NCBI GenBank assembly: GCA_030157865.1 | Contig: JAOATY010000033.1 | Location: 23,507 to 87,506, forward strand | Origin: Candidatus Nanopelagicales bacterium | Lineage (GTDB): Bacteria; Actinomycetota; Actinomycetes; S36-B12; UBA5976 | Direction of reading: 5' to 3' | DNA length: 64,000 nucleotides | The notes under the pieces: model-generated | The model's input: the letters and a program-made list of their open reading frames with translations, nothing else | Database searches by the model: none | What the model was told of the DNA's origin: nothing | Shown: one piece after another, positions 1 through 64,000 of the stretch | Layout of the letters: every line of letters begins with the position of its first letter | Position numbering within the stretch: position 1 is the stretch's first letter | Translations under genes and position numbers: made by a program

Positions 1-247
1 TAAAGGCAGGAACGATTACCTCATCACCAGGCCCAATACCTATTGCTGCAAGCATCAAGTGCATAGCTGTGGTGCAACTAGTTGTCGCAAGAGCGTGGTT
101 AACATTGTGCATTTGAGCAAACGTCTGCTCAAACTTTGCAACCTCTGGACCTTGCGTCAACCAACCTGATTCAAGTGGACCTTTGGTTGCTAACCATTCC
201 TCTTCCCCGGTGCTAGGAAGAGAGATCGCGATGCTTCTTTTTTCCAT
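1..247 (-). CDS. DegT/DnrJ/EryC1/StrS sugar aminotransferase, 5' part (runs off window)
   Basis: Hand translation from ATG at 247 (TAATG overlap with upstream stop): MEKRSIAISLPSTGEEEW...GWLTQGPEVAKFEQTFA...ATTSCTTAMHL...GPGDEVIVPAF, a typical DegT N-terminus. Confidence 0.9.
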   Translation of the reverse strand, partial: MEKRSIAISLPSTGEEEWLATKGPLESGWLTQGPEVAKFEQTFAQMHNVNHALATTSCTTAMHLMLAAIGIGPGDEVIVPAF

Positions 248-1221
248 TATTGATTCTCCGGCTTAGTGCGCCAATCAATCAGACTAAGCAAACCGTCTTG
301 GAGCGAATCTTGGAAAGTGAACTTCAAGTCTTTGGTTGCCTTGTCTGGTGATCCAATTCTGTTCTGAACGAATTGACGGGCATCTTCAGCAGAATATGGG
401 TTGTAAGTTACGGTGAGATCTGAACTTCTTAGCTCGAGAATCAGATCGCAAAGCTCTTTGATACTGGTCTGGACTCCAGTTCCAACGTTGTAAAACTCAT
501 CATTGATTTCAGCCTGCATGGCCAATATATTGCAGCGTGCAGTGTCCTGGACTGTTATAAAGTCATATGCCTGTGTGCCATCGCCATTAATGGTTGGGGC
601 TTCATTTGCATCAATTTTGTTTAGCATGATAGGAATAACACCTGTGTATGCCGCTGTCTGATCTTGATGCGGTCCGTACACATTCATATAGCGAAGACCT
701 ACGTAGCTAAGGCCGTACCGATCATGGAAGGCACGAGCCATAGCCTCGCCGGCAATTTTGGTCGCACCGTAAAAATTCCTGTTGTTAAAGGGGTGCTCTT
801 CTGTCATTGGCACCTCTAAGGCATCGCCATAAACAGAAGCCGACGAAGAGTAAACAAGTCGTTCTACATTGTTGTTAACACATGCCTCAAGAACATTGAA
901 TGTTCCTTGAATATTTACATCGAACGCGGTTCGCGGGTAGTCCTTGCAGTGAAGTAGCCACATAGCCGCCAAGTGAAATACGCCATCTACCTGAGATACA
1001 GCTTTGTTAAGAACGTCAACTTCACGAATGTCACCGCCATCTGGGAAAATTGAGCATCTTGGATCTTGAAGTTGCTCTCTTAAGTTTGATGACTTGCCAC
1101 GAGCGTAGTTGTCAAAGACAATCACTTCTTTTACATCATGCTTTAAAAGCTCGGCAACTACATGGCTGCCAATAAATCCAGCGCCGCCTATAACAAGGAA
1201 TTTCTTTCCTTTGATGTCCAT
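247..1221 (-). CDS. NAD-dependent nucleotide-sugar epimerase/dehydratase
   Basis: GGAGFIGS Rossmann motif, SSSASVYG, YGATK (YxxxK), LRYMNVYGP. Confidence 0.92.
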   Translation of the reverse strand: MDIKGKKFLVIGGAGFIGSHVVAELLKHDVKEVIVFDNYARGKSSNLREQLQDPRCSIFPDGGDIREVDVLNKAVSQVDGVFHLAAMWLLHCKDYPRTAFDVNIQGTFNVLEACVNNNVERLVYSSSASVYGDALEVPMTEEHPFNNRNFYGATKIAGEAMARAFHDRYGLSYVGLRYMNVYGPHQDQTAAYTGVIPIMLNKIDANEAPTINGDGTQAYDFITVQDTARCNILAMQAEINDEFYNVGTGVQTSIKELCDLILELRSSDLTVTYNPYSAEDARQFVQNRIGSPDKATKDLKFTFQDSLQDGLLSLIDWRTKPENQ

Positions 1222-1367
1222 ATTTCACCAATCCGAAGCACGATTTTTCTAGGTTATTACCTGAATCTTATCGGTTTTCTATGTTTACTTCCCGTAACAC
1301 CTCTGGAATGGGAGCCTTCGCACAGTTGATGCCTTTCTACATCACTTGATACGCAATACTTATAACC

Positions 1368-3284
1368 ATGAAAAGAACGGGTCGACGTCCAATTGGTGAA
1401 ATCTTTGGCCCTGTCGTTCCGTCAGCCGTTGTTGGTGGGTCAATTGGTTATCTAATTTCCCACAATCTCGTAGGGAGTTTCATAGGTGCAATAGGGCTGG
1501 CTGTTGCCTCAATTCTGGTTCGCAGCACCTTACTCGCGTTAATCGCTATACCCGGTGCGCTCGCACTCGCTTCACTCATTAACACATACGACTCTTTACT
1601 CTTGGGGCGGAGATCGAGTGTTGCTCTGGCATTGGTCATTAGCCTCTATTTCTTGATCTTGATTTTCCAAAGGAAGCTCATCAATCTAAATGAGTGGAGC
1701 TTGACAACCGCTACTTCCGCAAGCAATCTGTCCACAATTGCTGCTGTTCCCTCATTGTTGATAAGTGCTTATTGGGCAAGGGGCACAAATGTCTCCGCAT
1801 TGCAGTTTCTAGCAACAACCGGGGAAGACAATGCCGCATGGCTTGAAGGTTTGGCGAGTGGAATCAAAAATGGCTCTGGTCCAATAGTTTCTCCAGGACT
1901 AGCATTTGGTGGTGGTGAGCACTTAATTGTGCCTCAGGCAATTTTGCAAGTCCTTTTTGATTTCTCGAAGTCTATGCAGCTAGTTGATAACGCCAGGCTA
2001 CTCAAGATTGAATATGGAATTCTCGCAATATTGTTTGTTGCGCTCACAAACTTTATGACCTTGGCGATGATGAAGTCTTTGAGTGCCACAAAACTTGTTT
2101 CTCTAATTACGGTGCAATCTGTGTTTAGCTATGCGCTAATCTCTTCTTTGATTTCGTCAGGTCATTTAACCGCAGTAATTTCTACAATCTACTTATCTGC
2201 AGCGATTGCTCTATCGATCGTTTATCTTGATTCAGACTTAAATGAGAAATCCAAAGTATTGCTTTCTTTTATTGTTGCAGCGCTGATTTATTCCGCAGGA
2301 AAGGTATGGTACCCACTTGCTCCTGCGACAAATTTCATTCTTGTTGCATTCGCAATAAGCTCTCTTGCGATTCGATTTCGCTGGCGACAAATATATGCGA
2401 ATTGTTTAGAATCAAGCAGCGCCTCAACACTGATTAAATCGGCTAGTTATTTCGCATTGTTTCTGACTGGAGCTCTCGCTCTTTACGCAGTAATTGCCAT
2501 GGAATTAGTCACCATTGCAAAGATTAAAGCAGCCACCGCTCCGCTTGGACTGCTTGGAGCAACTGCCAGCGCTTCGGCAGTTTTGTTGATTATTGCACTT
2601 CTGGGTGCGACGTGGTTATTGAGAGATAGGAACTACTCAAATAACTTTTCAAAACTCATCGTCACAACGTTGATGGGATATTTTGTCATCATCGTATTAA
2701 TTTCTTTGATAGCGGCGCCTGGATTCACAATTCGTTATGCGGCTACAAAGTTGGCAGTAGTTCTGTGCGCACTTTTTGTGCCTTACTTTCTAATATTTGT
2801 TTACAGCCACTCTTCTCGAGTTAACAATCTTCAGGCGCTGGTCGTTTCATTTGGATTGGTAGCTGCGTTCATCTTTGATGGTTCATTAGGCCAATTTGTG
2901 AACTTTCCATTGAAGGTGGATAAATCCGTTAACAATGTCTGGAGTGCCGCCGTAGTTTCAGTTGGTTCATTGCAAAAAACTCCGTCGGTTGTTTGCCTGA
3001 ACTCCGATGACAAAGTTCGGAGTTATGAGGCCTACCTTTGCACCCGAATGAGTATCGGGCTTTTTGGCAACTATGGATCTTACAACTTTGCACACAGCAC
3101 TTGGAGCGGTGCTTTGCTTGGTGGTGGAGAGAAAGATTTAATTAAAGACATAGAAAATGATTTCTTTAATGACTTAACTGTTATCGCGTTTGATGGATCT
3201 AAAATCTCGAATGGTGATCCAATTCAAGACATGTGGCTTGAGGAAGTTCCTTGGTCCAAGGTGAACGTTATTGGAATCGGCTAA
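1368..3284 (+). CDS. Polytopic membrane protein, possible GT-C-type glycosyltransferase/polymerase
   Basis: 638-aa ORF with many hydrophobic helices, acidic EDN loop early in the protein, located in glycan cluster. Confidence 0.6.
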   Translation: MKRTGRRPIGEIFGPVVPSAVVGGSIGYLISHNLVGSFIGAIGLAVASILVRSTLLALIAIPGALALASLINTYDSLLLGRRSSVALALVISLYFLILIFQRKLINLNEWSLTTATSASNLSTIAAVPSLLISAYWARGTNVSALQFLATTGEDNAAWLEGLASGIKNGSGPIVSPGLAFGGGEHLIVPQAILQVLFDFSKSMQLVDNARLLKIEYGILAILFVALTNFMTLAMMKSLSATKLVSLITVQSVFSYALISSLISSGHLTAVISTIYLSAAIALSIVYLDSDLNEKSKVLLSFIVAALIYSAGKVWYPLAPATNFILVAFAISSLAIRFRWRQIYANCLESSSASTLIKSASYFALFLTGALALYAVIAMELVTIAKIKAATAPLGLLGATASASAVLLIIALLGATWLLRDRNYSNNFSKLIVTTLMGYFVIIVLISLIAAPGFTIRYAATKLAVVLCALFVPYFLIFVYSHSSRVNNLQALVVSFGLVAAFIFDGSLGQFVNFPLKVDKSVNNVWSAAVVSVGSLQKTPSVVCLNSDDKVRSYEAYLCTRMSIGLFGNYGSYNFAHSTWSGALLGGGEKDLIKDIENDFFNDLTVIAFDGSKISNGDPIQDMWLEEVPWSKVNVIGIG

Positions 3285-3288
3285 TTCT

Positions 3289-4893
3289 TTAACTTCTAGC
3301 GTTGTCGCTAGCGGCAAGACACTTCTTTATGAACGGAGCCGTAGCTTCGTAATTCATGTATCGGGCTATTTTTTTCTTTGCGGATGTCGCCTTTATTGAA
3401 TTAAAGCTGTGTGAGAGTGCAGTCCCAGACACTGCATAGCGACGTCCGTCAGGGGTGACAAGCCAAACTTGAGCATTATCTCCGTAGCATTCAAGCTGAC
3501 CCTCCTGTGATGCAAGTGCAGGTAAAGCGGTACCCATAGGCTCACTCAAAATTAGATCTGACTTATTCGGCTGGTACAGAAACAATATCGCTGCCATTTG
3601 GATCGCTAGCAAGATGGTAATTGAAATCGATAGCCGCTTGGTGAACTCAGGTCTAGGTTCTATAAAGTCATTGTTCTGATTATGAGTTTGTGTCCTCTGT
3701 TTCAGCTTCGAGGGGATTAGAGCAAAAAGGCCAAATGCACAAACTACTAAAAAGAAAACTATTCCCGCTGAAAGAAACCGGTACTCAGGGAATGCCGCAA
3801 CCATGTAAGGGATAGATGTAACGAATACAGAAATCGCGATGTAAGGCATCGAAGTTCGCCGCATCACCCAAGAGCCAACTATAAATAGCGGAATCAAAAC
3901 AATCATAAATTTGTCAGAAACCAAAATATTCTCAAGTGTGTATTGAGCGCCAAATACAGCCCAATCCCAGAGAGTGCTGTAGCCTTCCGTCCCAGCTTTA
4001 CCTGCAAGCGTGCTAGCGGCCTGCCCTGCCGTGGCGGGTGTGTACCCAGCAAGTGGAGCCCACTGAGATACGGCAGCGTAGGCAAGGATTGTCGCAGCAC
4101 CACCAGCGATCGAGTAGTTGAACCAAGAATTCAGAAACTTACGTGTTGAAATCAAAGCAACTAGCCAGCCAGTGAATAAAACACTCAACGGTAGAAGTGG
4201 AACTTGCCTAACAAAGGCAAGGACAATAATGGACGTAACTAACCCAAGGATTGGGTAAGCATGATTTAAACGCCGAGAACTAAACGGAAGCAAAAACAAC
4301 CAAGAAACAGTAATCAATATAAGAAATGCTTCAGTAAAGATTCCTGCGCCGTACTTTATAAAGAGCAGGCTTCCTGAGGCAGTAACTAGCCCAGAAGCGG
4401 CAAGCAAAGGTCCGCCTTGCAAGTAGAGCCATCTAATCAAACCTACGGATGAAACTATTCCTGCCAGCAAAACGGGAATGGCCAACCCGGAAGCACCAAA
4501 GATCTTAAAACTAATTGCCATTGTCAAAGGTAGAACTGCTCGGGCATAAATCAAAGGCGCAGAGTCCATGCTTTGAAAACCAAAATCTAAATCTTGGTAC
4601 CAACCAGGCCAATCACGAAATATTTGCGTCGCAATGATAAGTGCATTGGTGTAGCCATAACCTGCCATTTCAATTGCACTTGATACGTAGTACATGTGGT
4701 CACCATTTCGCCAAGGCCAACCATGGTGAATGCTAGTTCCTTCTGGAAACAATCTAGATTCTGATGAATTGATTCGAGAAACCAAAAAAAATAAATTGCC
4801 TATGGAAAAGGCTATGAATGCACCAATGAGAATCCGCCGATGTTGCTGAACTCGGTCTTTTGGTGACAAGTCATTACTCATTACGAAAAACAC
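3289..4893 (-). CDS. Membrane glycosyltransferase, GT-C fold (putative)
   Basis: N-terminal TM followed by GDHMYY loop, FTEA motif, EYRFL near a late TM; co-oriented with GT2 and small flippase genes. Confidence 0.6.
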   Translation of the reverse strand: MFFVMSNDLSPKDRVQQHRRILIGAFIAFSIGNLFFLVSRINSSESRLFPEGTSIHHGWPWRNGDHMYYVSSAIEMAGYGYTNALIIATQIFRDWPGWYQDLDFGFQSMDSAPLIYARAVLPLTMAISFKIFGASGLAIPVLLAGIVSSVGLIRWLYLQGGPLLAASGLVTASGSLLFIKYGAGIFTEAFLILITVSWLFLLPFSSRRLNHAYPILGLVTSIIVLAFVRQVPLLPLSVLFTGWLVALISTRKFLNSWFNYSIAGGAATILAYAAVSQWAPLAGYTPATAGQAASTLAGKAGTEGYSTLWDWAVFGAQYTLENILVSDKFMIVLIPLFIVGSWVMRRTSMPYIAISVFVTSIPYMVAAFPEYRFLSAGIVFFLVVCAFGLFALIPSKLKQRTQTHNQNNDFIEPRPEFTKRLSISITILLAIQMAAILFLYQPNKSDLILSEPMGTALPALASQEGQLECYGDNAQVWLVTPDGRRYAVSGTALSHSFNSIKATSAKKKIARYMNYEATAPFIKKCLAASDNARS

Positions 4894-4948
4894 TACCGCA
4901 CTTGGAATAGCGCGAGTGGCATGACTTAAATCTAAGTACTCAGCTGCC

Positions 4949-5311
4949 TCAGCTGGTGGCCCTATACAAAACTGTTACCCCGGCAAGCACCAGTGCGGCT
5001 CCGATTCCGTGAGCCATCTTTAGGTTTTCATTCAAGAAAAGAACCGACCCAACGGCCACAAGCAATGTGACTGCACCTACTGCAATTGGATAGATGATGG
5101 TTAGCTCCACACTTGAAATCATCCAAAGCCAAATCAAAAGACTGATCGCATAAGCTGCAAGGCCGAGTGAGGCTGCGAGCAGAACCTTTCCTGACATGTT
5201 TTGGTTTCTGAAGCCATCAATTGCCCTTGGCAGAAAACTTCTCAAGAGAATAAGCCCGGCCGCACTCAAGAATGCATAGATGATCATTGAGTAAATAAAG
5301 ATTGGCTTCAT
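4949..5311 (-). CDS. Small 4-TM DMT/SMR-like protein (ArnE/F-like lipid-sugar flippase candidate)
   Basis: 120 aa, 4 TMs, 'ELTIIYPI...SVLFLNE...GIGAALVLAGV' DMT signature. Confidence 0.72.
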   Translation of the reverse strand: MKPIFIYSMIIYAFLSAAGLILLRSFLPRAIDGFRNQNMSGKVLLAASLGLAAYAISLLIWLWMISSVELTIIYPIAVGAVTLLVAVGSVLFLNENLKMAHGIGAALVLAGVTVLYRATS

Positions 5312-5326
5312 TGTTTACCTAACTTC

Positions 5327-6160
5327 TTACTTGGGCGCATCAAGGACAGGGAAATTTTCAAGTTCTAAAATTGTTGGTACGCCAGGTATAGCTTCCTTCG
5401 TCCAGGTCTTTATGTGCTTTCTTAATGTTACAAGCGAGACAAAGCTCTGAAGGATATCAACAATTCCAATTCTGGTGCCATGGTCACCATGTGTTTGGTC
5501 CAGTTCAACCGGGACTTCTAATGGTGTTAGGCCAATAGATTCTGCATATGAAACTAGGTATGTGGTCCACATATAGTCAGTGACAGTAGTTTTACGTGCG
5601 AAATCTTTTACCCATTCCCCCTGTAAGAAAAAAGTTCCTTGGGTATCTCCAACGTGTGATTTCAGCAGAATTCTTCTGGCCACTAAGAAGATGCGACTAA
5701 GGAGACTTCTCAAAAATGATCGATGAACCTGCGATTCTTTATGCGCCTTAGATCCAATTGCTATAGCTGAAGGAATGGTCAACTTAGATGTTGAGTCCCA
5801 ATCTGAAAATCCAAATGGAAGATCATCGGCCGTTAGAACTATGAATCTTCCTTTGGCTTCTAATACTCCACTCTGATATGCACAACCAAGTCCTTTTTCA
5901 GATTTGGTAATTCGAATAACCGGGCCAGCACTAGTGACAGTTGAGGCAAAATCTGTTGCGCGATCAAAAGTTTTATCTGTTGAGCCATTAACAACAACGA
6001 TGACTTCGTCATCAGTGGTTAGAGTTGAATACAACCTAATTAAAGTACCCGCGATAACTGATTCCCCGTTAAAGGTCGGAACAATCACGGAAACTCTCAC
6101 TTGTTTATTGTATCGTTCCGAATTTGCAACAGGGTGAATTGAATTGTTGTGGATTTGCAA
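5327..6160 (-). CDS. GT2 glycosyltransferase (polyprenyl-phosphate sugar synthase-like)
   Basis: SVIVPTFNG, VIVVVNGSTDKT, KGLGCA, TADDLP, DTQG motifs. Confidence 0.85.
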   Translation of the reverse strand: MQIHNNSIHPVANSERYNKQVRVSVIVPTFNGESVIAGTLIRLYSTLTTDDEVIVVVNGSTDKTFDRATDFASTVTSAGPVIRITKSEKGLGCAYQSGVLEAKGRFIVLTADDLPFGFSDWDSTSKLTIPSAIAIGSKAHKESQVHRSFLRSLLSRIFLVARRILLKSHVGDTQGTFFLQGEWVKDFARKTTVTDYMWTTYLVSYAESIGLTPLEVPVELDQTHGDHGTRIGIVDILQSFVSLVTLRKHIKTWTKEAIPGVPTILELENFPVLDAPK

Positions 6161-6197
6161 AACAACTCTTAGCCATTAGGTGGCGTGTTAGTCTATT

Positions 6198-7907
6198 TTG
6201 GTGCTTAGGACGAGAGCCTCAATAACAACATCACTTACAGCCTTTGTTTTACTGGGTCTCGGCCTTCAACTCAGGTACGGCTATCGAGCGGGAGTTGACG
6301 ACCACCTTGTGTTGTCGCCAAAGGGCATCCAACTTTCAAATCCTGACGCATTTGTAAATGACTATTTCTTGCAGAATGCTCCCCAGCCACACATAGCCTT
6401 TGATGCGATCACATATCTTGGTGAAAGAACAGGATTACTTGGGTTTACCTATCTTGCTTACTGGTTAGTGGCCTTGCTTGCGCTTTCAGTCGCTATCAGT
6501 TTGATGATTTTAAAGTTGGGAAAAACCAATTTCATTGGCACAACGACACTTGCTGTTGTTTTCTTGGTCCTAGCGCCAATTTCTTTCCTTGGCACAACAA
6601 CACCTGCCTTGGCTAGAGCTATCCCCCACGTCATGGGTGGATCACTTGCATTACTAACCATTTCGCTTTTGATTTTTGGAAAAGTTCGTTGGGCAGGGGC
6701 AGTTGCTTTCTTAGCGGCAGTGATGCATGTGCAAAATGGATTGATAGCAGCCGCAGTTGTTTTGCTTTGGTTGATTATTACCTTTGTCATTAATCGCAGT
6801 GTTGACGCGATTTTGGTCTTGGAAACAGTTTTGGCATTTGCTGTCGTGTTCGCAATCTTGAAGCTTCGACCAATTGCCGGAAATCCTGAGGACTTCTTAT
6901 TCGTTTGCCGGGAATACATTCCGTATCACTGTGAGGCTGATACCTGGGTGTTAGACAGGCTTGCCACAGGAATAGCAGGTTTGACTCTTGTTGCTCTTCT
7001 AGCTTCCTCTATCTTCGCTGAAAGGCTCAATAAGGTAACCGCCACTTTCGTGCGCGTTTTAGTTGCTGGATTGGTTTTCGCAAATCTGTTTGTTGTGTTT
7101 GCTGATCGATACAACGTTCCTGTTCTAGGTGAGCTATTCCAGGCGACAAATGCATATCGAATCGGCGTCTTGACGGTTGGACTCGCTTCGATTTCCTTCG
7201 CACTGCACCTTTCACTGATTTCTTCACTTTCGAAAAAGCATTTCTATGTGGCTGTTGTTTCTGGTGTGCTGTTTCTCAATGCGCCAAGTGATGGTGGATA
7301 TCTTTCAAATATGAAGATCGGGCTGCTGGCGGTTGGGTTGTTCTTGATCTTGGTCAAGCACGCAATTGACCGAAAGCAAATTGACGACTCCCAGTTTTCA
7401 CTTCCTGTTTCTCAAAGTGTTGTAATTCCATTCACCGGGTTTATTGCAGCAACGCTGAGTGTTCTGGCTCTAGCTGGCCCGAGCTTTACCTTTGGCTTGC
7501 CGGTGCTTTCATTCAACAGTGCACGAGCCGACCTTGGTAAACAAATTGCTTCTGTAATCCCATCTGGCGAAACTATCGCGATGGACCCAAAGCGCAATTG
7601 GGTCAGATTGAGTACTGAGCGCGCCGTTGTCGTTGACTGTAAATACGTTCCTTATGGCGGACCAGCGTTACTTGAATATCGCAAGCGACTTGATCAGCTA
7701 GGTGGCTTTGGAAATACTTGTGGGTTAAAGGGTTTTTCAGAGTTGAAACCTATTGAAGTTAGTGAGTTTGCACAGAAGTTTGATGCCAACTATCTCCTGC
7801 TTACTGCTTCAGATGTTCGCTTGGATGACATCAAGGAAATAGGCTGGGATGAAATTGAGCGAATCCCCTACTCAAACACAACGTTTGTGATTCTTCGCAA
7901 GGAGTAA
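6198..7907 (+). CDS. Polytopic membrane protein (DUF6798-like, GT-C-like)
   Basis: DDH..FVNDYF N-terminal loop, many TMs, C-terminal 'RAVVVDCKYVPYGGPALLEYRKRL' domain. Confidence 0.6.
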   Translation: MVLRTRASITTSLTAFVLLGLGLQLRYGYRAGVDDHLVLSPKGIQLSNPDAFVNDYFLQNAPQPHIAFDAITYLGERTGLLGFTYLAYWLVALLALSVAISLMILKLGKTNFIGTTTLAVVFLVLAPISFLGTTTPALARAIPHVMGGSLALLTISLLIFGKVRWAGAVAFLAAVMHVQNGLIAAAVVLLWLIITFVINRSVDAILVLETVLAFAVVFAILKLRPIAGNPEDFLFVCREYIPYHCEADTWVLDRLATGIAGLTLVALLASSIFAERLNKVTATFVRVLVAGLVFANLFVVFADRYNVPVLGELFQATNAYRIGVLTVGLASISFALHLSLISSLSKKHFYVAVVSGVLFLNAPSDGGYLSNMKIGLLAVGLFLILVKHAIDRKQIDDSQFSLPVSQSVVIPFTGFIAATLSVLALAGPSFTFGLPVLSFNSARADLGKQIASVIPSGETIAMDPKRNWVRLSTERAVVVDCKYVPYGGPALLEYRKRLDQLGGFGNTCGLKGFSELKPIEVSEFAQKFDANYLLLTASDVRLDDIKEIGWDEIERIPYSNTTFVILRKE

Positions 7908-7909
7908 AA

Positions 7910-9451
7910 GTGCATCAGGAGAAAATCAGTGCTGATTTCTCCAGCCTTGCGATCGTCCTTACGCCTATTTCCTACAAGCAGGATCCTCGGCATTCTTACT
8001 GGCGCGCCGAACTGGAAAAGAAGTTCGAAAAAGTCGAGATGTGGCAGTTCTTATCCAGTGGTTCACTCACTACCTCAAATAAAGCTGGCATTGCGGTGGC
8101 TGTTGGAACCGAAGATCGTGATGTTTTGGATCTTGAAGCATCGTTAAGTAGTGCACTTAATCAGATCTATTCATACCTTCGATCCTCCAATGATGAAAAC
8201 TTAAAGGTGCTTCAGGCCGTAGTTGATCAATTTTCAGATAAAAACTCGATCACTCATAAGTATTTGCTTGGCCAAGTGGCACGCATGACAGCATCACTCG
8301 CTTTAGCTTCAACCATTAAGTCACCTGCGTTAGTAGTAGCCAATGACTTGGTAGCTGCGATAGCTGCTGTTTTAGTTTGGCCAAATGGTGAGACGCGCAT
8401 TGTTTATGATGCGCAAGAAGTATTTATAGACATGTATAAAAGTTCTCCAGCCGATCGCATGACAGAATCGGAAGAAAAATTCTGGCTAGACCTGGAGTCT
8501 TTTGTCTGTAGCACTGTAGATGAAGTGGTGACGATCTCACCGGGTATTGCAGAACTTTACCTAGAGCGCCATGGTGTTTCACCGTTTGTACTTCCTAACT
8601 GGGTACCTCTTTCAAGTGCGGATTTTGCAAAAGAGTCTGCCCAAGGTCCAACGAAATTTGTCTATATGGGACACGCAGCCCCGCATCGAGGTCTGGAAGA
8701 ACTGATAACAGGGTGGACCTCTGACAAGTCAACAGCGACCTTGGATCTTTTCATTCCTGAGCGCCCTTACACGCAAGACCTGCGAAAACTAATTGAAAGA
8801 CACAGTAAAGAATTCCCCGAAGTTGCAATTGCATTGAGGGATCCAGTGAGTGAATCCCAAATGATTCACGCTCTCAGTGGATTCGATGTTGGAGTTATTC
8901 CTTATGCACATCCATACCCATACAACCATTGTTCGCCTAACAAGTTCGGACAGTATCTTGCAGCAGGACTGGCAATAATCTCTAACGATCTTCCGTTTGT
9001 TAAGCAAACAATTAACGAAGCTGGCTGTGGTGATGTCTTTGATTGGCAAATTCCGGGATCATTCAATGAATGTGTCTCGAAATTTGTTGCGGATAAGCAC
9101 CTTGTTGAACTGAAGGAAAACGCCAGAACAGCATTTCTAGCCGGCTATAACTGGGAAGCCGTTATTCAGAAATGGGACAGTGAAACTAAAGCACTGGTTC
9201 CGGTGGCTCACACACGAGTGAATCAAGACTGGGCAAATACCTTCGTGAATCTGGCGACGTACCCAGACGTTCACGAACAAGTTATTGCAATCGTCGGTTC
9301 AGGCAGACTTACCTTAAAGCAGGCGATGGTTTCGACTCTGGGCAAGATTGGGCTTCGCGATAACGTGCAGACGCGGAGAGTTTTCATGCAGCTAAGCAAA
9401 GTTCCAGTTATTGGTGGAGTCGTCAAGAAAATCGCTAAATCCATGATTTAA
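7910..9451 (+). CDS. GT4 (GT-B) glycosyltransferase
   Basis: VYDAQE, FVYMG..HRGLEELI, DVGVIPY..SPNKFGQYLAAGLAII. Confidence 0.88.
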   Translation: MHQEKISADFSSLAIVLTPISYKQDPRHSYWRAELEKKFEKVEMWQFLSSGSLTTSNKAGIAVAVGTEDRDVLDLEASLSSALNQIYSYLRSSNDENLKVLQAVVDQFSDKNSITHKYLLGQVARMTASLALASTIKSPALVVANDLVAAIAAVLVWPNGETRIVYDAQEVFIDMYKSSPADRMTESEEKFWLDLESFVCSTVDEVVTISPGIAELYLERHGVSPFVLPNWVPLSSADFAKESAQGPTKFVYMGHAAPHRGLEELITGWTSDKSTATLDLFIPERPYTQDLRKLIERHSKEFPEVAIALRDPVSESQMIHALSGFDVGVIPYAHPYPYNHCSPNKFGQYLAAGLAIISNDLPFVKQTINEAGCGDVFDWQIPGSFNECVSKFVADKHLVELKENARTAFLAGYNWEAVIQKWDSETKALVPVAHTRVNQDWANTFVNLATYPDVHEQVIAIVGSGRLTLKQAMVSTLGKIGLRDNVQTRRVFMQLSKVPVIGGVVKKIAKSMI

Positions 9452-9476
9452 AGTGTCGATGCCACGCAGGTAGGCT

Positions 9477-10763
9477 TTGAACATGAACACGATCGGGGTC
9501 GAGAAACCACTTGCCGTTGTTTTGGCTCCTGAAGAAGTTACCACCACATTTGACCGACGGGTTATTCAGCAAATTGATTTACTTAGCGAGAATGGCTGGA
9601 ATGTCATTCTGCTTGCCCATAATTCTGGGCAACGCGAAGTAACGGTCGAGATTAATGCCAATCACATTTCCTTGCTGATTCCGCGTCGTGGATTTACCGG
9701 AATTACTCCTGATGCGAGTGTTTTTGCAAAGCTTGGAAATGCATTTGGTTACTACAGCGATCAGATAGTTAAGGTTTCAAAAAACAAGACGCGTGGGGTG
9801 CGCTCCAAGGTGGTTTCTCAAAAGCCATTAGTAGCATCAGAGATTGATAAAAGGACCCTGATTTATGCAAAGGCACTTGAAATCTTCAATGTCAAAGGTG
9901 TGGACTTGGTTCTTTGCTGTGATTTACCAGCCGGTGAAGTCGCAATTGAGTTAGCTCAGCGAAATGGTGCTGCGCTTTGGTTTGATGCCCATGAGCACTA
10001 TTCGGAACAAGCGTCATTGTCGGATTCACAAAAAAGAGTGTTAGCGATACAAGAACAACGCATAGTTTCAAAAGCTGATCGAAGTTACACAGTAACTCCC
10101 CAACTTGCAGAAATCATGAGTCAAAAATTTGGATCCACCGGTTCAGTAGATTTTCTTCCAAATAGCTTGCGAGTTGAGCAAATTCCAAGCAAAGGTAAGC
10201 TGCGAAGAATCCTTGGTATTAAGGATTCGGACACTGTAATTCTTTATCACGGTGGATTCTTTTTCGACAGAAACCTTGACGCACTATTGTCTGGTTTCCA
10301 AGAGTCAACAAATGAGAAACTGCATCTTGTCATGATGGGATATGGCGATCGAGACAAGATTCTAGGAAACATACTTGACCTGAATGATCGTCGCGTGCAT
10401 TTCTTGAGTGCAGTGCCGTCAAGTGAGTTGCTTGAATACGTTATAGATGCGGATGCGATTGCGATTCCGTATCCTGCCGTGGATATCAACACCTTGAATT
10501 GCTTCCCAAACAAACTTGGTGATGCGATTGCACTTAAGAAACCAGTTATTGCAAATAGTGAATTGATTTTCTTGGGAAATTACATTCAAAAGTATGACGC
10601 CGGTGTTTCAATTGATTTTTCAAGTTCACAGCAGGTGGCGCAGTCATTTAACAGTTTGGATCTATCTAAACTGAAACCAAATTGGGAAGCAGCAGAAAAA
10701 GACCTTGGCTGGACTTTCCATTCTCAAACATTTGTTGGTTGGCTAAAAAATGACTTCCGATAA
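9477..10763 (+). CDS. GT4 (GT-B) glycosyltransferase
   Basis: FDAHEHY, ILYHGG..RNLD, AIPY..FPNKL. Confidence 0.88.
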   Translation: MNMNTIGVEKPLAVVLAPEEVTTTFDRRVIQQIDLLSENGWNVILLAHNSGQREVTVEINANHISLLIPRRGFTGITPDASVFAKLGNAFGYYSDQIVKVSKNKTRGVRSKVVSQKPLVASEIDKRTLIYAKALEIFNVKGVDLVLCCDLPAGEVAIELAQRNGAALWFDAHEHYSEQASLSDSQKRVLAIQEQRIVSKADRSYTVTPQLAEIMSQKFGSTGSVDFLPNSLRVEQIPSKGKLRRILGIKDSDTVILYHGGFFFDRNLDALLSGFQESTNEKLHLVMMGYGDRDKILGNILDLNDRRVHFLSAVPSSELLEYVIDADAIAIPYPAVDINTLNCFPNKLGDAIALKKPVIANSELIFLGNYIQKYDAGVSIDFSSSQQVAQSFNSLDLSKLKPNWEAAEKDLGWTFHSQTFVGWLKNDFR

Positions 10764-11784
10764 TCTTCGAGTAGCAATCGGGCCAACCAATGTTGCTGGC
10801 CAGGGATACCAGATCGCTCGCAGTCTGCGGGAAATCAAGAACATAGATGCCATAAATTTCATGCTGAACAACAACTCGTTCAGATTCAAGACTGATCTTT
10901 CTGTACCTTCCGAAGGCTGGATCACTTCATTGACCAAGGCAATAGGTGGGCGCGCGGATTACTGGCCGGAAATCGATTTTCGAAGCCATGTACTTACAGA
11001 GTATTTTGATGCATTTCGAAACCGCAATGGAATTAGATCCTGGTCATTAGATACCAAGGTAAGCCAAGAGCAAGGTCAAGTTGTTGGTGTCATTGCTCAT
11101 GGCAGTGACGTGCGAGTGCCTTCCATTCATTCCGAGCTTGATGAATTAAGTCCACATCGCAAACTAGGCAAAAGCTACAACGCTTTGCTTGAACAAATTA
11201 CAAAACGAAACATTGAGAATTCTGAATTAGCAGATGCCTGCTTTGTTTCAACTCGAGATTTACTTCACTTCTTGCCGAATGCCACATGGCTGCCTGCGAT
11301 TGTTGACTCTGAGCTTTTTGGTACACCTCTACCGACACCTTCTAATCGCCCAGTTGTCTTGCACTTACCTTCCGATCCGCGATTCAAGGGTAGTGAATAC
11401 ATCGTTCCGGTTTTGGAAAAACTTCACCAAAGTGGGGTTATCCGCTATCGGAGCATGCTTGCCAGTTCACATGATCAGGTTTTACGAGCGATAAATCATG
11501 CCCACATTCTGGTCGATCAAATTGGCGTAGGTCATTACGGAGCGATTGGCGTTGAAGCCATGGCTTCTGGTCGTATTGTTATGGCCTACATGGGCAATCT
11601 CGGCGCTGGCGAACCTATTGTGAATATTCGTCCTGAAACAATCGAAGGAGAATTAGTCACGCTTGCTAGAGATCTTGAATTACAAGCAAGGACATTCAAG
11701 CTCAGCAGAGAATTCGCCGAGAAGTTTCACAACGGTAATGCCAGCGTAAAGGCTCTCGAGTCTTTCCTAGATCTAAGTAGGTAG
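10750..11784 (+). CDS. GT-B glycosyltransferase
   Basis: HGSDVR, VLHLPS..KGS, ILVDQ..YG..VEAMASGRIV. Confidence 0.82.
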   Translation: MTSDNLRVAIGPTNVAGQGYQIARSLREIKNIDAINFMLNNNSFRFKTDLSVPSEGWITSLTKAIGGRADYWPEIDFRSHVLTEYFDAFRNRNGIRSWSLDTKVSQEQGQVVGVIAHGSDVRVPSIHSELDELSPHRKLGKSYNALLEQITKRNIENSELADACFVSTRDLLHFLPNATWLPAIVDSELFGTPLPTPSNRPVVLHLPSDPRFKGSEYIVPVLEKLHQSGVIRYRSMLASSHDQVLRAINHAHILVDQIGVGHYGAIGVEAMASGRIVMAYMGNLGAGEPIVNIRPETIEGELVTLARDLELQARTFKLSREFAEKFHNGNASVKALESFLDLSR

Positions 11785-11787
11785 TTG

Positions 11788-13080
11788 CTAACCAGCAACG
11801 CCAAGCACAACGACATCTGCTTGAGACAGTTGACCAGGCTTAAGCATTTTTCTGCCGTCAACAACAGTCCGGACTCCCGGTAGGTCTGCTGAAACGATGT
11901 CGGCGTATGCAGCGTGGTTTGCCTGAACGATTGCTGCGTCTGCTGTTTGGCCAAAGTTATATGGTGTGAAGCCATATGCAACTAGTTCTGCATCGGTATA
12001 CATCGGATCATGAACCAAGACTTCAGCACCCTTTGCCTTCAGTGCATCAACTGTTGCGAATACTCCTGAGAACGCTGTTTCTTTCACGCCGCCACGATAA
12101 GCAGCGCCCAATACAACTACCTTTTGTCCACTGAGTGAACCGTGACGCTTTTCTAGCACATCGACTGCGTAACTTGGCATTTGAACGTTTGCTTCGCGAG
12201 CTGCGCGAACTACTGTTGCGCTCGGATCGTTCCATAGGTACATCCGTGGGTAGATCGGAATGCAGTGGCCACCAACAGCGATACCTGGTTGATGAATGTG
12301 ACTAAACGGTTGGCTATTGCAGGCGTCAATTACGGAATAGACGTCGATGCCATTGTCTGCTGCAAATCGGGCAAATTGATTAGCCAGACCAATATTCACG
12401 TCGCGATATGTTGTCTCGGCAAGCTTGGCTAACTCACTAGCTTCAGAGCTTCCTAAGTCCCAAACACCATTTGGTTTTGCCAAATCAAAACGTTCGTCAA
12501 AGTCCAACACTTGCTCGTAAAATGTTTTAGCAGCGTTACCACTTGCTTCGTTAATTCCACCTACAAGTTTTGGATACTTACGCAAGTCTTCAAATACTCG
12601 GCCTGTGAATACGCGCTCTGGGCTGAAAGCAAGATGAAAATCAACGCCTGCGACAAGTCCAGATTCCTGTTCCAACATTTTGGCAAAACGATTTCTTGTT
12701 GTGCCAACCGGCAGTGTCGTTTCGTATGAAACTAAAGTGCCCGGCTTCAGGCCTTTTCCAATCGAAACGGTCGCTGCATCCATCCACGCAAAGTCTGGAG
12801 TACCTTCAGCATCAACAAAAAGTGGGACAACTACAACTACGGCTTCGCTCTCGGCAACTGAGCCGGTTGTGTCATTTGTTGCGACTAAGCGACCACTGCG
12901 AACAACGGCTTCTAGCTTGTTCTGTAAATGAGCCTCACCAGGAAATGGCTCAATGCCTTGGTTAATGAGATCAATTGTCTGCTGGTTTACATCTGTGCCA
13001 ACAACGTGGTGGCCGCGGGAGGCAAATTGAACCGCTAATGGAAGGCCAATCTTGCCCATTGCTACAACAGTGATCTTCAT
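11788..13080 (-). CDS. UDP-N-acetyl-hexosamine 6-dehydrogenase (WbpA/WecC family)
   Basis: MKITVVAMGKIGLPLA (likely start 13080, not 13116), FSPERV, KLAETTYRDVNIG, GGHCIP. Confidence 0.9.
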   Translation of the reverse strand: MKITVVAMGKIGLPLAVQFASRGHHVVGTDVNQQTIDLINQGIEPFPGEAHLQNKLEAVVRSGRLVATNDTTGSVAESEAVVVVVPLFVDAEGTPDFAWMDAATVSIGKGLKPGTLVSYETTLPVGTTRNRFAKMLEQESGLVAGVDFHLAFSPERVFTGRVFEDLRKYPKLVGGINEASGNAAKTFYEQVLDFDERFDLAKPNGVWDLGSSEASELAKLAETTYRDVNIGLANQFARFAADNGIDVYSVIDACNSQPFSHIHQPGIAVGGHCIPIYPRMYLWNDPSATVVRAAREANVQMPSYAVDVLEKRHGSLSGQKVVVLGAAYRGGVKETAFSGVFATVDALKAKGAEVLVHDPMYTDAELVAYGFTPYNFGQTADAAIVQANHAAYADIVSADLPGVRTVVDGRKMLKPGQLSQADVVVLGVAG

Positions 13081-13187
13081 GTTTATCCAATCGAAAAGGT
13101 TTATTGTCCGTTGCAAATTCTATCGGTTCACTGCCAGTTGGCCTTCCAGCCCAATGGGAATGGCTATTTATGCGATAAGTTGAACGT

Positions 13188-14246
13188 ATGCGCGTTATTA
13201 GTGTTGTGGGCGCTCGTCCGCAGTTTGTGAAGTTAGCAGCGGTTGCCAATGGCATGAAAGATACGGCTATTGAGCACGTAATTGTTGATACTGGCCAGCA
13301 CTACGACAGCAATCTATCTGAGGTTTTTTTCGATGATCTTCAGATTCCAAAACCTGATGTGAATCTGGGAATTGGCTCAGGCTCTCATGGAGTTCAAACC
13401 GGGGCCATGCTTGCCGCATTGGATGAGGTATTCACCAAGTACTCCCCTGATTGCGTACTGGTTTATGGAGACACCAATTCAACTTTGGCTGCGGCCGTGA
13501 GTGCCGTGAAATTGCACTTTCCAGTCGCTCACCTAGAGGCTGGTCTGCGGTCATTTAACCGAGCCATGCCCGAGGAACACAATCGTGTCCTAACCGATCA
13601 TGCAGCTGACTTATTACTGCCACCAACGCAAGTTGCACACGATCACCTAGTTCGTGAAGGGCTTGGCCATCGCTCAGTAATTGTTGGTGATGTGATGACG
13701 GATGTTTGTTACTTGACCCGCGATAGCGTCAAAGCAAATCCAGTTGATTTAGGTATCTCAGGAACTTACTTAACCTCGACAATCCATAGAGCTGAAAACA
13801 CTGACGACCCAGTCCGACTAAAGGAAATCATCAGCGCACTTCAGGCGCTTCCAAATCCAGTCGCACTTCTAGCGCATCCTCGCCTACAGGCACGAGCTAA
13901 AGAATTTGGTATTGAATTAGAAAAGGGTTCAGTTCAAGTTTTTGATCCTCTGCCTTACCCACAAACTATTCAAATGATGTTGGGTTCGGCTGGCGTAGTA
14001 ACAGACTCTGGGGGACTACAGAAAGAGGCCTACTTACTAGAAGTGCCTTGCACCACAATTCGAACTGAAACGGAATGGGTTGAAACATTAGTTGACTCAT
14101 GGAATGTTTTAAGTCCTGAAGTTAAGGACTTAACTAACGCTGTTATGCGACCAAAGCCATCTGAACCCACTAAGTCTGTCTATGGGAATGGTGCTGCTGC
14201 AAAGCGTGTAGTGGATGCTTTGTTGAACTTTTCGGCACAGAGTTAG
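13188..14246 (+). CDS. wecB: Non-hydrolysing UDP-GlcNAc 2-epimerase (WecB/WbpI family)
   Basis: VGARPQFVK, TGQHYD, GDTNST, HLEAGLRS, TDSGGLQKEA. Confidence 0.93.
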   Translation: MRVISVVGARPQFVKLAAVANGMKDTAIEHVIVDTGQHYDSNLSEVFFDDLQIPKPDVNLGIGSGSHGVQTGAMLAALDEVFTKYSPDCVLVYGDTNSTLAAAVSAVKLHFPVAHLEAGLRSFNRAMPEEHNRVLTDHAADLLLPPTQVAHDHLVREGLGHRSVIVGDVMTDVCYLTRDSVKANPVDLGISGTYLTSTIHRAENTDDPVRLKEIISALQALPNPVALLAHPRLQARAKEFGIELEKGSVQVFDPLPYPQTIQMMLGSAGVVTDSGGLQKEAYLLEVPCTTIRTETEWVETLVDSWNVLSPEVKDLTNAVMRPKPSEPTKSVYGNGAAAKRVVDALLNFSAQS

Positions 14247-14258
14247 GTCCGCTTCCCC

Positions 14259-16088
14259 GTGAAACAAGAAAATGAACGGTTGATTCCGCTTCACGTAGCC
14301 AAAGAGGTTTTGGGTCAGTACCCAAGTCGCTCTCGACGGGCCTATTACACATATGTATTGCTGAGAATGGGACTTGGGGCTTTCGATGTCGTAAATGCTC
14401 TAGCTCTTGGAGCCGTTGCCGCCCTTGCCGCTGTGGTCGCTGGTGCTGTTGCTCCAACTGGATTGCTTGCTCAATTACTCGAACAGACTGGGGATCCACT
14501 GCGAGCGCTTCGAATCTGTGGAATCGCGGCCATCGCACTTTTCACGATCAAAGGCTTTGCAGAGTATTACTTCCGGCGTCGAATGCTGATGTTCATTGCG
14601 AATCGCGAATATCAAATCTCTGCAGAACTAGTTCAGCGCTTTTTGCGACTTCCCCTTTCTCGAATTCAGAGTTGGGGTAACGTCGATGCCGCTTTCTCTG
14701 TTGGTCAAGGAGTTGCAGGAGGATCCCTTTTACTTGGTGCAATAAGTTCAGCATTTGCAGAACTGTTGGTTCTGATCATTATGACTGGATTGCTTTTTGT
14801 TTTTAACCCAGTTGCTGCGCTTTGCGTCCTGGCATTAATGGGCCTTCTTGCGTATGGATTACAGAGATATTCGAGTCCGCGACTTATCAAGAACACCGCA
14901 ACGATTAATCAATCAGCAGTGCAGTCTCAAGAGACATTTCAAGAAGGCCTTTTTGCATACCGCGAAGTAAATGCAGCTGGCAGAGTGCCTTGGTTAGTGT
15001 CTCGCTACACCGGATTTCGCTCACAAGGGGCGCTTGCTACTGGTAATCAGATAATCACTAGCCAAGTTCCTTCCTTGATTTTGCAGTATGGAATCTTTAT
15101 TGGAACTGCAGCTTTCACACTTTCGATTTTCTGGGATGGTGGTGGACCACAGTCCTTCGCAATTCTTGCAATCTTTGGTGCAGCCGGAAGTCGCATGGCT
15201 GGCGCCGTAGGACCATTACAAAACTCTTGGAACATCGCTATCAGTGCAGTTCCGCAGGCACAGAGAATGCTTAAGTTAACCCGTTGGCTTAATGAAAATG
15301 AGTCACCATCAGTTCAGCAAGATTTTGCTTTGTCGCTTTCAAGCCGTGAAAAGTTTGTGCCAGCAATTGAATTTAAAGATGTCTCATTCAGTTACGAAGG
15401 TTCAGAATCTCCAGCATTGACGAATGTGTCATTTAAGGTTCCAGAGTTTTCTATGCTTGCGATCGCTGGTCCAAGTGGATCTGGCAAGAGCACTCTTGTC
15501 GACCTTCTACTTGGAATGAATTCCCCTGACAGCGGCCAGATACTTCTTGGCGGACAAGATCCACGTGGAGTTAGATCTACATGGCCTGGAATTCTCGGCT
15601 ACGTGCCGCAGTCGGTTTATGCAGCTGATCGTTCGCTAGCAGAAAATGTTGCACTTGGATTTGATCGAGATGACATTGATGAAGCCCAAGTCTGGAAGGC
15701 GCTTGAGCAGGCTCAGCTAGATGTATTGGTACGTACTTGGCCAGAAATGCTGAATACCAAGATGGGTGACCTTGGTTCACGAATGTCTGGCGGACAACAA
15801 CAGCGGTTGGGACTTGCCAGAGCTTTATACACACAACCATCGATTTTGGTTCTAGACGAGGCTACGAGTGCTTTAGATGCGGAGACTGAAGCAGCGATTA
15901 CTTCAACCCTGGAGTCCTTGAGATCCCACATGACTTTAGTTGTAATCGCTCACAGACTTTCTACTGTGCAAAAGGCAGACTCAGTAATGCTGCTTGAAGA
16001 TGGTTCGTGCTTGGGCGCAGGAACCTTTAATGAAATGCGTGAGCGTTTTCCACAATTCGATAGACAAGCAAAACTCCTCGGCCTTTAG
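14259..16088 (+). CDS. ABC transporter, fused TMD+NBD (PglK/MsbA-like glycan flippase)
   Basis: N-terminal TMs, Walker A GPSGSGKST, MSGGQQQR, LVLDEATSALD, IAHRLST. Confidence 0.9.
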   Translation: MKQENERLIPLHVAKEVLGQYPSRSRRAYYTYVLLRMGLGAFDVVNALALGAVAALAAVVAGAVAPTGLLAQLLEQTGDPLRALRICGIAAIALFTIKGFAEYYFRRRMLMFIANREYQISAELVQRFLRLPLSRIQSWGNVDAAFSVGQGVAGGSLLLGAISSAFAELLVLIIMTGLLFVFNPVAALCVLALMGLLAYGLQRYSSPRLIKNTATINQSAVQSQETFQEGLFAYREVNAAGRVPWLVSRYTGFRSQGALATGNQIITSQVPSLILQYGIFIGTAAFTLSIFWDGGGPQSFAILAIFGAAGSRMAGAVGPLQNSWNIAISAVPQAQRMLKLTRWLNENESPSVQQDFALSLSSREKFVPAIEFKDVSFSYEGSESPALTNVSFKVPEFSMLAIAGPSGSGKSTLVDLLLGMNSPDSGQILLGGQDPRGVRSTWPGILGYVPQSVYAADRSLAENVALGFDRDDIDEAQVWKALEQAQLDVLVRTWPEMLNTKMGDLGSRMSGGQQQRLGLARALYTQPSILVLDEATSALDAETEAAITSTLESLRSHMTLVVIAHRLSTVQKADSVMLLEDGSCLGAGTFNEMRERFPQFDRQAKLLGL

Positions 16089-16104
16089 TGGCCAAGGAGT
16101 TTTG
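16069..16104. terminator. Stem-loop between convergent genes (likely bidirectional terminator)
   Basis: CAAAACTCCTCGGCC-N6-GGCCAAGGAGTTTTG inverted repeat overlapping the ABC gene stop. Confidence 0.65.
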
Positions 16105-16118
16105 TCGCTTACTAGAAA

Positions 16119-17087
16119 TTAAGCTTTTGCTGACTCGATCATCCAGTCTGCTACCTTCACTGTGTTCAGACCTTGTCGCATTGTGACTATGTCTGCAGGC
16201 TTTCCAAGAACAGCATCACGGAAGTTTTCGTGTTCAAGCTTTAGTGGCTCCGGCTTTGCAATTGCGTAACGGATTACGTCACCTTCTGATACTCCGCGGA
16301 AGTTAGCGACATCGTCCCAAGCTTCAACCTGAGTGCCATTTGCGTAGAAGGTTAGATCGGCAGTCAAGGTGTCACACACATATGCGCCACGCTCACCAGT
16401 GATCACTGTTACACGCTCTTTAAATGGAGAGAGCCAGTTAACCAAGTGATTGGTTACTGTGCCATCAGCAAGTTGACCCACGGCTGATACTAAATCTTCA
16501 TGATCACGGCCTGCGCGGTGCGCTGTGCGCGCTTGCACCCAAACAAATTCTTGCTGAGTTACCCAGGCCGTTAAATCAATGTCGTGGGTTGCTAGGTCTT
16601 TGACAACACCGACGTCAGCAATTCGAGCTGGGAAACCATTCTGGCGGCGAGTGGTTACTTGGAAAACTCGACCGAGATCACCCGCTTCAATTCGGCGACG
16701 CGCTTCTTGTAGTGAAGGGTTGTAGCGCTCGATGTGGCCTACAGCGCCGACTAGTCCAGCTTTTTCAAACGCTTCAGCTAGACGAGTTGCAGAAGCAACA
16801 TCTGGAGCAAGTGGCTTTTCGATGATTGCATGAACTCCTGCGGCTGCAAGCTTCAAGCCAACTTCTTCGTGGTAAATAGTTGGAACTGCAACCATGCAGT
16901 AATCGATTCCAGCAGCGATTAGTTCATCAATGCTCTTTAGAACTTCACGATTACCAGCAACGCCATGAGGGTCGCCAGCTGGATCAGCAACAGCAACTAG
17001 GTCTACGCCTTCGAGCGAAGCCAGCACACGGGCATGATGTCGACCCATCATGCCCAGGCCAATTAAGCCTGCTTTCAAATTTGCCAT
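16119..17087 (-). CDS. Gfo/Idh/MocA oxidoreductase (WbpB/WlbA-like 3-dehydrogenase)
   Basis: IGLGMMGRHH, IEKPLA, VGHIERYNP, DLATHDID; linked to WbpE/WbpD homologues. Confidence 0.88.
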   Translation of the reverse strand: MANLKAGLIGLGMMGRHHARVLASLEGVDLVAVADPAGDPHGVAGNREVLKSIDELIAAGIDYCMVAVPTIYHEEVGLKLAAAGVHAIIEKPLAPDVASATRLAEAFEKAGLVGAVGHIERYNPSLQEARRRIEAGDLGRVFQVTTRRQNGFPARIADVGVVKDLATHDIDLTAWVTQQEFVWVQARTAHRAGRDHEDLVSAVGQLADGTVTNHLVNWLSPFKERVTVITGERGAYVCDTLTADLTFYANGTQVEAWDDVANFRGVSEGDVIRYAIAKPEPLKLEHENFRDAVLGKPADIVTMRQGLNTVKVADWMIESAKA

Positions 17088-18172
17088 TATGCGCCTGCAG
17101 AAGCTACGGAGTTAATGACTTCAACAATCTTTTCAAGATCACCTTGGGAAAGTGAAGGGTGAACCGGAAGTGACAAGCACTGCTTTGCAACCTGCTCTGT
17201 TACCGGTAGATCAAGAGTTAAACCGTATGAAGGAAGGCGGTGGTTTGGAATTGGGTAGTAAACACCACTACCAATGCCACGCTTTCCAATTTCTTCAGCA
17301 AACTTGTCACGGTCTTGGTCAACAACACGAATTGTGTACTGGTGGTAAACGTGAGTAGCACCTGGTGCAACCGGCGGAACGATAACGCCCTTTAGGTTTT
17401 CATCCAAGAACTTTGCATTGTCCTGGCGCTGCTTAGTCCAACCAGCAAGTTTCCTTAGCTGTACGCGACCGATTGCGGCGTGAATGTCAGTCATACGAGT
17501 GTTGTAACCAGCGATTTCATTTTCGTAACGCTTCTCCATGCCCTGATTGCGAAGCAGTCTGGTTTTACGAGCGATGTGATCGCAAGGTGTTGTCACCATT
17601 CCGCCTTCGCCAGAAGTCATGTTCTTGGTTGGGTAGAACGAAAATGAAGCAGCGACGCCCCATGCGCCAACTGGAATGTCATCCAAAGCAGCAGCATGTG
17701 CTTGAGCTGCGTCTTCGAAAAGCAACAGGTTATGGCGAGCAGCGATGTCTTTGTATTCACGCATCGCAGCTGGGTGACCATACAGGTGCACTGGCATGAG
17801 GGCACGAGTGCGAGGAGTGATGGCTGCCTCTGCTGCCTTTGGATCCATGTTGAAGTAGTCCTGCTCGATATCAGCGAAAACTGGAGTTCCACCTGCAAGC
17901 ACAACTGAGTTTGCTGTTGCTGCGAATGTGAATGACGGAACAATAACTTCATCGCCTGGCTTTATGCCTGCAGCAACGAAAGCCATGTGAAGTGCTGAAG
18001 TTCCTGAATTCACCGCAATGCTGTGACGGCCAGAGACAAGCTCTGAGAATTCTGTTTCAAATGCGGCAACTTCTGGGCCACCGGCGATCATGCCAGAACG
18101 CAGAACGCGATCTACGGCTTCGCGTTCTTCGTCACCAATAATTGGTTTTGCGGCTGGAATCATTTCAGTCAT
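17087..18172 (-). CDS. DegT-family aminotransferase (WbpE/WlbC-like)
   Basis: NSGTSALH, PVHLYG, EDAAQAH, SFYPTKNMTSGEGG. Confidence 0.92.
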   Translation of the reverse strand: MTEMIPAAKPIIGDEEREAVDRVLRSGMIAGGPEVAAFETEFSELVSGRHSIAVNSGTSALHMAFVAAGIKPGDEVIVPSFTFAATANSVVLAGGTPVFADIEQDYFNMDPKAAEAAITPRTRALMPVHLYGHPAAMREYKDIAARHNLLLFEDAAQAHAAALDDIPVGAWGVAASFSFYPTKNMTSGEGGMVTTPCDHIARKTRLLRNQGMEKRYENEIAGYNTRMTDIHAAIGRVQLRKLAGWTKQRQDNAKFLDENLKGVIVPPVAPGATHVYHQYTIRVVDQDRDKFAEEIGKRGIGSGVYYPIPNHRLPSYGLTLDLPVTEQVAKQCLSLPVHPSLSQGDLEKIVEVINSVASAGA

Positions 18173-18771
18173 GCGCTCTCCTCTTTAAGAGTGTCTGAAT
18201 CAGTCTGGATATAAATTGCTCCAGTCTGAGGACACTTGTATTTGTTTTCTTCAATCTTTTCTAGCGGGACGCCAGCTTTGCCGACCCATCCAATTCTTTT
18301 TGCAGGTACACCAGCAACAAGTGCGAAATCTGGAACGTCGCGGGTAACGACTGAACCAGCGGCAACAAGGGTCCATGCACCGACAGTTACAGGTGCTACG
18401 CACACGGATCGGGCTCCAATTGATGCGCCTTGTTTGATTGTTACGCCAACGGCTACCCAGTCATGGCCTGACTTTAGTTTGCCATCAGGAGTAATTGACC
18501 GTGGATACTCGTCGTTTGTGAGAACTACGGCAGGGCCGATGAAAACTCCGTCTGCGAGTTCGGCTGGTTCGTAAACAAGTGCATAATTTTGAACTTTGCA
18601 GTTATCGCCCATCTTTACGCCGGTGCCAATATATGCCCCACGTCCAACAATGCAGTTTTCGCCCATAACAACTTGTTCGCGAACCTGGGCATAGTGCCAA
18701 ACTGACGCTGAGTCCGGAATTTTCGCATCCGGACTTATGTCGGCTGTTGCATGGAGCATCGTGGACTTCAC
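18169..18771 (-). CDS. Hexapeptide-repeat N-acetyltransferase (WbpD/WlbB-like)
   Basis: KVQN..VY..FIGP.VVLTND.YPRS, LbH repeats, VAGVPAKRIGWV. Confidence 0.9.
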   Translation of the reverse strand: MKSTMLHATADISPDAKIPDSASVWHYAQVREQVVMGENCIVGRGAYIGTGVKMGDNCKVQNYALVYEPAELADGVFIGPAVVLTNDEYPRSITPDGKLKSGHDWVAVGVTIKQGASIGARSVCVAPVTVGAWTLVAAGSVVTRDVPDFALVAGVPAKRIGWVGKAGVPLEKIEENKYKCPQTGAIYIQTDSDTLKEESA

Positions 18772-18848
18772 TTTCTAGAACTTGGCCTTAGGTACCCTTA
18801 AATCGTAGTGGTACAGGCCTTAGTGCCTCGCAATTCAGCCGAATCTGG

Positions 18849-19817
18849 CTATTTAGTGAGCCGCTTCACACGGGCAATGACTGACCAGTGGAGCGGATTC
18901 GCAACGGCTCGGGGCATTTGGAGCCAGGCTGTCACAGGTGAAACACCAATAACTCTGGTCATTTCATTCAATGAATAGTCAGGGATCCGACGCATCCTTA
19001 ATACAGTGAACGCCCACCTCATCGCTGCGAGATAAGCGATTTCTCTGTCGGTCTTCTTGGATTGCCCTGCATGCTTACTAAGAAACAGTGCCTGGTCTCG
19101 TAATTTGTGGCTATCGCGTCTGGACTTTGATCCTTCTACAACTCGGTATTTGCCCACGGAATTAGCAATGTACAAAAACTGGCTTGTTTTTGAGATTCGC
19201 AGCCAAAGATCAAAATCCTCGGTCGTGATGCTTGAATCCCAGCCACCGGCGTTAACTACCGTCTTGGTTCTAATCAGGGTCATGCCACCTGGGATGAAGT
19301 TATTGAATTTAAGTAAGTCTTTAAATGGCTTGTTCGGTGTTTTGTATCTCGTAGAGACAGTCCCTTGCCAGGTATCCCGCGGGCGTGAAAATCCTAAAGA
19401 ATCGCCTTGTTCGTCCATAACATCAAGGTCGCCCCAAACTACATCGACCGAATCAATGGCCGATTCGAACAAGTTTTCGATTGAATTAGGCAGCAGCAGA
19501 TCATCTGCCGCTAGAACCAAGAGCCATTCAGTGCTCACTTCGTTCAGTACTTGATTCAAACGTGCGGAAATTCCTAGGTTCTTTTCATCTTGAATAAAGC
19601 TCTGAGCTTCAATTCCTGTTTCAGATATGAGGCGGCGGAGGTCTTCTACATCGGTTGGGGCTGAACCATCGTCAATAACGATGACTTTCTCTGGAGACAG
19701 AGTTTGGTTTCGAATGCTTGTGAATGCATCTTTGATGAATCGCGCTTGATTGAAATTGACAACGATAACGGTTACAGAGGCTGAGCTATTCATGACGATC
19801 AGCCTCACATTCCGCAA
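18849..19817 (-). CDS. GT2 glycosyltransferase
   Basis: VIVVNFNQ, VIDDGS, LAADD, EDFDLWLR; start may be the second Met. Confidence 0.88.
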   Translation of the reverse strand: MRNVRLIVMNSSASVTVIVVNFNQARFIKDAFTSIRNQTLSPEKVIVIDDGSAPTDVEDLRRLISETGIEAQSFIQDEKNLGISARLNQVLNEVSTEWLLVLAADDLLLPNSIENLFESAIDSVDVVWGDLDVMDEQGDSLGFSRPRDTWQGTVSTRYKTPNKPFKDLLKFNNFIPGGMTLIRTKTVVNAGGWDSSITTEDFDLWLRISKTSQFLYIANSVGKYRVVEGSKSRRDSHKLRDQALFLSKHAGQSKKTDREIAYLAAMRWAFTVLRMRRIPDYSLNEMTRVIGVSPVTAWLQMPRAVANPLHWSVIARVKRLTK

Positions 19818-19907
19818 TTTGGTTCTTCTGTCACCTGAGAATAACCCAATAACAATGATGTCTTCAGTTCCTGTAGGGTTTGAAAGGTCAATTGTTTAAC
19901 TGCATTT

Positions 19908-19980
19908 GGCCCCGTAGCTCAGGGGATAGAGCAGTGGTTTCCTAAACCATGTGCCGCATGTTCGAATCATGCCGGGGCCA
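19908..19980 (+). tRNA. tRNA-Arg (anticodon CCT)
   Basis: GGCCCCG acceptor stem, D-arm GCTC/GAGC, anticodon arm GTGGT-TTCCTAA-ACCAT, T-arm GCATG-TTCGAAT-CATGC, closing CGGGGCC-A. Confidence 0.96.
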
Positions 19981-20025
19981 CGTAGGTCTAACATGACCAT
20001 TACTAAGTAGAGGGGCCAGAACCAG

Positions 20026-20988
20026 ATGACTTGGCTTGTAACTGGCGGTGCGGGATACATCGGCGCCCATGTGGTTCAAAAACTTGTTGATGCTGGTCAC
20101 GATGTGGTTGTTCTTGATGAAGCCACAACCGGTACGCACAGATTGCCGCCACAAGTTACTTTGGTTCAAGCCAACCTAACTCAGAATCAAACTCTGCACA
20201 GACTTTTTAATGACTACGACTTTCAAGGTGTAGTTCATGTTGCTGCGCGTAAACAAGTTAGAGAGTCGGTAGAAAAACCACTCTTTTACTGGCGCGAAAA
20301 TATTGGTGGGCTTACAAATCTGCTAACAGCGATGCAGGTTCATTCCGTGAAGAATCTCGTGTTTAGTTCAAGTGCTGCTGTTTATGGACAGCCACAATTA
20401 GGCAGTGACGCGATGATTGCAGAGGATGCCCATTGCAATCCCATCAATCCATATGGTGCAACCAAGCTTGCAGGTGAATGGATGGCAGAAGCGCTAACCG
20501 TTTCTGATGATTTCAAAGTAGTCGCGTTAAGGTACTTCAATGTTGGTGGCGCAGGAAATGCAAATCTCGGGGATGAATATTCCTATAACTTGATTCCAAT
20601 TGTTTTTGATGCATTAGAAAAAAATGAGTCTCCAATTGTTTTTGGCAAAAACTTTGAGACGTCGGATAGAACTTGTATCCGAGATTACGTACACGTTGAA
20701 GATCTTGCCGATGCACATGTATCTGCAGTTGAGTACGTAAGTAAGGCCGAGCCAAAATTTACTGCGATAAACATTGGTACTGGAAAAGGTTCGAGCGTTT
20801 TGGAAGTAATGAATATGGTTGCCAAGGTTTCTGGAATCGAATTTGAACCTAAAATTGTTCAAGCACGACAGGGCGACCCTGCAGCCTTGGTTGCTGATGT
20901 AAGTCGCGCTAAGGAATTGCTCAATTGGGTAAGTCAACGCTCGCTCGAGGACATTGTTCGTAGCGCATGGCTCGCAAAGAATCCTTGA
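20026..20988 (+). CDS. galE: UDP-glucose 4-epimerase
   Basis: VTGGAGYIGAH, ESVEKP.FY, YGATK, LRYFNV, CIRDYVHVEDLADAH. Confidence 0.9.
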   Translation: MTWLVTGGAGYIGAHVVQKLVDAGHDVVVLDEATTGTHRLPPQVTLVQANLTQNQTLHRLFNDYDFQGVVHVAARKQVRESVEKPLFYWRENIGGLTNLLTAMQVHSVKNLVFSSSAAVYGQPQLGSDAMIAEDAHCNPINPYGATKLAGEWMAEALTVSDDFKVVALRYFNVGGAGNANLGDEYSYNLIPIVFDALEKNESPIVFGKNFETSDRTCIRDYVHVEDLADAHVSAVEYVSKAEPKFTAINIGTGKGSSVLEVMNMVAKVSGIEFEPKIVQARQGDPAALVADVSRAKELLNWVSQRSLEDIVRSAWLAKNP

Positions 20989-21072
20989 TTCTTAAGTTCT
21001 AAACACATTTAACAAATTCAATATTTCTGTTCCGATAGTCTTTAGTAACAACTTTGAACCTGAAAGATCGCC

Positions 21073-22053
21073 ATGCCATCAGCACTTATCACTGGAATAA
21101 CAGGACAAGACGGTCTTTATCTTGGCGAGCTTTTGCTCGATAAGGGATACGAAGTCTACGGATTGATTCGTGGTCAGAATAATCCCAAAGAAGATTTGGT
21201 TAGGACAGAACTACCGGGCGTGAAGTTAATCAACGGTGACCTAACGGATACCGCAAGCCTGTTTCGCGCTCTTGATACTTCAGCCCCTGATGAGGTTTAT
21301 AACCTCGGGGCAATTTCTTATGTTGCTTACTCATGGGATCAAGCGCAGTTAACTTCGCAAGTTACAGCAATGGGTGTTCTAAATCTTTTAGAGGCCATTC
21401 GTATTATTACTGTGGGTGGATCAACCAAGCCAAAGTTTTATCAAGCATCAAGTTCTGAAATGTTTGGCAAGGTTCAGGAAGTTCCACAGCGCGAATCAAC
21501 ATTGTTGTGGCCACGCAGCCCATACGGTGTGGCAAAAGTTTTCGGTCATTACATGACAATTAACTATCGCGAGTCCTACAACTTTCATGCTAGTTCAGGA
21601 ATTCTGTTTAATCATGAGTCACCTCGACGTGGACCAGAGTTTGTCACCCGAAAAGTTACTCAGTCAGTGGCACGTATCGCTTGCGGCAAGCAAGACAAAT
21701 TGGTTATGGGAAATCTTGATGCCCAACGAGACTGGGGCTTTGCTGGAGATTACGTGAAGGCCATGTGGCTAATGCTGCAACAAGAAGTGGCAGATGACTA
21801 TGTAGTTTCAACTGGGGAAACTCATTCAGTACGCGAGTTAGTTGAACTTGCATTTGCTGTAGCTGGAATTCCTAAATGGCAGGATTACGTTTCACAATCT
21901 GAAGCCTTTATGCGGCCAGCCGAAGTCGATTTACTGATTGGCGATCCAACAAAAGCTAAAGAAAAACTTGGATGGCAAACGGAAACGAGCTTTGAAGAGT
22001 TAGTCACCATGATGGTTGAAAATGATATGCGAATAGAAATGCAAAGCGTCTAA
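21073..22053 (+). CDS. gmd: GDP-mannose 4,6-dehydratase
   Basis: ITGITGQDG, YQASSSEMFG, PRSPYGVAK, ILFNHESPRRG, RDWG. Confidence 0.95.
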   Translation: MPSALITGITGQDGLYLGELLLDKGYEVYGLIRGQNNPKEDLVRTELPGVKLINGDLTDTASLFRALDTSAPDEVYNLGAISYVAYSWDQAQLTSQVTAMGVLNLLEAIRIITVGGSTKPKFYQASSSEMFGKVQEVPQRESTLLWPRSPYGVAKVFGHYMTINYRESYNFHASSGILFNHESPRRGPEFVTRKVTQSVARIACGKQDKLVMGNLDAQRDWGFAGDYVKAMWLMLQQEVADDYVVSTGETHSVRELVELAFAVAGIPKWQDYVSQSEAFMRPAEVDLLIGDPTKAKEKLGWQTETSFEELVTMMVENDMRIEMQSV

Positions 22054-22059
22054 ACCTAA

Positions 22060-23013
22060 ATGCGTGGATTAGTTACTGGTGTTGCTGGCCAAGATGGATG
22101 CTTGCTTTCCGATGCATTATTAAAGCGTGGCTGGGATGTAATCGGTTCAAAACTAAGTCATGAAGTTCTTAGCGCTGGACATCCGTTGAATTCTGAGTTT
22201 GTGGTTGACCTAGATGTAAGTAATCGTGCTGACGTTGAAGAATTAATTGGCAGGGTCGAACCGGATGTCATTTACCATCTTGCGGGAATTAGCTCGGTTT
22301 CGTTTTCTATAAAAGAACCTGAGATAACCAATGCGGTTAACGTCGGTGGAACTCAGAATATTTTGGATTCAATTGTTAAGAATGAGTTGTCAGATACTTT
22401 GGTTGTTCATGCTGCCAGTACTGAGATCTTTAGCGATCAAAGTGAAATGATTTCAGAATCTTCAGATCTTGGTCCGCGCTCGCCATATGGAGAATCAAAG
22501 GCTGAAGCATTTGAACTTTGCCGGGCATATCGTGCTCGTGGAGTTAAAGCAACCAATGCAATCTTGGCGAACCATGAGTCGTTTTTAAGGCCCATTGAAT
22601 TCGTGACCGGAAAAATCGCAAATGGAGTTGCACGAATTTCATTAGGCCTTGAATTAGATCTGACACTTGGGAACACAGACGTTGCTAAGGATTGGAGTGC
22701 AGCAACTGACATTGTCGAGGGCTTAGTTCTGATCGGTGAGCAAGGTTTCGTTGGCGATGTGATTTTGGCAAGTGGAACACCATCACATTTACAGGACATC
22801 ATCAAAGAGGCTTTTGCGTACGTGGGAATCTCCAATTGGCAAGACTATGTAAAGTCTGATGCAGCTCTAGTTAGGGATGGAGAAAGTAAGTCAATTCAGA
22901 TTGATCCATCCCTAGCATTTACAGAACTTGGGTGGAGAGCATCCACTCCAACGTCGCAATGGGTTGGCGAGATGGTTCAACATCATTTAAATCAACTAAG
23001 TTCGAGTAATTAA
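22060..23013 (+). CDS. Gmd paralog, probable GDP-4-keto-6-deoxy-mannose reductase (Rmd-like)
   Basis: VTGVAGQDG, SPYGESK, NHES; divergent Gmd-like sequence directly after gmd. Confidence 0.7.
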   Translation: MRGLVTGVAGQDGCLLSDALLKRGWDVIGSKLSHEVLSAGHPLNSEFVVDLDVSNRADVEELIGRVEPDVIYHLAGISSVSFSIKEPEITNAVNVGGTQNILDSIVKNELSDTLVVHAASTEIFSDQSEMISESSDLGPRSPYGESKAEAFELCRAYRARGVKATNAILANHESFLRPIEFVTGKIANGVARISLGLELDLTLGNTDVAKDWSAATDIVEGLVLIGEQGFVGDVILASGTPSHLQDIIKEAFAYVGISNWQDYVKSDAALVRDGESKSIQIDPSLAFTELGWRASTPTSQWVGEMVQHHLNQLSSSN

Positions 23014-25289
23014 CACCCGGCCATAAAGCAATACTTAACTCCACCGGATCCGCCAGAGCTTCCCGACTTAGATACCTTGATTACGATCCAGGATTTGGCT
23101 ATGCCACCTTTACCGTCATTGACGGTGTAACGAATCTTTACTGTGCCGGTCCACTTCTTTGGTGGGGTGTAGGTGATTACGTCGCCGTTGACTTCCGCTG
23201 TTCCTTGCTTAACCTTGCCGAGCGTGATGCGCAATGAGTCACCGTCAACATCTGAGATCTTGGTTGCCAACTTGATTTGAATTGGTGCGCCACCGGTCTT
23301 GGCTTTTGCTTTAGCTATCTTGGCTTTAGGTTTGTGGTTGATGTAGAGCATGGTTTCGGCGGTGTCATTACTGGAGTTTGTATCGGCAGTGGTGTGACCG
23401 GTTTTGGCAGTGGCCCAGACTTTGAACGATGTGGCGGTTCGTTTTGGTGTGACGGTGAATGTGACAGAGGCAGTTATTCCTGGGGCCAAAGGATTGATCC
23501 CCGAGATACCAAGTGCTGTTGCATTACACAACATCGTTGTGGTCGCGGTTATGGCACAACCGGCTGGAACATTTGCCACGGTCATCTGGGCGCCATCTTG
23601 CGCAACTAGTTCCAGACTTGGATTGGAATCGGCGCTTGGTCCAAGGTTTGTGACGCTGGCGGCGATGGTTGTTGACTTGCCGGCTTGGACAAAGTCGGTA
23701 GTGAAACCAACTTGGGATGCCAAGTCGATCCCAACTGGACCATAGGAAAGCGTGACGATTTGGGATTGCGCAGTTTGGGATCCAAGTGGCCCATCGAATG
23801 TTGCAGTGGCGTAGTTATCGAATTTGCCTGCGGTGGATTGGGATGCGCCGGTGACAGATCCGGTGATTGTGAATGAAGTTGTTGCTCCCGCATTTAATGC
23901 GCCAAGGTTCTTGCACACATCCCCCGCTGGCACACTCGCGCAATCTGATGCGGTGCTGGAAACCAAAGTTAAGTCAATGCCTAAGTCATCGCGAATGATT
24001 AAGTTGCTGGCGTTAGCTTGGCCGTTGTTGGTGGCAGTAATTGTGTATTGGACGGTGTCGCCGGTTTCAACAGTGCTGGCATCGCCTCCGGAAACTGCAG
24101 ATACGTATTTAGTTAGTTGAATGTCGGGCGAAGTGATTTCATTTGATAACGCGATGCCGGCTATGTAGAACACATCGCTGCTTACTGATGGTTGCAGCTC
24201 GGCGGATGTGACATTTCGGCTGAGGCCATTAACTAGCGAGATCCGATCAACATCAACTCCGAATGTGTTGCTGGCTCGCTCGATGCTTGAGTTGTTTAAG
24301 TAGGGAGTGATGATTCCAGCGAGTGAGATTGTGGAGTTGGCGATGTTGTTATCGGGATTGGCGCGATCGGCGATCACGGCGCTGCCACCTGGATCGATTA
24401 CGGAAATTGAATCGGTGGCATTGCTGGCATCGCCGTCGAATGAAACCAAGGCGACTTCAGATAACACGTTGCCAGCGTTTGCAGTTTGGAAACCATCGAA
24501 GCCAAACAAGTCATCTTCGATGATGGATTCTTGGGCCATGCCTTTAAGGATGCGAATGTGATGCGGCGAAGTCTTGGCGTCTTGATAGACCACGATGACT
24601 CCCCAGCCCGCAGCTTTGTCCCGGCCTAATGTGGTTTGGATGTTTGCCACCGAGACCGTTAGTGATTGATGCGGACCGTTAACGACCCAACCTAAGTTTG
24701 GCTGGTTTAGTTTGTCGGTGATGTCGGCGCTGGCTCGGTATGGACCAAGGCTGGTGGTTGGGTTGATTTGATAGATATCGGCGGCGGTTGCTGTGACTGC
24801 GCAATTGGTTGCGGCGCAGTTATCGTTTGGCCGTGCGAATAAGACTTGGCCTTTGGCGGCTGGATCAACGGCTGGGGTGTCGCCTGGGTTGATACGCATC
24901 GAACCGCCCCAGAACAATGTGGCGTGGATGATGCTGGCTCCGGCTGGGATGACGATTGAGCCGCTGGAGGCGTTGAAATAGCTGGCGTCGGCAAGCCCGG
25001 CAAATGGAGCCTTGATGTTGACCATTTGATAATCGTCGTTGTTTAGGCGCGTTGCGGATCTGGAACGAGCCTTGGCGCACGAGGCGGCGTAGGTGCCGGC
25101 TGTGGTGGAGCAGGTTAGGACTGAGTTTCCGGCGGTTGAGAGGTTGCCAGCGACCACACCCGAATAAGCAACGGTCATGGGTTGCAGCATCACAGCCATG
25201 GCTGGGCTGGCTAATAGGGCCAGCGGTAGGCCAAATGCGCCCAGCAGGGCAAGAGTTTTGGATAGTGGAATACGAACTGCAAACTTCAT
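23010..25289 (-). CDS. Secreted surface protein with DUF11-like and C-terminal Ig-like (Big_9/cadherin-like) domains
   Basis: Signal peptide, 'GDTVQYTITATNNG', 'DTNSSNDTA', 'DVDGDSL..ITYTP..YTVNDGKGG'. Confidence 0.8.
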   Translation of the reverse strand: MKFAVRIPLSKTLALLGAFGLPLALLASPAMAVMLQPMTVAYSGVVAGNLSTAGNSVLTCSTTAGTYAASCAKARSRSATRLNNDDYQMVNIKAPFAGLADASYFNASSGSIVIPAGASIIHATLFWGGSMRINPGDTPAVDPAAKGQVLFARPNDNCAATNCAVTATAADIYQINPTTSLGPYRASADITDKLNQPNLGWVVNGPHQSLTVSVANIQTTLGRDKAAGWGVIVVYQDAKTSPHHIRILKGMAQESIIEDDLFGFDGFQTANAGNVLSEVALVSFDGDASNATDSISVIDPGGSAVIADRANPDNNIANSTISLAGIITPYLNNSSIERASNTFGVDVDRISLVNGLSRNVTSAELQPSVSSDVFYIAGIALSNEITSPDIQLTKYVSAVSGGDASTVETGDTVQYTITATNNGQANASNLIIRDDLGIDLTLVSSTASDCASVPAGDVCKNLGALNAGATTSFTITGSVTGASQSTAGKFDNYATATFDGPLGSQTAQSQIVTLSYGPVGIDLASQVGFTTDFVQAGKSTTIAASVTNLGPSADSNPSLELVAQDGAQMTVANVPAGCAITATTTMLCNATALGISGINPLAPGITASVTFTVTPKRTATSFKVWATAKTGHTTADTNSSNDTAETMLYINHKPKAKIAKAKAKTGGAPIQIKLATKISDVDGDSLRITLGKVKQGTAEVNGDVITYTPPKKWTGTVKIRYTVNDGKGGIAKSWIVIKVSKSGSSGGSGGVKYCFMAGC

Positions 25290-25504
25290 TTGATGCCCCG
25301 TATCTAGGCCCGCATCCCCTGGGACCTAATACGCACCAATTTAGAACTTGGGGAAACCCGTTGCAAGCATTTTGTGAGATGGAATTCACCTAAATTTGGC
25401 CGTTTCTTGGGTGTGTGACAGGTGGGACTTAGAAGCAAAATTGCTAAGTTTAAAGAGATCGAGGGCGCTTGCCGCCCGCTTCCCTACCGATCTAGAGGAT
25501 TTAA

Positions 25505-27520
25505 ATGAACTTGCGCTCCCGTACAACTAGATTCGTCGTCGCTTTGGCGGCTTCGTTGTCATTAGTTGCTGGAGTTGTTGCTGTTCCTGCCACCTCAGCC
25601 TCAGCTAGCTCTGCTGGGGTTTCGGCTGGTGCCAGTATCGGTGCCAAGAAAAAGGTTTTAACGACTGAGCAAAAGAATGCCAAGAAGGCATTAGATGCTG
25701 CGATCAAAGATTTGAAGTCCAAAGAAAAGAGTTTAAAGGCTGCTGTTAAGGCGCAAGCAAAGACTGCGAAGGCTCTAGCTAAAGCTGAGAAAGCCGCCAG
25801 CACCGCACAAGTTCGCGCCGTTAAGGGTGCTTCGAAAAAAGTTAAAGCCAAAGCAAAGGCTGCTGCCAAAGCGCTCGCCAGCGCAAAAGGCAAAAACGAT
25901 CGCGCTGTGAATTTAGTTGCTCGTCGAACAGTTTTGCGTGACACCGCGCAAGCCAAAGTGATTCGCTTGGATGCTAAGTATGCGTGGTTGATTAATGACA
26001 TTTCAACTTTGCAGTGTGGTGTTGGAGACAGTGTGACGACTGCCAGTGGCGCAGTTGAAGTCGTTCGCGAATGCGGCATCGTTTACATGCACGAAGACGG
26101 CGACACTACGCACGTAAAGACAACGACTAACAAGCTTGTTGAGATTCGAAACATTGGTTTGCAGACCCCAGAACGCAAAAAGGGATCTAATGCCGCGCAG
26201 TGTGGTGCCGATGCTGCTTATGAAAACTTCAAGGCATTAATGCCTGAAGAAATCACCATCGTTCAACTTCGTTCCGTTGCTGACAGCACTAATGGTTGGG
26301 GTGGTGGCGCTCGCCCACTTCGTAGCGTTTACAAACTTAACAACGCAACGGGGCAGTTTGATATTGACGTTCAAGCAGAGCAGATCAAAGCTGGTTGGTC
26401 GCTATGGTGGCCACTTGCTGCTGAATGGGCTCACAACAAGGAATACCTTGATCTAATGAACGATGCCAAGGCTCGTGGCGTTGGACTGTGGAATCCGAAT
26501 CTTTGCGGTGCTTTCGGTGGTGGCGTGCCTTCGATGTGGTTTAGCCAAGCTGCGCCGACGATTGATTCAGATACTGAACCAGCTTTTGGTGAGTATGTGA
26601 TTTTGAAGAATGAAACTGGCGCTGCCATGGATCTAACGAATTGGATGTTGCGCGATAACTCGCTTAACTTCTTCTGGAGTGATGCCAACAGTTGGATGCA
26701 GAGCTTGAATAAGTTCGGTTCGATGGTTTTGCAGCCTGGTGAACATCGGATCATCTATTTGGATAATCCAAACGGTTACCCGCTTTCCTCGACCGAGTAT
26801 GAATACTTCAACTGGTCCCGTAATGCGCCAGGTGCTCAGTTAACTAATGGTTCTGTTGGTGCTTCGTTTAGTGCGAACTACATCAATGGTGATGGACTTT
26901 ACCTGCAAGATCCGCGTGGCAACATTCGTAACAGCATGACTAATCCATGCACCAGTGCTGCGATGTGTTCTACTCCAGCTTGGGTTACTGAAATCCTTAC
27001 TCGTTCTGGTCAGATCATTCCGATTCCAGTTGCTTTGAATAAGGTTCGCAATGAATACATCCACCCATCTAATCCAAGCCTGAACATTCCGGGCCGCGAT
27101 ACCTACAATCCAGTTGTTTCAATCGACGCCTCCAAGACTTTCGAGCAGAACAAGGCTCTGCTCGAGGCAAAAGGATTTACCGTAACTGAAGGAACGGCAA
27201 TTGCTTCTACGGTTGCAACAACACACGCTGCCCAAATCACAAATGTGGATGGTGGTGTGGTCACTAACTCTCGAGTTCCAATTGCGGACCCAACTGGAAC
27301 AATTAGAACTGTAATTAAGCTTCACCGGGGCGATGGATCCGTCGTGGTGCCAAATGTTGTTGGGCAGGCTGCGAGTGCGGCATGTGCTGCTTTGGTCGCT
27401 GCCAGACTGGCATGTGCTGTGACCGCTGGTGATGAGGCTAAGGCTGTGGCTTCTACTGCTCCTGCAGCGGGAAGCCTGGTTCAGCCAAATACTGCAGTGA
27501 CCTTGACATACGTTCCATAA
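25505..27520 (+). CDS. Secreted thermonuclease (SNase-like) + lamin-tail-like + PASTA domain protein
   Basis: Signal peptide, K/A-rich helix, DGDT...RNIGLQTPE...AKARGVGLW (SNase), GEYVILKN..DLTNWMLRD (LTD), VPNVVGQ..VTLTY (PASTA). Confidence 0.8.
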   Translation: MNLRSRTTRFVVALAASLSLVAGVVAVPATSASASSAGVSAGASIGAKKKVLTTEQKNAKKALDAAIKDLKSKEKSLKAAVKAQAKTAKALAKAEKAASTAQVRAVKGASKKVKAKAKAAAKALASAKGKNDRAVNLVARRTVLRDTAQAKVIRLDAKYAWLINDISTLQCGVGDSVTTASGAVEVVRECGIVYMHEDGDTTHVKTTTNKLVEIRNIGLQTPERKKGSNAAQCGADAAYENFKALMPEEITIVQLRSVADSTNGWGGGARPLRSVYKLNNATGQFDIDVQAEQIKAGWSLWWPLAAEWAHNKEYLDLMNDAKARGVGLWNPNLCGAFGGGVPSMWFSQAAPTIDSDTEPAFGEYVILKNETGAAMDLTNWMLRDNSLNFFWSDANSWMQSLNKFGSMVLQPGEHRIIYLDNPNGYPLSSTEYEYFNWSRNAPGAQLTNGSVGASFSANYINGDGLYLQDPRGNIRNSMTNPCTSAAMCSTPAWVTEILTRSGQIIPIPVALNKVRNEYIHPSNPSLNIPGRDTYNPVVSIDASKTFEQNKALLEAKGFTVTEGTAIASTVATTHAAQITNVDGGVVTNSRVPIADPTGTIRTVIKLHRGDGSVVVPNVVGQAASAACAALVAARLACAVTAGDEAKAVASTAPAAGSLVQPNTAVTLTYVP

Positions 27521-27530
27521 CTAAAACGAT

Positions 27531-27568
27531 AAAAGGTCCTAGTCATAACGACTGGGACCTTTTGTTTT
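27531..27568 (+). terminator. Intrinsic terminator of the nuclease gene
   Basis: AAAAGGTCCTAGTC-ATAAC-GACTGGGACCTTTTGTTTT. Confidence 0.85.
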
Positions 27569-27572
27569 GGGC

Positions 27573-27635
27573 AAAAAGCAGAGGACCAACCTTTCGGCTG
27601 GCCCTCAAGTTAGGGTACGAAACCCCTAACGTGGT
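27573..27635 (-). ncRNA. Putative structured small RNA, copy 1 (NYN-associated)
   Basis: Minus strand ACCAC-GTTAGGGG-TTTCGT-ACCCTAAC-TT-GAGGGCCAGCC-GAAA-GGTTGGTCCTC-TGCTTTTT, preceded by extended -10 TGaTAAATT; covaries with copy 2. Confidence 0.7.
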
Positions 27636-27758
27636 ACTTCAAATTTATCACGATTGATTCGTGCATCTTGTCTTTCTTGAAAAGCAGAAAACCAGCCCGA
27701 AGACTGGTTTTCAGGTCAGGGGACGAAACCCCTGAGGTGGTGATTTAAATGTATAACG
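27574..27758. repeat. Two gap-free 79-bp imperfect direct repeats (27574-27652, 27680-27758), 106-bp period
   Basis: Manual alignment gives 58/79 identical; most differences are compensatory in stems or lie in loops. Confidence 0.9.
27680..27741 (-). ncRNA. Putative structured small RNA, copy 2 (NYN-associated)
   Basis: Minus strand ACCAC-CTCAGGGG-TTTCGT-CCCCTGAC-CT-GAAAACCAGTC-TTCG-GGCTGGTTTTC-TGCTTTT; promoter TTGAAG-N17-TACATT upstream. Confidence 0.72.
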
Positions 27759-27776
27759 TTTTTTTAAAACCTTCAA
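27748..27776 (-). promoter_or_regulatory. Sigma70/SigA-type promoter for sRNA copy 2
   Basis: TTGAAG (27776-27771) -17 nt- TACATT (27753-27748). Confidence 0.65.
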
Positions 27777-27794
27777 GTAAATCTTTCACCGTAG

Positions 27795-27803
27795 TTATCC
27801 ACA
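27795..27803 (+). promoter_or_regulatory. DnaA box
   Basis: Perfect TTATCCACA. Confidence 0.55.
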
Positions 27804-27879
27804 TGTACGCAATTATGAAAAATGTGTCAGACGGCGGCGAAATAATTGTTTGGTGGAGAGTGGTAATGAATCCGAGCAG

Positions 27880-28593
27880 ATGAGCTTTAATGCGTACATT
27901 GATGGTTTCAATTTGTACAAGGGGGCACTAGAGGCACGTCCAGATTTTAAGTGGCTGGATTTGATTGGAATGTGCAAAGACTTGATGCCCACGTACGAGT
28001 TGAGGAATGTGTATTACTTCACCGCTCCACTCAAGGATCGGTTTGCAGGCGACAAAGCTAACGAGCGTCAGAATACTTACCTTCGAGTCCTTCGCCATTC
28101 AGGTGTACATGTTGTAAACGGAACTTTTCGAACAGACTTCTCGTGGCAGAGACTGGCTAGTAAAGATCGGAAAGAAACAATTCAACCTCACTTGCCACCA
28201 CGATTTGGTCTTACACAAACAGCAATAAATCATTCCTGGAAGGAGGCAGAACCTGATGCGCCGAAGGCAAGAATTGTTTCAATGAAAGAAAAGGGATCAG
28301 ATGTAAACATCGCAAGTTACTTATTACGTGATGCCTACACAAGCGACATTGCTGGAGCACTCGTTGTAACCGGCGATTCAGATCTCAGCACGGCAATTAC
28401 CTTCGCTCGCTCTACTGGTTTGATGGTCAAGATCGGTTTTCCAAATAGGAACCGAATTAGTAAAGACCTGCGGTCCAAAGCATCAGCAAGCGAGACCATT
28501 CATTCCAAAATTCTTAGGGAAAATCAATTCCCTGACACGTACATTTCCACTTCTGGTAGGCAAATAGTTAAGCCTTTTGAATGGCGCCATTAA
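27880..28593 (+). CDS. NYN-domain (PIN-like, LabA/DUF88) ribonuclease
   Basis: AYIDGFNLY, VYYFTA, EKGSDVNIA, VVTGDSDL acidic catalytic motifs intact; ATG 27880 likely (ORF track TTG 27850). Confidence 0.9.
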   Translation: MSFNAYIDGFNLYKGALEARPDFKWLDLIGMCKDLMPTYELRNVYYFTAPLKDRFAGDKANERQNTYLRVLRHSGVHVVNGTFRTDFSWQRLASKDRKETIQPHLPPRFGLTQTAINHSWKEAEPDAPKARIVSMKEKGSDVNIASYLLRDAYTSDIAGALVVTGDSDLSTAITFARSTGLMVKIGFPNRNRISKDLRSKASASETIHSKILRENQFPDTYISTSGRQIVKPFEWRH

Positions 28594-28642
28594 AACCAAT
28601 TGCAATTTGTAATTTTCAAATGCTACTAAGTGCGAAGGCTAA

Positions 28643-30625
28643 CTATTCCGATACAGGCAATAGGTTCTGTGGGTCGATTGTGATCTCAAGCTGTGGTGCT
28701 TGGGCTTTAACTTCTTCTAGAGCTGCCGTCTTTTCAGCAACTTCTTCAAGAGCTGCTGAGTTGATCGCTTCAACTGGCACGCGGCCATACCAAGGGTTGC
28801 CCCAGATGCTGATCTTGCCTACGCGACGACCTGGTCTTGGTGAATCCCACATCTTTCCATCGCCGGCATAGATACCAACGTGGTGCACGCCGTTGCCACT
28901 TCCCCAGAACATTAGGTCACCAACCTGGCGATCATCAGCGCTGACCTTGTCAGCCCAGGCGGCCTGTTGCGCAGAGGTGCGAGGCAAGTCAACACCGAGC
29001 TGACCAAATACGTATGAGGTGAAACCTGAGCAGTCAAAGCCCTTTGGTGTGGTGCCACCACGAACGTATGGCACGCCACCTAAATCGTCGGCAACATCGA
29101 TGATTGAGGCGCCATCAAGGCTGGTGTTTTTCATGCGGGCCTGAGCTGCTGCGATTTCTTGTTCCAACGTCTGAATTGTGCGGGAACGAGAAGCTTGCAG
29201 CGCTTGGAAGGAATCGCGAACGCTTAAGTATTGAGCAACAGCGTCTTTGGCGGCACTGGCTTCAATTGCCACAGAGGTGTCAATTTCTCCGGTGACTGAA
29301 GCGTTAACAACTGATGCTCCAGTTGCTGCGCCCAAGGTTCCGAGAACGAGGGTCAGGCTGGTTGCTGCCCAAGGAAGTGAACTTGTTGGGCGATTGGTTG
29401 CTCCGTTTGATTCGCCGTGAGTTAGATCAATGAAGGCATCCACGCGAGCATCAATGCGAGACATTCTGTTGGTTAATGCACTGTCAGCATCTTCAACATG
29501 ATCAACAACGAAGTTTGAAATTCCGGTGGCGGCTGAGACCAAGGTTGCAACGCCGGTTGCAACGCGCGCATCAAACCTGGCCACGGAGGCTTCAAGTTTG
29601 GCGTCGGTGATTGCAACACGATTGGTTGCAATTGATGCGGCTTGAGCGTAGGCGAAAGTGGCTTGCGCGATTCGGTTATCGACGCGGGAATCAACTCGAG
29701 CTAATGCGCCAGTCAATGCCTGATCCGCAGAGTTAACGCCATTGGTTAGCGCAACTGTTGTTGCGATAGCGCGGGCCTGGCCATTGGCAACGCGGGAATC
29801 AACGCGGGAGATTCCCAAGTCCACAGCGCGCTCGAAAGCAAGGGCCTTGGCGTTAACAAGGTTGATGGTGGCTGCAGTTGCGTTCACGCCCTGTTCGATG
29901 CGGCGATCGATACGAGCATCAACGCGAGTTACAGCGTTAGAGATTCGGGTGTCGGTTGCATTCGTGGTTGCCACTGCGCGAGCGATTGTGGTTTCGGTTG
30001 CGTTGACCGCGTGATTGATGCCGGAGTTAACGCGAGCATCAGCGCGTGAGAAATCAGTTTCGATTCTTTGGTCGATACGAGCTGTTGCGTTAAGAGCAAG
30101 GTGCGCAGTTTTGATGCGACGGCTATGAGCGCGGTTTGCAACGTTAGTTGCGCGAACATCAACACGATCAAATCCGCGAGTGATCTTGTTGTCAGCGCGA
30201 TGAGTTAGCGCGACGCTGGCATTCATAGTTGCGATTGCGGCGCGAGTGCCGGCGTCGGTGACGCGATCGAATTTGTGAAGGCCGCGATTTAACTTGGCAT
30301 CGGTGCGAGCTTCAAGGTTTAGTGCACCTGATCCGACGCGAGTTGCAGTTGCCTTGGTTTTGGCGACGCGAGCGGTCGATCGGGAATCCGATTTGGCAAC
30401 CTGCTGATCTAATGCGCGATCAAATGTCTCAGCCGAATGGGCTAGACCTTGCGAGATTGAAGTAGTGCGATCAGCAACTGCGCTGATTCGGCGATCCACG
30501 GCTGCATCAACCCGGACGAATCCAGCATCCAAGAGCGCGTCAAGGCTGGCTTCAACGCGATCGAGAAGGCCGATCGGCAGCGCAACAGCGCGGCGAATCA
30601 AGGCCGTCGGACGAGCAGTGGACAT
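28643..30625 (-). CDS. NlpC/P60 (C40) peptidoglycan peptidase with long N-terminal helical repeat region and TM
   Basis: GVPYVRGG..GFDCSGFT..LPRTS..HHVGIYAG; start moved to ATG 30625 because the upstream part of the ORF is a riboswitch. Confidence 0.88.
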   Translation of the reverse strand: MSTARPTALIRRAVALPIGLLDRVEASLDALLDAGFVRVDAAVDRRISAVADRTTSISQGLAHSAETFDRALDQQVAKSDSRSTARVAKTKATATRVGSGALNLEARTDAKLNRGLHKFDRVTDAGTRAAIATMNASVALTHRADNKITRGFDRVDVRATNVANRAHSRRIKTAHLALNATARIDQRIETDFSRADARVNSGINHAVNATETTIARAVATTNATDTRISNAVTRVDARIDRRIEQGVNATAATINLVNAKALAFERAVDLGISRVDSRVANGQARAIATTVALTNGVNSADQALTGALARVDSRVDNRIAQATFAYAQAASIATNRVAITDAKLEASVARFDARVATGVATLVSAATGISNFVVDHVEDADSALTNRMSRIDARVDAFIDLTHGESNGATNRPTSSLPWAATSLTLVLGTLGAATGASVVNASVTGEIDTSVAIEASAAKDAVAQYLSVRDSFQALQASRSRTIQTLEQEIAAAQARMKNTSLDGASIIDVADDLGGVPYVRGGTTPKGFDCSGFTSYVFGQLGVDLPRTSAQQAAWADKVSADDRQVGDLMFWGSGNGVHHVGIYAGDGKMWDSPRPGRRVGKISIWGNPWYGRVPVEAINSAALEEVAEKTAALEEVKAQAPQLEITIDPQNLLPVSE

Positions 30626-30632
30626 CTGGCTC

Positions 30633-30792
30633 CCAGCGCCGGTGAGGTGAGCTGTCGGGTGCGGCTCTGGGAAGTCAGCCGGCCAGTTTCCTGGCTTAAC
30701 CCCTAGGTCCTTGATGGACCGCTTACCTGTGGTTCCCCCACACTCACCAAAGTTTTTGTGTCCCTTCGCAGGTGGTGAGACTTGGCGCCCTG
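30633..30792 (-). promoter_or_regulatory. c-di-AMP (ydaO/yuaA) riboswitch
   Basis: Minus strand GGCGCC-AAGTC...GGGGGAACC...TAGGGGTTAAGCC...GGCCGGCTGACT...CCCGACAGCTCACCTC...GGCGCT; typical actinobacterial form upstream of a cell-wall hydrolase. Confidence 0.9.
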
Positions 30793-30893
30793 CGTCGGTC
30801 GGCTCCGGGTGGAACCTACCCTCTGATTCTACCTTTTTGGCGTTTTGTAAGGGTTTTTGGGTTGGTAAAGAGTCGGTAAATGTCGGTTGGGGC

Positions 30894-30902
30894 TGTGGAT
30901 AA
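30894..30902 (-). promoter_or_regulatory. DnaA box
   Basis: TGTGGATAA = TTATCCACA on minus strand, upstream of riboswitch promoter. Confidence 0.5.
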
Positions 30903-31003
30903 CTGAGCCAAAACAATGGGTTTTGGGCCGTGAGTTTCATTATGTGGGTCGATTCGTGTGACATATGCCCCAGCGATCCGACACGCCTATTTCGGACATT
31001 TGG

Positions 31004-31036
31004 CTAGTCCGAGTCAAATTTAAGTTCGTAACTCAA
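31004..31036 (-). pseudogene. Remnant 5' end of RelE/StbE-type toxin
   Basis: TTG overlapping antitoxin stop (TTGA) reads MSYELKFDSD*, resembling a RelE N-terminus, then stops. Confidence 0.55.
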
Positions 31037-31290
31037 CGTGCTAGCTCTTCAAGTGTTACTGGGATGGCATTGTCGATGTTCTTTAGGCGCTCCAAGATGA
31101 CTGGTGTGATTTCGCGTTCCCAAAGGATTTCGGCGATCTCATCAAACAGTTCTGGTGGCACAACATAGAACGACGGCTTGTTGTTGGTTAGTACTGCGAA
31201 CGCTTGATTCCCGGCTTTTGCCACGGATTCATTGGGGTTTTTCTTGAATTCGCTGATACTGGTAGTGACTTTTGTTAATACTGCATCCAT
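31033..31290 (-). CDS. Phd/YefM (StbD-like) antitoxin
   Basis: TTSISEFKKNP..AVLTNNKPSFYVVPPELF; RBS AGGAGG before ATG 31290. Confidence 0.9.
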   Translation of the reverse strand: MDAVLTKVTTSISEFKKNPNESVAKAGNQAFAVLTNNKPSFYVVPPELFDEIAEILWEREITPVILERLKNIDNAIPVTLEELAR

Positions 31291-31308
31291 AGTTTCCTCC
31301 TCTCTTCG

Positions 31309-31342
31309 CACTAAATCTAGAGCGAAATTTGGTGTTAGTCAA
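31309..31342 (-). promoter_or_regulatory. Antitoxin promoter with overlapping operator palindrome
   Basis: TTGACT-N17-TAGATT; inverted repeat CACCAAATTT...AGATTTAGTG over the -10. Confidence 0.65.
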
Positions 31343-31406
31343 TAGGAGGAATTCAAGTGTCACCTCTGGTGATGCAGGGGTCAAGGCCTCGAGATAACTT
31401 GGGGAC

Positions 31407-32912
31407 ATGTCCCGGGTGTTGTGGTTTAGGCGAGATCTGCGGATCCATGACAACCCGGCCCTAGTTGATGCCGTCGAAGGCGCTTGGGCTGATGGCGATG
31501 GCAACGTGGTGGCCGTCGTATTAATCGACCCGATGCTTTGGCCGACTTGGGGGCCAGCCAAACAGGCTTACCTGATTGATTCGCTTCGCAGCTTGGACGA
31601 ATCCTTGGGCGGCAACCTGGTGATCCGTCATGGCAAGGCCCAAGATGTGATCCCAGCGATCGCCAAAGAATTTGGTGCCAGCGCAGTTCACTGCGCTGCT
31701 GATTACTCAGGCTATGGAATTGCTCGCGATAACGAAATCGCTTCCACACTTTCAGCCAGCGGCATTGAGTTTGTTAAGACCGGTTCGGGTTACGCCGTAG
31801 CTCCTGGCCGCGTTGCTAAAGATGACGGAACTTATTACAAGGTCTACACCCCGTTTTATAAGCGCTGGATGATTCACGGTTGGCGCGCACCGGCTGACGA
31901 TCCCACGAAGGCTCCGAATTGGATCGGCGTTGATTCGTGCGATGGGTATCCAGAGCGACCGGACACTCGTGGCGTTGTTGTTCCGCGTGCTGGTGAAGCT
32001 GCTGCGCTGGAATTGTTTGAACAGTTCTTAGCTGGGCCGATTGATACTTACGATGAAGATCGCAACCGCGCTGACTTAAATGGAACTTCGCGATTAAGTA
32101 TTGCTTTGAAGTGGGGAGAAATTCACCCGCGAACTTTGTTGGCTCGTCTAGGCGATAGTAAAGGTCATGAAGTTTTCCGAAAAGAAATTGCTTGGCGCGA
32201 GTTCTATGCCGAAGTTGCTTTCCAACGCCCTGACACAATTACCGATTACTTCAATCCGCTATATGCCCAGATGCAATACGACACCGGCAAAGAAGCTGAT
32301 AAAAAGTTTGCAGCGTGGTGTGAGGGGCGAACTGGGTATCCGTTCGTTGATGCCGGTATGCGTCAGTTACGAACTGAAGGTTGGATGCATAACCGGGTGC
32401 GAATGGTTGTGGCATCGTTCTTGCTTAAAGACCTTCACATCGAATGGCAACGTGGTGCGAACTATTTCTTCGACTGGTTACTCGATGGCGATCTAGCCAG
32501 CAATAGTCATGGTTGGCAATGGACTGCTGGTTGTGGCACGGATGCTTCGCCGTATTACCGAGTCTTCAATCCAATTGGACAAGGCATCAAGTTCGATCCC
32601 AATGGTGAATACGTTCGCAAATACATTCCAGAACTTGCTCACATTCCTGGTGGCGCAGTTCACGAACCGTGGAATGTTCCCGGCGCATTTGATCATGGCT
32701 ACCCAGAACCAATCGTTGATCACGCAGCTGAACGTCTTGAAGCACTTGATCGTTTGAGCAAACTGCCTAAGGGCGTTCAAGTTGCACAGAACCCACACGA
32801 TGATGATCTGAAGATTAAGCCAGTTAAAAAGGCTGCTGCCAAGAAAGCTGCGCCGAAGAAAGCCAGCAAAGCCAAAAGCGAAGATTTAACGCTAATTCAC
32901 GACTTCGAATAA
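31407..32912 (+). CDS. phrB: DNA photolyase (cryptochrome/photolyase family)
   Basis: WFRRDLRIHDNPAL, TSRLS, WREFY, GRTGYPFVDAGMRQL..GWMHNRVRM, NSHGWQW, RVFNP. Confidence 0.93.
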   Translation: MSRVLWFRRDLRIHDNPALVDAVEGAWADGDGNVVAVVLIDPMLWPTWGPAKQAYLIDSLRSLDESLGGNLVIRHGKAQDVIPAIAKEFGASAVHCAADYSGYGIARDNEIASTLSASGIEFVKTGSGYAVAPGRVAKDDGTYYKVYTPFYKRWMIHGWRAPADDPTKAPNWIGVDSCDGYPERPDTRGVVVPRAGEAAALELFEQFLAGPIDTYDEDRNRADLNGTSRLSIALKWGEIHPRTLLARLGDSKGHEVFRKEIAWREFYAEVAFQRPDTITDYFNPLYAQMQYDTGKEADKKFAAWCEGRTGYPFVDAGMRQLRTEGWMHNRVRMVVASFLLKDLHIEWQRGANYFFDWLLDGDLASNSHGWQWTAGCGTDASPYYRVFNPIGQGIKFDPNGEYVRKYIPELAHIPGGAVHEPWNVPGAFDHGYPEPIVDHAAERLEALDRLSKLPKGVQVAQNPHDDDLKIKPVKKAAAKKAAPKKASKAKSEDLTLIHDFE

Positions 32913-32918
32913 CTCTAG

Positions 32919-32990
32919 AAACGCGAAACCGAATCCTCACCCGTTATGGGTTTGATTCGGTTCACTTTCAGAGCTCACTGAGTTCTGACT
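32919..32990 (-). ncRNA. Putative DUF3800-associated structured RNA
   Basis: Two hairpins (TCAGAACTC/GAGCTCTGA; AACCGAATC-ACCC/GGGT-GATTCGGTT) downstream of TTGATA-N17-TATCAT, divergent from the DUF3800 gene. Confidence 0.65.
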
Positions 32991-32995
32991 CCTAA

Positions 32996-33024
32996 ATGAT
33001 ACATCAGACATTTTTAGGTATCAA
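32996..33024 (-). promoter_or_regulatory. Sigma70-type promoter for the DUF3800-associated RNA
   Basis: TTGATA (33024-33019) -17 nt- TATCAT (33001-32996). Confidence 0.7.
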
Positions 33025-33077
33025 GGGTTTGTGAATAACTTATTCGGGGTAACTCTGAAAGCATTTAATCTTCCAAA

Positions 33078-33596
33078 GTGACTCATGTTTATGTTGACGA
33101 ATCATTTCGAAGCAGACGCTACATAATGTGCTCGGTATCTGTTGCCCAAAACTCACAACACTTGATTCGAAATTCTCTTTTGAAGATTGATCGAGGAATA
33201 TCAAGTCGAATCCACATGAGCGAGGCATCTAAGAATCAGAGACAAGTTTATATTTCGGCAATTGCCGAGCTCGGGATCTCATCCAGAATATATGTTGCAA
33301 AAACAGGTTATGAAAAGTTCGAATTAAGACCGCGTGAGCGTTGTTTAGCCTCTGTATTTAAGGATTACGTAAAGTCCAAATCAATAACTATTGAGGCTGG
33401 GAGTGTTGATCACCTTGATCGTCAGTGTATAAATCGGTTCATCTCAGAAGGAGCCCGATTTCCAAAAGTTATGCATGTTCAACCCAACCGGGAACCATTG
33501 CTGTGGGTACCAGACATAATCGCTTGGGCATACGGCAGAGGAGGTGAGTGGAAAAGGTCCGTCGAGCCGCTAATTGAAAAAGTTGTCCTCGTATAG
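33078..33596 (+). CDS. DUF3800-like protein (RNase H-like fold)
   Basis: HVYVDES, RIHMSE, EPLLWVPDIIAWAYGRGGEWK. Confidence 0.8.
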   Translation: MTHVYVDESFRSRRYIMCSVSVAQNSQHLIRNSLLKIDRGISSRIHMSEASKNQRQVYISAIAELGISSRIYVAKTGYEKFELRPRERCLASVFKDYVKSKSITIEAGSVDHLDRQCINRFISEGARFPKVMHVQPNREPLLWVPDIIAWAYGRGGEWKRSVEPLIEKVVLV

Positions 33597-34865
33597 CTAG
33601 GCAACCGGGTTTCGAGAGTCGTACTTCATAAACGGTTTGTGCCATCGCACCAATGCGTACGTGAATGCAATGCAAGCAAGGCCACCGCTGACAACCGAAA
33701 CTTGTTCGCCACCAACAGCTGCCACGGTTCCAGATTCAAAGTCACCAAGTCTTGGTCCGCCTGCAACCACGACTGTGAATAAGCCTTGCAAGCGACCGCG
33801 ATATTCATCAGGAATGACAACCTGCATCATGGTGGTTCTAAAGATTGCACTGATGTTGTCGGCAGCTCCGGCAACGGCTAAGAAAAACAGAGCAAGGTAA
33901 AGATTCTTGGTCATGCCGAATGCTGTGATGGCGGCGCCCCAACCAACGATTGCCCAAACAATTGCAGTGCCTTGTTTATAGACGCGTTGCAATGGACCGC
34001 TGAAGATTGCAGAAAGTGCTGCGCCAAGTGCTGGGGCTGCTGTTAACAAACCAACAATCGCCGCTGTCGAAACTGCGGAGTCGCCATACCAAAGCAAAGC
34101 GATCGCCGGGAATAGTGCGCGTGGCATGCCAAAGATCATGGCAACAAGATCTAAATAGAAAGTCATTTGAATATTGCGTTTGCCCTTGAGGAAACTCAGG
34201 CCTTCTTTAACGCTGGAAAGATTTGGCTTAAGTGGCGCGCCAGCCATTGGTGGAAGTTTTGGTAACGACCACATCGCCCACATCATCACAGTGAAGGCGA
34301 TTGCATCAATTGCGTAAGCGACGCCAACATTACCTGTCGCGGCGATTAGAACTCCACCCAGCAACGGACCAAGTGTGAATCCGATGTTCCAAGTTAAGAA
34401 TGAAAGTGAGTTGGCCGCTTGCAATAAATCTTTTGGCACAATGCGCGGAATGATTGCCTGTCGGGCTGGATTACCAACTGCATAAAACCCAGAGGACATA
34501 GCGACGAATAAATACAGTGGCCAGGCTTGTTGATTATCGTTCAGCGCTTGAATCAACAGCAACAAACTCGAGCCGGCCATACCAACAGCAGAAACAAAAC
34601 CAATCGTTCGACGATCGTAAGAATCTGACATTGCGCCACCGAATAATCCAAGGACAACCAGCGGTAATAGTTGAGCCAAACCAACCATGCCAACAGCAAA
34701 CGAAGACTTGGTGATGTCATAAACCTGGATTGCCACAGCAACTGCTGTCATCTGCTGGCCGATATTGCTGATCGAGACCGCAGTAAAGATTCTGCGGTAA
34801 TCAGGAATTTCCCTAAGTGGCGTTAGGTCAAGGAGCAGCTTGGACACAGACACACTCTGGCACAA
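33597..34865 (-). CDS. MFS transporter (EntS-like)
   Basis: 12-TM pattern, GGAMSDSYDRR, DEYRGRLQG, GGPRLGD. Confidence 0.9.
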   Translation of the reverse strand: MCQSVSVSKLLLDLTPLREIPDYRRIFTAVSISNIGQQMTAVAVAIQVYDITKSSFAVGMVGLAQLLPLVVLGLFGGAMSDSYDRRTIGFVSAVGMAGSSLLLLIQALNDNQQAWPLYLFVAMSSGFYAVGNPARQAIIPRIVPKDLLQAANSLSFLTWNIGFTLGPLLGGVLIAATGNVGVAYAIDAIAFTVMMWAMWSLPKLPPMAGAPLKPNLSSVKEGLSFLKGKRNIQMTFYLDLVAMIFGMPRALFPAIALLWYGDSAVSTAAIVGLLTAAPALGAALSAIFSGPLQRVYKQGTAIVWAIVGWGAAITAFGMTKNLYLALFFLAVAGAADNISAIFRTTMMQVVIPDEYRGRLQGLFTVVVAGGPRLGDFESGTVAAVGGEQVSVVSGGLACIAFTYALVRWHKPFMKYDSRNPVA

Positions 34866-34938
34866 CTTATGCCAGAACTCACAAGCCGGTCGACGGTATT
34901 GGCTCGCAGGGCTTGCGAATCTGCGCCAGACTTAGGGC

Positions 34939-35625
34939 ATGAGCATTGATACGCCTAACCCATCAGACATGCGAATTGTTTATGACAAGGACCAACTGAC
35001 CGAAGTTGACCTTGCCAGCAATCCGCTTGATCAATTCACTAAGTGGTTAGCCGATGCTGTTGCTGAAGGCCGCGAGGCGTTAATCGAACCAAACGCAATG
35101 GTGATTGCAGTTCGAAATACCGATGATGTGATTTCAACTCGTTCAGTTTTGTTAAAAGGAATCGATGCTCGCGGTCTAACTTTTTACACAAACTATGGCT
35201 CGGCTAAAGCGGATGCGATTGCTGCCAACTCCCAAGTCAGCGTTACCTTTCCTTGGTATCCATTGCATCGCCAAGTCAATGTGATTGGAACTGCAACAAA
35301 AGTTTCCCGCGAAGAATCCGGTGCCTACTTTGAAACCCGTCCGCATGGTTCCAAGTTAGGCGCAATCGTCAGTGCGCAATCATCAGTTATCGATTCCCGA
35401 GAAGTTTTAGAAACTCGGATGAAAGAACTTGAAGCGCAGTATCCAGAAGGAACTCACGTTCCACTTCCAGATGTTTGGGGCGGTTACTTGATCACAGTTT
35501 CGGCAATTGAATTTTGGCAAGGACGACGTTCCCGCCTGCACGATCGATTGCGTTTTGTTAAAGCCGGTGACTCAAGTGATCTTTCGGATCCATCAGCTTG
35601 GAAAGTAATTCGACTTTCGCCTTGA
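34939..35625 (+). CDS. pdxH: Pyridoxamine 5'-phosphate oxidase
   Basis: RSVLLK, FYTNYGSAK, EFWQGRRSRLHDR, RLSP. Confidence 0.95.
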   Translation: MSIDTPNPSDMRIVYDKDQLTEVDLASNPLDQFTKWLADAVAEGREALIEPNAMVIAVRNTDDVISTRSVLLKGIDARGLTFYTNYGSAKADAIAANSQVSVTFPWYPLHRQVNVIGTATKVSREESGAYFETRPHGSKLGAIVSAQSSVIDSREVLETRMKELEAQYPEGTHVPLPDVWGGYLITVSAIEFWQGRRSRLHDRLRFVKAGDSSDLSDPSAWKVIRLSP

Positions 35626-35712
35626 GTTCTGGGCAAACGAGCACCTGATTCGCTTTCCTGTGCTGCAAATCGTTGGCAGCGCGCTTTCGGGCAACTGATC
35701 TAAACTTGGCTA

Positions 35713-36846
35713 ATGGCTAACTTCCCCGAAATCGTGATCCCTGCTGACCTATTGCCCGTTGATGGCAGGTTCGGCGCGGGACCTTCAAAAGTTCGCCCAG
35801 AACAGATCCAAGCCTTAGTTGAAAAATCCGTTTCCGTAATGGGAACTAGCCATCGCCAAAAGCCAGTTAAGAGTGAAGTCGCAGCCTTGCGCGCTGGGTT
35901 AGCCGAAATGTTTACTCTGCCAGCGGGCTATGAAGTCGTCATCGGCAATGGTGGCACCACAGCTTTTTGGGAGATTGCAACTTTTGGATTGCTACGAGAT
36001 CGCGCCCAGTTCTTGACCTTTGGTGAGTTTGGGTCAAAGTTCGCAACCTCAGCAAAAGATGCACCGTTCCTTGGTGATCAGTTCGTAATCAAGAGCGAGC
36101 CAGGCGATGCGCCAGAGTTTGCGCCTGCGGCCGGACTCGATGCGTACTGCACACCACATAACGAAACTTCAACTGGTGTTGCGATTCCCCCAGTTCGTCC
36201 AGCCGGCATTGATGACGATTCTTTGGTTTTGATCGATGCCACATCAGGTGCAGGTGGTTTACCGGTTGATTTGTCTCAGGTTGATGTTTATTACTTCAGT
36301 CCGCAAAAATGTTTTGCTTCCGATGGTGGATTGTTTGTTGCGATCATGTCGCCGTCTGCGATAGCTCGCGCCGAAGAAATCAAAGCTTCAGGTCGTTACA
36401 TTCCTGCGTTCCTGGATTTGATGACTGCGATTGATAACTCCCGCTTAGATCAGACTTACAACACCCCTGCGCTTGCCACGATTTTGATGATGAACGAACA
36501 GATCAAATGGTTCAACGCAAACGGTGGTTTGGATTGGTGCGTTTCTCGCACTAAGGAATCTTCGGATGCGATTTATGAATGGGCAACCGCAAGTTCCTAC
36601 GCGACTCCATTCGTTACTGACCCAGCAAAGCGCAGCCAAGTTGTGGCAACTGTTGACTTTGATGAATCAATTGATGCTGAAGTTGTGGCAAAGGTGCTGC
36701 GCGCAAATGGCGTTGTCGATACAGAGCCGTATCGCAAACTTGGTCGCAATCAACTACGCATTTCGGTCTTTCCTGCGGTTGAGCCAAGCGATGTTAGGCA
36801 TTTGCTTAAGTGCATCGATTTCGTCATCGCGCAGCTGTCTAAGTAA
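35713..36846 (+). CDS. serC: Phosphoserine aminotransferase (actinobacterial type)
   Basis: DGRFGAGPSKVR, HNETSTGV, YFSPQK, QTYNTP, EPYRKLGRNQLR. Confidence 0.95.
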   Translation: MANFPEIVIPADLLPVDGRFGAGPSKVRPEQIQALVEKSVSVMGTSHRQKPVKSEVAALRAGLAEMFTLPAGYEVVIGNGGTTAFWEIATFGLLRDRAQFLTFGEFGSKFATSAKDAPFLGDQFVIKSEPGDAPEFAPAAGLDAYCTPHNETSTGVAIPPVRPAGIDDDSLVLIDATSGAGGLPVDLSQVDVYYFSPQKCFASDGGLFVAIMSPSAIARAEEIKASGRYIPAFLDLMTAIDNSRLDQTYNTPALATILMMNEQIKWFNANGGLDWCVSRTKESSDAIYEWATASSYATPFVTDPAKRSQVVATVDFDESIDAEVVAKVLRANGVVDTEPYRKLGRNQLRISVFPAVEPSDVRHLLKCIDFVIAQLSK

Positions 36847-36868
36847 TTCACTTCAGTACAGTTAGTCA

Positions 36869-38047
36869 GTGACCTTACGCCGACCAGTTCGAGACAAAAC
36901 CACCTGGATTTCCTATTTGCAAGCAACCTGTTTTGGTTGGTTCATTTTTGGATTTGGCGGAACGCTTCAATTCCTGCGTGAAGATTTAGATCTATCTCGC
37001 ACTGTTGTTTCATTCCACTCTTTGGCGATGTCAGTTGGTTCGGTAACTGCAGGCCTAGCAACGGGCGCAATCATCAAGCGAACTGGTCGCGGCTTAATGC
37101 TTCGTTACGCTTCGATCTTGTTGGCAACGGGAATTTTGTTTTTCACGCTTGGTCAATCCTTGCCTTTTACTTTGCTTGGTGTTGCCTTCACAACTTGTGC
37201 TGGATCTTTGATCATTCAGGGAACTGCTTCGTATTTGGCTTATCAACAAAAGCAAGCGGCGCCGGCAGCCATTAGTGAATTGCACGCAGTCGCTTCTTCT
37301 ATTGGCTTGCTTGCGCCCGTGATGGTTGGCATTGGCGTGACTGTTGGTTGGGGTTGGCGTCCGGGTATTCAGGTAGCCGCTGTTGGTGTGATCCTGATTG
37401 AAATCATTCGCGGTCGAAACACAGATCTTTATGGCCCCCGCGCCATTGAAGATGAAGTTTCAGATCATCATGATGTGCCAGGACCGTTCCCAAGTTTGTT
37501 CTGGTGGTCTTGGTTGATTTTAGTTTTCACAGCCAGCATGGAATTTTCAATGCTCCTTTGGGCACCTGAGGTTTTATCAACTCAAGGTGGATTAACTAAG
37601 GGCGCTAGTGCTGCAGCACTTGCCACAATCGTTGGTGGCATGTCAGTTGGTCGTTTAATTGGCGCTCGCTTAACTTCAAAGTTTGATTCGGAGTTTTTGT
37701 ATCGCGGTGCTTTAGTTCTTTCGTTCTTTGGTTTCTTGGGGTTCTGGCTTTCCAGCTCAGGTGTAGTGATGTTGATTTCGTTAACGATCACAGGCCTTGG
37801 GATGTCACTGCATTTTCCATTTGGTTTTGAACGTGCGCTGCGGGCAAGTGATGGCAGACCAGATCGTGGTGGCGGCAAACTTTCAATTGGAACCGGATTT
37901 GCTAGCGGTGTTGCACCGTTTGCACTTGGCGCACTTGCTGATCAAATTGGAATTCAGGGCGCGTATGCAATCGTGCCAATTTGTTTGATTCTTGCAATTA
38001 CGATCGCAACTTTGCGACCAGTGAAGTTAGTGCCGGCAGGAACCTAA
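36869..38047 (+). CDS. MFS transporter
   Basis: 12 hydrophobic segments, GMSVGRLIG, GALADQIG. Confidence 0.85.
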   Translation: MTLRRPVRDKTTWISYLQATCFGWFIFGFGGTLQFLREDLDLSRTVVSFHSLAMSVGSVTAGLATGAIIKRTGRGLMLRYASILLATGILFFTLGQSLPFTLLGVAFTTCAGSLIIQGTASYLAYQQKQAAPAAISELHAVASSIGLLAPVMVGIGVTVGWGWRPGIQVAAVGVILIEIIRGRNTDLYGPRAIEDEVSDHHDVPGPFPSLFWWSWLILVFTASMEFSMLLWAPEVLSTQGGLTKGASAAALATIVGGMSVGRLIGARLTSKFDSEFLYRGALVLSFFGFLGFWLSSSGVVMLISLTITGLGMSLHFPFGFERALRASDGRPDRGGGKLSIGTGFASGVAPFALGALADQIGIQGAYAIVPICLILAITIATLRPVKLVPAGT

Positions 38048-38050
38048 GGC

Positions 38051-38143
38051 TTATAGGTAAGGCATGACGGCTGCGGCCATCACTGCAACAAAGAAGCTAA
38101 CTAGTACAACGATTGTGACGATGCGGCGCGTGCGTGAACTCAT
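38051..38143 (-). CDS. Small single-TM membrane protein (30 aa, not in ORF track)
   Basis: MSSRTRRIVTIVVLVSFFVAVMAAAVMPYL*; -10-like TATGGT 6 nt before ATG (leaderless pattern). Confidence 0.6.
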   Translation of the reverse strand: MSSRTRRIVTIVVLVSFFVAVMAAAVMPYL

Positions 38144-38212
38144 GGTTTAACCATAACTTATGAATTGGAAAATTCGGACATCGCCCATTTTGAAAACATC
38201 CAGACATAGCAA

Positions 38213-38243
38213 TGGGGCGCACCGTTTTTCACAGTACGCCCCA
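38213..38243 (-). terminator. Terminator hairpin after NCS2 permease
   Basis: TGGGGCGTACTGT-GAAAA-ACGGTGCGCCCCA on minus strand. Confidence 0.65.
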
Positions 38244-38255
38244 AAGACTTTGTTT

Positions 38256-39731
38256 TTACAAGCCGAACAGTTCCTTTAATGGATGAACTGCGAAGTAGAT
38301 CACGAATGCTGCGGCGATAATCCACATCAAACCTGAAACTTCCTTTGACTTGCGCTGTGCGATCTTGATTGCCACGTAGGAAACCATTCCTGCGCCGATA
38401 CCGTTGGTGATCGAGTAGGTGAATGGCATCAAGATGATCGTCAAGAACGATGGAATCGCAATTGCGTAATCATCAAATGGGATGTGACGAATCTGAGTCA
38501 TCATCAAGAAGCCCACGATAACCAGTGCAGGTGCTGCCGCTTCGTAAGGAACGATCTTGGTTAGCGGTGCAATGAACATCGCTAGCAAGAACAAAGTTCC
38601 GGTTACAAGGCTGGCAATACCAGTGCGAGCACCGTCGCCGATACCTGATGCAGATTCGATGTAAGCGGTGTTGGATGAAGTTCCAGCCAAGCCACCTGCC
38701 ATCGCTGCAATCGAGTCAACAGCAAGGATTTCACCAAGGTGTTCAACTTCGCCATCAGCAGTCATCAAGTCAGCTTCAGTAGCAAGACCGGTAACAGTTC
38801 CGATGGTGTCGAAGAAGTCGCTTAGCAATAGTGAGAACACTGCAAGGCCAGCAGCCAATGCGCCAATCGCACTGAAGGCACCGAAGACGTCGATGTCGAA
38901 CAATGGAGTTGGATCAACATAACCAATTAGGGTTTCTGGGATTGCTGGGATGTTCAGGTTCCAACCAGTTGGGTTTTCAAGACCTGGAGCTGCTGGATCT
39001 GTATTTGAGCCACCAATCTTCTGAGTGGTTTCTAGTAGGACTGCAAGTGCAGTTGTTACTAGCAAGCCAATCAAAATTGCAGCGCGCTTACGAAGGGCAA
39101 CCAATACGACCATGAGGAGAAGTCCAAACACGAACGTAAAGATTGGCCAGCCAGCAAGCTCGCCGTAAACCGCAAACGTGATTAGTGGAACACCTGGGCG
39201 AACTACGCCAGCGTCTACTAAACCAATAAGTGCGATGAATAAACCGATACCGGCGCCGATTGAGTACTTCAATTCATCTGGAACGGCGTGGAATACCGCA
39301 GTGCGGAATCCGGTTAGAACCAAAAGCAAAACAATGAAGCCTTCGATAACGACTAAGCCAAACGCTTGAGCCCATGTCATGTAAGGAGCAAGGCCAAAAG
39401 CCAAGAATCCGTTCAGACCTAAACCGGCTGCGATTGCGATAGGGAAACGTCCGTACACGCCCATGAAGATTGTCATCAGACCAGCAACAAGCGCAGTAGC
39501 TGCTGCTACCAACGAAATTGCTACACCGATGTCTTGGCCACCACCTGGGAAATTCCCATTGATGTCCTTGGCGGTACCGACGATGAGTGGGTTAAGTACA
39601 ACGATGTAGGCCATTGTCACGAATGTGACGATGCCGCCGCGTACTTCAGTCCCTAGATTGGAGCCACGCTCGGTCATGTGGAAATAGCGATCCCATGCCG
39701 GTGTGCTCGAGTTTTTTGTAGTGGTTTCCAT
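38256..39731 (-). CDS. NCS2/AzgA-family purine permease
   Basis: TEVRGG..TFVTMAYI, DFFDTIGT, YIESASG..GARTG, MPFTYSITNGIGAG. Confidence 0.93.
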   Translation of the reverse strand: METTTKNSSTPAWDRYFHMTERGSNLGTEVRGGIVTFVTMAYIVVLNPLIVGTAKDINGNFPGGGQDIGVAISLVAAATALVAGLMTIFMGVYGRFPIAIAAGLGLNGFLAFGLAPYMTWAQAFGLVVIEGFIVLLLVLTGFRTAVFHAVPDELKYSIGAGIGLFIALIGLVDAGVVRPGVPLITFAVYGELAGWPIFTFVFGLLLMVVLVALRKRAAILIGLLVTTALAVLLETTQKIGGSNTDPAAPGLENPTGWNLNIPAIPETLIGYVDPTPLFDIDVFGAFSAIGALAAGLAVFSLLLSDFFDTIGTVTGLATEADLMTADGEVEHLGEILAVDSIAAMAGGLAGTSSNTAYIESASGIGDGARTGIASLVTGTLFLLAMFIAPLTKIVPYEAAAPALVIVGFLMMTQIRHIPFDDYAIAIPSFLTIILMPFTYSITNGIGAGMVSYVAIKIAQRKSKEVSGLMWIIAAAFVIYFAVHPLKELFGL

Positions 39732-39754
39732 AACGAAACGATAGTGTCCTACTT

Positions 39755-40048
39755 ATGAGTAATAGTGCAGACTCTCTGAACAAGTCCGATTCAAGTTCCG
39801 ATGGTCAAAGTTCCGGAAAAGAACTTATGCCACTCGAAGTAAACGGAATCACAGCAGTAACAATAGGAACAGGCATCTGGTCGGTTGCGACCTTGGTGAT
39901 GGTCTTGATGCGCGACCAGCTTGAGGCCTCCGGGCGAGGCAATTGGGTCGCGATCGGTGTCTGCGGAATCATCCTTGGCTTGCTCGGTATGCGTTACACC
40001 AAACGTCGGGTGGCTCGAATCGAGCGCGCCAAGGAATCTTCCGTCTAA
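39755..40048 (+). CDS. DUF2530 family membrane protein
   Basis: PLEVNG..GT.IW, two TMs, C-terminal basic tail; usual neighbour of NCS2 in actinobacteria. Confidence 0.8.
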   Translation: MSNSADSLNKSDSSSDGQSSGKELMPLEVNGITAVTIGTGIWSVATLVMVLMRDQLEASGRGNWVAIGVCGIILGLLGMRYTKRRVARIERAKESSV

Positions 40049-40067
40049 CGGATTAGCTGCTACTTAA

Positions 40068-40142
40068 TTAGCAGCAAGATGTTTCTGACGGGTCGCAAAC
40101 TTCTAGCGCCTCTACAGCTTCAGCTTCACAGCAAAATGTCAT
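40068..40142 (-). CDS. 24-aa Cys-rich peptide (mini-metallothionein-like), not in ORF track
   Basis: MTFCCEAEAVEALEVCDPSETSCC*, strong RBS AGGAAAGGAG before ATG, divergent from ArsR. Confidence 0.7.
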   Translation of the reverse strand: MTFCCEAEAVEALEVCDPSETSCC

Positions 40143-40159
40143 TTTCGACTCCTTTCCTA

Positions 40160-40212
40160 ATTAGATCGTTATCTAATCCCTAACTATGCCACTTATTAGA
40201 TGGATGTCAAAT
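40160..40212. promoter_or_regulatory. Two putative ArsR operator palindromes in divergent promoter
   Basis: ATTAGAT-CGTT-ATCTAAT (40160-40177) and ATTAGAT-GGAT-GTCAAAT (40195-40212); TTGACA on minus strand at 40210-40205. Confidence 0.65.
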
Positions 40213-40230
40213 ATGTGGCATAATGAATTT

Positions 40231-40590
40231 GTGCCTAAACAACTGCCAGTTCTCGAAACTCTTGAGCCGATTTGCTGTGCTCCGCTTGGGGAATCCGCCC
40301 AAATCACGGAAGCGGATGCCAACGACTTAGCGATTCGCTTGAAGGCTCTTGCTGACCCAGCACGTCTCCGGTTGGTGAGCTTTTTGCTCGATCAACCAGA
40401 TCTTGAAGCCTGCACATGTGACTTAGCCCCAGTTTTGAAGTTGTCAGAACCAACAGTTAGTCATCATTTAAAGACACTAGAAAAAGCTGGAATCGTTACT
40501 AAGGAACGACGTGGAATGAATGTTCATTACCAAGTGGTTCCAGATTCAATTCACGCAATCGCTCGCGTGCTTCACATTGATTGTTGCTAG
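40231..40590 (+). CDS. arsR: ArsR/SmtB metalloregulator
   Basis: ICCAPL, KALADPARLRL, EACTCDL, LSEPTVSHHLK, C-terminal CC; GTG 40231 follows CATAAT -10 (ORF track start 40186). Confidence 0.88.
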   Translation: MPKQLPVLETLEPICCAPLGESAQITEADANDLAIRLKALADPARLRLVSFLLDQPDLEACTCDLAPVLKLSEPTVSHHLKTLEKAGIVTKERRGMNVHYQVVPDSIHAIARVLHIDCC

Positions 40591-40604
40591 TTAGTTTTTA
40601 ACAA

Positions 40605-42692
40605 CTAGTTTTTGCGGGCGCACCATTGGCCGCGGCCAGCTTCATACTTAACAACTTGCGCGCCTTGGGTGTAGCCGAGGCCTTCGACAAATTCAATTGC
40701 GTCTGGTCGGTCGGCATCTAGGCAAACCACGTTAACGCCAACACGCTCTAGTGCACCCGGCAAAACATTTAGATCAAGGGCTGGGAATTCTGGATCTTGA
40801 TCTTTGGAAGTGAACTGGCGAATCATCACGCGATCTGCGAATTGTGCTTTACCTTCTGGACCAGTTGCTTCCGCGAACCAGTAAACCTTTGGCAGCACGG
40901 GATGGATTCGCACCGTGGTAGCTGCAAGTGAGAACTCAATGTTTTGGCGAGCAGCAACGATGTCACCATCTTGAGCAATCTCATCGAGGATTTCTTTGGC
41001 TTCGTAGTAACCACCAAAGACTTTCCAATCTGGTGGGAACATCAAGCGAGCACTTTGACCGTTAACTTGTCCAAGACTAGAAAGCCAAACGGGCTTAGCA
41101 GGAATCACTATGAAGGCAAGCAGTAGTGCCGTTGCTAATGCAAGTGTTGTGGTCTTATGTCGATTAACGCTTGTTACTCGAATCAATCCCGAAGCAACGG
41201 CTGAAGCGGCTGCGCCCAGCAACATTGGAATTGGCAGCAACCACCAGAAGCGCCATGAGATTGAACCAACGCCGGTAACTTGTTCAATCACGGCAAGTAC
41301 TGGTGGCAAGTAAACGATTGCCCACATCAAACAAAGTCCTGCAATCACGCGGCGTGATGTGCGAGATTCGGCGCCGAGCCATCCCCAGCACATTACTAAT
41401 GCAAACAATGCAGCGTGCAGTGGCGGACGAGCCATTAAGCGAACGAATTCATTTGGATCTGGGAGTTCGCCAAGGGTTGAAATCAAAGTTGCTGGCTGAA
41501 CAAAAGCCAATGTGTTTGTTACTAGTTGTCCCAACGCATTGCTATCAGCACTATGCGTTCCTCGGAAAGCTAAGCCAACATAAAGCGGAGTCAGCATCGC
41601 AAGGCTGGTCCAGCCCGCATCCTTAATCCCCCGCTGGTAACCAACAACACCGGCGATAACCACGGTGATCATTGGAACCAACATGGTTGCAGTTGTCGTT
41701 AGTCCGGCTGCGCCGATTGCAATCAGTAGGAATCGGATCAAGTCATTGCGTTGACCCGAACGTGCCCAAACAATTCCAGCACCGATGAGCATCGGAATAA
41801 TCGCCGAGACAAAGAATGCTTTACCTTGCCAAATGCGCGCTCCATGGAAAACACCAAAGGAAAAGATGTTCGCGCCATCGAGCAGTAAGAACAAGCTCAC
41901 GATGGCTAGCGCAAAGTTTGTGTGACGAACATGCATGGAACGCAATCCGCGATCAAGCGCAAAGATGCTAATTGCCGTAAGGATTGGCACAGCAATTACA
42001 TAAAGCAAAGTTGGTGCCGAGATGTTAGTGATGTGGGCAAAAACTCCCCACATCGATTCCCAAGCGGAACCAAGTGGCCGGGTTTCAAAAACTTGATCGC
42101 TATAGATTGTGTCGCGAAGTGGCATCGTGCCACGTTCAGCAATCCAAGTCGATAAGTTCAAATAGTTTGTGTCATCACTTTGTGGTCGCAACGTAACAGA
42201 TGCAACTAACGCCATTCCGGATGCGATAACCCAAGGAAGCCAATGAAAAGTTTTGTAATCAGCTGCCACATTTACCGGGGCTTTGGCCAACTTGAAAGCA
42301 ACCAATGAACCAATGCCTACTAATACCAAGATCACTAATGCCCATTGGGAATTGGATAGGAATGGAAGCTTCTTAGCTATATAGAGGTAGGCAACTACGG
42401 CTGCGATTAAGCCAGCCCAAGTGACGTTACGGGCCAACGGATTGCTGCGATGGAGCGCTGGGTCATTTGTCACATAAGGCGCTGGAACTGGTTCGCCATA
42501 GAACCCAACCTCGGTGAAGCGCTTGATTAACGCAAAAAGCACAATCGCAAACGCTGTCCATACGCCAGCAACTACAAGTGCATTCGTGGTGAAGTAGCGC
42601 GAGGTGTAATACGCGAGTGAGGCTGTGGCAAGAATGAATATGGTTACGTCAAGGACTTTGTCTGCAAGTCGACGTGAACCAATTACTGCCAT
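40605..42692 (-). CDS. DUF6077-like polytopic membrane protein (GT-C-like)
   Basis: SDDTNY loop, RIWQGKA, WRFWW motifs, many TMs. Confidence 0.7.
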   Translation of the reverse strand: MAVIGSRRLADKVLDVTIFILATASLAYYTSRYFTTNALVVAGVWTAFAIVLFALIKRFTEVGFYGEPVPAPYVTNDPALHRSNPLARNVTWAGLIAAVVAYLYIAKKLPFLSNSQWALVILVLVGIGSLVAFKLAKAPVNVAADYKTFHWLPWVIASGMALVASVTLRPQSDDTNYLNLSTWIAERGTMPLRDTIYSDQVFETRPLGSAWESMWGVFAHITNISAPTLLYVIAVPILTAISIFALDRGLRSMHVRHTNFALAIVSLFLLLDGANIFSFGVFHGARIWQGKAFFVSAIIPMLIGAGIVWARSGQRNDLIRFLLIAIGAAGLTTTATMLVPMITVVIAGVVGYQRGIKDAGWTSLAMLTPLYVGLAFRGTHSADSNALGQLVTNTLAFVQPATLISTLGELPDPNEFVRLMARPPLHAALFALVMCWGWLGAESRTSRRVIAGLCLMWAIVYLPPVLAVIEQVTGVGSISWRFWWLLPIPMLLGAAASAVASGLIRVTSVNRHKTTTLALATALLLAFIVIPAKPVWLSSLGQVNGQSARLMFPPDWKVFGGYYEAKEILDEIAQDGDIVAARQNIEFSLAATTVRIHPVLPKVYWFAEATGPEGKAQFADRVMIRQFTSKDQDPEFPALDLNVLPGALERVGVNVVCLDADRPDAIEFVEGLGYTQGAQVVKYEAGRGQWCARKN

Positions 42693-42705
42693 GTTTCAAG
42701 CCTGC

Positions 42706-43755
42706 CTAAAGCGCTGCAACAAAGTCGGAAACAACACGCATCAGGTCAGCTTGATCTAGATTCTTGTGTTCCAAAATTGTGAATCGATCTGGTCTGGTTT
42801 GTGGTGCGAAGGCAACAGCTTGCGCGAATTGTTCAGTGGTTAAGCCAAGGTCCTTTGGTGATGTCGGAAGACCATGACGGAACAAAGCATCGTGAAGTTG
42901 ATTGAACTCTGTGGTTGCTTCGCGTAAGTAAGTTGCGAACAATGCTCCAACTGCAACCTGCTCACCGTGCGGTGCGGATTTTTCTGGCAGCACCATATCT
43001 ATAGCATGAGAAATTTCATGGCACGCGCCACTGCATGGACGTGAAGTTCCAGCTACAGCCATCGCTAATCCGGAGAGTACTAGACCTTCAGCCAATGTAG
43101 TTAGGAATGCTGAGTCATCGATGGTTCCAGGGTGGTTCAGCAAACTGGTTGCGGCCGTGCGTGACATTGATGCGGCTAGGCCATCAACTTCTTCGCCATT
43201 AACTTCGCGCGCAAGTTCCCAGTCTGCAACTGCGTTTAAGTTGCTCAGCACGTCACCGATGCCGGCGCGCAAGAAACGATCTGGGCCACTGCGAACTACA
43301 TCAAGGTCGATAAGTACGGCAGCTGGAACTGAAACTCCGTGACTACTGCGCGTTCCATCATGTTCCAAAATGCTGACCGGACTCGCAATGCCATCGTGGG
43401 CAAGATTCGTTGCAACTGCGATCATCGGTAAGTTTGCTTGGCTAGCTGCATACTTAGCTGCATCTAAGACTCGACCGCCACCAACGCCAACAACACTTGA
43501 ATATTTAGTCAGTGATGCGGCGATGTCTTGGGCTGACTGCAAACTACCGTCTGAAAGTTCGTAGAAATCTGCGTGCGGAATTTGCTTTTCGATTTGAGCC
43601 CGAAATGCCAAACCTGAACCCGTTGAAATAATAACGGCGACTCGAGAATCCGGGGCAACGCGAGGATCGCTAATCACGTCATGCAAGCGATTTAATGCGC
43701 CAGCAGATATGTCAACGTGAAGTGGCGCTGGGAAGGTGCGGTTTAGTAATGACAT
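42706..43755 (-). CDS. Glycerol-1-phosphate dehydrogenase-like (iron-ADH/DHQS superfamily)
   Basis: GVGGGRVLDAAK, TNLAHDGIASP, SRPCSGACHEISHAID, HGEQV. Confidence 0.88.
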   Translation of the reverse strand: MSLLNRTFPAPLHVDISAGALNRLHDVISDPRVAPDSRVAVIISTGSGLAFRAQIEKQIPHADFYELSDGSLQSAQDIAASLTKYSSVVGVGGGRVLDAAKYAASQANLPMIAVATNLAHDGIASPVSILEHDGTRSSHGVSVPAAVLIDLDVVRSGPDRFLRAGIGDVLSNLNAVADWELAREVNGEEVDGLAASMSRTAATSLLNHPGTIDDSAFLTTLAEGLVLSGLAMAVAGTSRPCSGACHEISHAIDMVLPEKSAPHGEQVAVGALFATYLREATTEFNQLHDALFRHGLPTSPKDLGLTTEQFAQAVAFAPQTRPDRFTILEHKNLDQADLMRVVSDFVAAL

Positions 43756-44474
43756 ACGATCTCCCGAGCACGCTCGAGGTCTTCTAAGGTGTCAACTTCA
43801 ATCCATGGGATGTCACCGATTGCTGCAGTTGCAATGTGAGCACCACGGTTAACCATTTCCTGGAAACCGTCTTCGTAATAAAGGTTTGGATCGCGCTCAA
43901 ATGTGGCCTTCAGTGCATCGGCTAAATCCCCCGCTAATGCGCCTGGAATCCTTGCAACGCCAATGTATTCACCGGCTGCAGTCTCTGGTTCCATCAACTT
44001 GGTAATCAAAGTAACGCCACCACGATCGTTTAGCTGAACTTTCATTTCTTCATCAGCAAGCTTCTTCACATTGTCCAGAGACAAGGTAATGAATTCATCG
44101 GTTTGGGCTTTGAGTAATTCTTCAACAGACACAGGGTGAATCGTGTCACCGTTAGCGATGATCGCGCCGGCTTTCAAAACATCGCGAGCACACCACAATG
44201 AATAAGCGTTATTCCACTCTTCGGCTTTGTCGTTAAAAACTAGTTCGATGTTTACGCCATAACGTTCTTCTAATTCTTGTTGGCGGATGCGAACTTGATC
44301 CGCGGCATAACCAATGATGATTGCAACATCATTAAGTCCGGCTTCAGCAAAGTTCTTTAGCGTTAGATCCATAACGGATCTGGTGTCATCAAGTGGGACA
44401 AGTGCTTTAGGCAAAGTGTCGGTGTAAGGACGCAAACGACGGCCGGCGCCGGCGGCCAAGATCAAACCGATCAT
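43743..44474 (-). CDS. Phosphocholine/sugar-phosphate cytidylyltransferase family (LicC-like)
   Basis: ILAAGAGRRLRP.T..PKAL, NNAYSL, NGD, DEEMKV, WIEVDT. Confidence 0.88.
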   Translation of the reverse strand: MIGLILAAGAGRRLRPYTDTLPKALVPLDDTRSVMDLTLKNFAEAGLNDVAIIIGYAADQVRIRQQELEERYGVNIELVFNDKAEEWNNAYSLWCARDVLKAGAIIANGDTIHPVSVEELLKAQTDEFITLSLDNVKKLADEEMKVQLNDRGGVTLITKLMEPETAAGEYIGVARIPGALAGDLADALKATFERDPNLYYEDGFQEMVNRGAHIATAAIGDIPWIEVDTLEDLERAREIVCHY

Positions 44475-45481
44475 TGTGAGTCTTCGCTAGCGTCGCTTCC
44501 TTCATCGCCATAAAAATCAGCAATCTCTACAGCAGCTTCGTCAGAATCTAAGTTTTCCATTTCAACGATTTCAGATGCAGCTTCGATTGCTTCCACAGCT
44601 TCCTTCATTGCAAATTCAGATGCGATTGCTTCAGTGCGATCTTCAGCTTCATCGGAATCAATTGCATCAGTTTCATCTGAATCAACGGGCTCTGGATCCG
44701 CTACGTAATCTGGAAGATCGCTTGAGTCACTTTGCTCATCAGCGCGATCATCAATTACTAAATCAACAACGGGAATTGGTGCTGATTGGGCGGCACGAAC
44801 GGACGAGTGCGCGCCACAACCAAATGTTGTCGCAACAACTTGGCCGTCAGCTGCGCCGAATTCATTTCCACAAACACCAAAGACTTGACCGATTGATCCA
44901 CCAATTGCAACCAAGAAACCACATGAACCACATGAAGCTGGCGCAGACTTTGCCATAGCTGAGCGTGGACCGTTTAGTTTTTCAAACCAACGATCAACTG
45001 CGCGCTCTAAACCAACTGTGCTTAAAACTTTTTCACGACCAAGTCCAAGTTCCCATTGCGCTGGATGAAGTGGCGCGAGATCATCGGATAATTCTTCGAG
45101 GTCACCCAGTGCAGTGAAGCCTGCAGTTAGGCGCTCGTCGTTTTCGGACACTGGAAGTAAATCGCCAACACCTAAGTCGCCGGCTTCCACGCGATCAGCC
45201 CATGGCTTCCACTGTTCTGGAACGAGAGCGGCAGAGCCTGGCAAAAGGTTTACTTCGCTAACGGAAAGTTCAGCTTGGCCATTAACTTCAACCAGGCTTA
45301 CTTCCCAATACCAACCTGGGTAACCAGGTGAGGTGCATTCGAAGGTGTAGCTGGTGATGGTTACTGATGAATCTTCAGATGGCTCAACAACAGAGTCCAA
45401 AGCCTTGCCAACGTGGTCAGCAGGGATGGATTCAAGGAGCGCGGATCGAGCTAAGTCGATCGCTGAAGTTGCAGTGTTCAC
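44471..45481 (-). CDS. DUF3027 family protein
   Basis: GYPGWYW, LLPG..AL..W.PWADR, CGSCGF..GVCGN..DG.VV..GCGAHS; acidic tail. Confidence 0.88.
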   Translation of the reverse strand: MNTATSAIDLARSALLESIPADHVGKALDSVVEPSEDSSVTITSYTFECTSPGYPGWYWEVSLVEVNGQAELSVSEVNLLPGSAALVPEQWKPWADRVEAGDLGVGDLLPVSENDERLTAGFTALGDLEELSDDLAPLHPAQWELGLGREKVLSTVGLERAVDRWFEKLNGPRSAMAKSAPASCGSCGFLVAIGGSIGQVFGVCGNEFGAADGQVVATTFGCGAHSSVRAAQSAPIPVVDLVIDDRADEQSDSSDLPDYVADPEPVDSDETDAIDSDEAEDRTEAIASEFAMKEAVEAIEAASEIVEMENLDSDEAAVEIADFYGDEGSDASEDSQ

Positions 45482-45612
45482 CTATGTATTGTCCCTTATA
45501 TGGGGCATATCCCTGAAATTCTTGGGTTTTTCATTCATTTAGTGCCGGTTTATTGGCCGATTCGTGTAATGGTTAGTTAAAACGGGGTCACGACTAGAAG
45601 TTCGGAGACTCC

Positions 45613-46179
45613 ATGAGAACGTCCTCAACCAAAAATTCCTTCATCATCGGCATAAGTATTGTGCTGGGTGCATCACTGTTATCGGTAGGCGTGAGTAACG
45701 CTGCGGGTTCGACAATCAAGGCATGCGCAAAGAAATCTAATGGTGCGATGCGCTTGATCGACACAAGTAAGAACTGTAAGAAGAGTGAACGCACATTAAC
45801 TTGGGGCACGCAAGGCGATGCCGGGGCAACAGGCGCTACGGGTGCCACGGGCGCAACGGGAGCTACGGGAGCTGCTGCTACATCTCTCTTCGGTACCTTC
45901 GATGCGACTGGAACTAAAGATAGTGCGCGCTCAAGCGCAGCAATGCCAAATGCAACCTCAGGCGGGACAGGTATATACACGTTTACTTTTGCATCCTCTG
46001 TTGCTAACTGCACTGCGATTGCATCTCCAGTAGGTGAAGGTTTTGGCGTAGATACCGCGATTGTTAAATACACAAGTGCCAGTGTTATCACCGTCAAACT
46101 CTTCTATTTCGACAAAGTAGGAACGCAAGATCAAAAAGCAAACAACGGTGATTTCTCGATGTCACTTTTTTGTAACTAA
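45613..46179 (+). CDS. Secreted short-collagen-repeat protein, paralog A
   Basis: Signal peptide, IKACAKKSNGAMRL..C..E..LTW, about 7 Gly-X-Y triplets, unique C-terminal domain. Confidence 0.8.
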   Translation: MRTSSTKNSFIIGISIVLGASLLSVGVSNAAGSTIKACAKKSNGAMRLIDTSKNCKKSERTLTWGTQGDAGATGATGATGATGATGAAATSLFGTFDATGTKDSARSSAAMPNATSGGTGIYTFTFASSVANCTAIASPVGEGFGVDTAIVKYTSASVITVKLFYFDKVGTQDQKANNGDFSMSLFCN

Positions 46180-46185
46180 ATTAAA

Positions 46186-46217
46186 AGTGACGCCTTGCTT
46201 TCCTGCGAGGCGTCACT
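46186..46217 (+). terminator. Hairpin after paralog A
   Basis: AGTGACGCCTTGC-TTTCCT-GCGAGGCGTCACT. Confidence 0.75.
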
Positions 46218-46261
46218 ACTAAAAAACAGCACTCAATTTCGAATCATTTAGTGGAGATAAG

Positions 46262-46939
46262 ATGAAAACGTCCTCAACCAGAAATTCCCTCATCATCGGC
46301 ATAAGTATTGTGCTGGGTGCATCCCTGCTTTCCGTAGGTGTGAGTAACGCTGCGGGATCAACAATTAAGGCTTGTGCCAAGAAATCAAACGGTGCGATGC
46401 GCTTGATTGACGCAAGTAAGAACTGTAAGAAGAGTGAGCGCACATTAACTTGGGGTACTCAAGGTGATGCTGGTGCAACGGGTGCAACTGGTTCCACCGG
46501 GGCAACTGGAAGCAACGGCTCCGCAGGTGCTTCTGGAATCTCTTACGCTACCTACTCAACGCGTAGAACTAGTAACTTGACGGACAGCCTTGACCCACAA
46601 ACAGTCGGTAGCCTTGATAATTTGTCATCAGGTGATTATCTTTTGCAAGCCACTCTTGAGCTAGAAAACCGCACTTTGAATGGACGCGTTGAGTGTCGAT
46701 TCTATATAGATGTTGATTCAAACGGATTCATGTCTAGTCCCTATGCCTTAGCTGACTTCTCTACTTCCAATGAAAGCAAAAGCGTGAGTGTTAACTACGC
46801 AATTGAGAACCTGCCTGGAGGAACTTACGACAAAATTGATTTTCATTGTTACGTAACTGGTTCGGCTACCGGGCAGGATGTAAGAGTTGACAATTTCTAC
46901 ATGTCAGCTACGAAAGTAGACACATTAGTTCGTCAATAA
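46262..46939 (+). CDS. Secreted short-collagen-repeat protein, paralog B
   Basis: First ~78 aa near-identical to paralog A, about 9 Gly-X-Y triplets, unrelated C-terminal domain. Confidence 0.8.
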   Translation: MKTSSTRNSLIIGISIVLGASLLSVGVSNAAGSTIKACAKKSNGAMRLIDASKNCKKSERTLTWGTQGDAGATGATGSTGATGSNGSAGASGISYATYSTRRTSNLTDSLDPQTVGSLDNLSSGDYLLQATLELENRTLNGRVECRFYIDVDSNGFMSSPYALADFSTSNESKSVSVNYAIENLPGGTYDKIDFHCYVTGSATGQDVRVDNFYMSATKVDTLVRQ

Positions 46940-46964
46940 ATCAAACCTAAATCACAAAATCAAA

Positions 46965-46997
46965 AGTGGCGCCTTGCTTTTGCAGGGCGCTGTTTTT
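46965..46997 (+). terminator. Terminator after paralog B (homologous to hairpin after A)
   Basis: AGTGGCGCCTTGC-TTTT-GCAGGGCGCTGTTTTT. Confidence 0.75.
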
Positions 46998-47002
46998 GTT
47001 TG

Positions 47003-48763
47003 TTAAGCAAGGGCTACTTGGGCAGTTACGCGAACTTCATCGCCAAGTGATTCTCTCGACCAGTTCATCGTGATGTCATCAAGGATCTGGCTGCCAACTC
47101 CTGGTGAACCCAGCAGGCTAGCATCGCCGTTGTTCGTGATTTCAATTCGAATTGATCCATCATTTAGATCTTGAATTGAAATTTCGACTAAGCGAGCTTT
47201 GCCATGACGAATTGCATTGGTAACACTTTCTTTCACAATCTCATTAATGCAATGTGAGGTCACTTGGTTTGCAGAAATTGAGTTAAGTAGCTCATCTTCA
47301 ATTGAGACTTTGACTTCACAAACGCCTTGCCAGAGTTCGATCAAATCAGATATCGATGTTTCTAGATCAATTATCGGTCCATCTAAATTGGTCAATGATT
47401 CCGTGGCTCGAACCAGATCTTGTCGAACCTTTTCAAGTAAGTCTTCATCAATCTCTCTAGCGCCAAGAATCCGCATATTCGCAGCTGTTAGAGATGCCTG
47501 AACCGATCCATGCAAAGTTTGGGCAGCGCGCTGACGAACATGCCAAATCAATTGCGAAGTTCGATTTAATTCAAGATTTAGTTCTTGGTTTGCTTCTCGC
47601 AATTCTGATTCATACGAGACTCGCTGATTATCAACAACAACTCCGTAAGTAAGCAACAATCCCACAGCCATAGTGCCCATCGTCGCAGTTGGAGCCAATC
47701 CCAATCGGTCAATGACGTCATATCCAAGCCAGCGAATAATAAACAATGCTGGCGTCCAAGCAATTGCAAGAACTGCACTTAATAGCAAGAAGGCGCGACC
47801 AGATCGAATCGGCTTGTTTGCAATTGGTAATCGAACGAACGCCCAAAGAATAATCGCTAACGGTAAGTAAGCCAGCAGCACGATCGGTAAGGATGCATAC
47901 CCAAGATAAAGAAATGCACCTGTTGTATTAGGTACTACAAGAACTAAATAGATTGCCAGCGGACTAACAACGTTCCTAAGCACCAGCAATTTGGGTGGTG
48001 TAATCAGCGATGGCTTCTTTGCCAGTGCGCTGACACGTGGGACTTCAATCTTTTGTTCCTGATGAAGTGATGCGCTCAATGGACGAAGCTTGGTGTCAAT
48101 CAAGTTTGAAATTTTTGTTGCTGAAGTCTTTACGTTTTCTGAATCCTGCGTTGAGGCATTCGCCAAATTTTGAGAAATTTCTGTAACAGCAGGCTCAATA
48201 CTTTCTCTAACGATTTTGAAGATTTCGAATCTTTGCTGTTCAACCATTTGCTCAGCAGAATCGCGTGCAGTTACTAACGCTTCACGCTCGCTGGCTAAAT
48301 CGATCTGTGTTTGCGCATGTTCCTTAATTAATGCAGCCGTCAATGCAGCAACGGAAAGGGTCAAGGTTCCAAGCAGAGCTCCAGCAAACGCTCGGTAAAG
48401 AAACTCTTGTTCTTCGGCAAGATCAAGCATTACTGAAATCTGACCAACAGCCAATGAGCGACTTATCGCACCAATTCCAAAGATTAAAAGGGTTTTCGTT
48501 GTCCTTGGTGAATAAGGACCTTTTGGCAATAATGCTAAGCGCATTCCAAGCATGACAATCGTTGCAACTCCGTGCGCAAGGATTCCAGCTAATGCCCAGC
48601 CAATTCGCGAGGTGCCAAAACGATTTCCATCGAATGCAACGGCGATAAAGATACTGATTGGCAGCGTCCAAAGAACAACGCGCTTAGTAAACGCTTCGCT
48701 GCTGCCGACTAAGCGCAAAGTTTCGCCAAGAGATCTGGCGCCGGCTTTAGTCTCGTTACTCAT
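47003..48763 (-). CDS. Membrane sensor histidine kinase (HisKA_3/NarX-like)
   Basis: Two TM bundles, AQTLHGSVQASL H-box, KESVTNAIRHGKA N-box, TNNG, PGVGS. Confidence 0.82.
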   Translation of the reverse strand: MSNETKAGARSLGETLRLVGSSEAFTKRVVLWTLPISIFIAVAFDGNRFGTSRIGWALAGILAHGVATIVMLGMRLALLPKGPYSPRTTKTLLIFGIGAISRSLAVGQISVMLDLAEEQEFLYRAFAGALLGTLTLSVAALTAALIKEHAQTQIDLASEREALVTARDSAEQMVEQQRFEIFKIVRESIEPAVTEISQNLANASTQDSENVKTSATKISNLIDTKLRPLSASLHQEQKIEVPRVSALAKKPSLITPPKLLVLRNVVSPLAIYLVLVVPNTTGAFLYLGYASLPIVLLAYLPLAIILWAFVRLPIANKPIRSGRAFLLLSAVLAIAWTPALFIIRWLGYDVIDRLGLAPTATMGTMAVGLLLTYGVVVDNQRVSYESELREANQELNLELNRTSQLIWHVRQRAAQTLHGSVQASLTAANMRILGAREIDEDLLEKVRQDLVRATESLTNLDGPIIDLETSISDLIELWQGVCEVKVSIEDELLNSISANQVTSHCINEIVKESVTNAIRHGKARLVEISIQDLNDGSIRIEITNNGDASLLGSPGVGSQILDDITMNWSRESLGDEVRVTAQVALA

Positions 48764-49475
48764 TAACTATCGGAAGGCCAGCTGCCTCGATGTAGGCGCG
48801 AGCGGCAGCAGTTCGGGTGCTGACCGTTGGGTCACCTTCGATGCCAGCAGCGGTAAGGGTTCGACGAATCAAGTGCTCAACCGCGCGAACTGTTGAATCA
48901 CGTTGCTCTGCGATCTCCGTGTTAGACATACCAAGTGCAATGCTTCGTAGAACTGAAATCTGTGATTTGGATAAATCTGCAAGTGGTCGTTCCGGATCTA
49001 AATGTTGACGAAGTTCGTGATCGATATCATCACGAAGTACGCGCTCAATAATGTCTGTTAGAACACCTGGCTGCGTAATGGTTTCTTTGCGAATGTAAGC
49101 AGCACGTTTGGGAATTGAGCTTGAGTCCTGACCGGCGAATCTTGGATCAGGTAAGTGCGTCAAGAAAACGATTGCGACCTGTGGTGCTGATGTTGCAATG
49201 TATTCGGCAAGATCAAGTCCGGTTGGTCCGTTGCCTAATTCGATATCGAGTAAAGCAACATCAGGATCAACTTCAAGAATTACGCGCTTAGCTTCTGCAG
49301 CCGACGCAGCAACACTTACCGAAAACTTGCTGCCCTTTAATCCGTCTGCAATTAACGAACGTAATAACGGATCGTCTTCGACAACTAAAACTTTTCGAGA
49401 TTCGAATTTTACCGAAGCGCCTTTCGCAACTTTCATTGCGCTAGCTCGATCAAACGTCGATTTGGTCGGCGACAC
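48756..49475 (-). CDS. NarL/LuxR-family response regulator
   Basis: VLVVEDD, ALLDIELG..TGLDL, IVFLT, C-terminal HTH GMSNTEIA; start could be ATG 49436. Confidence 0.9.
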   Translation of the reverse strand: MSPTKSTFDRASAMKVAKGASVKFESRKVLVVEDDPLLRSLIADGLKGSKFSVSVAASAAEAKRVILEVDPDVALLDIELGNGPTGLDLAEYIATSAPQVAIVFLTHLPDPRFAGQDSSSIPKRAAYIRKETITQPGVLTDIIERVLRDDIDHELRQHLDPERPLADLSKSQISVLRSIALGMSNTEIAEQRDSTVRAVEHLIRRTLTAAGIEGDPTVSTRTAAARAYIEAAGLPIVNE

Positions 49476-49833
49476 CGCGAAGCACGGCTACTAGCTTCTC
49501 GGTTTGCTTGTCATCCGGGTAACGTCCACGACGAAGATTTCCGGCATAACCATCAAGAAGTTTGATGACATCTTCTAGAACGATTGCCATATCTTCAGCA
49601 TCTTTACGCCCGCCCTTGGCAACACTTGGTGGAGCTTCAAGGACTCGAACAGACAATGCCTGCATGCCGCGCTTGCCATCGGCCACGCCAAACTCACAGC
49701 GGGTGCCGTTCTTCAAAGTTAAGGTTCCAGCTGGGAGTGCGGAGGCATGCAAAAATACCTCTTCGCCTTCATCCGTTTGAAGGAAGCCGAAGCCCTTCTC
49801 GGTGTCGTACCACTTCACTTTGCCTGTAGGCAC
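49450..49833 (-). CDS. Cold-shock domain protein (actinobacterial CspB type)
   Basis: MPTGKVKWYDTEKGFGFL..VFLHASAL plus C-terminal helical extension. Confidence 0.92.
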   Translation of the reverse strand: MPTGKVKWYDTEKGFGFLQTDEGEEVFLHASALPAGTLTLKNGTRCEFGVADGKRGMQALSVRVLEAPPSVAKGGRKDAEDMAIVLEDVIKLLDGYAGNLRRGRYPDDKQTEKLVAVLRGVADQIDV

Positions 49834-50007
49834 GGTGTTCTCCTTGCGCTGGTTACTTTCTTGGGCGCTCGATAACTCGAATGCCTTACTTAAGGGTAGA
49901 TGAAAAGTCCGAATCCGCCCAAACCTGCGATTTCAATGCACAATCCGCACAGGAAAGCAACAAATCTCAAGTGGCGCTAACCAACCAAAACCGCGTAACG
50001 TAGCAAG

Positions 50008-52311
50008 ATGAGCACTTCCAAAAAGACTGAAACGGTCATGCGCCCACGGTCTTTGGCAGATGATCTGCGCCAGCGAAGTGATGAGTCTCTTGAAGTCCTG
50101 TTTGCCACTCGCCCAGATCTATTGCACCCAGTACCAACGGACTTGGGACAACTCGCAGTTCGTGCTACCACGTCACCTAGCGTTAGTGCTGCCCTCGATG
50201 CGCTTAATCATATTGAACTGAGTGTTTGTGAAGTTCTGGCTGCACTGCCAGATCCGGCAGCTCGCGTTGAAGTTCATGCCGGACTTAAAGGCGCAGTTGG
50301 ATACAACGCAAAAGCTATCGATGCAGCAATCGATCGCTTGCTTTCCAGTGCCTTGGTTTGGGGCGATGACGAAGAACTTCACTTAGTTCGAGTCGCACGA
50401 GAATCTTTTGGTGCCTACCCATGTGGTCTAGCTGCTTCATTTGCAGATTCACGTCGCAAAGTTCGTGAGTATGCGAATAAGAAAACTTTGGCTGAGAAGA
50501 CACTTGCAAGTGGTCCGGATGAAGTTCGCGACATCATGAATCAACTTTTGTGGGGCACACCAGCTGGAACAATGCGCCAAGCAAATCGCTCAGTACGTAT
50601 CGAAGATGCTAAGTCACCTTTGGAATGGTTGCTGGCACACGAGTTGATCGTTCCAGTTAGCGATAGTTCAGTCGTTGTTCCACGTGAAGTTTCAATTTCA
50701 TTGCGTAGTGGTTTGCTACTTAAAGAAATCAAAACTGATAGCGGCGCTCCAGTTCTAGGATCAGTTGACTTTAAGCGCGTAAATGACACCGGTGCGCACG
50801 CTGCTTTAGATTTCGTCCGCTTAGTTGAAACCTTGCTTGAAGCCTGGTCAATTGAACCTCCATCACAACTTCGTGGTGGTGGCCTTGCAATTCGCGATCT
50901 TGCCACGGCTAAAGATTTACTTCGAGTGTCCGAGCATCTAACTGCGTTAGTGATTGAAGTTGCGTTTGCTTCGGGCTTACTTGCTGCTGATGCAAATGAA
51001 GGTTGGTTGCCAACTACTGCATACGATCGATGGCTAAGTATTGATGATGCTTCACGTTGGACTTTGCTTGCGCAAGCTTGGCGCGATATGGCTCGCGCGC
51101 CTCACGTTGTCGGTGGCGATGGTGGCGATCGAATCAATTCTTTAACTTCAGCAGTTGAACGCGGGTTTATCAATCCACTTCGTATTTCATTATTAGACAT
51201 TTACGTAGGACTTGATGATGGAGCGACGACAAGTGCGGCAATCATCACCGAACATTTAGATTGGCATCGTCCACGGCGCTCATCAATGGTTCGTGCGGCT
51301 GCGGTGTCGGCTGTACTTGATGAAGCAGCAACCCTTGGCATTACTGCCCTCGGATCACTAACGTCATTTGGTCGGGCAGTTGCTAAGGGTGATGACCCAA
51401 CAAAAGTTTTGGGAGCGCTACTGCCTGATCCCGTTGATCATGTAATTGTGCAAGCAGATCTAACTGCATTGGCACCTGGTCGATTAGCTGCAAACCAACG
51501 CCGAACTATGGCAGTGATCGCTGATGTTGAATCAACTGGTGCAGCTACCACCTACCGCTTTACCGAAAACTCAATTCGCAGAGCTTTGGATCAAGGGCAA
51601 TCAGCCAACGACATTATTGAGTTCCTGTCTGCTCTTTCCAAGACCCCATTGCCGCAACCACTCACCTACCTAATTGAAGATGTGGCTCGCAAACATGGCG
51701 TGCTGCGCGTTGGTGTGGCATCGATTTACTTGCGTTGCGATGACGAGCAATTAGTAACTGCGGTCCAGGCTGATCGTCGTTTAGCATCGCTAAAGTTCCG
51801 TTCATTGGCACCAGGAATTGTGGTTAGCTCGTCGCCTGCGGACATTGTGCTGGAAAAGCTACGTGCTTGCGGTTATGCCCCGGTTGCTGAAAGTGCAGAA
51901 GGCGCAGTACTTATTCATCGGCCAGATACCAAGCGCACGTCAGTTCGCGCTGCTGCTTCACCAGTTACGGTCACTGGACCATCGAGTCGATTGGTTACAG
52001 CTGCAGTTAAGGCACTTCGCGCTGGCGAACGAGTTGATGCCAGCAAGCCAGTTTCAACTAATGGCCCGCGCAGCACCACTTCACAGACTCTTGTCCTACT
52101 TAACGATGCGTTGGCCCAAGGCAAAGAGGTTTGGATTGGCTATGCCGACAAAGGTGGCATGACTAGCGAACGAATTGTTGAGCCTTTGACTATTACTGGT
52201 GGCTTCCTGACTGCATTTGATGTGCGAACAAATGAAGTCCGCACCTTCACTATTGCTCGCATCACCGGTGCTGAACTTGCTGAGAACGTTGACGAAGAAG
52301 GAACTGCATAA
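50008..52311 (+). CDS. XPB-associated helicase C-terminal domain + WYL domain protein
   Basis: LFATRPDL, VIVQADLTALAPG, ESTGAATTYRF, C-terminal WYL (IGYAD..ERIVEP..RTFTIARI); precedes XPB. Confidence 0.88.
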   Translation: MSTSKKTETVMRPRSLADDLRQRSDESLEVLFATRPDLLHPVPTDLGQLAVRATTSPSVSAALDALNHIELSVCEVLAALPDPAARVEVHAGLKGAVGYNAKAIDAAIDRLLSSALVWGDDEELHLVRVARESFGAYPCGLAASFADSRRKVREYANKKTLAEKTLASGPDEVRDIMNQLLWGTPAGTMRQANRSVRIEDAKSPLEWLLAHELIVPVSDSSVVVPREVSISLRSGLLLKEIKTDSGAPVLGSVDFKRVNDTGAHAALDFVRLVETLLEAWSIEPPSQLRGGGLAIRDLATAKDLLRVSEHLTALVIEVAFASGLLAADANEGWLPTTAYDRWLSIDDASRWTLLAQAWRDMARAPHVVGGDGGDRINSLTSAVERGFINPLRISLLDIYVGLDDGATTSAAIITEHLDWHRPRRSSMVRAAAVSAVLDEAATLGITALGSLTSFGRAVAKGDDPTKVLGALLPDPVDHVIVQADLTALAPGRLAANQRRTMAVIADVESTGAATTYRFTENSIRRALDQGQSANDIIEFLSALSKTPLPQPLTYLIEDVARKHGVLRVGVASIYLRCDDEQLVTAVQADRRLASLKFRSLAPGIVVSSSPADIVLEKLRACGYAPVAESAEGAVLIHRPDTKRTSVRAAASPVTVTGPSSRLVTAAVKALRAGERVDASKPVSTNGPRSTTSQTLVLLNDALAQGKEVWIGYADKGGMTSERIVEPLTITGGFLTAFDVRTNEVRTFTIARITGAELAENVDEEGTA

Positions 52312-53969
52312 TGACTGATGGACCGTTAATCGTTCAAAGCGACAAGACTCTGCTTTTAGAAATCGATCATGAGTTAAGTGGTGAGTGCCGTCATGCGATC
52401 GCACCGTTTGCCGAACTTGAGCGCGCACCAGAACACATCCACACCTATCGCATTACTCCGCTGGGACTTTGGAATGCCCGCGCTGCACTGCATGACGCCG
52501 AATCTGTGATCGATACATTGCTTAAGTATTCGCGTTACCCAGTTCCACATGCACTCCTTGTCGATATCGCCGAAACCATGGCGCGTTACGGTCGCTTGCA
52601 ATTACATATGCATCCAGTTCATGGCTTAGTACTGACTGCAAATGATCGCACTGTCATGGAAGAAATTCTTCGTTCAAAGAAGATCACGCCATTAGTTGGT
52701 AAGCGAATTGATGAAGACACAATTGCAGTACATGCCAGTGAACGTGGAAACATCAAGCAAGCGTTGTTAAAGCTTGGTTGGCCAGCTGAAGATTTAGCTG
52801 GTTATGTTGATGGCGAAGCGCATCCAATTGCTCTTGCCGAAGATTCATTCGAACTTCGCACTTACCAACGCGAAGCTGCTGAAGGTTTTTGGCATGGTGG
52901 ATCAGGTGTTGTTGTACTTCCTTGTGGTGCTGGCAAAACAATTGTTGGTGCAGCAGCCATGGCGCTTGCTGGCGCCACAACTTTGATTCTGGTTACCAAT
53001 ACCGTTTCTGCTCGCCAGTGGAAATCTGAATTACTGAAGCGCACAACCCTTACTGAAGATGAAATCGGTGAATACTCCGGTGCTCGAAAAGAGATTCGTC
53101 CAGTAACGATTGCGACTTATCAAGTTATGACTACTCGTCGTCAAGGTGTTTATGCACACTTAGAACTATTTGATGCTCGCGACTGGGGTTTGATTATTTA
53201 TGACGAGGTTCACCTATTGCCTGCGCCGGTGTTTAGATTTACAGCTGACATTCAAGCCCGTCGTCGCCTTGGCTTAACTGCAACTTTGGTTCGCGAAGAT
53301 GGCATGGAAGGTGAAGTCTTTTCACTCATTGGTCCTAAGCGTTATGACGCTCCATGGAAAGACATTGAAGCCCAGGGTTATATCGCACCAGCTGATTGCG
53401 CCGAAGTTCGCGTAACTTTGCCAGATGCTGAACGTTTGGCTTATGCGATGGCAGAACCAGAAGAGCGTTACCGTCTTGCAAGTACCACTTCTTATAAGAA
53501 CAGGGTCGTTCAACATTTAGTTGACTTGCATCCAGAAGATCACATTCTGGTTATTGGTCAGTACTTAGATCAACTGGATGAGATCAGCACTTACTTGGGA
53601 GTTCCAACCATTACTGGCGCGACTCCGGTTAAAGAACGTGAACGCTTATTCCAATCCTTCCGTGAAGGTGAAACTCGAGTTCTGGTTGTTTCAAAGGTTG
53701 CGAACTTCTCAGTGGACTTACCAGAAGCGGGCGTAGCAATTCAGATCAGTGGAACGTTTGGTTCCCGGCAAGAAGAAGCACAGCGCCTAGGCCGAGTGCT
53801 TCGACCAAAGGGTGACAAGCGTTCGGCGCATTTCTACACAATCGTTACTCGCGACACCGTAGATGCTGACTTTGCTGCGCATCGCCAGCGATTCTTGGCC
53901 GAGCAGGGGTATGCCTACCGAATTATTGACGCCGATGACCTTTTATATGGAAATCCAGTAGCTGACTAG
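52311..53969 (+). CDS. DNA repair helicase XPB (Ercc3-like)
   Basis: VQSDKTLLLE, LPCGAGKT, YDEVH, LGLTAT, QRLGRVLRPK. Confidence 0.95.
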   Translation: MTDGPLIVQSDKTLLLEIDHELSGECRHAIAPFAELERAPEHIHTYRITPLGLWNARAALHDAESVIDTLLKYSRYPVPHALLVDIAETMARYGRLQLHMHPVHGLVLTANDRTVMEEILRSKKITPLVGKRIDEDTIAVHASERGNIKQALLKLGWPAEDLAGYVDGEAHPIALAEDSFELRTYQREAAEGFWHGGSGVVVLPCGAGKTIVGAAAMALAGATTLILVTNTVSARQWKSELLKRTTLTEDEIGEYSGARKEIRPVTIATYQVMTTRRQGVYAHLELFDARDWGLIIYDEVHLLPAPVFRFTADIQARRRLGLTATLVREDGMEGEVFSLIGPKRYDAPWKDIEAQGYIAPADCAEVRVTLPDAERLAYAMAEPEERYRLASTTSYKNRVVQHLVDLHPEDHILVIGQYLDQLDEISTYLGVPTITGATPVKERERLFQSFREGETRVLVVSKVANFSVDLPEAGVAIQISGTFGSRQEEAQRLGRVLRPKGDKRSAHFYTIVTRDTVDADFAAHRQRFLAEQGYAYRIIDADDLLYGNPVAD

Positions 53970-54042
53970 ATTTTGTCTAGGGGTTTCCCTGTGATGGGGT
54001 CTCTCAATTTCCAATCAGTTAATACGATTAGCGCTCACGGGG

Positions 54043-54243
54043 ATGTGGGCAATGGACGAAATAGAAATGCCAGACGATGATTCTCCGCGCCCAAACTTAG
54101 CTAACATCCCAAGCATGGATGAAATGTTGGCGCTCTATGAAAAAGTCTTGGCCGAACTCGACAGCGCTATTTCATCCGCAAAAAACTTTTCATCCGATGA
54201 CCAGCAATCAAATGCTCGTCACGGCAAAGATAAGAGAAAATAA
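54043..54243 (+). CDS. Hypothetical small acidic protein
   Basis: 66-aa ORF filling the intergenic gap, helical pattern; no motif recognised. Confidence 0.45.
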   Translation: MWAMDEIEMPDDDSPRPNLANIPSMDEMLALYEKVLAELDSAISSAKNFSSDDQQSNARHGKDKRK

Positions 54244-54247
54244 CTTT

Positions 54248-54601
54248 CTAAAAGCCAGTTGGAACTAAGTAAGCCAAATAACCAAACAGCACAGCTAGAA
54301 ATAGTGCTGGTGCGAAATCTTTGAACTTATCTTTAACGCGTAGATGTGCGACCACCGCTCCAACGAAATAGAGCATCAATGCGCCAGCTGAAATAAAGGC
54401 GAGCAATGGGTAGACAATACCGATCAACAGGCCAACCGCTCCAAGGATTTCTAAATATGCAAGCAATGGAATCTGGTTTGGCTTTACACCTACATGAGTC
54501 ATTGACTCAATAACCTGTGGCATTTTCTTTAGTTTGCCCATTGCCGAAACGATTGCAATAGCGGCAAGGACTACTGCCATGATTGTGGTCATTGTGTTCA
54601 T
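54248..54601 (-). CDS. DoxX-like membrane protein
   Basis: SAMGKL, LEILGAVGLLIG, YFVGAVVAHLRVKD. Confidence 0.85.
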   Translation of the reverse strand: MNTMTTIMAVVLAAIAIVSAMGKLKKMPQVIESMTHVGVKPNQIPLLAYLEILGAVGLLIGIVYPLLAFISAGALMLYFVGAVVAHLRVKDKFKDFAPALFLAVLFGYLAYLVPTGF

Positions 54602-54614
54602 AAGGTTCCCCTAG

Positions 54615-55259
54615 TTATCTTGCAGATTCTGAAACTAACTTTGCATAAACAACATAGCGCAAGTTTTGCGGTCCATCTGTAAGGCAGGTGGTAATAGTTA
54701 GCCACTGATCATCTAAAGTTTTATTGCCGAATTCAGGATTGTCATAAACGGTTTTTACATCTGTTTCTTCGACGGTTTCGGTGTCAACAATTTCATAGAC
54801 GTACTTTTTTGAAAGCGTTTCTATTTCTACAACTTCACCGATTGCAACATCATCTAGTTTTGCAAAAGGTGTCCACGAACTTCCACTATGTCCGGCTAGC
54901 GCAAAGTTGCCCGGTTCACCAGGGAGCTCTGATCCCTCGTAATGCCCCACTCCTAGGTCATCAAGAATTTCTGGAGTTGTACCTTCCGAAACTGTGTGTA
55001 GCCAATCTTTGCCAAGAGCAGGGATGCGAATGACTGCAAAGTACTCGCCAACCGTTGGTACGCCCGCCACAAGCAAATCACTCTGTGCTTCATTAGACAG
55101 GTTTCCTGATTCTTTTGGCGCAGACAACAGTTCCTTGGCCCTCTGCGTTTCTTTACTTGCAGATAAATAGCCCGAAAGGAAACCAATCCAAACAGCCCCA
55201 ATCAGCAGGGCGCTGCCAATAACAATAAGTGAAGCAAATCCGAATCTTTTAATCTTCAT
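54615..55259 (-). CDS. Sortase, class E-like
   Basis: N-terminal TM, IRIPALG, GVGHY..PGEPGNFALAGH, LTITTC, conserved Arg. Confidence 0.92.
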   Translation of the reverse strand: MKIKRFGFASLIVIGSALLIGAVWIGFLSGYLSASKETQRAKELLSAPKESGNLSNEAQSDLLVAGVPTVGEYFAVIRIPALGKDWLHTVSEGTTPEILDDLGVGHYEGSELPGEPGNFALAGHSGSSWTPFAKLDDVAIGEVVEIETLSKKYVYEIVDTETVEETDVKTVYDNPEFGNKTLDDQWLTITTCLTDGPQNLRYVVYAKLVSESAR

Positions 55260-55273
55260 CCTTAGAAGAGAAA

Positions 55274-57499
55274 TCAGACCTTAGATCTGCGCTGGCGAAT
55301 CGTTCCGAAGGTTCCAACCATTACGGTCAAGAAGCCAAGAAGGCCAAGCCCCATTGCGCCAAGACTTTCGTTGATTCCGGTGTCAGCAAGTTTCGCACTT
55401 GAAGATTTCTTGGTGAATAGTGCATTTTGGAATGTGGAACCGCTGCCAATTTTCAAAGTAGCTGTTACTGAAACACCATTGATCGAACGAATTCGGTAGT
55501 TTCCAGCAGGAAGTCCCGAAAGGTTAATCTCACCGTTTACTGCTTCGGTTACGAAGTTAACGTCATCTTTGGTGCCAGACTTTCCATCTGGTCCCTCCCA
55601 AGTCAAAACAACTTCACCTTCAGCTGGCTTTCCACTCGGATCAGTGACAGGAGCGGAAATTGTTGAACTTCCAACCATGCCAACCCAAGTGAATCCAGTG
55701 CCACCGTCAGGAATGCTAGCGGTAGAGACACCATCGGAAGATCCAGTGCTGTCGTAAGTAACGGTCATACCAGTTGGACTGGTGCAAGTCGTAGTCCATT
55801 CGCCAGACTTTGCGTTACGAATCAAATACTGTCCCTGGGTATTTGTCTTGACGGTAGTTGTCGTCGTTGCAAATCTTGGACCAACAGCCATGCTGCGGAA
55901 GCCTGATGCAAACGAGGCAGTAGTCAAGAACTTAAGTTGGCAGGTGCAAGTAATGTCCGCCAACAAAGGTTCGCCTGGATCTTGCGTGCCGTTTTGATTT
56001 AGGTCAGCCCAAACCACACCGGAAAGTGATTGCTTTGGAGCCTTATTGCCCTTGTAAAGCGGTCCACCGCGTTTGCCATCAGAGGCTGATGAAGAACTCG
56101 GACTAGCAGACGGAGCTGGATCTTCATCCTCAATTGTGGTGTTGGTTGAAAGCTGATCGAGCTCAGGACCAATATCAGAGCCACCCTTGGCACCATTCTT
56201 TTTCAGTTTGAGGCCAACGGTTCCCTTTGAACTACAAGTCACAGTCACTTCTACGCTTGTACCTGATGCAGCCGATACATTTCCCACTGCACAACCACTG
56301 GCATCACCTGTGGTCTCAAAGTCGGAGGTTGTTAATTCCGTAACCGATTCATTGAAGTTAACGGTGAACTTAACCGACTTAGATTTAGTTGTCGTCACCT
56401 GTCGATTTACGTTTGCGGTTGGAGGAACCGGACGAGCAAAGCCTGGCGCATCTTGCGTTGGGTTTACGAAGCTACCGCCAAGAGCAGTTTTTGTCGCGGC
56501 ATCTTCATCTGCCTGACTTTCTTGCAATTCCTCAAGAACTTCAGTCTTGTCTACTCCAGATTCACGTTCTAAGTCGTAAAGCTGCTTTGTTGTTAAGTTG
56601 CCAGATGAGCCCGTGCAGTAAGCAACGGCAGCATTTCCTTCGGCCGTGCCTCCAGTGCCAACTTGAGTCGTAAATTCAGATCTGCTAAAAATTCCGTCCG
56701 TATTGGAATCAGTAATGACATTTGCCCAAGACCAGTTCAAGCCTTCATAAATTCCACCACCAGCAGTTTTGAATGGAGGAATGATGTCTCCCCAATGCTT
56801 CGCATTGCTCGGGTAAGCGTAAGTCGGGCGGAAAACTCCTGCAGGGCCATCAGTCTCTAGACGACGTCGATCAGTGTTATGTAATGCGTGTCCATTTGGG
56901 GCACTGTTGTCATCAACAATTGATGACACTGAAACGGTGATCATGCGGTATGGGTTAGTGGTTGCATGAGTGCGGTGACAGATTGTGACCTTAGTTAATT
57001 GTGTAAGAGAAGGAAGGGCAACAGTACTAATCGAAACTGTGCCAGTCGAAGTCACTTTTGAAACAACCTGTATGTAATAAAACTTTGATGCGGATGCAAC
57101 TATAGAAATTGAATTACCATTCGTGCAATTAGATGAAGTGCCTTTTGTTGGCGCAGATGTTGGCTCGGAAGATGTTGTCGCACTTACTTCATATACAAAG
57201 AGTCGAGTTGCTGCACTTGCAGAACAGTTGCTGATAGTGGCTGATTCATTTGCTGTTGGATCCCACAAATACCAAACGGTATTTTGAAACGATGCATCAC
57301 TTCCTAGGTACTCGCCAGATTCCCTACCGGCCTGAGCTGTTGTAAATGATGCGGAGCCGGCGTTGTTTGTCAAAGTAATCGCAGTTGCACTACCAATTCG
57401 ATCGTTACCAGGAGCTGCTGCTTGAACCGGCCCGACTAGCAATGTAAAAAGCATGGTTGATCCGATTGCTGATCCAACTAATCCACGAATTTTGTTCAA
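55274..57499 (-). CDS. Sortase-anchored surface protein (LAXTG) with Ig-like and SdrD-B-like domains
   Basis: Signal peptide, FTVNFNESV..DF Ig domain, SGVVWADLNQNG.QD.GEP, C-terminal LADTG + TM + RQRRSK. Confidence 0.88.
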   Translation of the reverse strand: MNKIRGLVGSAIGSTMLFTLLVGPVQAAAPGNDRIGSATAITLTNNAGSASFTTAQAGRESGEYLGSDASFQNTVWYLWDPTANESATISNCSASAATRLFVYEVSATTSSEPTSAPTKGTSSNCTNGNSISIVASASKFYYIQVVSKVTSTGTVSISTVALPSLTQLTKVTICHRTHATTNPYRMITVSVSSIVDDNSAPNGHALHNTDRRRLETDGPAGVFRPTYAYPSNAKHWGDIIPPFKTAGGGIYEGLNWSWANVITDSNTDGIFSRSEFTTQVGTGGTAEGNAAVAYCTGSSGNLTTKQLYDLERESGVDKTEVLEELQESQADEDAATKTALGGSFVNPTQDAPGFARPVPPTANVNRQVTTTKSKSVKFTVNFNESVTELTTSDFETTGDASGCAVGNVSAASGTSVEVTVTCSSKGTVGLKLKKNGAKGGSDIGPELDQLSTNTTIEDEDPAPSASPSSSSASDGKRGGPLYKGNKAPKQSLSGVVWADLNQNGTQDPGEPLLADITCTCQLKFLTTASFASGFRSMAVGPRFATTTTTVKTNTQGQYLIRNAKSGEWTTTCTSPTGMTVTYDSTGSSDGVSTASIPDGGTGFTWVGMVGSSTISAPVTDPSGKPAEGEVVLTWEGPDGKSGTKDDVNFVTEAVNGEINLSGLPAGNYRIRSINGVSVTATLKIGSGSTFQNALFTKKSSSAKLADTGINESLGAMGLGLLGFLTVMVGTFGTIRQRRSKV

Positions 57500-57675
57500 T
57501 CTGTTTACTCCAAGAAATTGCTTAGTGATGCATATCAGGGATAACCCTGTGTTTTAAAAATACCTCGAGAGGCATTCAGCAATTTCAAAAAGTTCGGTCA
57601 GCACATCACAGCAAACTGACAAATCAACATATAACGGACACTCGCGATGAAATCTTTACTTGCCCTTTACTAAAC

Positions 57676-57714
57676 AAAGAAAGACCCCGAGAAATTCTCG
57701 AGGTCGTTCTTTTT
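57676..57714 (-). terminator. groEL terminator
   Basis: Minus strand GACCTCGAGAA-T-TTCTCGGGGTC followed by TTTCTTT. Confidence 0.7.
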
Positions 57715-57733
57715 AGTTTTTGTTAGGTATGAA

Positions 57734-59410
<1,677 letters not shown>

Positions 59411-59437
59411 TTATCACTCGGGGGTTCCGAGTGCTAA
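59411..59437. promoter_or_regulatory. CIRCE element (HrcA operator) 1
   Basis: TTATCACTC-N9-GAGTGCTAA. Confidence 0.9.
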
Positions 59438-59445
59438 TACTATTG

Positions 59446-59472
59446 TTGGCACTCTCACCCCTAGAGTGCAAA
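59446..59472. promoter_or_regulatory. CIRCE element (HrcA operator) 2
   Basis: TTGGCACTC-N9-GAGTGCAAA. Confidence 0.88.
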
Positions 59473-59581
59473 TCGAGAGGGTCCAGACCCCGAAAAATAG
59501 GGCTTTTCTCGGGATTAAAAGAGGCCGTCTTTAACGCCCCTAGATACGCTTAACCGGAGCAAAGATTGGATCTGGTGGGCA

Positions 59582-60223
59582 ATGACGGTTATGCCAATGT
59601 TCCCACTCGGAACCGTACTTCTGCCGGCCATGCCTCTTCCATTGCGCATTTTTGAACCGCGCTATCTAAAGCTGCTTGGGGATTTGATGGGATCTGAGAA
59701 TCCTGAATTTGGAGTCGTGCTGATCGAGCGCGGAACCGAGGTTGGCGGCGGCGATCAGCGAATGCAGATTGGCACAATCGCATCTGTCATCAACATCGGC
59801 ACAACCGAAGAGTTCTATGGTCTCGAGTCCGTTGGCACGCAAAGATTCAAGGTGACTAATTGGCTGCCCGATGATCCATACCCGGTTGCGGTTATCGAAT
59901 TGATTCCAGATTTGATTTGGAACGATTCTCTTTTGGAAGCTAAAAACCAGCTAGAAGTTAGAGTGCGCCAACTTCTTGCGTTCGCAAGTGAGTTTACGAA
60001 TTTGCAGTTTGGCGCAAACACAGAACTCAGTGTCGATCCAATGGATGCGTGTTGGCAGTTAGCCGGAATTCTTCCGATTGGTGAAATGGATCAACTGGAC
60101 TTACTTAGTTCCGAATCTGCAGAAGAATTAATAGCGCGCACAAACGAGATTGTGTCGACGGCCGATGAAACTCTTCGTTCCATCATGGAACAACAAGATG
60201 ATTGGGATGCGCCCAATCTTTAG
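59582..60223 (+). CDS. LON peptidase substrate-binding domain protein
   Basis: PMFPLGTVLLP..LPLRIFEPRY, FGVVLIERG.EVGGG, RF..W..DDPYP. Confidence 0.9.
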   Translation: MTVMPMFPLGTVLLPAMPLPLRIFEPRYLKLLGDLMGSENPEFGVVLIERGTEVGGGDQRMQIGTIASVINIGTTEEFYGLESVGTQRFKVTNWLPDDPYPVAVIELIPDLIWNDSLLEAKNQLEVRVRQLLAFASEFTNLQFGANTELSVDPMDACWQLAGILPIGEMDQLDLLSSESAEELIARTNEIVSTADETLRSIMEQQDDWDAPNL

Positions 60224-60543
60224 TGGCTATTGCTTCCAGCATTAAGCAGAACTACCCCGGCTACAACTAAAACGACACCAAACCATGCAAGGTTACTGGC
60301 CTCAGTCTTAAAGATATAAATAGAGATAAAGAACGCGCCCAGCGTTCCCAGTCCAGCCCAAACTGCGTAAGCAATTCCGAGAGGAATCGTCCTAACGACA
60401 ATTGCCAATAGATAGAACGCCAGGCCATAACTAACGGCCATACCAAGCGTCCAATAAAGCTTGGTAAATCCATCAGAGAACTTAAGTGCAGTTGTTCCAA
60501 TCAATTCAAACGTGATCGCAAGCAGCAAATATAACCAAGCCAT
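60220..60543 (-). CDS. SMR family small multidrug transporter
   Basis: WLYLLLAITFELIGT.ALK.SDGF, IPLGIAYAVWAGLG. Confidence 0.92.
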   Translation of the reverse strand: MAWLYLLLAITFELIGTTALKFSDGFTKLYWTLGMAVSYGLAFYLLAIVVRTIPLGIAYAVWAGLGTLGAFFISIYIFKTEASNLAWFGVVLVVAGVVLLNAGSNSH

Positions 60544-60603
60544 ACCTTAAGTATCACAGTGAATTGACGCTTCAAATCTCGGCTCGCCTAGCTATTACTC
60601 TTT

Positions 60604-61059
60604 TTGATTTCGTCATGGCACAGTTATCTAGTGGCCACCATCGCATTCCTGCCTGAATCAGACTGTATTAATACAGTCGCAGCTCAGGTCTCCCTTGCTG
60701 CTACCCCGTTGGTGATTTCACCCCCAACTGAATCCGTGCGTTGGGTAACTCATGTGGCATCGCAACTAGCCAGCACAGCCGAACCATTGATTCTGGTTTT
60801 CCATGGCGAGACCAGCGTGCATGCTCCAGCCATTGGATTTAGTCGACGATCACTTCGACGTCCTGCGATTGGTTACGTTCTGATTGATCCAGTCATGCCA
60901 ACTATCGGTGGCGACTACGGCGATTGGCCGGATGCACCGGTGACCGTTGTTATCACTGATTCCGCAAATGAATTAGCAAAGGAAGCTTCGTTGCAATCAC
61001 GATTGCGTGGCTGGAAAGTTACGACAGGTTCGCCGCAGGAAGTTTTGTCTGCGCTTTAG
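60604..61059 (+). CDS. Hypothetical protein, degenerate alpha/beta-hydrolase-like fragment
   Basis: LILVFHG..APAIG..GYVLIDP.MP..DWPDAP; no GxSxG; start uncertain. Confidence 0.55.
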   Translation: MISSWHSYLVATIAFLPESDCINTVAAQVSLAATPLVISPPTESVRWVTHVASQLASTAEPLILVFHGETSVHAPAIGFSRRSLRRPAIGYVLIDPVMPTIGGDYGDWPDAPVTVVITDSANELAKEASLQSRLRGWKVTTGSPQEVLSAL

Positions 61060-61805
61060 CGACGTGAAGCAACAGAAAGTTTGCGAACAATTGGTCGCGG
61101 TAAGTATTGCGCAATCAAACTTAAGAACTTGTATTGCATTCCTGGAACGCTAATTGCTTTTCCATTTTTGAAATCCTTCAAAGACTTTGCAACCACGACA
61201 TCAACATCAAGCCACATCCAATTAGGAATAGTTTGAGTTTCCATGTTGGCACGGGAATGGAATTCGGTGCGGGTGTAACCAGGGCAAAGAGCCAGGACGT
61301 GAACGTTTGATTTCTTGTGATGTGTTGCTAGTGCTTCACTGAAACTTGTTACCCAAGCTTTGGCTGAACTATAAGTTCCGCTGGACATCCAACCAGCAAC
61401 TGAACTGACGTTGATAACTCCACCTCGGTCGCGCGCGATCATGCCTGGCATTGCGGCATGAGTAATGCGCATAACTGCAGTTACTAGAACATCAAGTAAG
61501 TATTGTTCGGCTTCGATCGTTCCGCCCACAAACGGTTGCTTGATACCAAAGCCCGCATTGTTAACTACTAAATCGATGTCATCGCTTGCTGCTCGAATGC
61601 AAACTTTGTCTAGCTGGGCGCGGTCTGAAAGATCTGCTTGAAGAACTTCTACTTTGACGCCATGAGCAGACTTTAATTCGGCCGCCAAAGCTTCGAGTCG
61701 GGTTAAATCTCTTGCCACTAAAACTAAATCGCTGCCGTTGGCTGCTAGTTGTTTTGCATACGATGCGCCAATGCCAGCAGTAGCTCCAGTGATTAATGCA
61801 GTCAT
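61056..61805 (-). CDS. Short-chain dehydrogenase/reductase
   Basis: TGATAGIG, NNAGFG, NVSSVAG, YSSAK. Confidence 0.92.
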   Translation of the reverse strand: MTALITGATAGIGASYAKQLAANGSDLVLVARDLTRLEALAAELKSAHGVKVEVLQADLSDRAQLDKVCIRAASDDIDLVVNNAGFGIKQPFVGGTIEAEQYLLDVLVTAVMRITHAAMPGMIARDRGGVINVSSVAGWMSSGTYSSAKAWVTSFSEALATHHKKSNVHVLALCPGYTRTEFHSRANMETQTIPNWMWLDVDVVVAKSLKDFKNGKAISVPGMQYKFLSLIAQYLPRPIVRKLSVASRR

Positions 61806-61807
61806 AA

Positions 61808-62149
61808 TTACGCTCGTCGGTTTGGTCGCCAGACTACAACTGCAGTTGAAGGGCCCATTGCTTCACGCAAACGGATATTTTCTTTCAAAGCTTTCTCAAG
61901 TTGTTCTTCCAAAATTAAAATTCGCATAATTCCAGAAAGTGTTACGCCTTCATTGGAAAGTTTTGTAACTTCGCGCAGGCGCTGAATGTCTTTAAGTGAA
62001 TAGAGGCGATTGCGACCAACTGAACGTCCTGGGGAAACTAAACCCAGTCGGTCATATTGGCGAAGTGTTTGCGGATGCAGTCCTGCTAATTGCGCTGCAA
62101 CAGAAATCACATAAACCGGAACTTCGTCATCATGCTCAAAATCAATCAT
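61808..62149 (-). CDS. hspR: Heat-shock repressor HspR (MerR family)
   Basis: YVISVAAQLAGLHPQTLRQYDRLGLVSPGR; last gene of dnaK operon. Confidence 0.95.
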   Translation of the reverse strand: MIDFEHDDEVPVYVISVAAQLAGLHPQTLRQYDRLGLVSPGRSVGRNRLYSLKDIQRLREVTKLSNEGVTLSGIMRILILEEQLEKALKENIRLREAMGPSTAVVVWRPNRRA

Positions 62150-63104
62150 CAGATCCCTTTCGGGCCTCTGACAAATTGCCAGTCTTGCGCATCAATTCTT
62201 CACGTGGATCAAAGTCATTGGTTGCCGCAGCGAAATCATCCAAGGCTTTTTGGGCCGCAGGCGTTAAATCCTTAGGCACTGCAATGTCAACGGAAACGAT
62301 TAAGTCACCAGATTTTTCAGTGCGAACTACACCTTTGCCACGAGCTCGGAATTTTGCGCCAGTTTTAGTTCCAGCTGGAATACGAATTGTTACTGCAGGT
62401 CCATCAAGAACTGGCACCTTAATGTCCGCTCCATTTACCGCTTCATCAAATCGAATTGGCACAGTCACCGTTAAGTTGTCGCCATCGCGTCCAAACACTG
62501 GATGCGGCGAAACTGCAACGTTGATAAATAAATCACCGGCTGGGGCATTTTGTTCGCCAGGTTGGCCTTTACCTTTTAGGCGAATCCGCTGATCATTTTT
62601 CACACCTGCTGGAATGCGAGCTGAGATATTTCCGGCGCTCAATCGCAATGGCATAGTGACGCCATGAATTGAATCTTCGAAACTAATTGTCACTGAAGTT
62701 TCTAAGTCAGCACCTTTACGTGGACCGCGCTGACGGCCGCCGCCGAAAAGCCCGCCGAAGATATCTGATAGATCGCCGCCACCGAAAAGATCTTCAACAT
62801 TTACGTTTTGTCCACCTGGAAATCCACCGGGTCCGCCAGGTCCGCGGCGACCACCCATTGGTCCAGCAGATCCATAGCGCCGTGCCTCGTCATACTCAGC
62901 ACGACGCTTTGGATCTGAGACAACGTCATAGGCTTCGCTAACCGCTTTGAACTTTTCTTCGATCTTCTTGTCGCCAGCATTTGCATCCGGATGAAGATCT
63001 TTAGCTAGTTTGCGATAAGCCTTTTTAATCGTGGCAGCATCAGCATCTTTAGGGACACCAAGGATTTTGTAGTAATCCTTTTCATACAAATCTTTTGCAC
63101 TCAC
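62142..63104 (-). CDS. dnaJ: DnaJ co-chaperone lacking zinc finger
   Basis: J-domain HPD, G/F region, C-terminal domain; no CxxCxGxG. Confidence 0.93.
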   Translation of the reverse strand: MSAKDLYEKDYYKILGVPKDADAATIKKAYRKLAKDLHPDANAGDKKIEEKFKAVSEAYDVVSDPKRRAEYDEARRYGSAGPMGGRRGPGGPGGFPGGQNVNVEDLFGGGDLSDIFGGLFGGGRQRGPRKGADLETSVTISFEDSIHGVTMPLRLSAGNISARIPAGVKNDQRIRLKGKGQPGEQNAPAGDLFINVAVSPHPVFGRDGDNLTVTVPIRFDEAVNGADIKVPVLDGPAVTIRIPAGTKTGAKFRARGKGVVRTEKSGDLIVSVDIAVPKDLTPAAQKALDDFAAATNDFDPREELMRKTGNLSEARKGSDD

Positions 63105-63146
63105 GATGTCTCCTTTCTAATGCTTAGGTTTCTTGGCTAATCGAAA

Positions 63147-63713
63147 CTATTGCTCTGCAGTAACAGTTTCTGGGTCTGCAACACTCACGATTGCAGCACG
63201 AATGATCCGACCATTGAATTCGTATCCTGATTGGAAAACACTCATGCAGGTTGATGTTGTTACATCAGCGCTGTACTCGTGCGAAATTGCTTCATGCTTG
63301 GTTGGATCAAACTCATCACCTGGTGCACCAAAAGGCCTTAAGCCTAATCGAGTAATGGTTGACTCTAAAGCTTCACCAACACTCTTGAAAGCACCTTCGA
63401 GTTCACCGTGTGTGCGAGCTCGACCAATGTCATCAATTACTGGCAAGAGTTCAGCAAGTGTGTTTGAAACTACAAGGTCGCGAGTGGTTTCACGATCACG
63501 TTCTACGCGCTTGCGATAGTTTGCAAATTCAGCCTGGAGACGTTGTAAGTCTGCGGTTAGTTCCGCAACAGGATCACTTTCAACTTCTAGCTCCGAAACT
63601 GGAGTCTCCTGCGCATCATTGATGCGAGGAGCTCCAGTCTCTGGATCAAGCTTGCGCTTATCGGTGATCTTTACGCCCTCGGCCTGGTTTACGCCTTGGT
63701 CGTTGTCACTCAT
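63147..63713 (-). CDS. grpE: Nucleotide exchange factor GrpE
   Basis: LQRLQAEFANYRKR, LLPVIDD, FDPTKHEA, GY...RIIRAA.V. Confidence 0.96.
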   Translation of the reverse strand: MSDNDQGVNQAEGVKITDKRKLDPETGAPRINDAQETPVSELEVESDPVAELTADLQRLQAEFANYRKRVERDRETTRDLVVSNTLAELLPVIDDIGRARTHGELEGAFKSVGEALESTITRLGLRPFGAPGDEFDPTKHEAISHEYSADVTTSTCMSVFQSGYEFNGRIIRAAIVSVADPETVTAEQ

Positions 63714-64000
63714 ACCTTTTCAGTCTCATCCACGATTTCGGCATCGACTACATCGTCATCACCTTCGGCAGAAGCCTGCTCACCTTCAGCTTGAGTGTTT
63801 GCGTATAACGCAGCACCCAAAGCCTGAGATGCAGATGCAACCTTTTCCACCGCAGCCTTGATGGCTTCGATGTTGTCTCCGGCAATTGCAGCCTTAAGTT
63901 CAGCTAGCGGTTCATCAACATTTGCCTTGGCATCTGCTGGAACTTTGTCGCCACTTTCCTCGAGGAACTTCTCGGTCTGGAAAACCAATGATTCCGCTTG
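63710..64000 (-). CDS. dnaK: Chaperone DnaK, 3' end (partial)
   Basis: QAESLVFQTEKFL..DKVPAD..SQALGAALY..DDVVDAEIVDE. Confidence 0.95.
   Translation of the reverse strand, partial: QAESLVFQTEKFLEESGDKVPADAKANVDEPLAELKAAIAGDNIEAIKAAVEKVASASQALGAALYANTQAEGEQASAEGDDDVVDAEIVDETEKV

Follow-up and report, generated by a model that had tools for sequence, protein, structure and literature searches.

Tandem structured RNAs encoded beside an NYN gene

Two short, tandemly repeated RNA-like units sit beside the gene of an NYN-family nuclease, and the question that this locus raises is what such RNAs could be to such a protein. The locus belongs to a 64,000-nucleotide stretch of DNA from a Candidatus Nanopelagicales bacterium, which was analyzed as a whole and is called the window here. 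An earlier note had described two gap-free units, identical at 58 of 79 positions, lying between the terminator of the upstream (SNase) gene and an intact NYN/PIN gene, and had proposed that RNAs and nuclease form a two-part module. The features discussed below are as follows.

27570..27639, minus strand: RNA gene copy 1 (R1 94.8 bits, R2 73.0 bits; −34.4 kcal/mol, z −4.5; terminator-like site)
27642..27650, minus strand: promoter-like extended −10 of copy 1 (TG-n-TAAATT; A at 27635, 7 nt downstream; read from the sequence)
27676..27745, minus strand: RNA gene copy 2 (R1 93.8 bits, R2 75.8 bits; −29.2 kcal/mol, z −4.0; terminator-like site)
27748..27776, minus strand: promoter-like motif of copy 2 (TTGAAG at 27776-27771, 17-nt spacer, TACATT at 27753-27748; A at 27741, 7 nt downstream; read from the sequence)
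27795..27803, plus strand: TTATCCACA box between the RNA genes and NYN (from alignment A11 and a pattern count)
27880..28593, plus strand: NYN (PIN-like) nuclease gene, 237 aa from ATG (from Pfam PF01936, PADLOC HEC-09 and the fold model)
27571..28638, no strand: RNA-RNA-NYN module, ~1.07 kb, borders accurate to a few bases (from comparison with the related genomes G011 and G026)

The description of the two units agrees with our repeat search, in which the only direct-repeat family comprised 27574-27655 and 27680-27761 (82 nt, 73% identical, gap-free, at a spacing of 106). The terminator of the upstream gene is present at 27531-27563, and the NYN ORF is whole, with a score of 31.8 bits against Pfam PF01936 (cutoff 24.2); TTG 27850 and GTG 27853 are other possible starts. 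The protein also matches the PADLOC HEC-09 model above its curated cutoff (E 1.1e-35, 121 bits). A sequence-profile search of the PDB with NYN returned no match, and a fold search was needed instead. With the structure model (pLDDT 91.5) as the query, the top Foldseek matches were 2qip, 6fdl_B, and 5yaa_A at target TM-scores of 0.69-0.72, the best fold matches being the MARF1 NYN domains and 2qip. As modeled, the window protein is of the PIN-like fold with conserved acidic residues; D8, E137, D141, D166, and D168 are invariant in an alignment of 38 sequences and are probably metal ligands. The TTATCCACA box, which we take to be the DnaA-box consensus, is kept in two syntenic metagenome loci (alignment A11).

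On the minus strand, each unit can be read, as had been proposed, from ACCAC through hairpin 1 and an 11-bp hairpin 2 to CUGCUUUU, giving a predicted two-hairpin RNA of ~65 nt. The predicted RNA of copy 1 runs from ~27635 to 27573 (ACCAC, hairpin 1 at 27630-27610, hairpin 2 at 27606-27581 with a GAAA loop, then CUGCUUUUU) and that of copy 2 from ~27741 to 27680 (hairpin 1 at 27735-27716, hairpin 2 at 27712-27687 with a UUCG loop, then CUGCUUUU), so the two different tetraloops reported for hairpin 2 are indeed there. In both units, hairpin 1 has 6-7 bp and a loop with UUUCGU, and hairpin 2 was scored as terminator-like on the minus strand. Alignment A2 bears out the base-pair changes that had been read by eye: one compensatory pair in hairpin 1 (U-A to C-G), two compensatory pairs in hairpin 2 that swap G-C for A-U, and three one-sided changes that pass via G-U. 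The structure had also been called specific to the minus strand, and the minus strand folds more strongly than the plus strand in both units: none of 200 shuffles was as good as the minus-strand folds listed above, while the plus-strand folds reach −23.1 and −24.4 kcal/mol (z −0.95 and −2.0).

The claim that each copy has its own promoter stood in part. The motifs are present, but they hold only 8 of 12 consensus positions, and a consensus promoter scan at a threshold of at least 9 of 12 positions found none before the window RNA copies. In relatives, sigma-70-like TTGACA and TAnnnT boxes occupy the place equivalent to the window motifs, ahead of a 90%-conserved A, and they do so in many loci of every layout class. 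Two sequencing runs that are possibly RNA and one metatranscriptome gave only short contigs within NYN, or none, and are uninformative on transcription.

Dispersed repeats of the REP/MITE kind were rejected as an account of the units, the 1.6-Mb genome to which they belong containing two copies, both at the NYN locus (BLAST and covariance model). A tRNA-like element was dropped after an Rfam scan of the stretch, tRNA model included, gave no tRNA match there, and an integron attC-like site was dropped when motifs typical of attC were not seen by eye.

The RNA belongs to a structured family linked to NYN genes across phyla

A BLAST search with the 198-nt region against 60 relatives gave no match. 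Covariance models were used because the RNA is too short and too divergent for BLAST; the starting model was built from the window copies, and R2 matches were counted within 300 nt of an NYN ORF at E ≤ 0.1. For the protein, a search of genome contigs with the single NYN sequence retrieved no relatives, and alignment A3 was used as the query instead.

An R2 match was found in 77 of the 80 distant NYN loci (L017-L096), which answers an earlier question as to whether the motif recurs beside NYN homologues. The remaining three loci contain matches of 14-18 bits in the same places when filters are off, and the score is at least 33 bits in 65 of the 80. Distant NYN homologues with the motif come from at least ten phyla. 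As a comparison, 40 related genomes without NYN yielded 12 R2 matches, none above 32 bits. In five large genomes, 15 of 17 R2 matches adjoin NYN paralogues, with several modules per genome. The proposal of a two-part module is thus supported as a genomic association.

The covariation first read from two copies extends to the family: 96.8% of 1478 cells are paired, and all 17 pairs have changed on both sides. The covariation score of the motif is 0.685, whereas shuffles score 0.211 and slid partners no more than 0.129. An alignment made with MAFFT only, and hence not fitted to the structure, still has 90.5% of cells paired and both-side changes in 15 of 15 pairs. RNA sequence is kept across phyla in the unpaired 5′ tail, the junction, and the 3′ tail, and the motif has no variable segment. 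No Rfam 15 family matched at or above its gathering threshold. The best match in the window was RF00519 (suhB/mmgR) at 23.6 bits, compared with a gathering score of 41, and a search of 12 distant NYN loci against Rfam 15 gave nothing at the motif. The conclusion that the window units belong to a structured RNA family that is not in Rfam 15, with ~90 examples in many phyla, is well supported.

Arrangement and inheritance of the module

Counted together with the window and L015-L016, same-strand matches near NYN number 69 upstream of the gene and 2 downstream of it; on the opposite strand there are 11 downstream and 8 upstream, and 1 further match falls inside the NYN match. In most loci, the RNA shares the strand of NYN and its 3′ end stops 0-30 nt short of the NYN start. 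Where the RNA is downstream and opposite, its 3′ hairpin lies −1 to 46 nt from the NYN stop codon. The term divergent sRNA array, applied earlier to the window, therefore holds for the window clade but not for most relatives, where a single same-strand copy immediately precedes the NYN start. The RNA lies on the coding strand between promoter and start, as a cis leader would, in most distant relatives and not in the window. The upstream-opposite layout corresponds to two well-supported NYN clades in a quick tree, namely the window clade (support 97) and an Acidobacteriota clade (support 99), and where RNA and NYN are on opposite strands, the RNA is not followed by any gene in its own direction.

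The RNA is single-copy in most loci. Tandem arrays of two or three units, ~106-145 nt apart, occur in L021, L022, L026, L051, L069, and L096 as well as in the window, and each of the copies in L069 and in the window has its own promoter-like motif.

The RNA-RNA-NYN module is present here and missing at the same site in two related genomes, G011 and G026, in which the sites corresponding to ~27563-27570 and ~28637-28639 are joined directly. Both RNA units and NYN therefore constitute a single indel. There are no target-site duplications at the module borders, and a search of 92 other genomes of the family turned up no NYN.

Copies of the RNA in viral contigs

Viral loci were picked by the hairpin 1 pattern and hence are not an unbiased census; among them, seven R2 matches reach at least 38 bits, and six of these lack an NYN gene within 3 kb. 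Prophage or host DNA can be part of IMG/VR contigs. NYN is missing from five whole viral records, one of which is estimated to be complete, and is present in a control record. The RNA of the viral contig L127 is the same over ~100 nt as that of L067, an NYN-linked locus in a metagenome-assembled genome, while the flanks are unrelated. This identical phage-host block also resembles an attachment site. The phage-like contig L014 has an RNA of the window clade without NYN; a search of the viral contigs with the window-clade pattern gave no match.

Viral copies, those of L127 and L135 among them, lie between co-directional phage genes. Most viral copies sit among structural genes (L135 and L117 near a terminase gene, L119 near a major capsid gene), and because of this an attachment site is not favored as their general account; it is possible for L115 and L111, where integrase genes lie within ~2 kb of the RNA and beside it, respectively. 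PHROGs returned nothing for the three ORFs next to the RNA of L109.

What the RNA may do

The explanation that we put forward, plausibly but tentatively, is that a trans-acting RNA is NYN's dedicated ligand and would hold NYN inactive in the manner of a type III antitoxin. In the window, the RNA would be transcribed from ~27741 and ~27635, would end at the U-tracts of hairpin 2, and would bind NYN. Surplus RNA would silence the RNase until its supply drops, for instance when a phage shuts off host transcription; freed NYN might then cut RNA, and the infection would be aborted. Phage-borne copies of the RNA could act as decoys that keep NYN inhibited. The wider extension, a phylum-spanning immune or addiction module in which NYN is checked by an RNA that phages have repeatedly captured as a disarming decoy, is possible but distinctly more doubtful. 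A guide function, the other option raised in the earlier note, is disfavored because the RNA has no variable segment.

A serious competitor, though a rather unlikely one, is that the motif is NYN's own recognition or cleavage site and acts mainly in cis, as a 5′ leader of the NYN mRNA with negative feedback. Stand-alone copies would then be substrate sponges or leftovers, and phage copies would be sites of processing or stability through which phages make use of the host enzyme, a role that suits those lying between co-directional phage genes. The position of the RNA directly before the NYN start keeps this reading alive for most relatives: the 69 same-strand upstream matches, so close to the start codon, leave no room for a second promoter, and in several loci, L065, L048, and L082 among them, the C-rich 5′ end has possible pairing partners in G-rich stretches past the U-tract. 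In the window and 17 other loci, however, RNA and NYN lie on opposite strands, so the RNA cannot belong to an NYN mRNA leader, and these layouts persist through whole clades. Moreover, the RNA's own promoter can be read in many loci of every class, and units of promoter plus RNA are duplicated in tandem, which raises the dosage of the RNA and alters no single leader.

We consider it unlikely that the RNA, instead of inhibiting NYN, is a required part of an NYN ribonucleoprotein, be it as scaffold, activator, or specificity element. The tight one-to-one linkage, the inheritance as one block, and the conserved unpaired 5′ tail, junction, and 3′ tail would all suit such a subunit, as would the lack of defense by HEC-09 when tested; passages of the preprint (bioRxiv 10.1101/2024.01.29.577857) do not state whether the cloned fragment yielded a working RNA. 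Against it, no variable stretch is there to serve as a guide, RNA units outnumber the protein gene through amplification, and phage copies without NYN are hard to square with a host cofactor. Least probable, in our judgment, is an RNA-RNA or DNA-level element that does not involve NYN binding, be it antisense, a terminator-insulator, or a recombination or attachment site. Where the RNA is downstream and opposite, its hairpin borders on the NYN stop, and the RNA would be antisense to the 3′ end of the mRNA, and the block common to L127 and L067 and the integrase genes of L115 and L111 fit a recombination site; yet the window RNAs do not overlap the NYN transcript unless the NYN promoter lies beyond the RNA genes, the module borders are free of target-site duplications, and viral copies are mostly found away from integrases. 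The G-U pairs and the strand-specific conserved tails point to a transcribed RNA.

A dedicated and conserved RNA partner would offer a concrete, testable mechanism for the abundant PF01936-type NYN proteins of bacteria, and it suggests why protein-only tests of HEC-09-type NYN may mislead. For RNA catalogues, the family is a structured one with strong covariation in many phyla and no Rfam 15 counterpart. An arms race at the RNA level is indicated by phage copies without NYN, one of which matches an NYN-linked RNA of a host exactly. Should the wider reading, with phage-captured decoys, be true, it would add a new class to the type III-like toxin-antitoxin systems, along with a viral counter-measure.

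Comparison with known systems

In passages of a 2017 survey (PMC5499597), PF01936-type bacterial NYN proteins appear as proteins of unknown function. A close parallel is HEC-09, an NYN candidate embedded in Hma defense loci, which according to passages of Payne et al. (bioRxiv 10.1101/2024.01.29.577857) has a PIN-like/NYN domain that resembles MARF1 and in which aspartates are conserved, and which gave no protection against the phages tested. The window NYN matches the HEC-09 model but is not within an Hma system, and the preprint handles HEC-09 as a single gene, the terms "non-coding" and "ncRNA" being missing from its main text. Our literature search, at the level of main texts, found no NYN-linked RNA motif, in keeping with the earlier note, which knew of no described system of NYN and a divergent sRNA array. 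RF00519 is likewise a small RNA, which has a terminator hairpin besides a short first one; the window RNA scores below its gathering threshold and is not a member.

The RNase genes rne, rnc, and pnp have autoregulatory 5′ leaders that provide negative feedback. Most members of the NYN family resemble them in having a structured, conserved element directly before an RNase gene. They differ in that the element lies on the strand opposite to NYN in the window and 17 other loci, where it has separate promoter-like boxes, that duplication involves whole units, and that phage genomes carry the element without NYN.

In canonical type III systems, a toxin of the ToxN fold processes an antitoxin made of repeats. 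The window protein is NYN/PIN-like and not of the ToxN/AbiQ fold, and its RNA is a ~65-nt two-hairpin unit, mostly single-copy and conserved in sequence across phyla, which as a rule does not form the direct-repeat array of type III antitoxins. Because the copies examined each carry a promoter-like motif, they are probably not toxin-processed repeats as in ToxI. Opposite-strand arrangements in the NYN family are a further difference. As to a terminator between neighboring RNA and protein genes, the picture is mixed: the commonest layout has one, and the window RNAs point away from NYN and end in their own terminator-like hairpins. The likeness to type III systems (ToxIN, CptIN, TenpIN, AvcID, and AbiF with its RNA) nevertheless extends over several traits. 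The gene of a small structured RNA accompanies that of a nuclease, most commonly in the order promoter, RNA, terminator-like hairpin, protein gene; the RNA is in tandem copies at some loci; the module is patchy and accessory, with several per genome; and NYN is linked to phage defense via PADLOC HEC-09. Finally, the NYN-linked RNA is found alone in phage genomes, to which the pseudo-ToxI of phages is a parallel.

Two structured RNA units beside an intact NYN gene

Between the terminator of the upstream gene and the NYN gene lies a single gap-free direct repeat, whose two units of 82 nt each are 73% identical at a spacing of 106. The features of the locus, in window coordinates, are as follows.

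25505-27520 (+): upstream gene
27531-27563: terminator of the upstream gene
27574-27655 and 27680-27761: units of the direct repeat
27570-27639 and 27676-27745 (-): the two RNA gene copies
27795-27803: TTATCCACA box
27880-28593 (+): NYN gene
31033-31311 (-): 92-aa ORF near an NlpC/P60 gene

Read on the minus strand, both units consist of ACCAC, hairpin 1 (6-7 bp, with UUUCGU within the loop), hairpin 2 (11 bp, capped by a GAAA or a UUCG tetraloop) and CUGCUUUU, in that order. The minus-strand folding energies of -34.4 and -29.2 kcal/mol (z -4.5 and -4.0) are far below those of shuffles, and the plus-strand folds were not clearly better than shuffles (z -0.95 and -2.0). When the two units are aligned, hairpin 1 shows one compensatory pair, and hairpin 2 shows two compensatory pairs and three one-sided changes via G-U. 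The repeat coordinates, folding z-scores and compensatory pairs confirm the two-unit, two-hairpin minus-strand structure described in the earlier note. Hairpin 2 of both units was also called terminator-like on the minus strand. The promoter motifs that the note assigned to each copy are present in the sequence but weak, with 8 of 12 positions agreeing with the consensus; a consensus scan requiring at least 9 of 12 returned no match for either unit's motif.

The NYN ORF is intact, as had been claimed, and scores above the Pfam cutoff. Its structure was predicted with confidence (pLDDT 91.5), the closest folds being the LabA-like protein 2qip and MARF1 NYN domains, and its acidic residues are unchanged across 38 relatives. 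The protein matches the PADLOC defence candidate HEC-09 (E 1.1e-35). The main text of the source describes HEC-09 as a NYN candidate embedded in Hma loci, reports no protection by it against the phages tested, and contains neither "non-coding" nor "ncRNA" (Payne et al., bioRxiv 10.1101/2024.01.29.577857).

The upstream gene encodes a secreted-looking protein of 671 aa with LTD and PASTA domains; it matches PADLOC candidate C3a212 "SNc+LTD" and is kept in related genomes that lack the RNA-NYN module. The 92-aa ORF is, by its look, a candidate Phd/YefM-type antitoxin.

RNA and NYN are gained or lost together

Two congeneric genomes, G011 and G026, have the equivalents of window positions ~27563-27570 and ~28637-28639 directly joined, so that the two RNA genes and NYN count as one indel of ~1.07 kb. 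No obvious target duplication was seen at its borders against these two genomes, and a search at E <= 1e-20 of 92 further genomes from the family gave no NYN match.

The TTATCCACA box, which we take to be the DnaA-box consensus, lies between RNA gene(s) and NYN in three of three loci of the window's clade (at 2602-2610 in metagenome locus L015 and 2939-2947 in L016); it was not seen at the equivalent place in 80 distant loci. It might tie expression of the module to DnaA or replication status.

The RNA recurs beside distant NYN genes

BLAST and a covariance model placed the motif at the window locus only in the organism's own 1.6-Mb genome, which rules out the alternative of a repeat dispersed genome-wide. 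A pattern scan of metagenome contigs yielded three loci: the syntenic L015 and L016, each with a single RNA copy directed away from the NYN gene, and L014, a phage-like 2.8-kb contig with the RNA and no NYN. An alignment-based scan of genome contigs added 80 distant NYN loci, at 30-44% identity and drawn from Chloroflexota, Actinomycetota, Acidobacteriota, Gemmatimonadota, Planctomycetota, Pseudomonadota, Verrucomicrobiota, Nitrospinota, Elusimicrobiota, one candidate-phyla-radiation MAG and others.

A covariance model from the window's two copies alone (R1) gave 43 matches at E <= 1, nearly all directly 5' of a NYN start. A broader model (R2), built from 27 matches, found the RNA at most 300 nt from NYN in 77 of the 80 distant loci (E <= 0.1), bearing out the recurrence beside NYN homologues that the earlier note had anticipated. 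Scores were at least 33 bits in 65 of the 80 (34.5 bits in the candidate-phyla-radiation MAG), and the remaining three loci (L017, L018, L056) scored 14-18 bits at equivalent positions with filters off. Among 40 control genomes of the same genus without NYN, R2 gave 12 matches, all <=32 bits. Of 17 R2 matches in five large genomes, 15 adjoin NYN paralogues and two do not.

The 12 low matches in NYN-less genomes (G017, G010, G036 and others; 22.8-32 bits) could represent common terminator hairpins or remote relatives of the RNA. No NYN lies within 1.5 kb of two matches in cellular genomes G069 and G070, L176 (48.3 bits) and L182 (31.5 bits). In an estuary DNA metagenome (X13), short contigs carry a copy-1-like unit (compare window 27531-27655) with different flanks, at depths of 15-22 versus 6.4 for the NYN-spanning contig, which hints that the RNA is present in other contexts in that community.

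Conserved structure of a new RNA family

Each of 34 sequences folded independently into the same two hairpins. Their MAFFT-only alignment, which is not structure-fitted, has 90.5% paired cells, two-sided changes at 15 of 15 pairs and a covariation score of 0.650 (shuffles, 0.266). A model-fitted alignment of 95 matches, biased towards the model and with four weak or partial rows, has 96.8% paired cells, two-sided changes at 17 of 17 pairs and a score of 0.685 (shuffles, 0.211; slid partners, <=0.129). The motif thus covaries in both alignments. Conserved unpaired elements are the 5' tail A-U/C-C-C/A-CCCC, a UUCG-type hairpin 1 loop, the junction GGG-n-GCGAGG and the 3' tail CUGCUUU.

Rfam 15 returned nothing above threshold in the window (best, suhB/mmgR, 23.6 bits versus 41) and, across 12 distant loci, no match where the motif lies, so the proposed novelty stands against Rfam. 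Full-text literature searches and term look-ups in the main texts of papers found no published link between NYN and an RNA partner.

The arrangement is independent of strand

Among matches near NYN, with the window, L015 and L016 included, the RNA most often lies upstream on the NYN strand, with its end 0-30 nt short of the start codon (69 matches). It otherwise lies downstream on the opposite strand (11), upstream on the opposite strand (8), downstream on the same strand (2) or inside the NYN match (1). No gene follows 3' of the RNA on its own strand in the opposite-strand loci, and there the RNA is therefore not another gene's leader. In a quickly built NYN tree with 83 rows (L060 omitted as too short), loci with the upstream-opposite layout fall into two supported clades, that of the window (97) and one of Acidobacteriota (99), and the downstream-opposite layout needs 1-5 changes.

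TTGACA and TAnnnT boxes 5' of a 90%-conserved A are readable in many loci of every layout class. Besides the window, six loci (L021, L022, L026, L051, L069, L096) have two to three tandem units, and in L069 the promoter is repeated with each of three. Extra same-strand copies occur 3' of NYN in L054 (3171-3236), L028 (3184-3253) and L049 (4273-4342), 56-63 nt from the NYN stop in two loci and 1.1 kb in the third.

RNA copies in viral contigs

R2 matched 25 of 57 viral loci (E <= 0.01), which were preselected by three pattern scans. Since matches to hairpin 1 alone reach 21-31 bits, only viral matches of at least 38 bits were counted. NYN was sought within 3 kb with an HMM of the NYN alignment on six-frame translations.

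Viral RNA matches of at least 38 bits (locus; R2 score; NYN within 3 kb; context)
L109; 60.0 bits; no; none assigned
L126; 58.2 bits; yes; NYN between portal/protease genes and capsid gene
L127; 50.5 bits; no; none assigned
L135; 46.5 bits; no; terminase nearby
L122; 45.9 bits; no; amidase nearby
L115; 43.7 bits; no; integrase ~2 kb off
L117; 38.5 bits; no; terminase nearby

Searched in full, with the L126 record as positive control, the records of L109, L127, L135, L122 (50.9 kb, estimated complete) and L115 gave no NYN; these IMG/VR contigs may contain prophage or host DNA. The RNAs of L127 and of MAG locus L067, the latter linked to NYN, are identical over ~100 nt, and their flanks are unrelated. 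Copies near integrases could possibly be attachment sites.

In L126, a complete RNA and NYN module (2333-3106) lies between portal/S49 protease genes and the capsid gene, and looks like a defence "moron" within a morphogenesis operon.

Interpretation

Linkage to NYN, the two-hairpin structure, layouts on either strand, duplication of units, gain and loss as one block and copies in viral contigs are all observed here. By inference, the RNA would be transcribed, bind the nuclease and hold it back. The reading we favour, at a little short of an even chance, is that the RNA is a trans-acting, type III-like ligand that inhibits NYN. The opposite-strand layouts mean that in those clades the RNA cannot act in cis alone, which argues for action in trans. 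A higher number of RNA units than of protein genes fits an inhibitor needed in excess over NYN, and RNA-only phages fit a decoy, the part that their copies may play.

The RNA could instead be an autoregulatory leader or a NYN substrate, which we consider rather unlikely; as a pure leader it is opposed by the independence of layout from strand and by the copies in phages. That it serves as an obligatory RNP cofactor of NYN seems improbable, and an element acting between RNAs or at the DNA level has only a slim chance. As a trans-acting inhibitor, the RNA would form with NYN an RNA-protein, toxin-antitoxin-like module that resembles type III systems in its inhibitory RNA ligand but differs from them in that its nuclease fold and its RNA family are both new.
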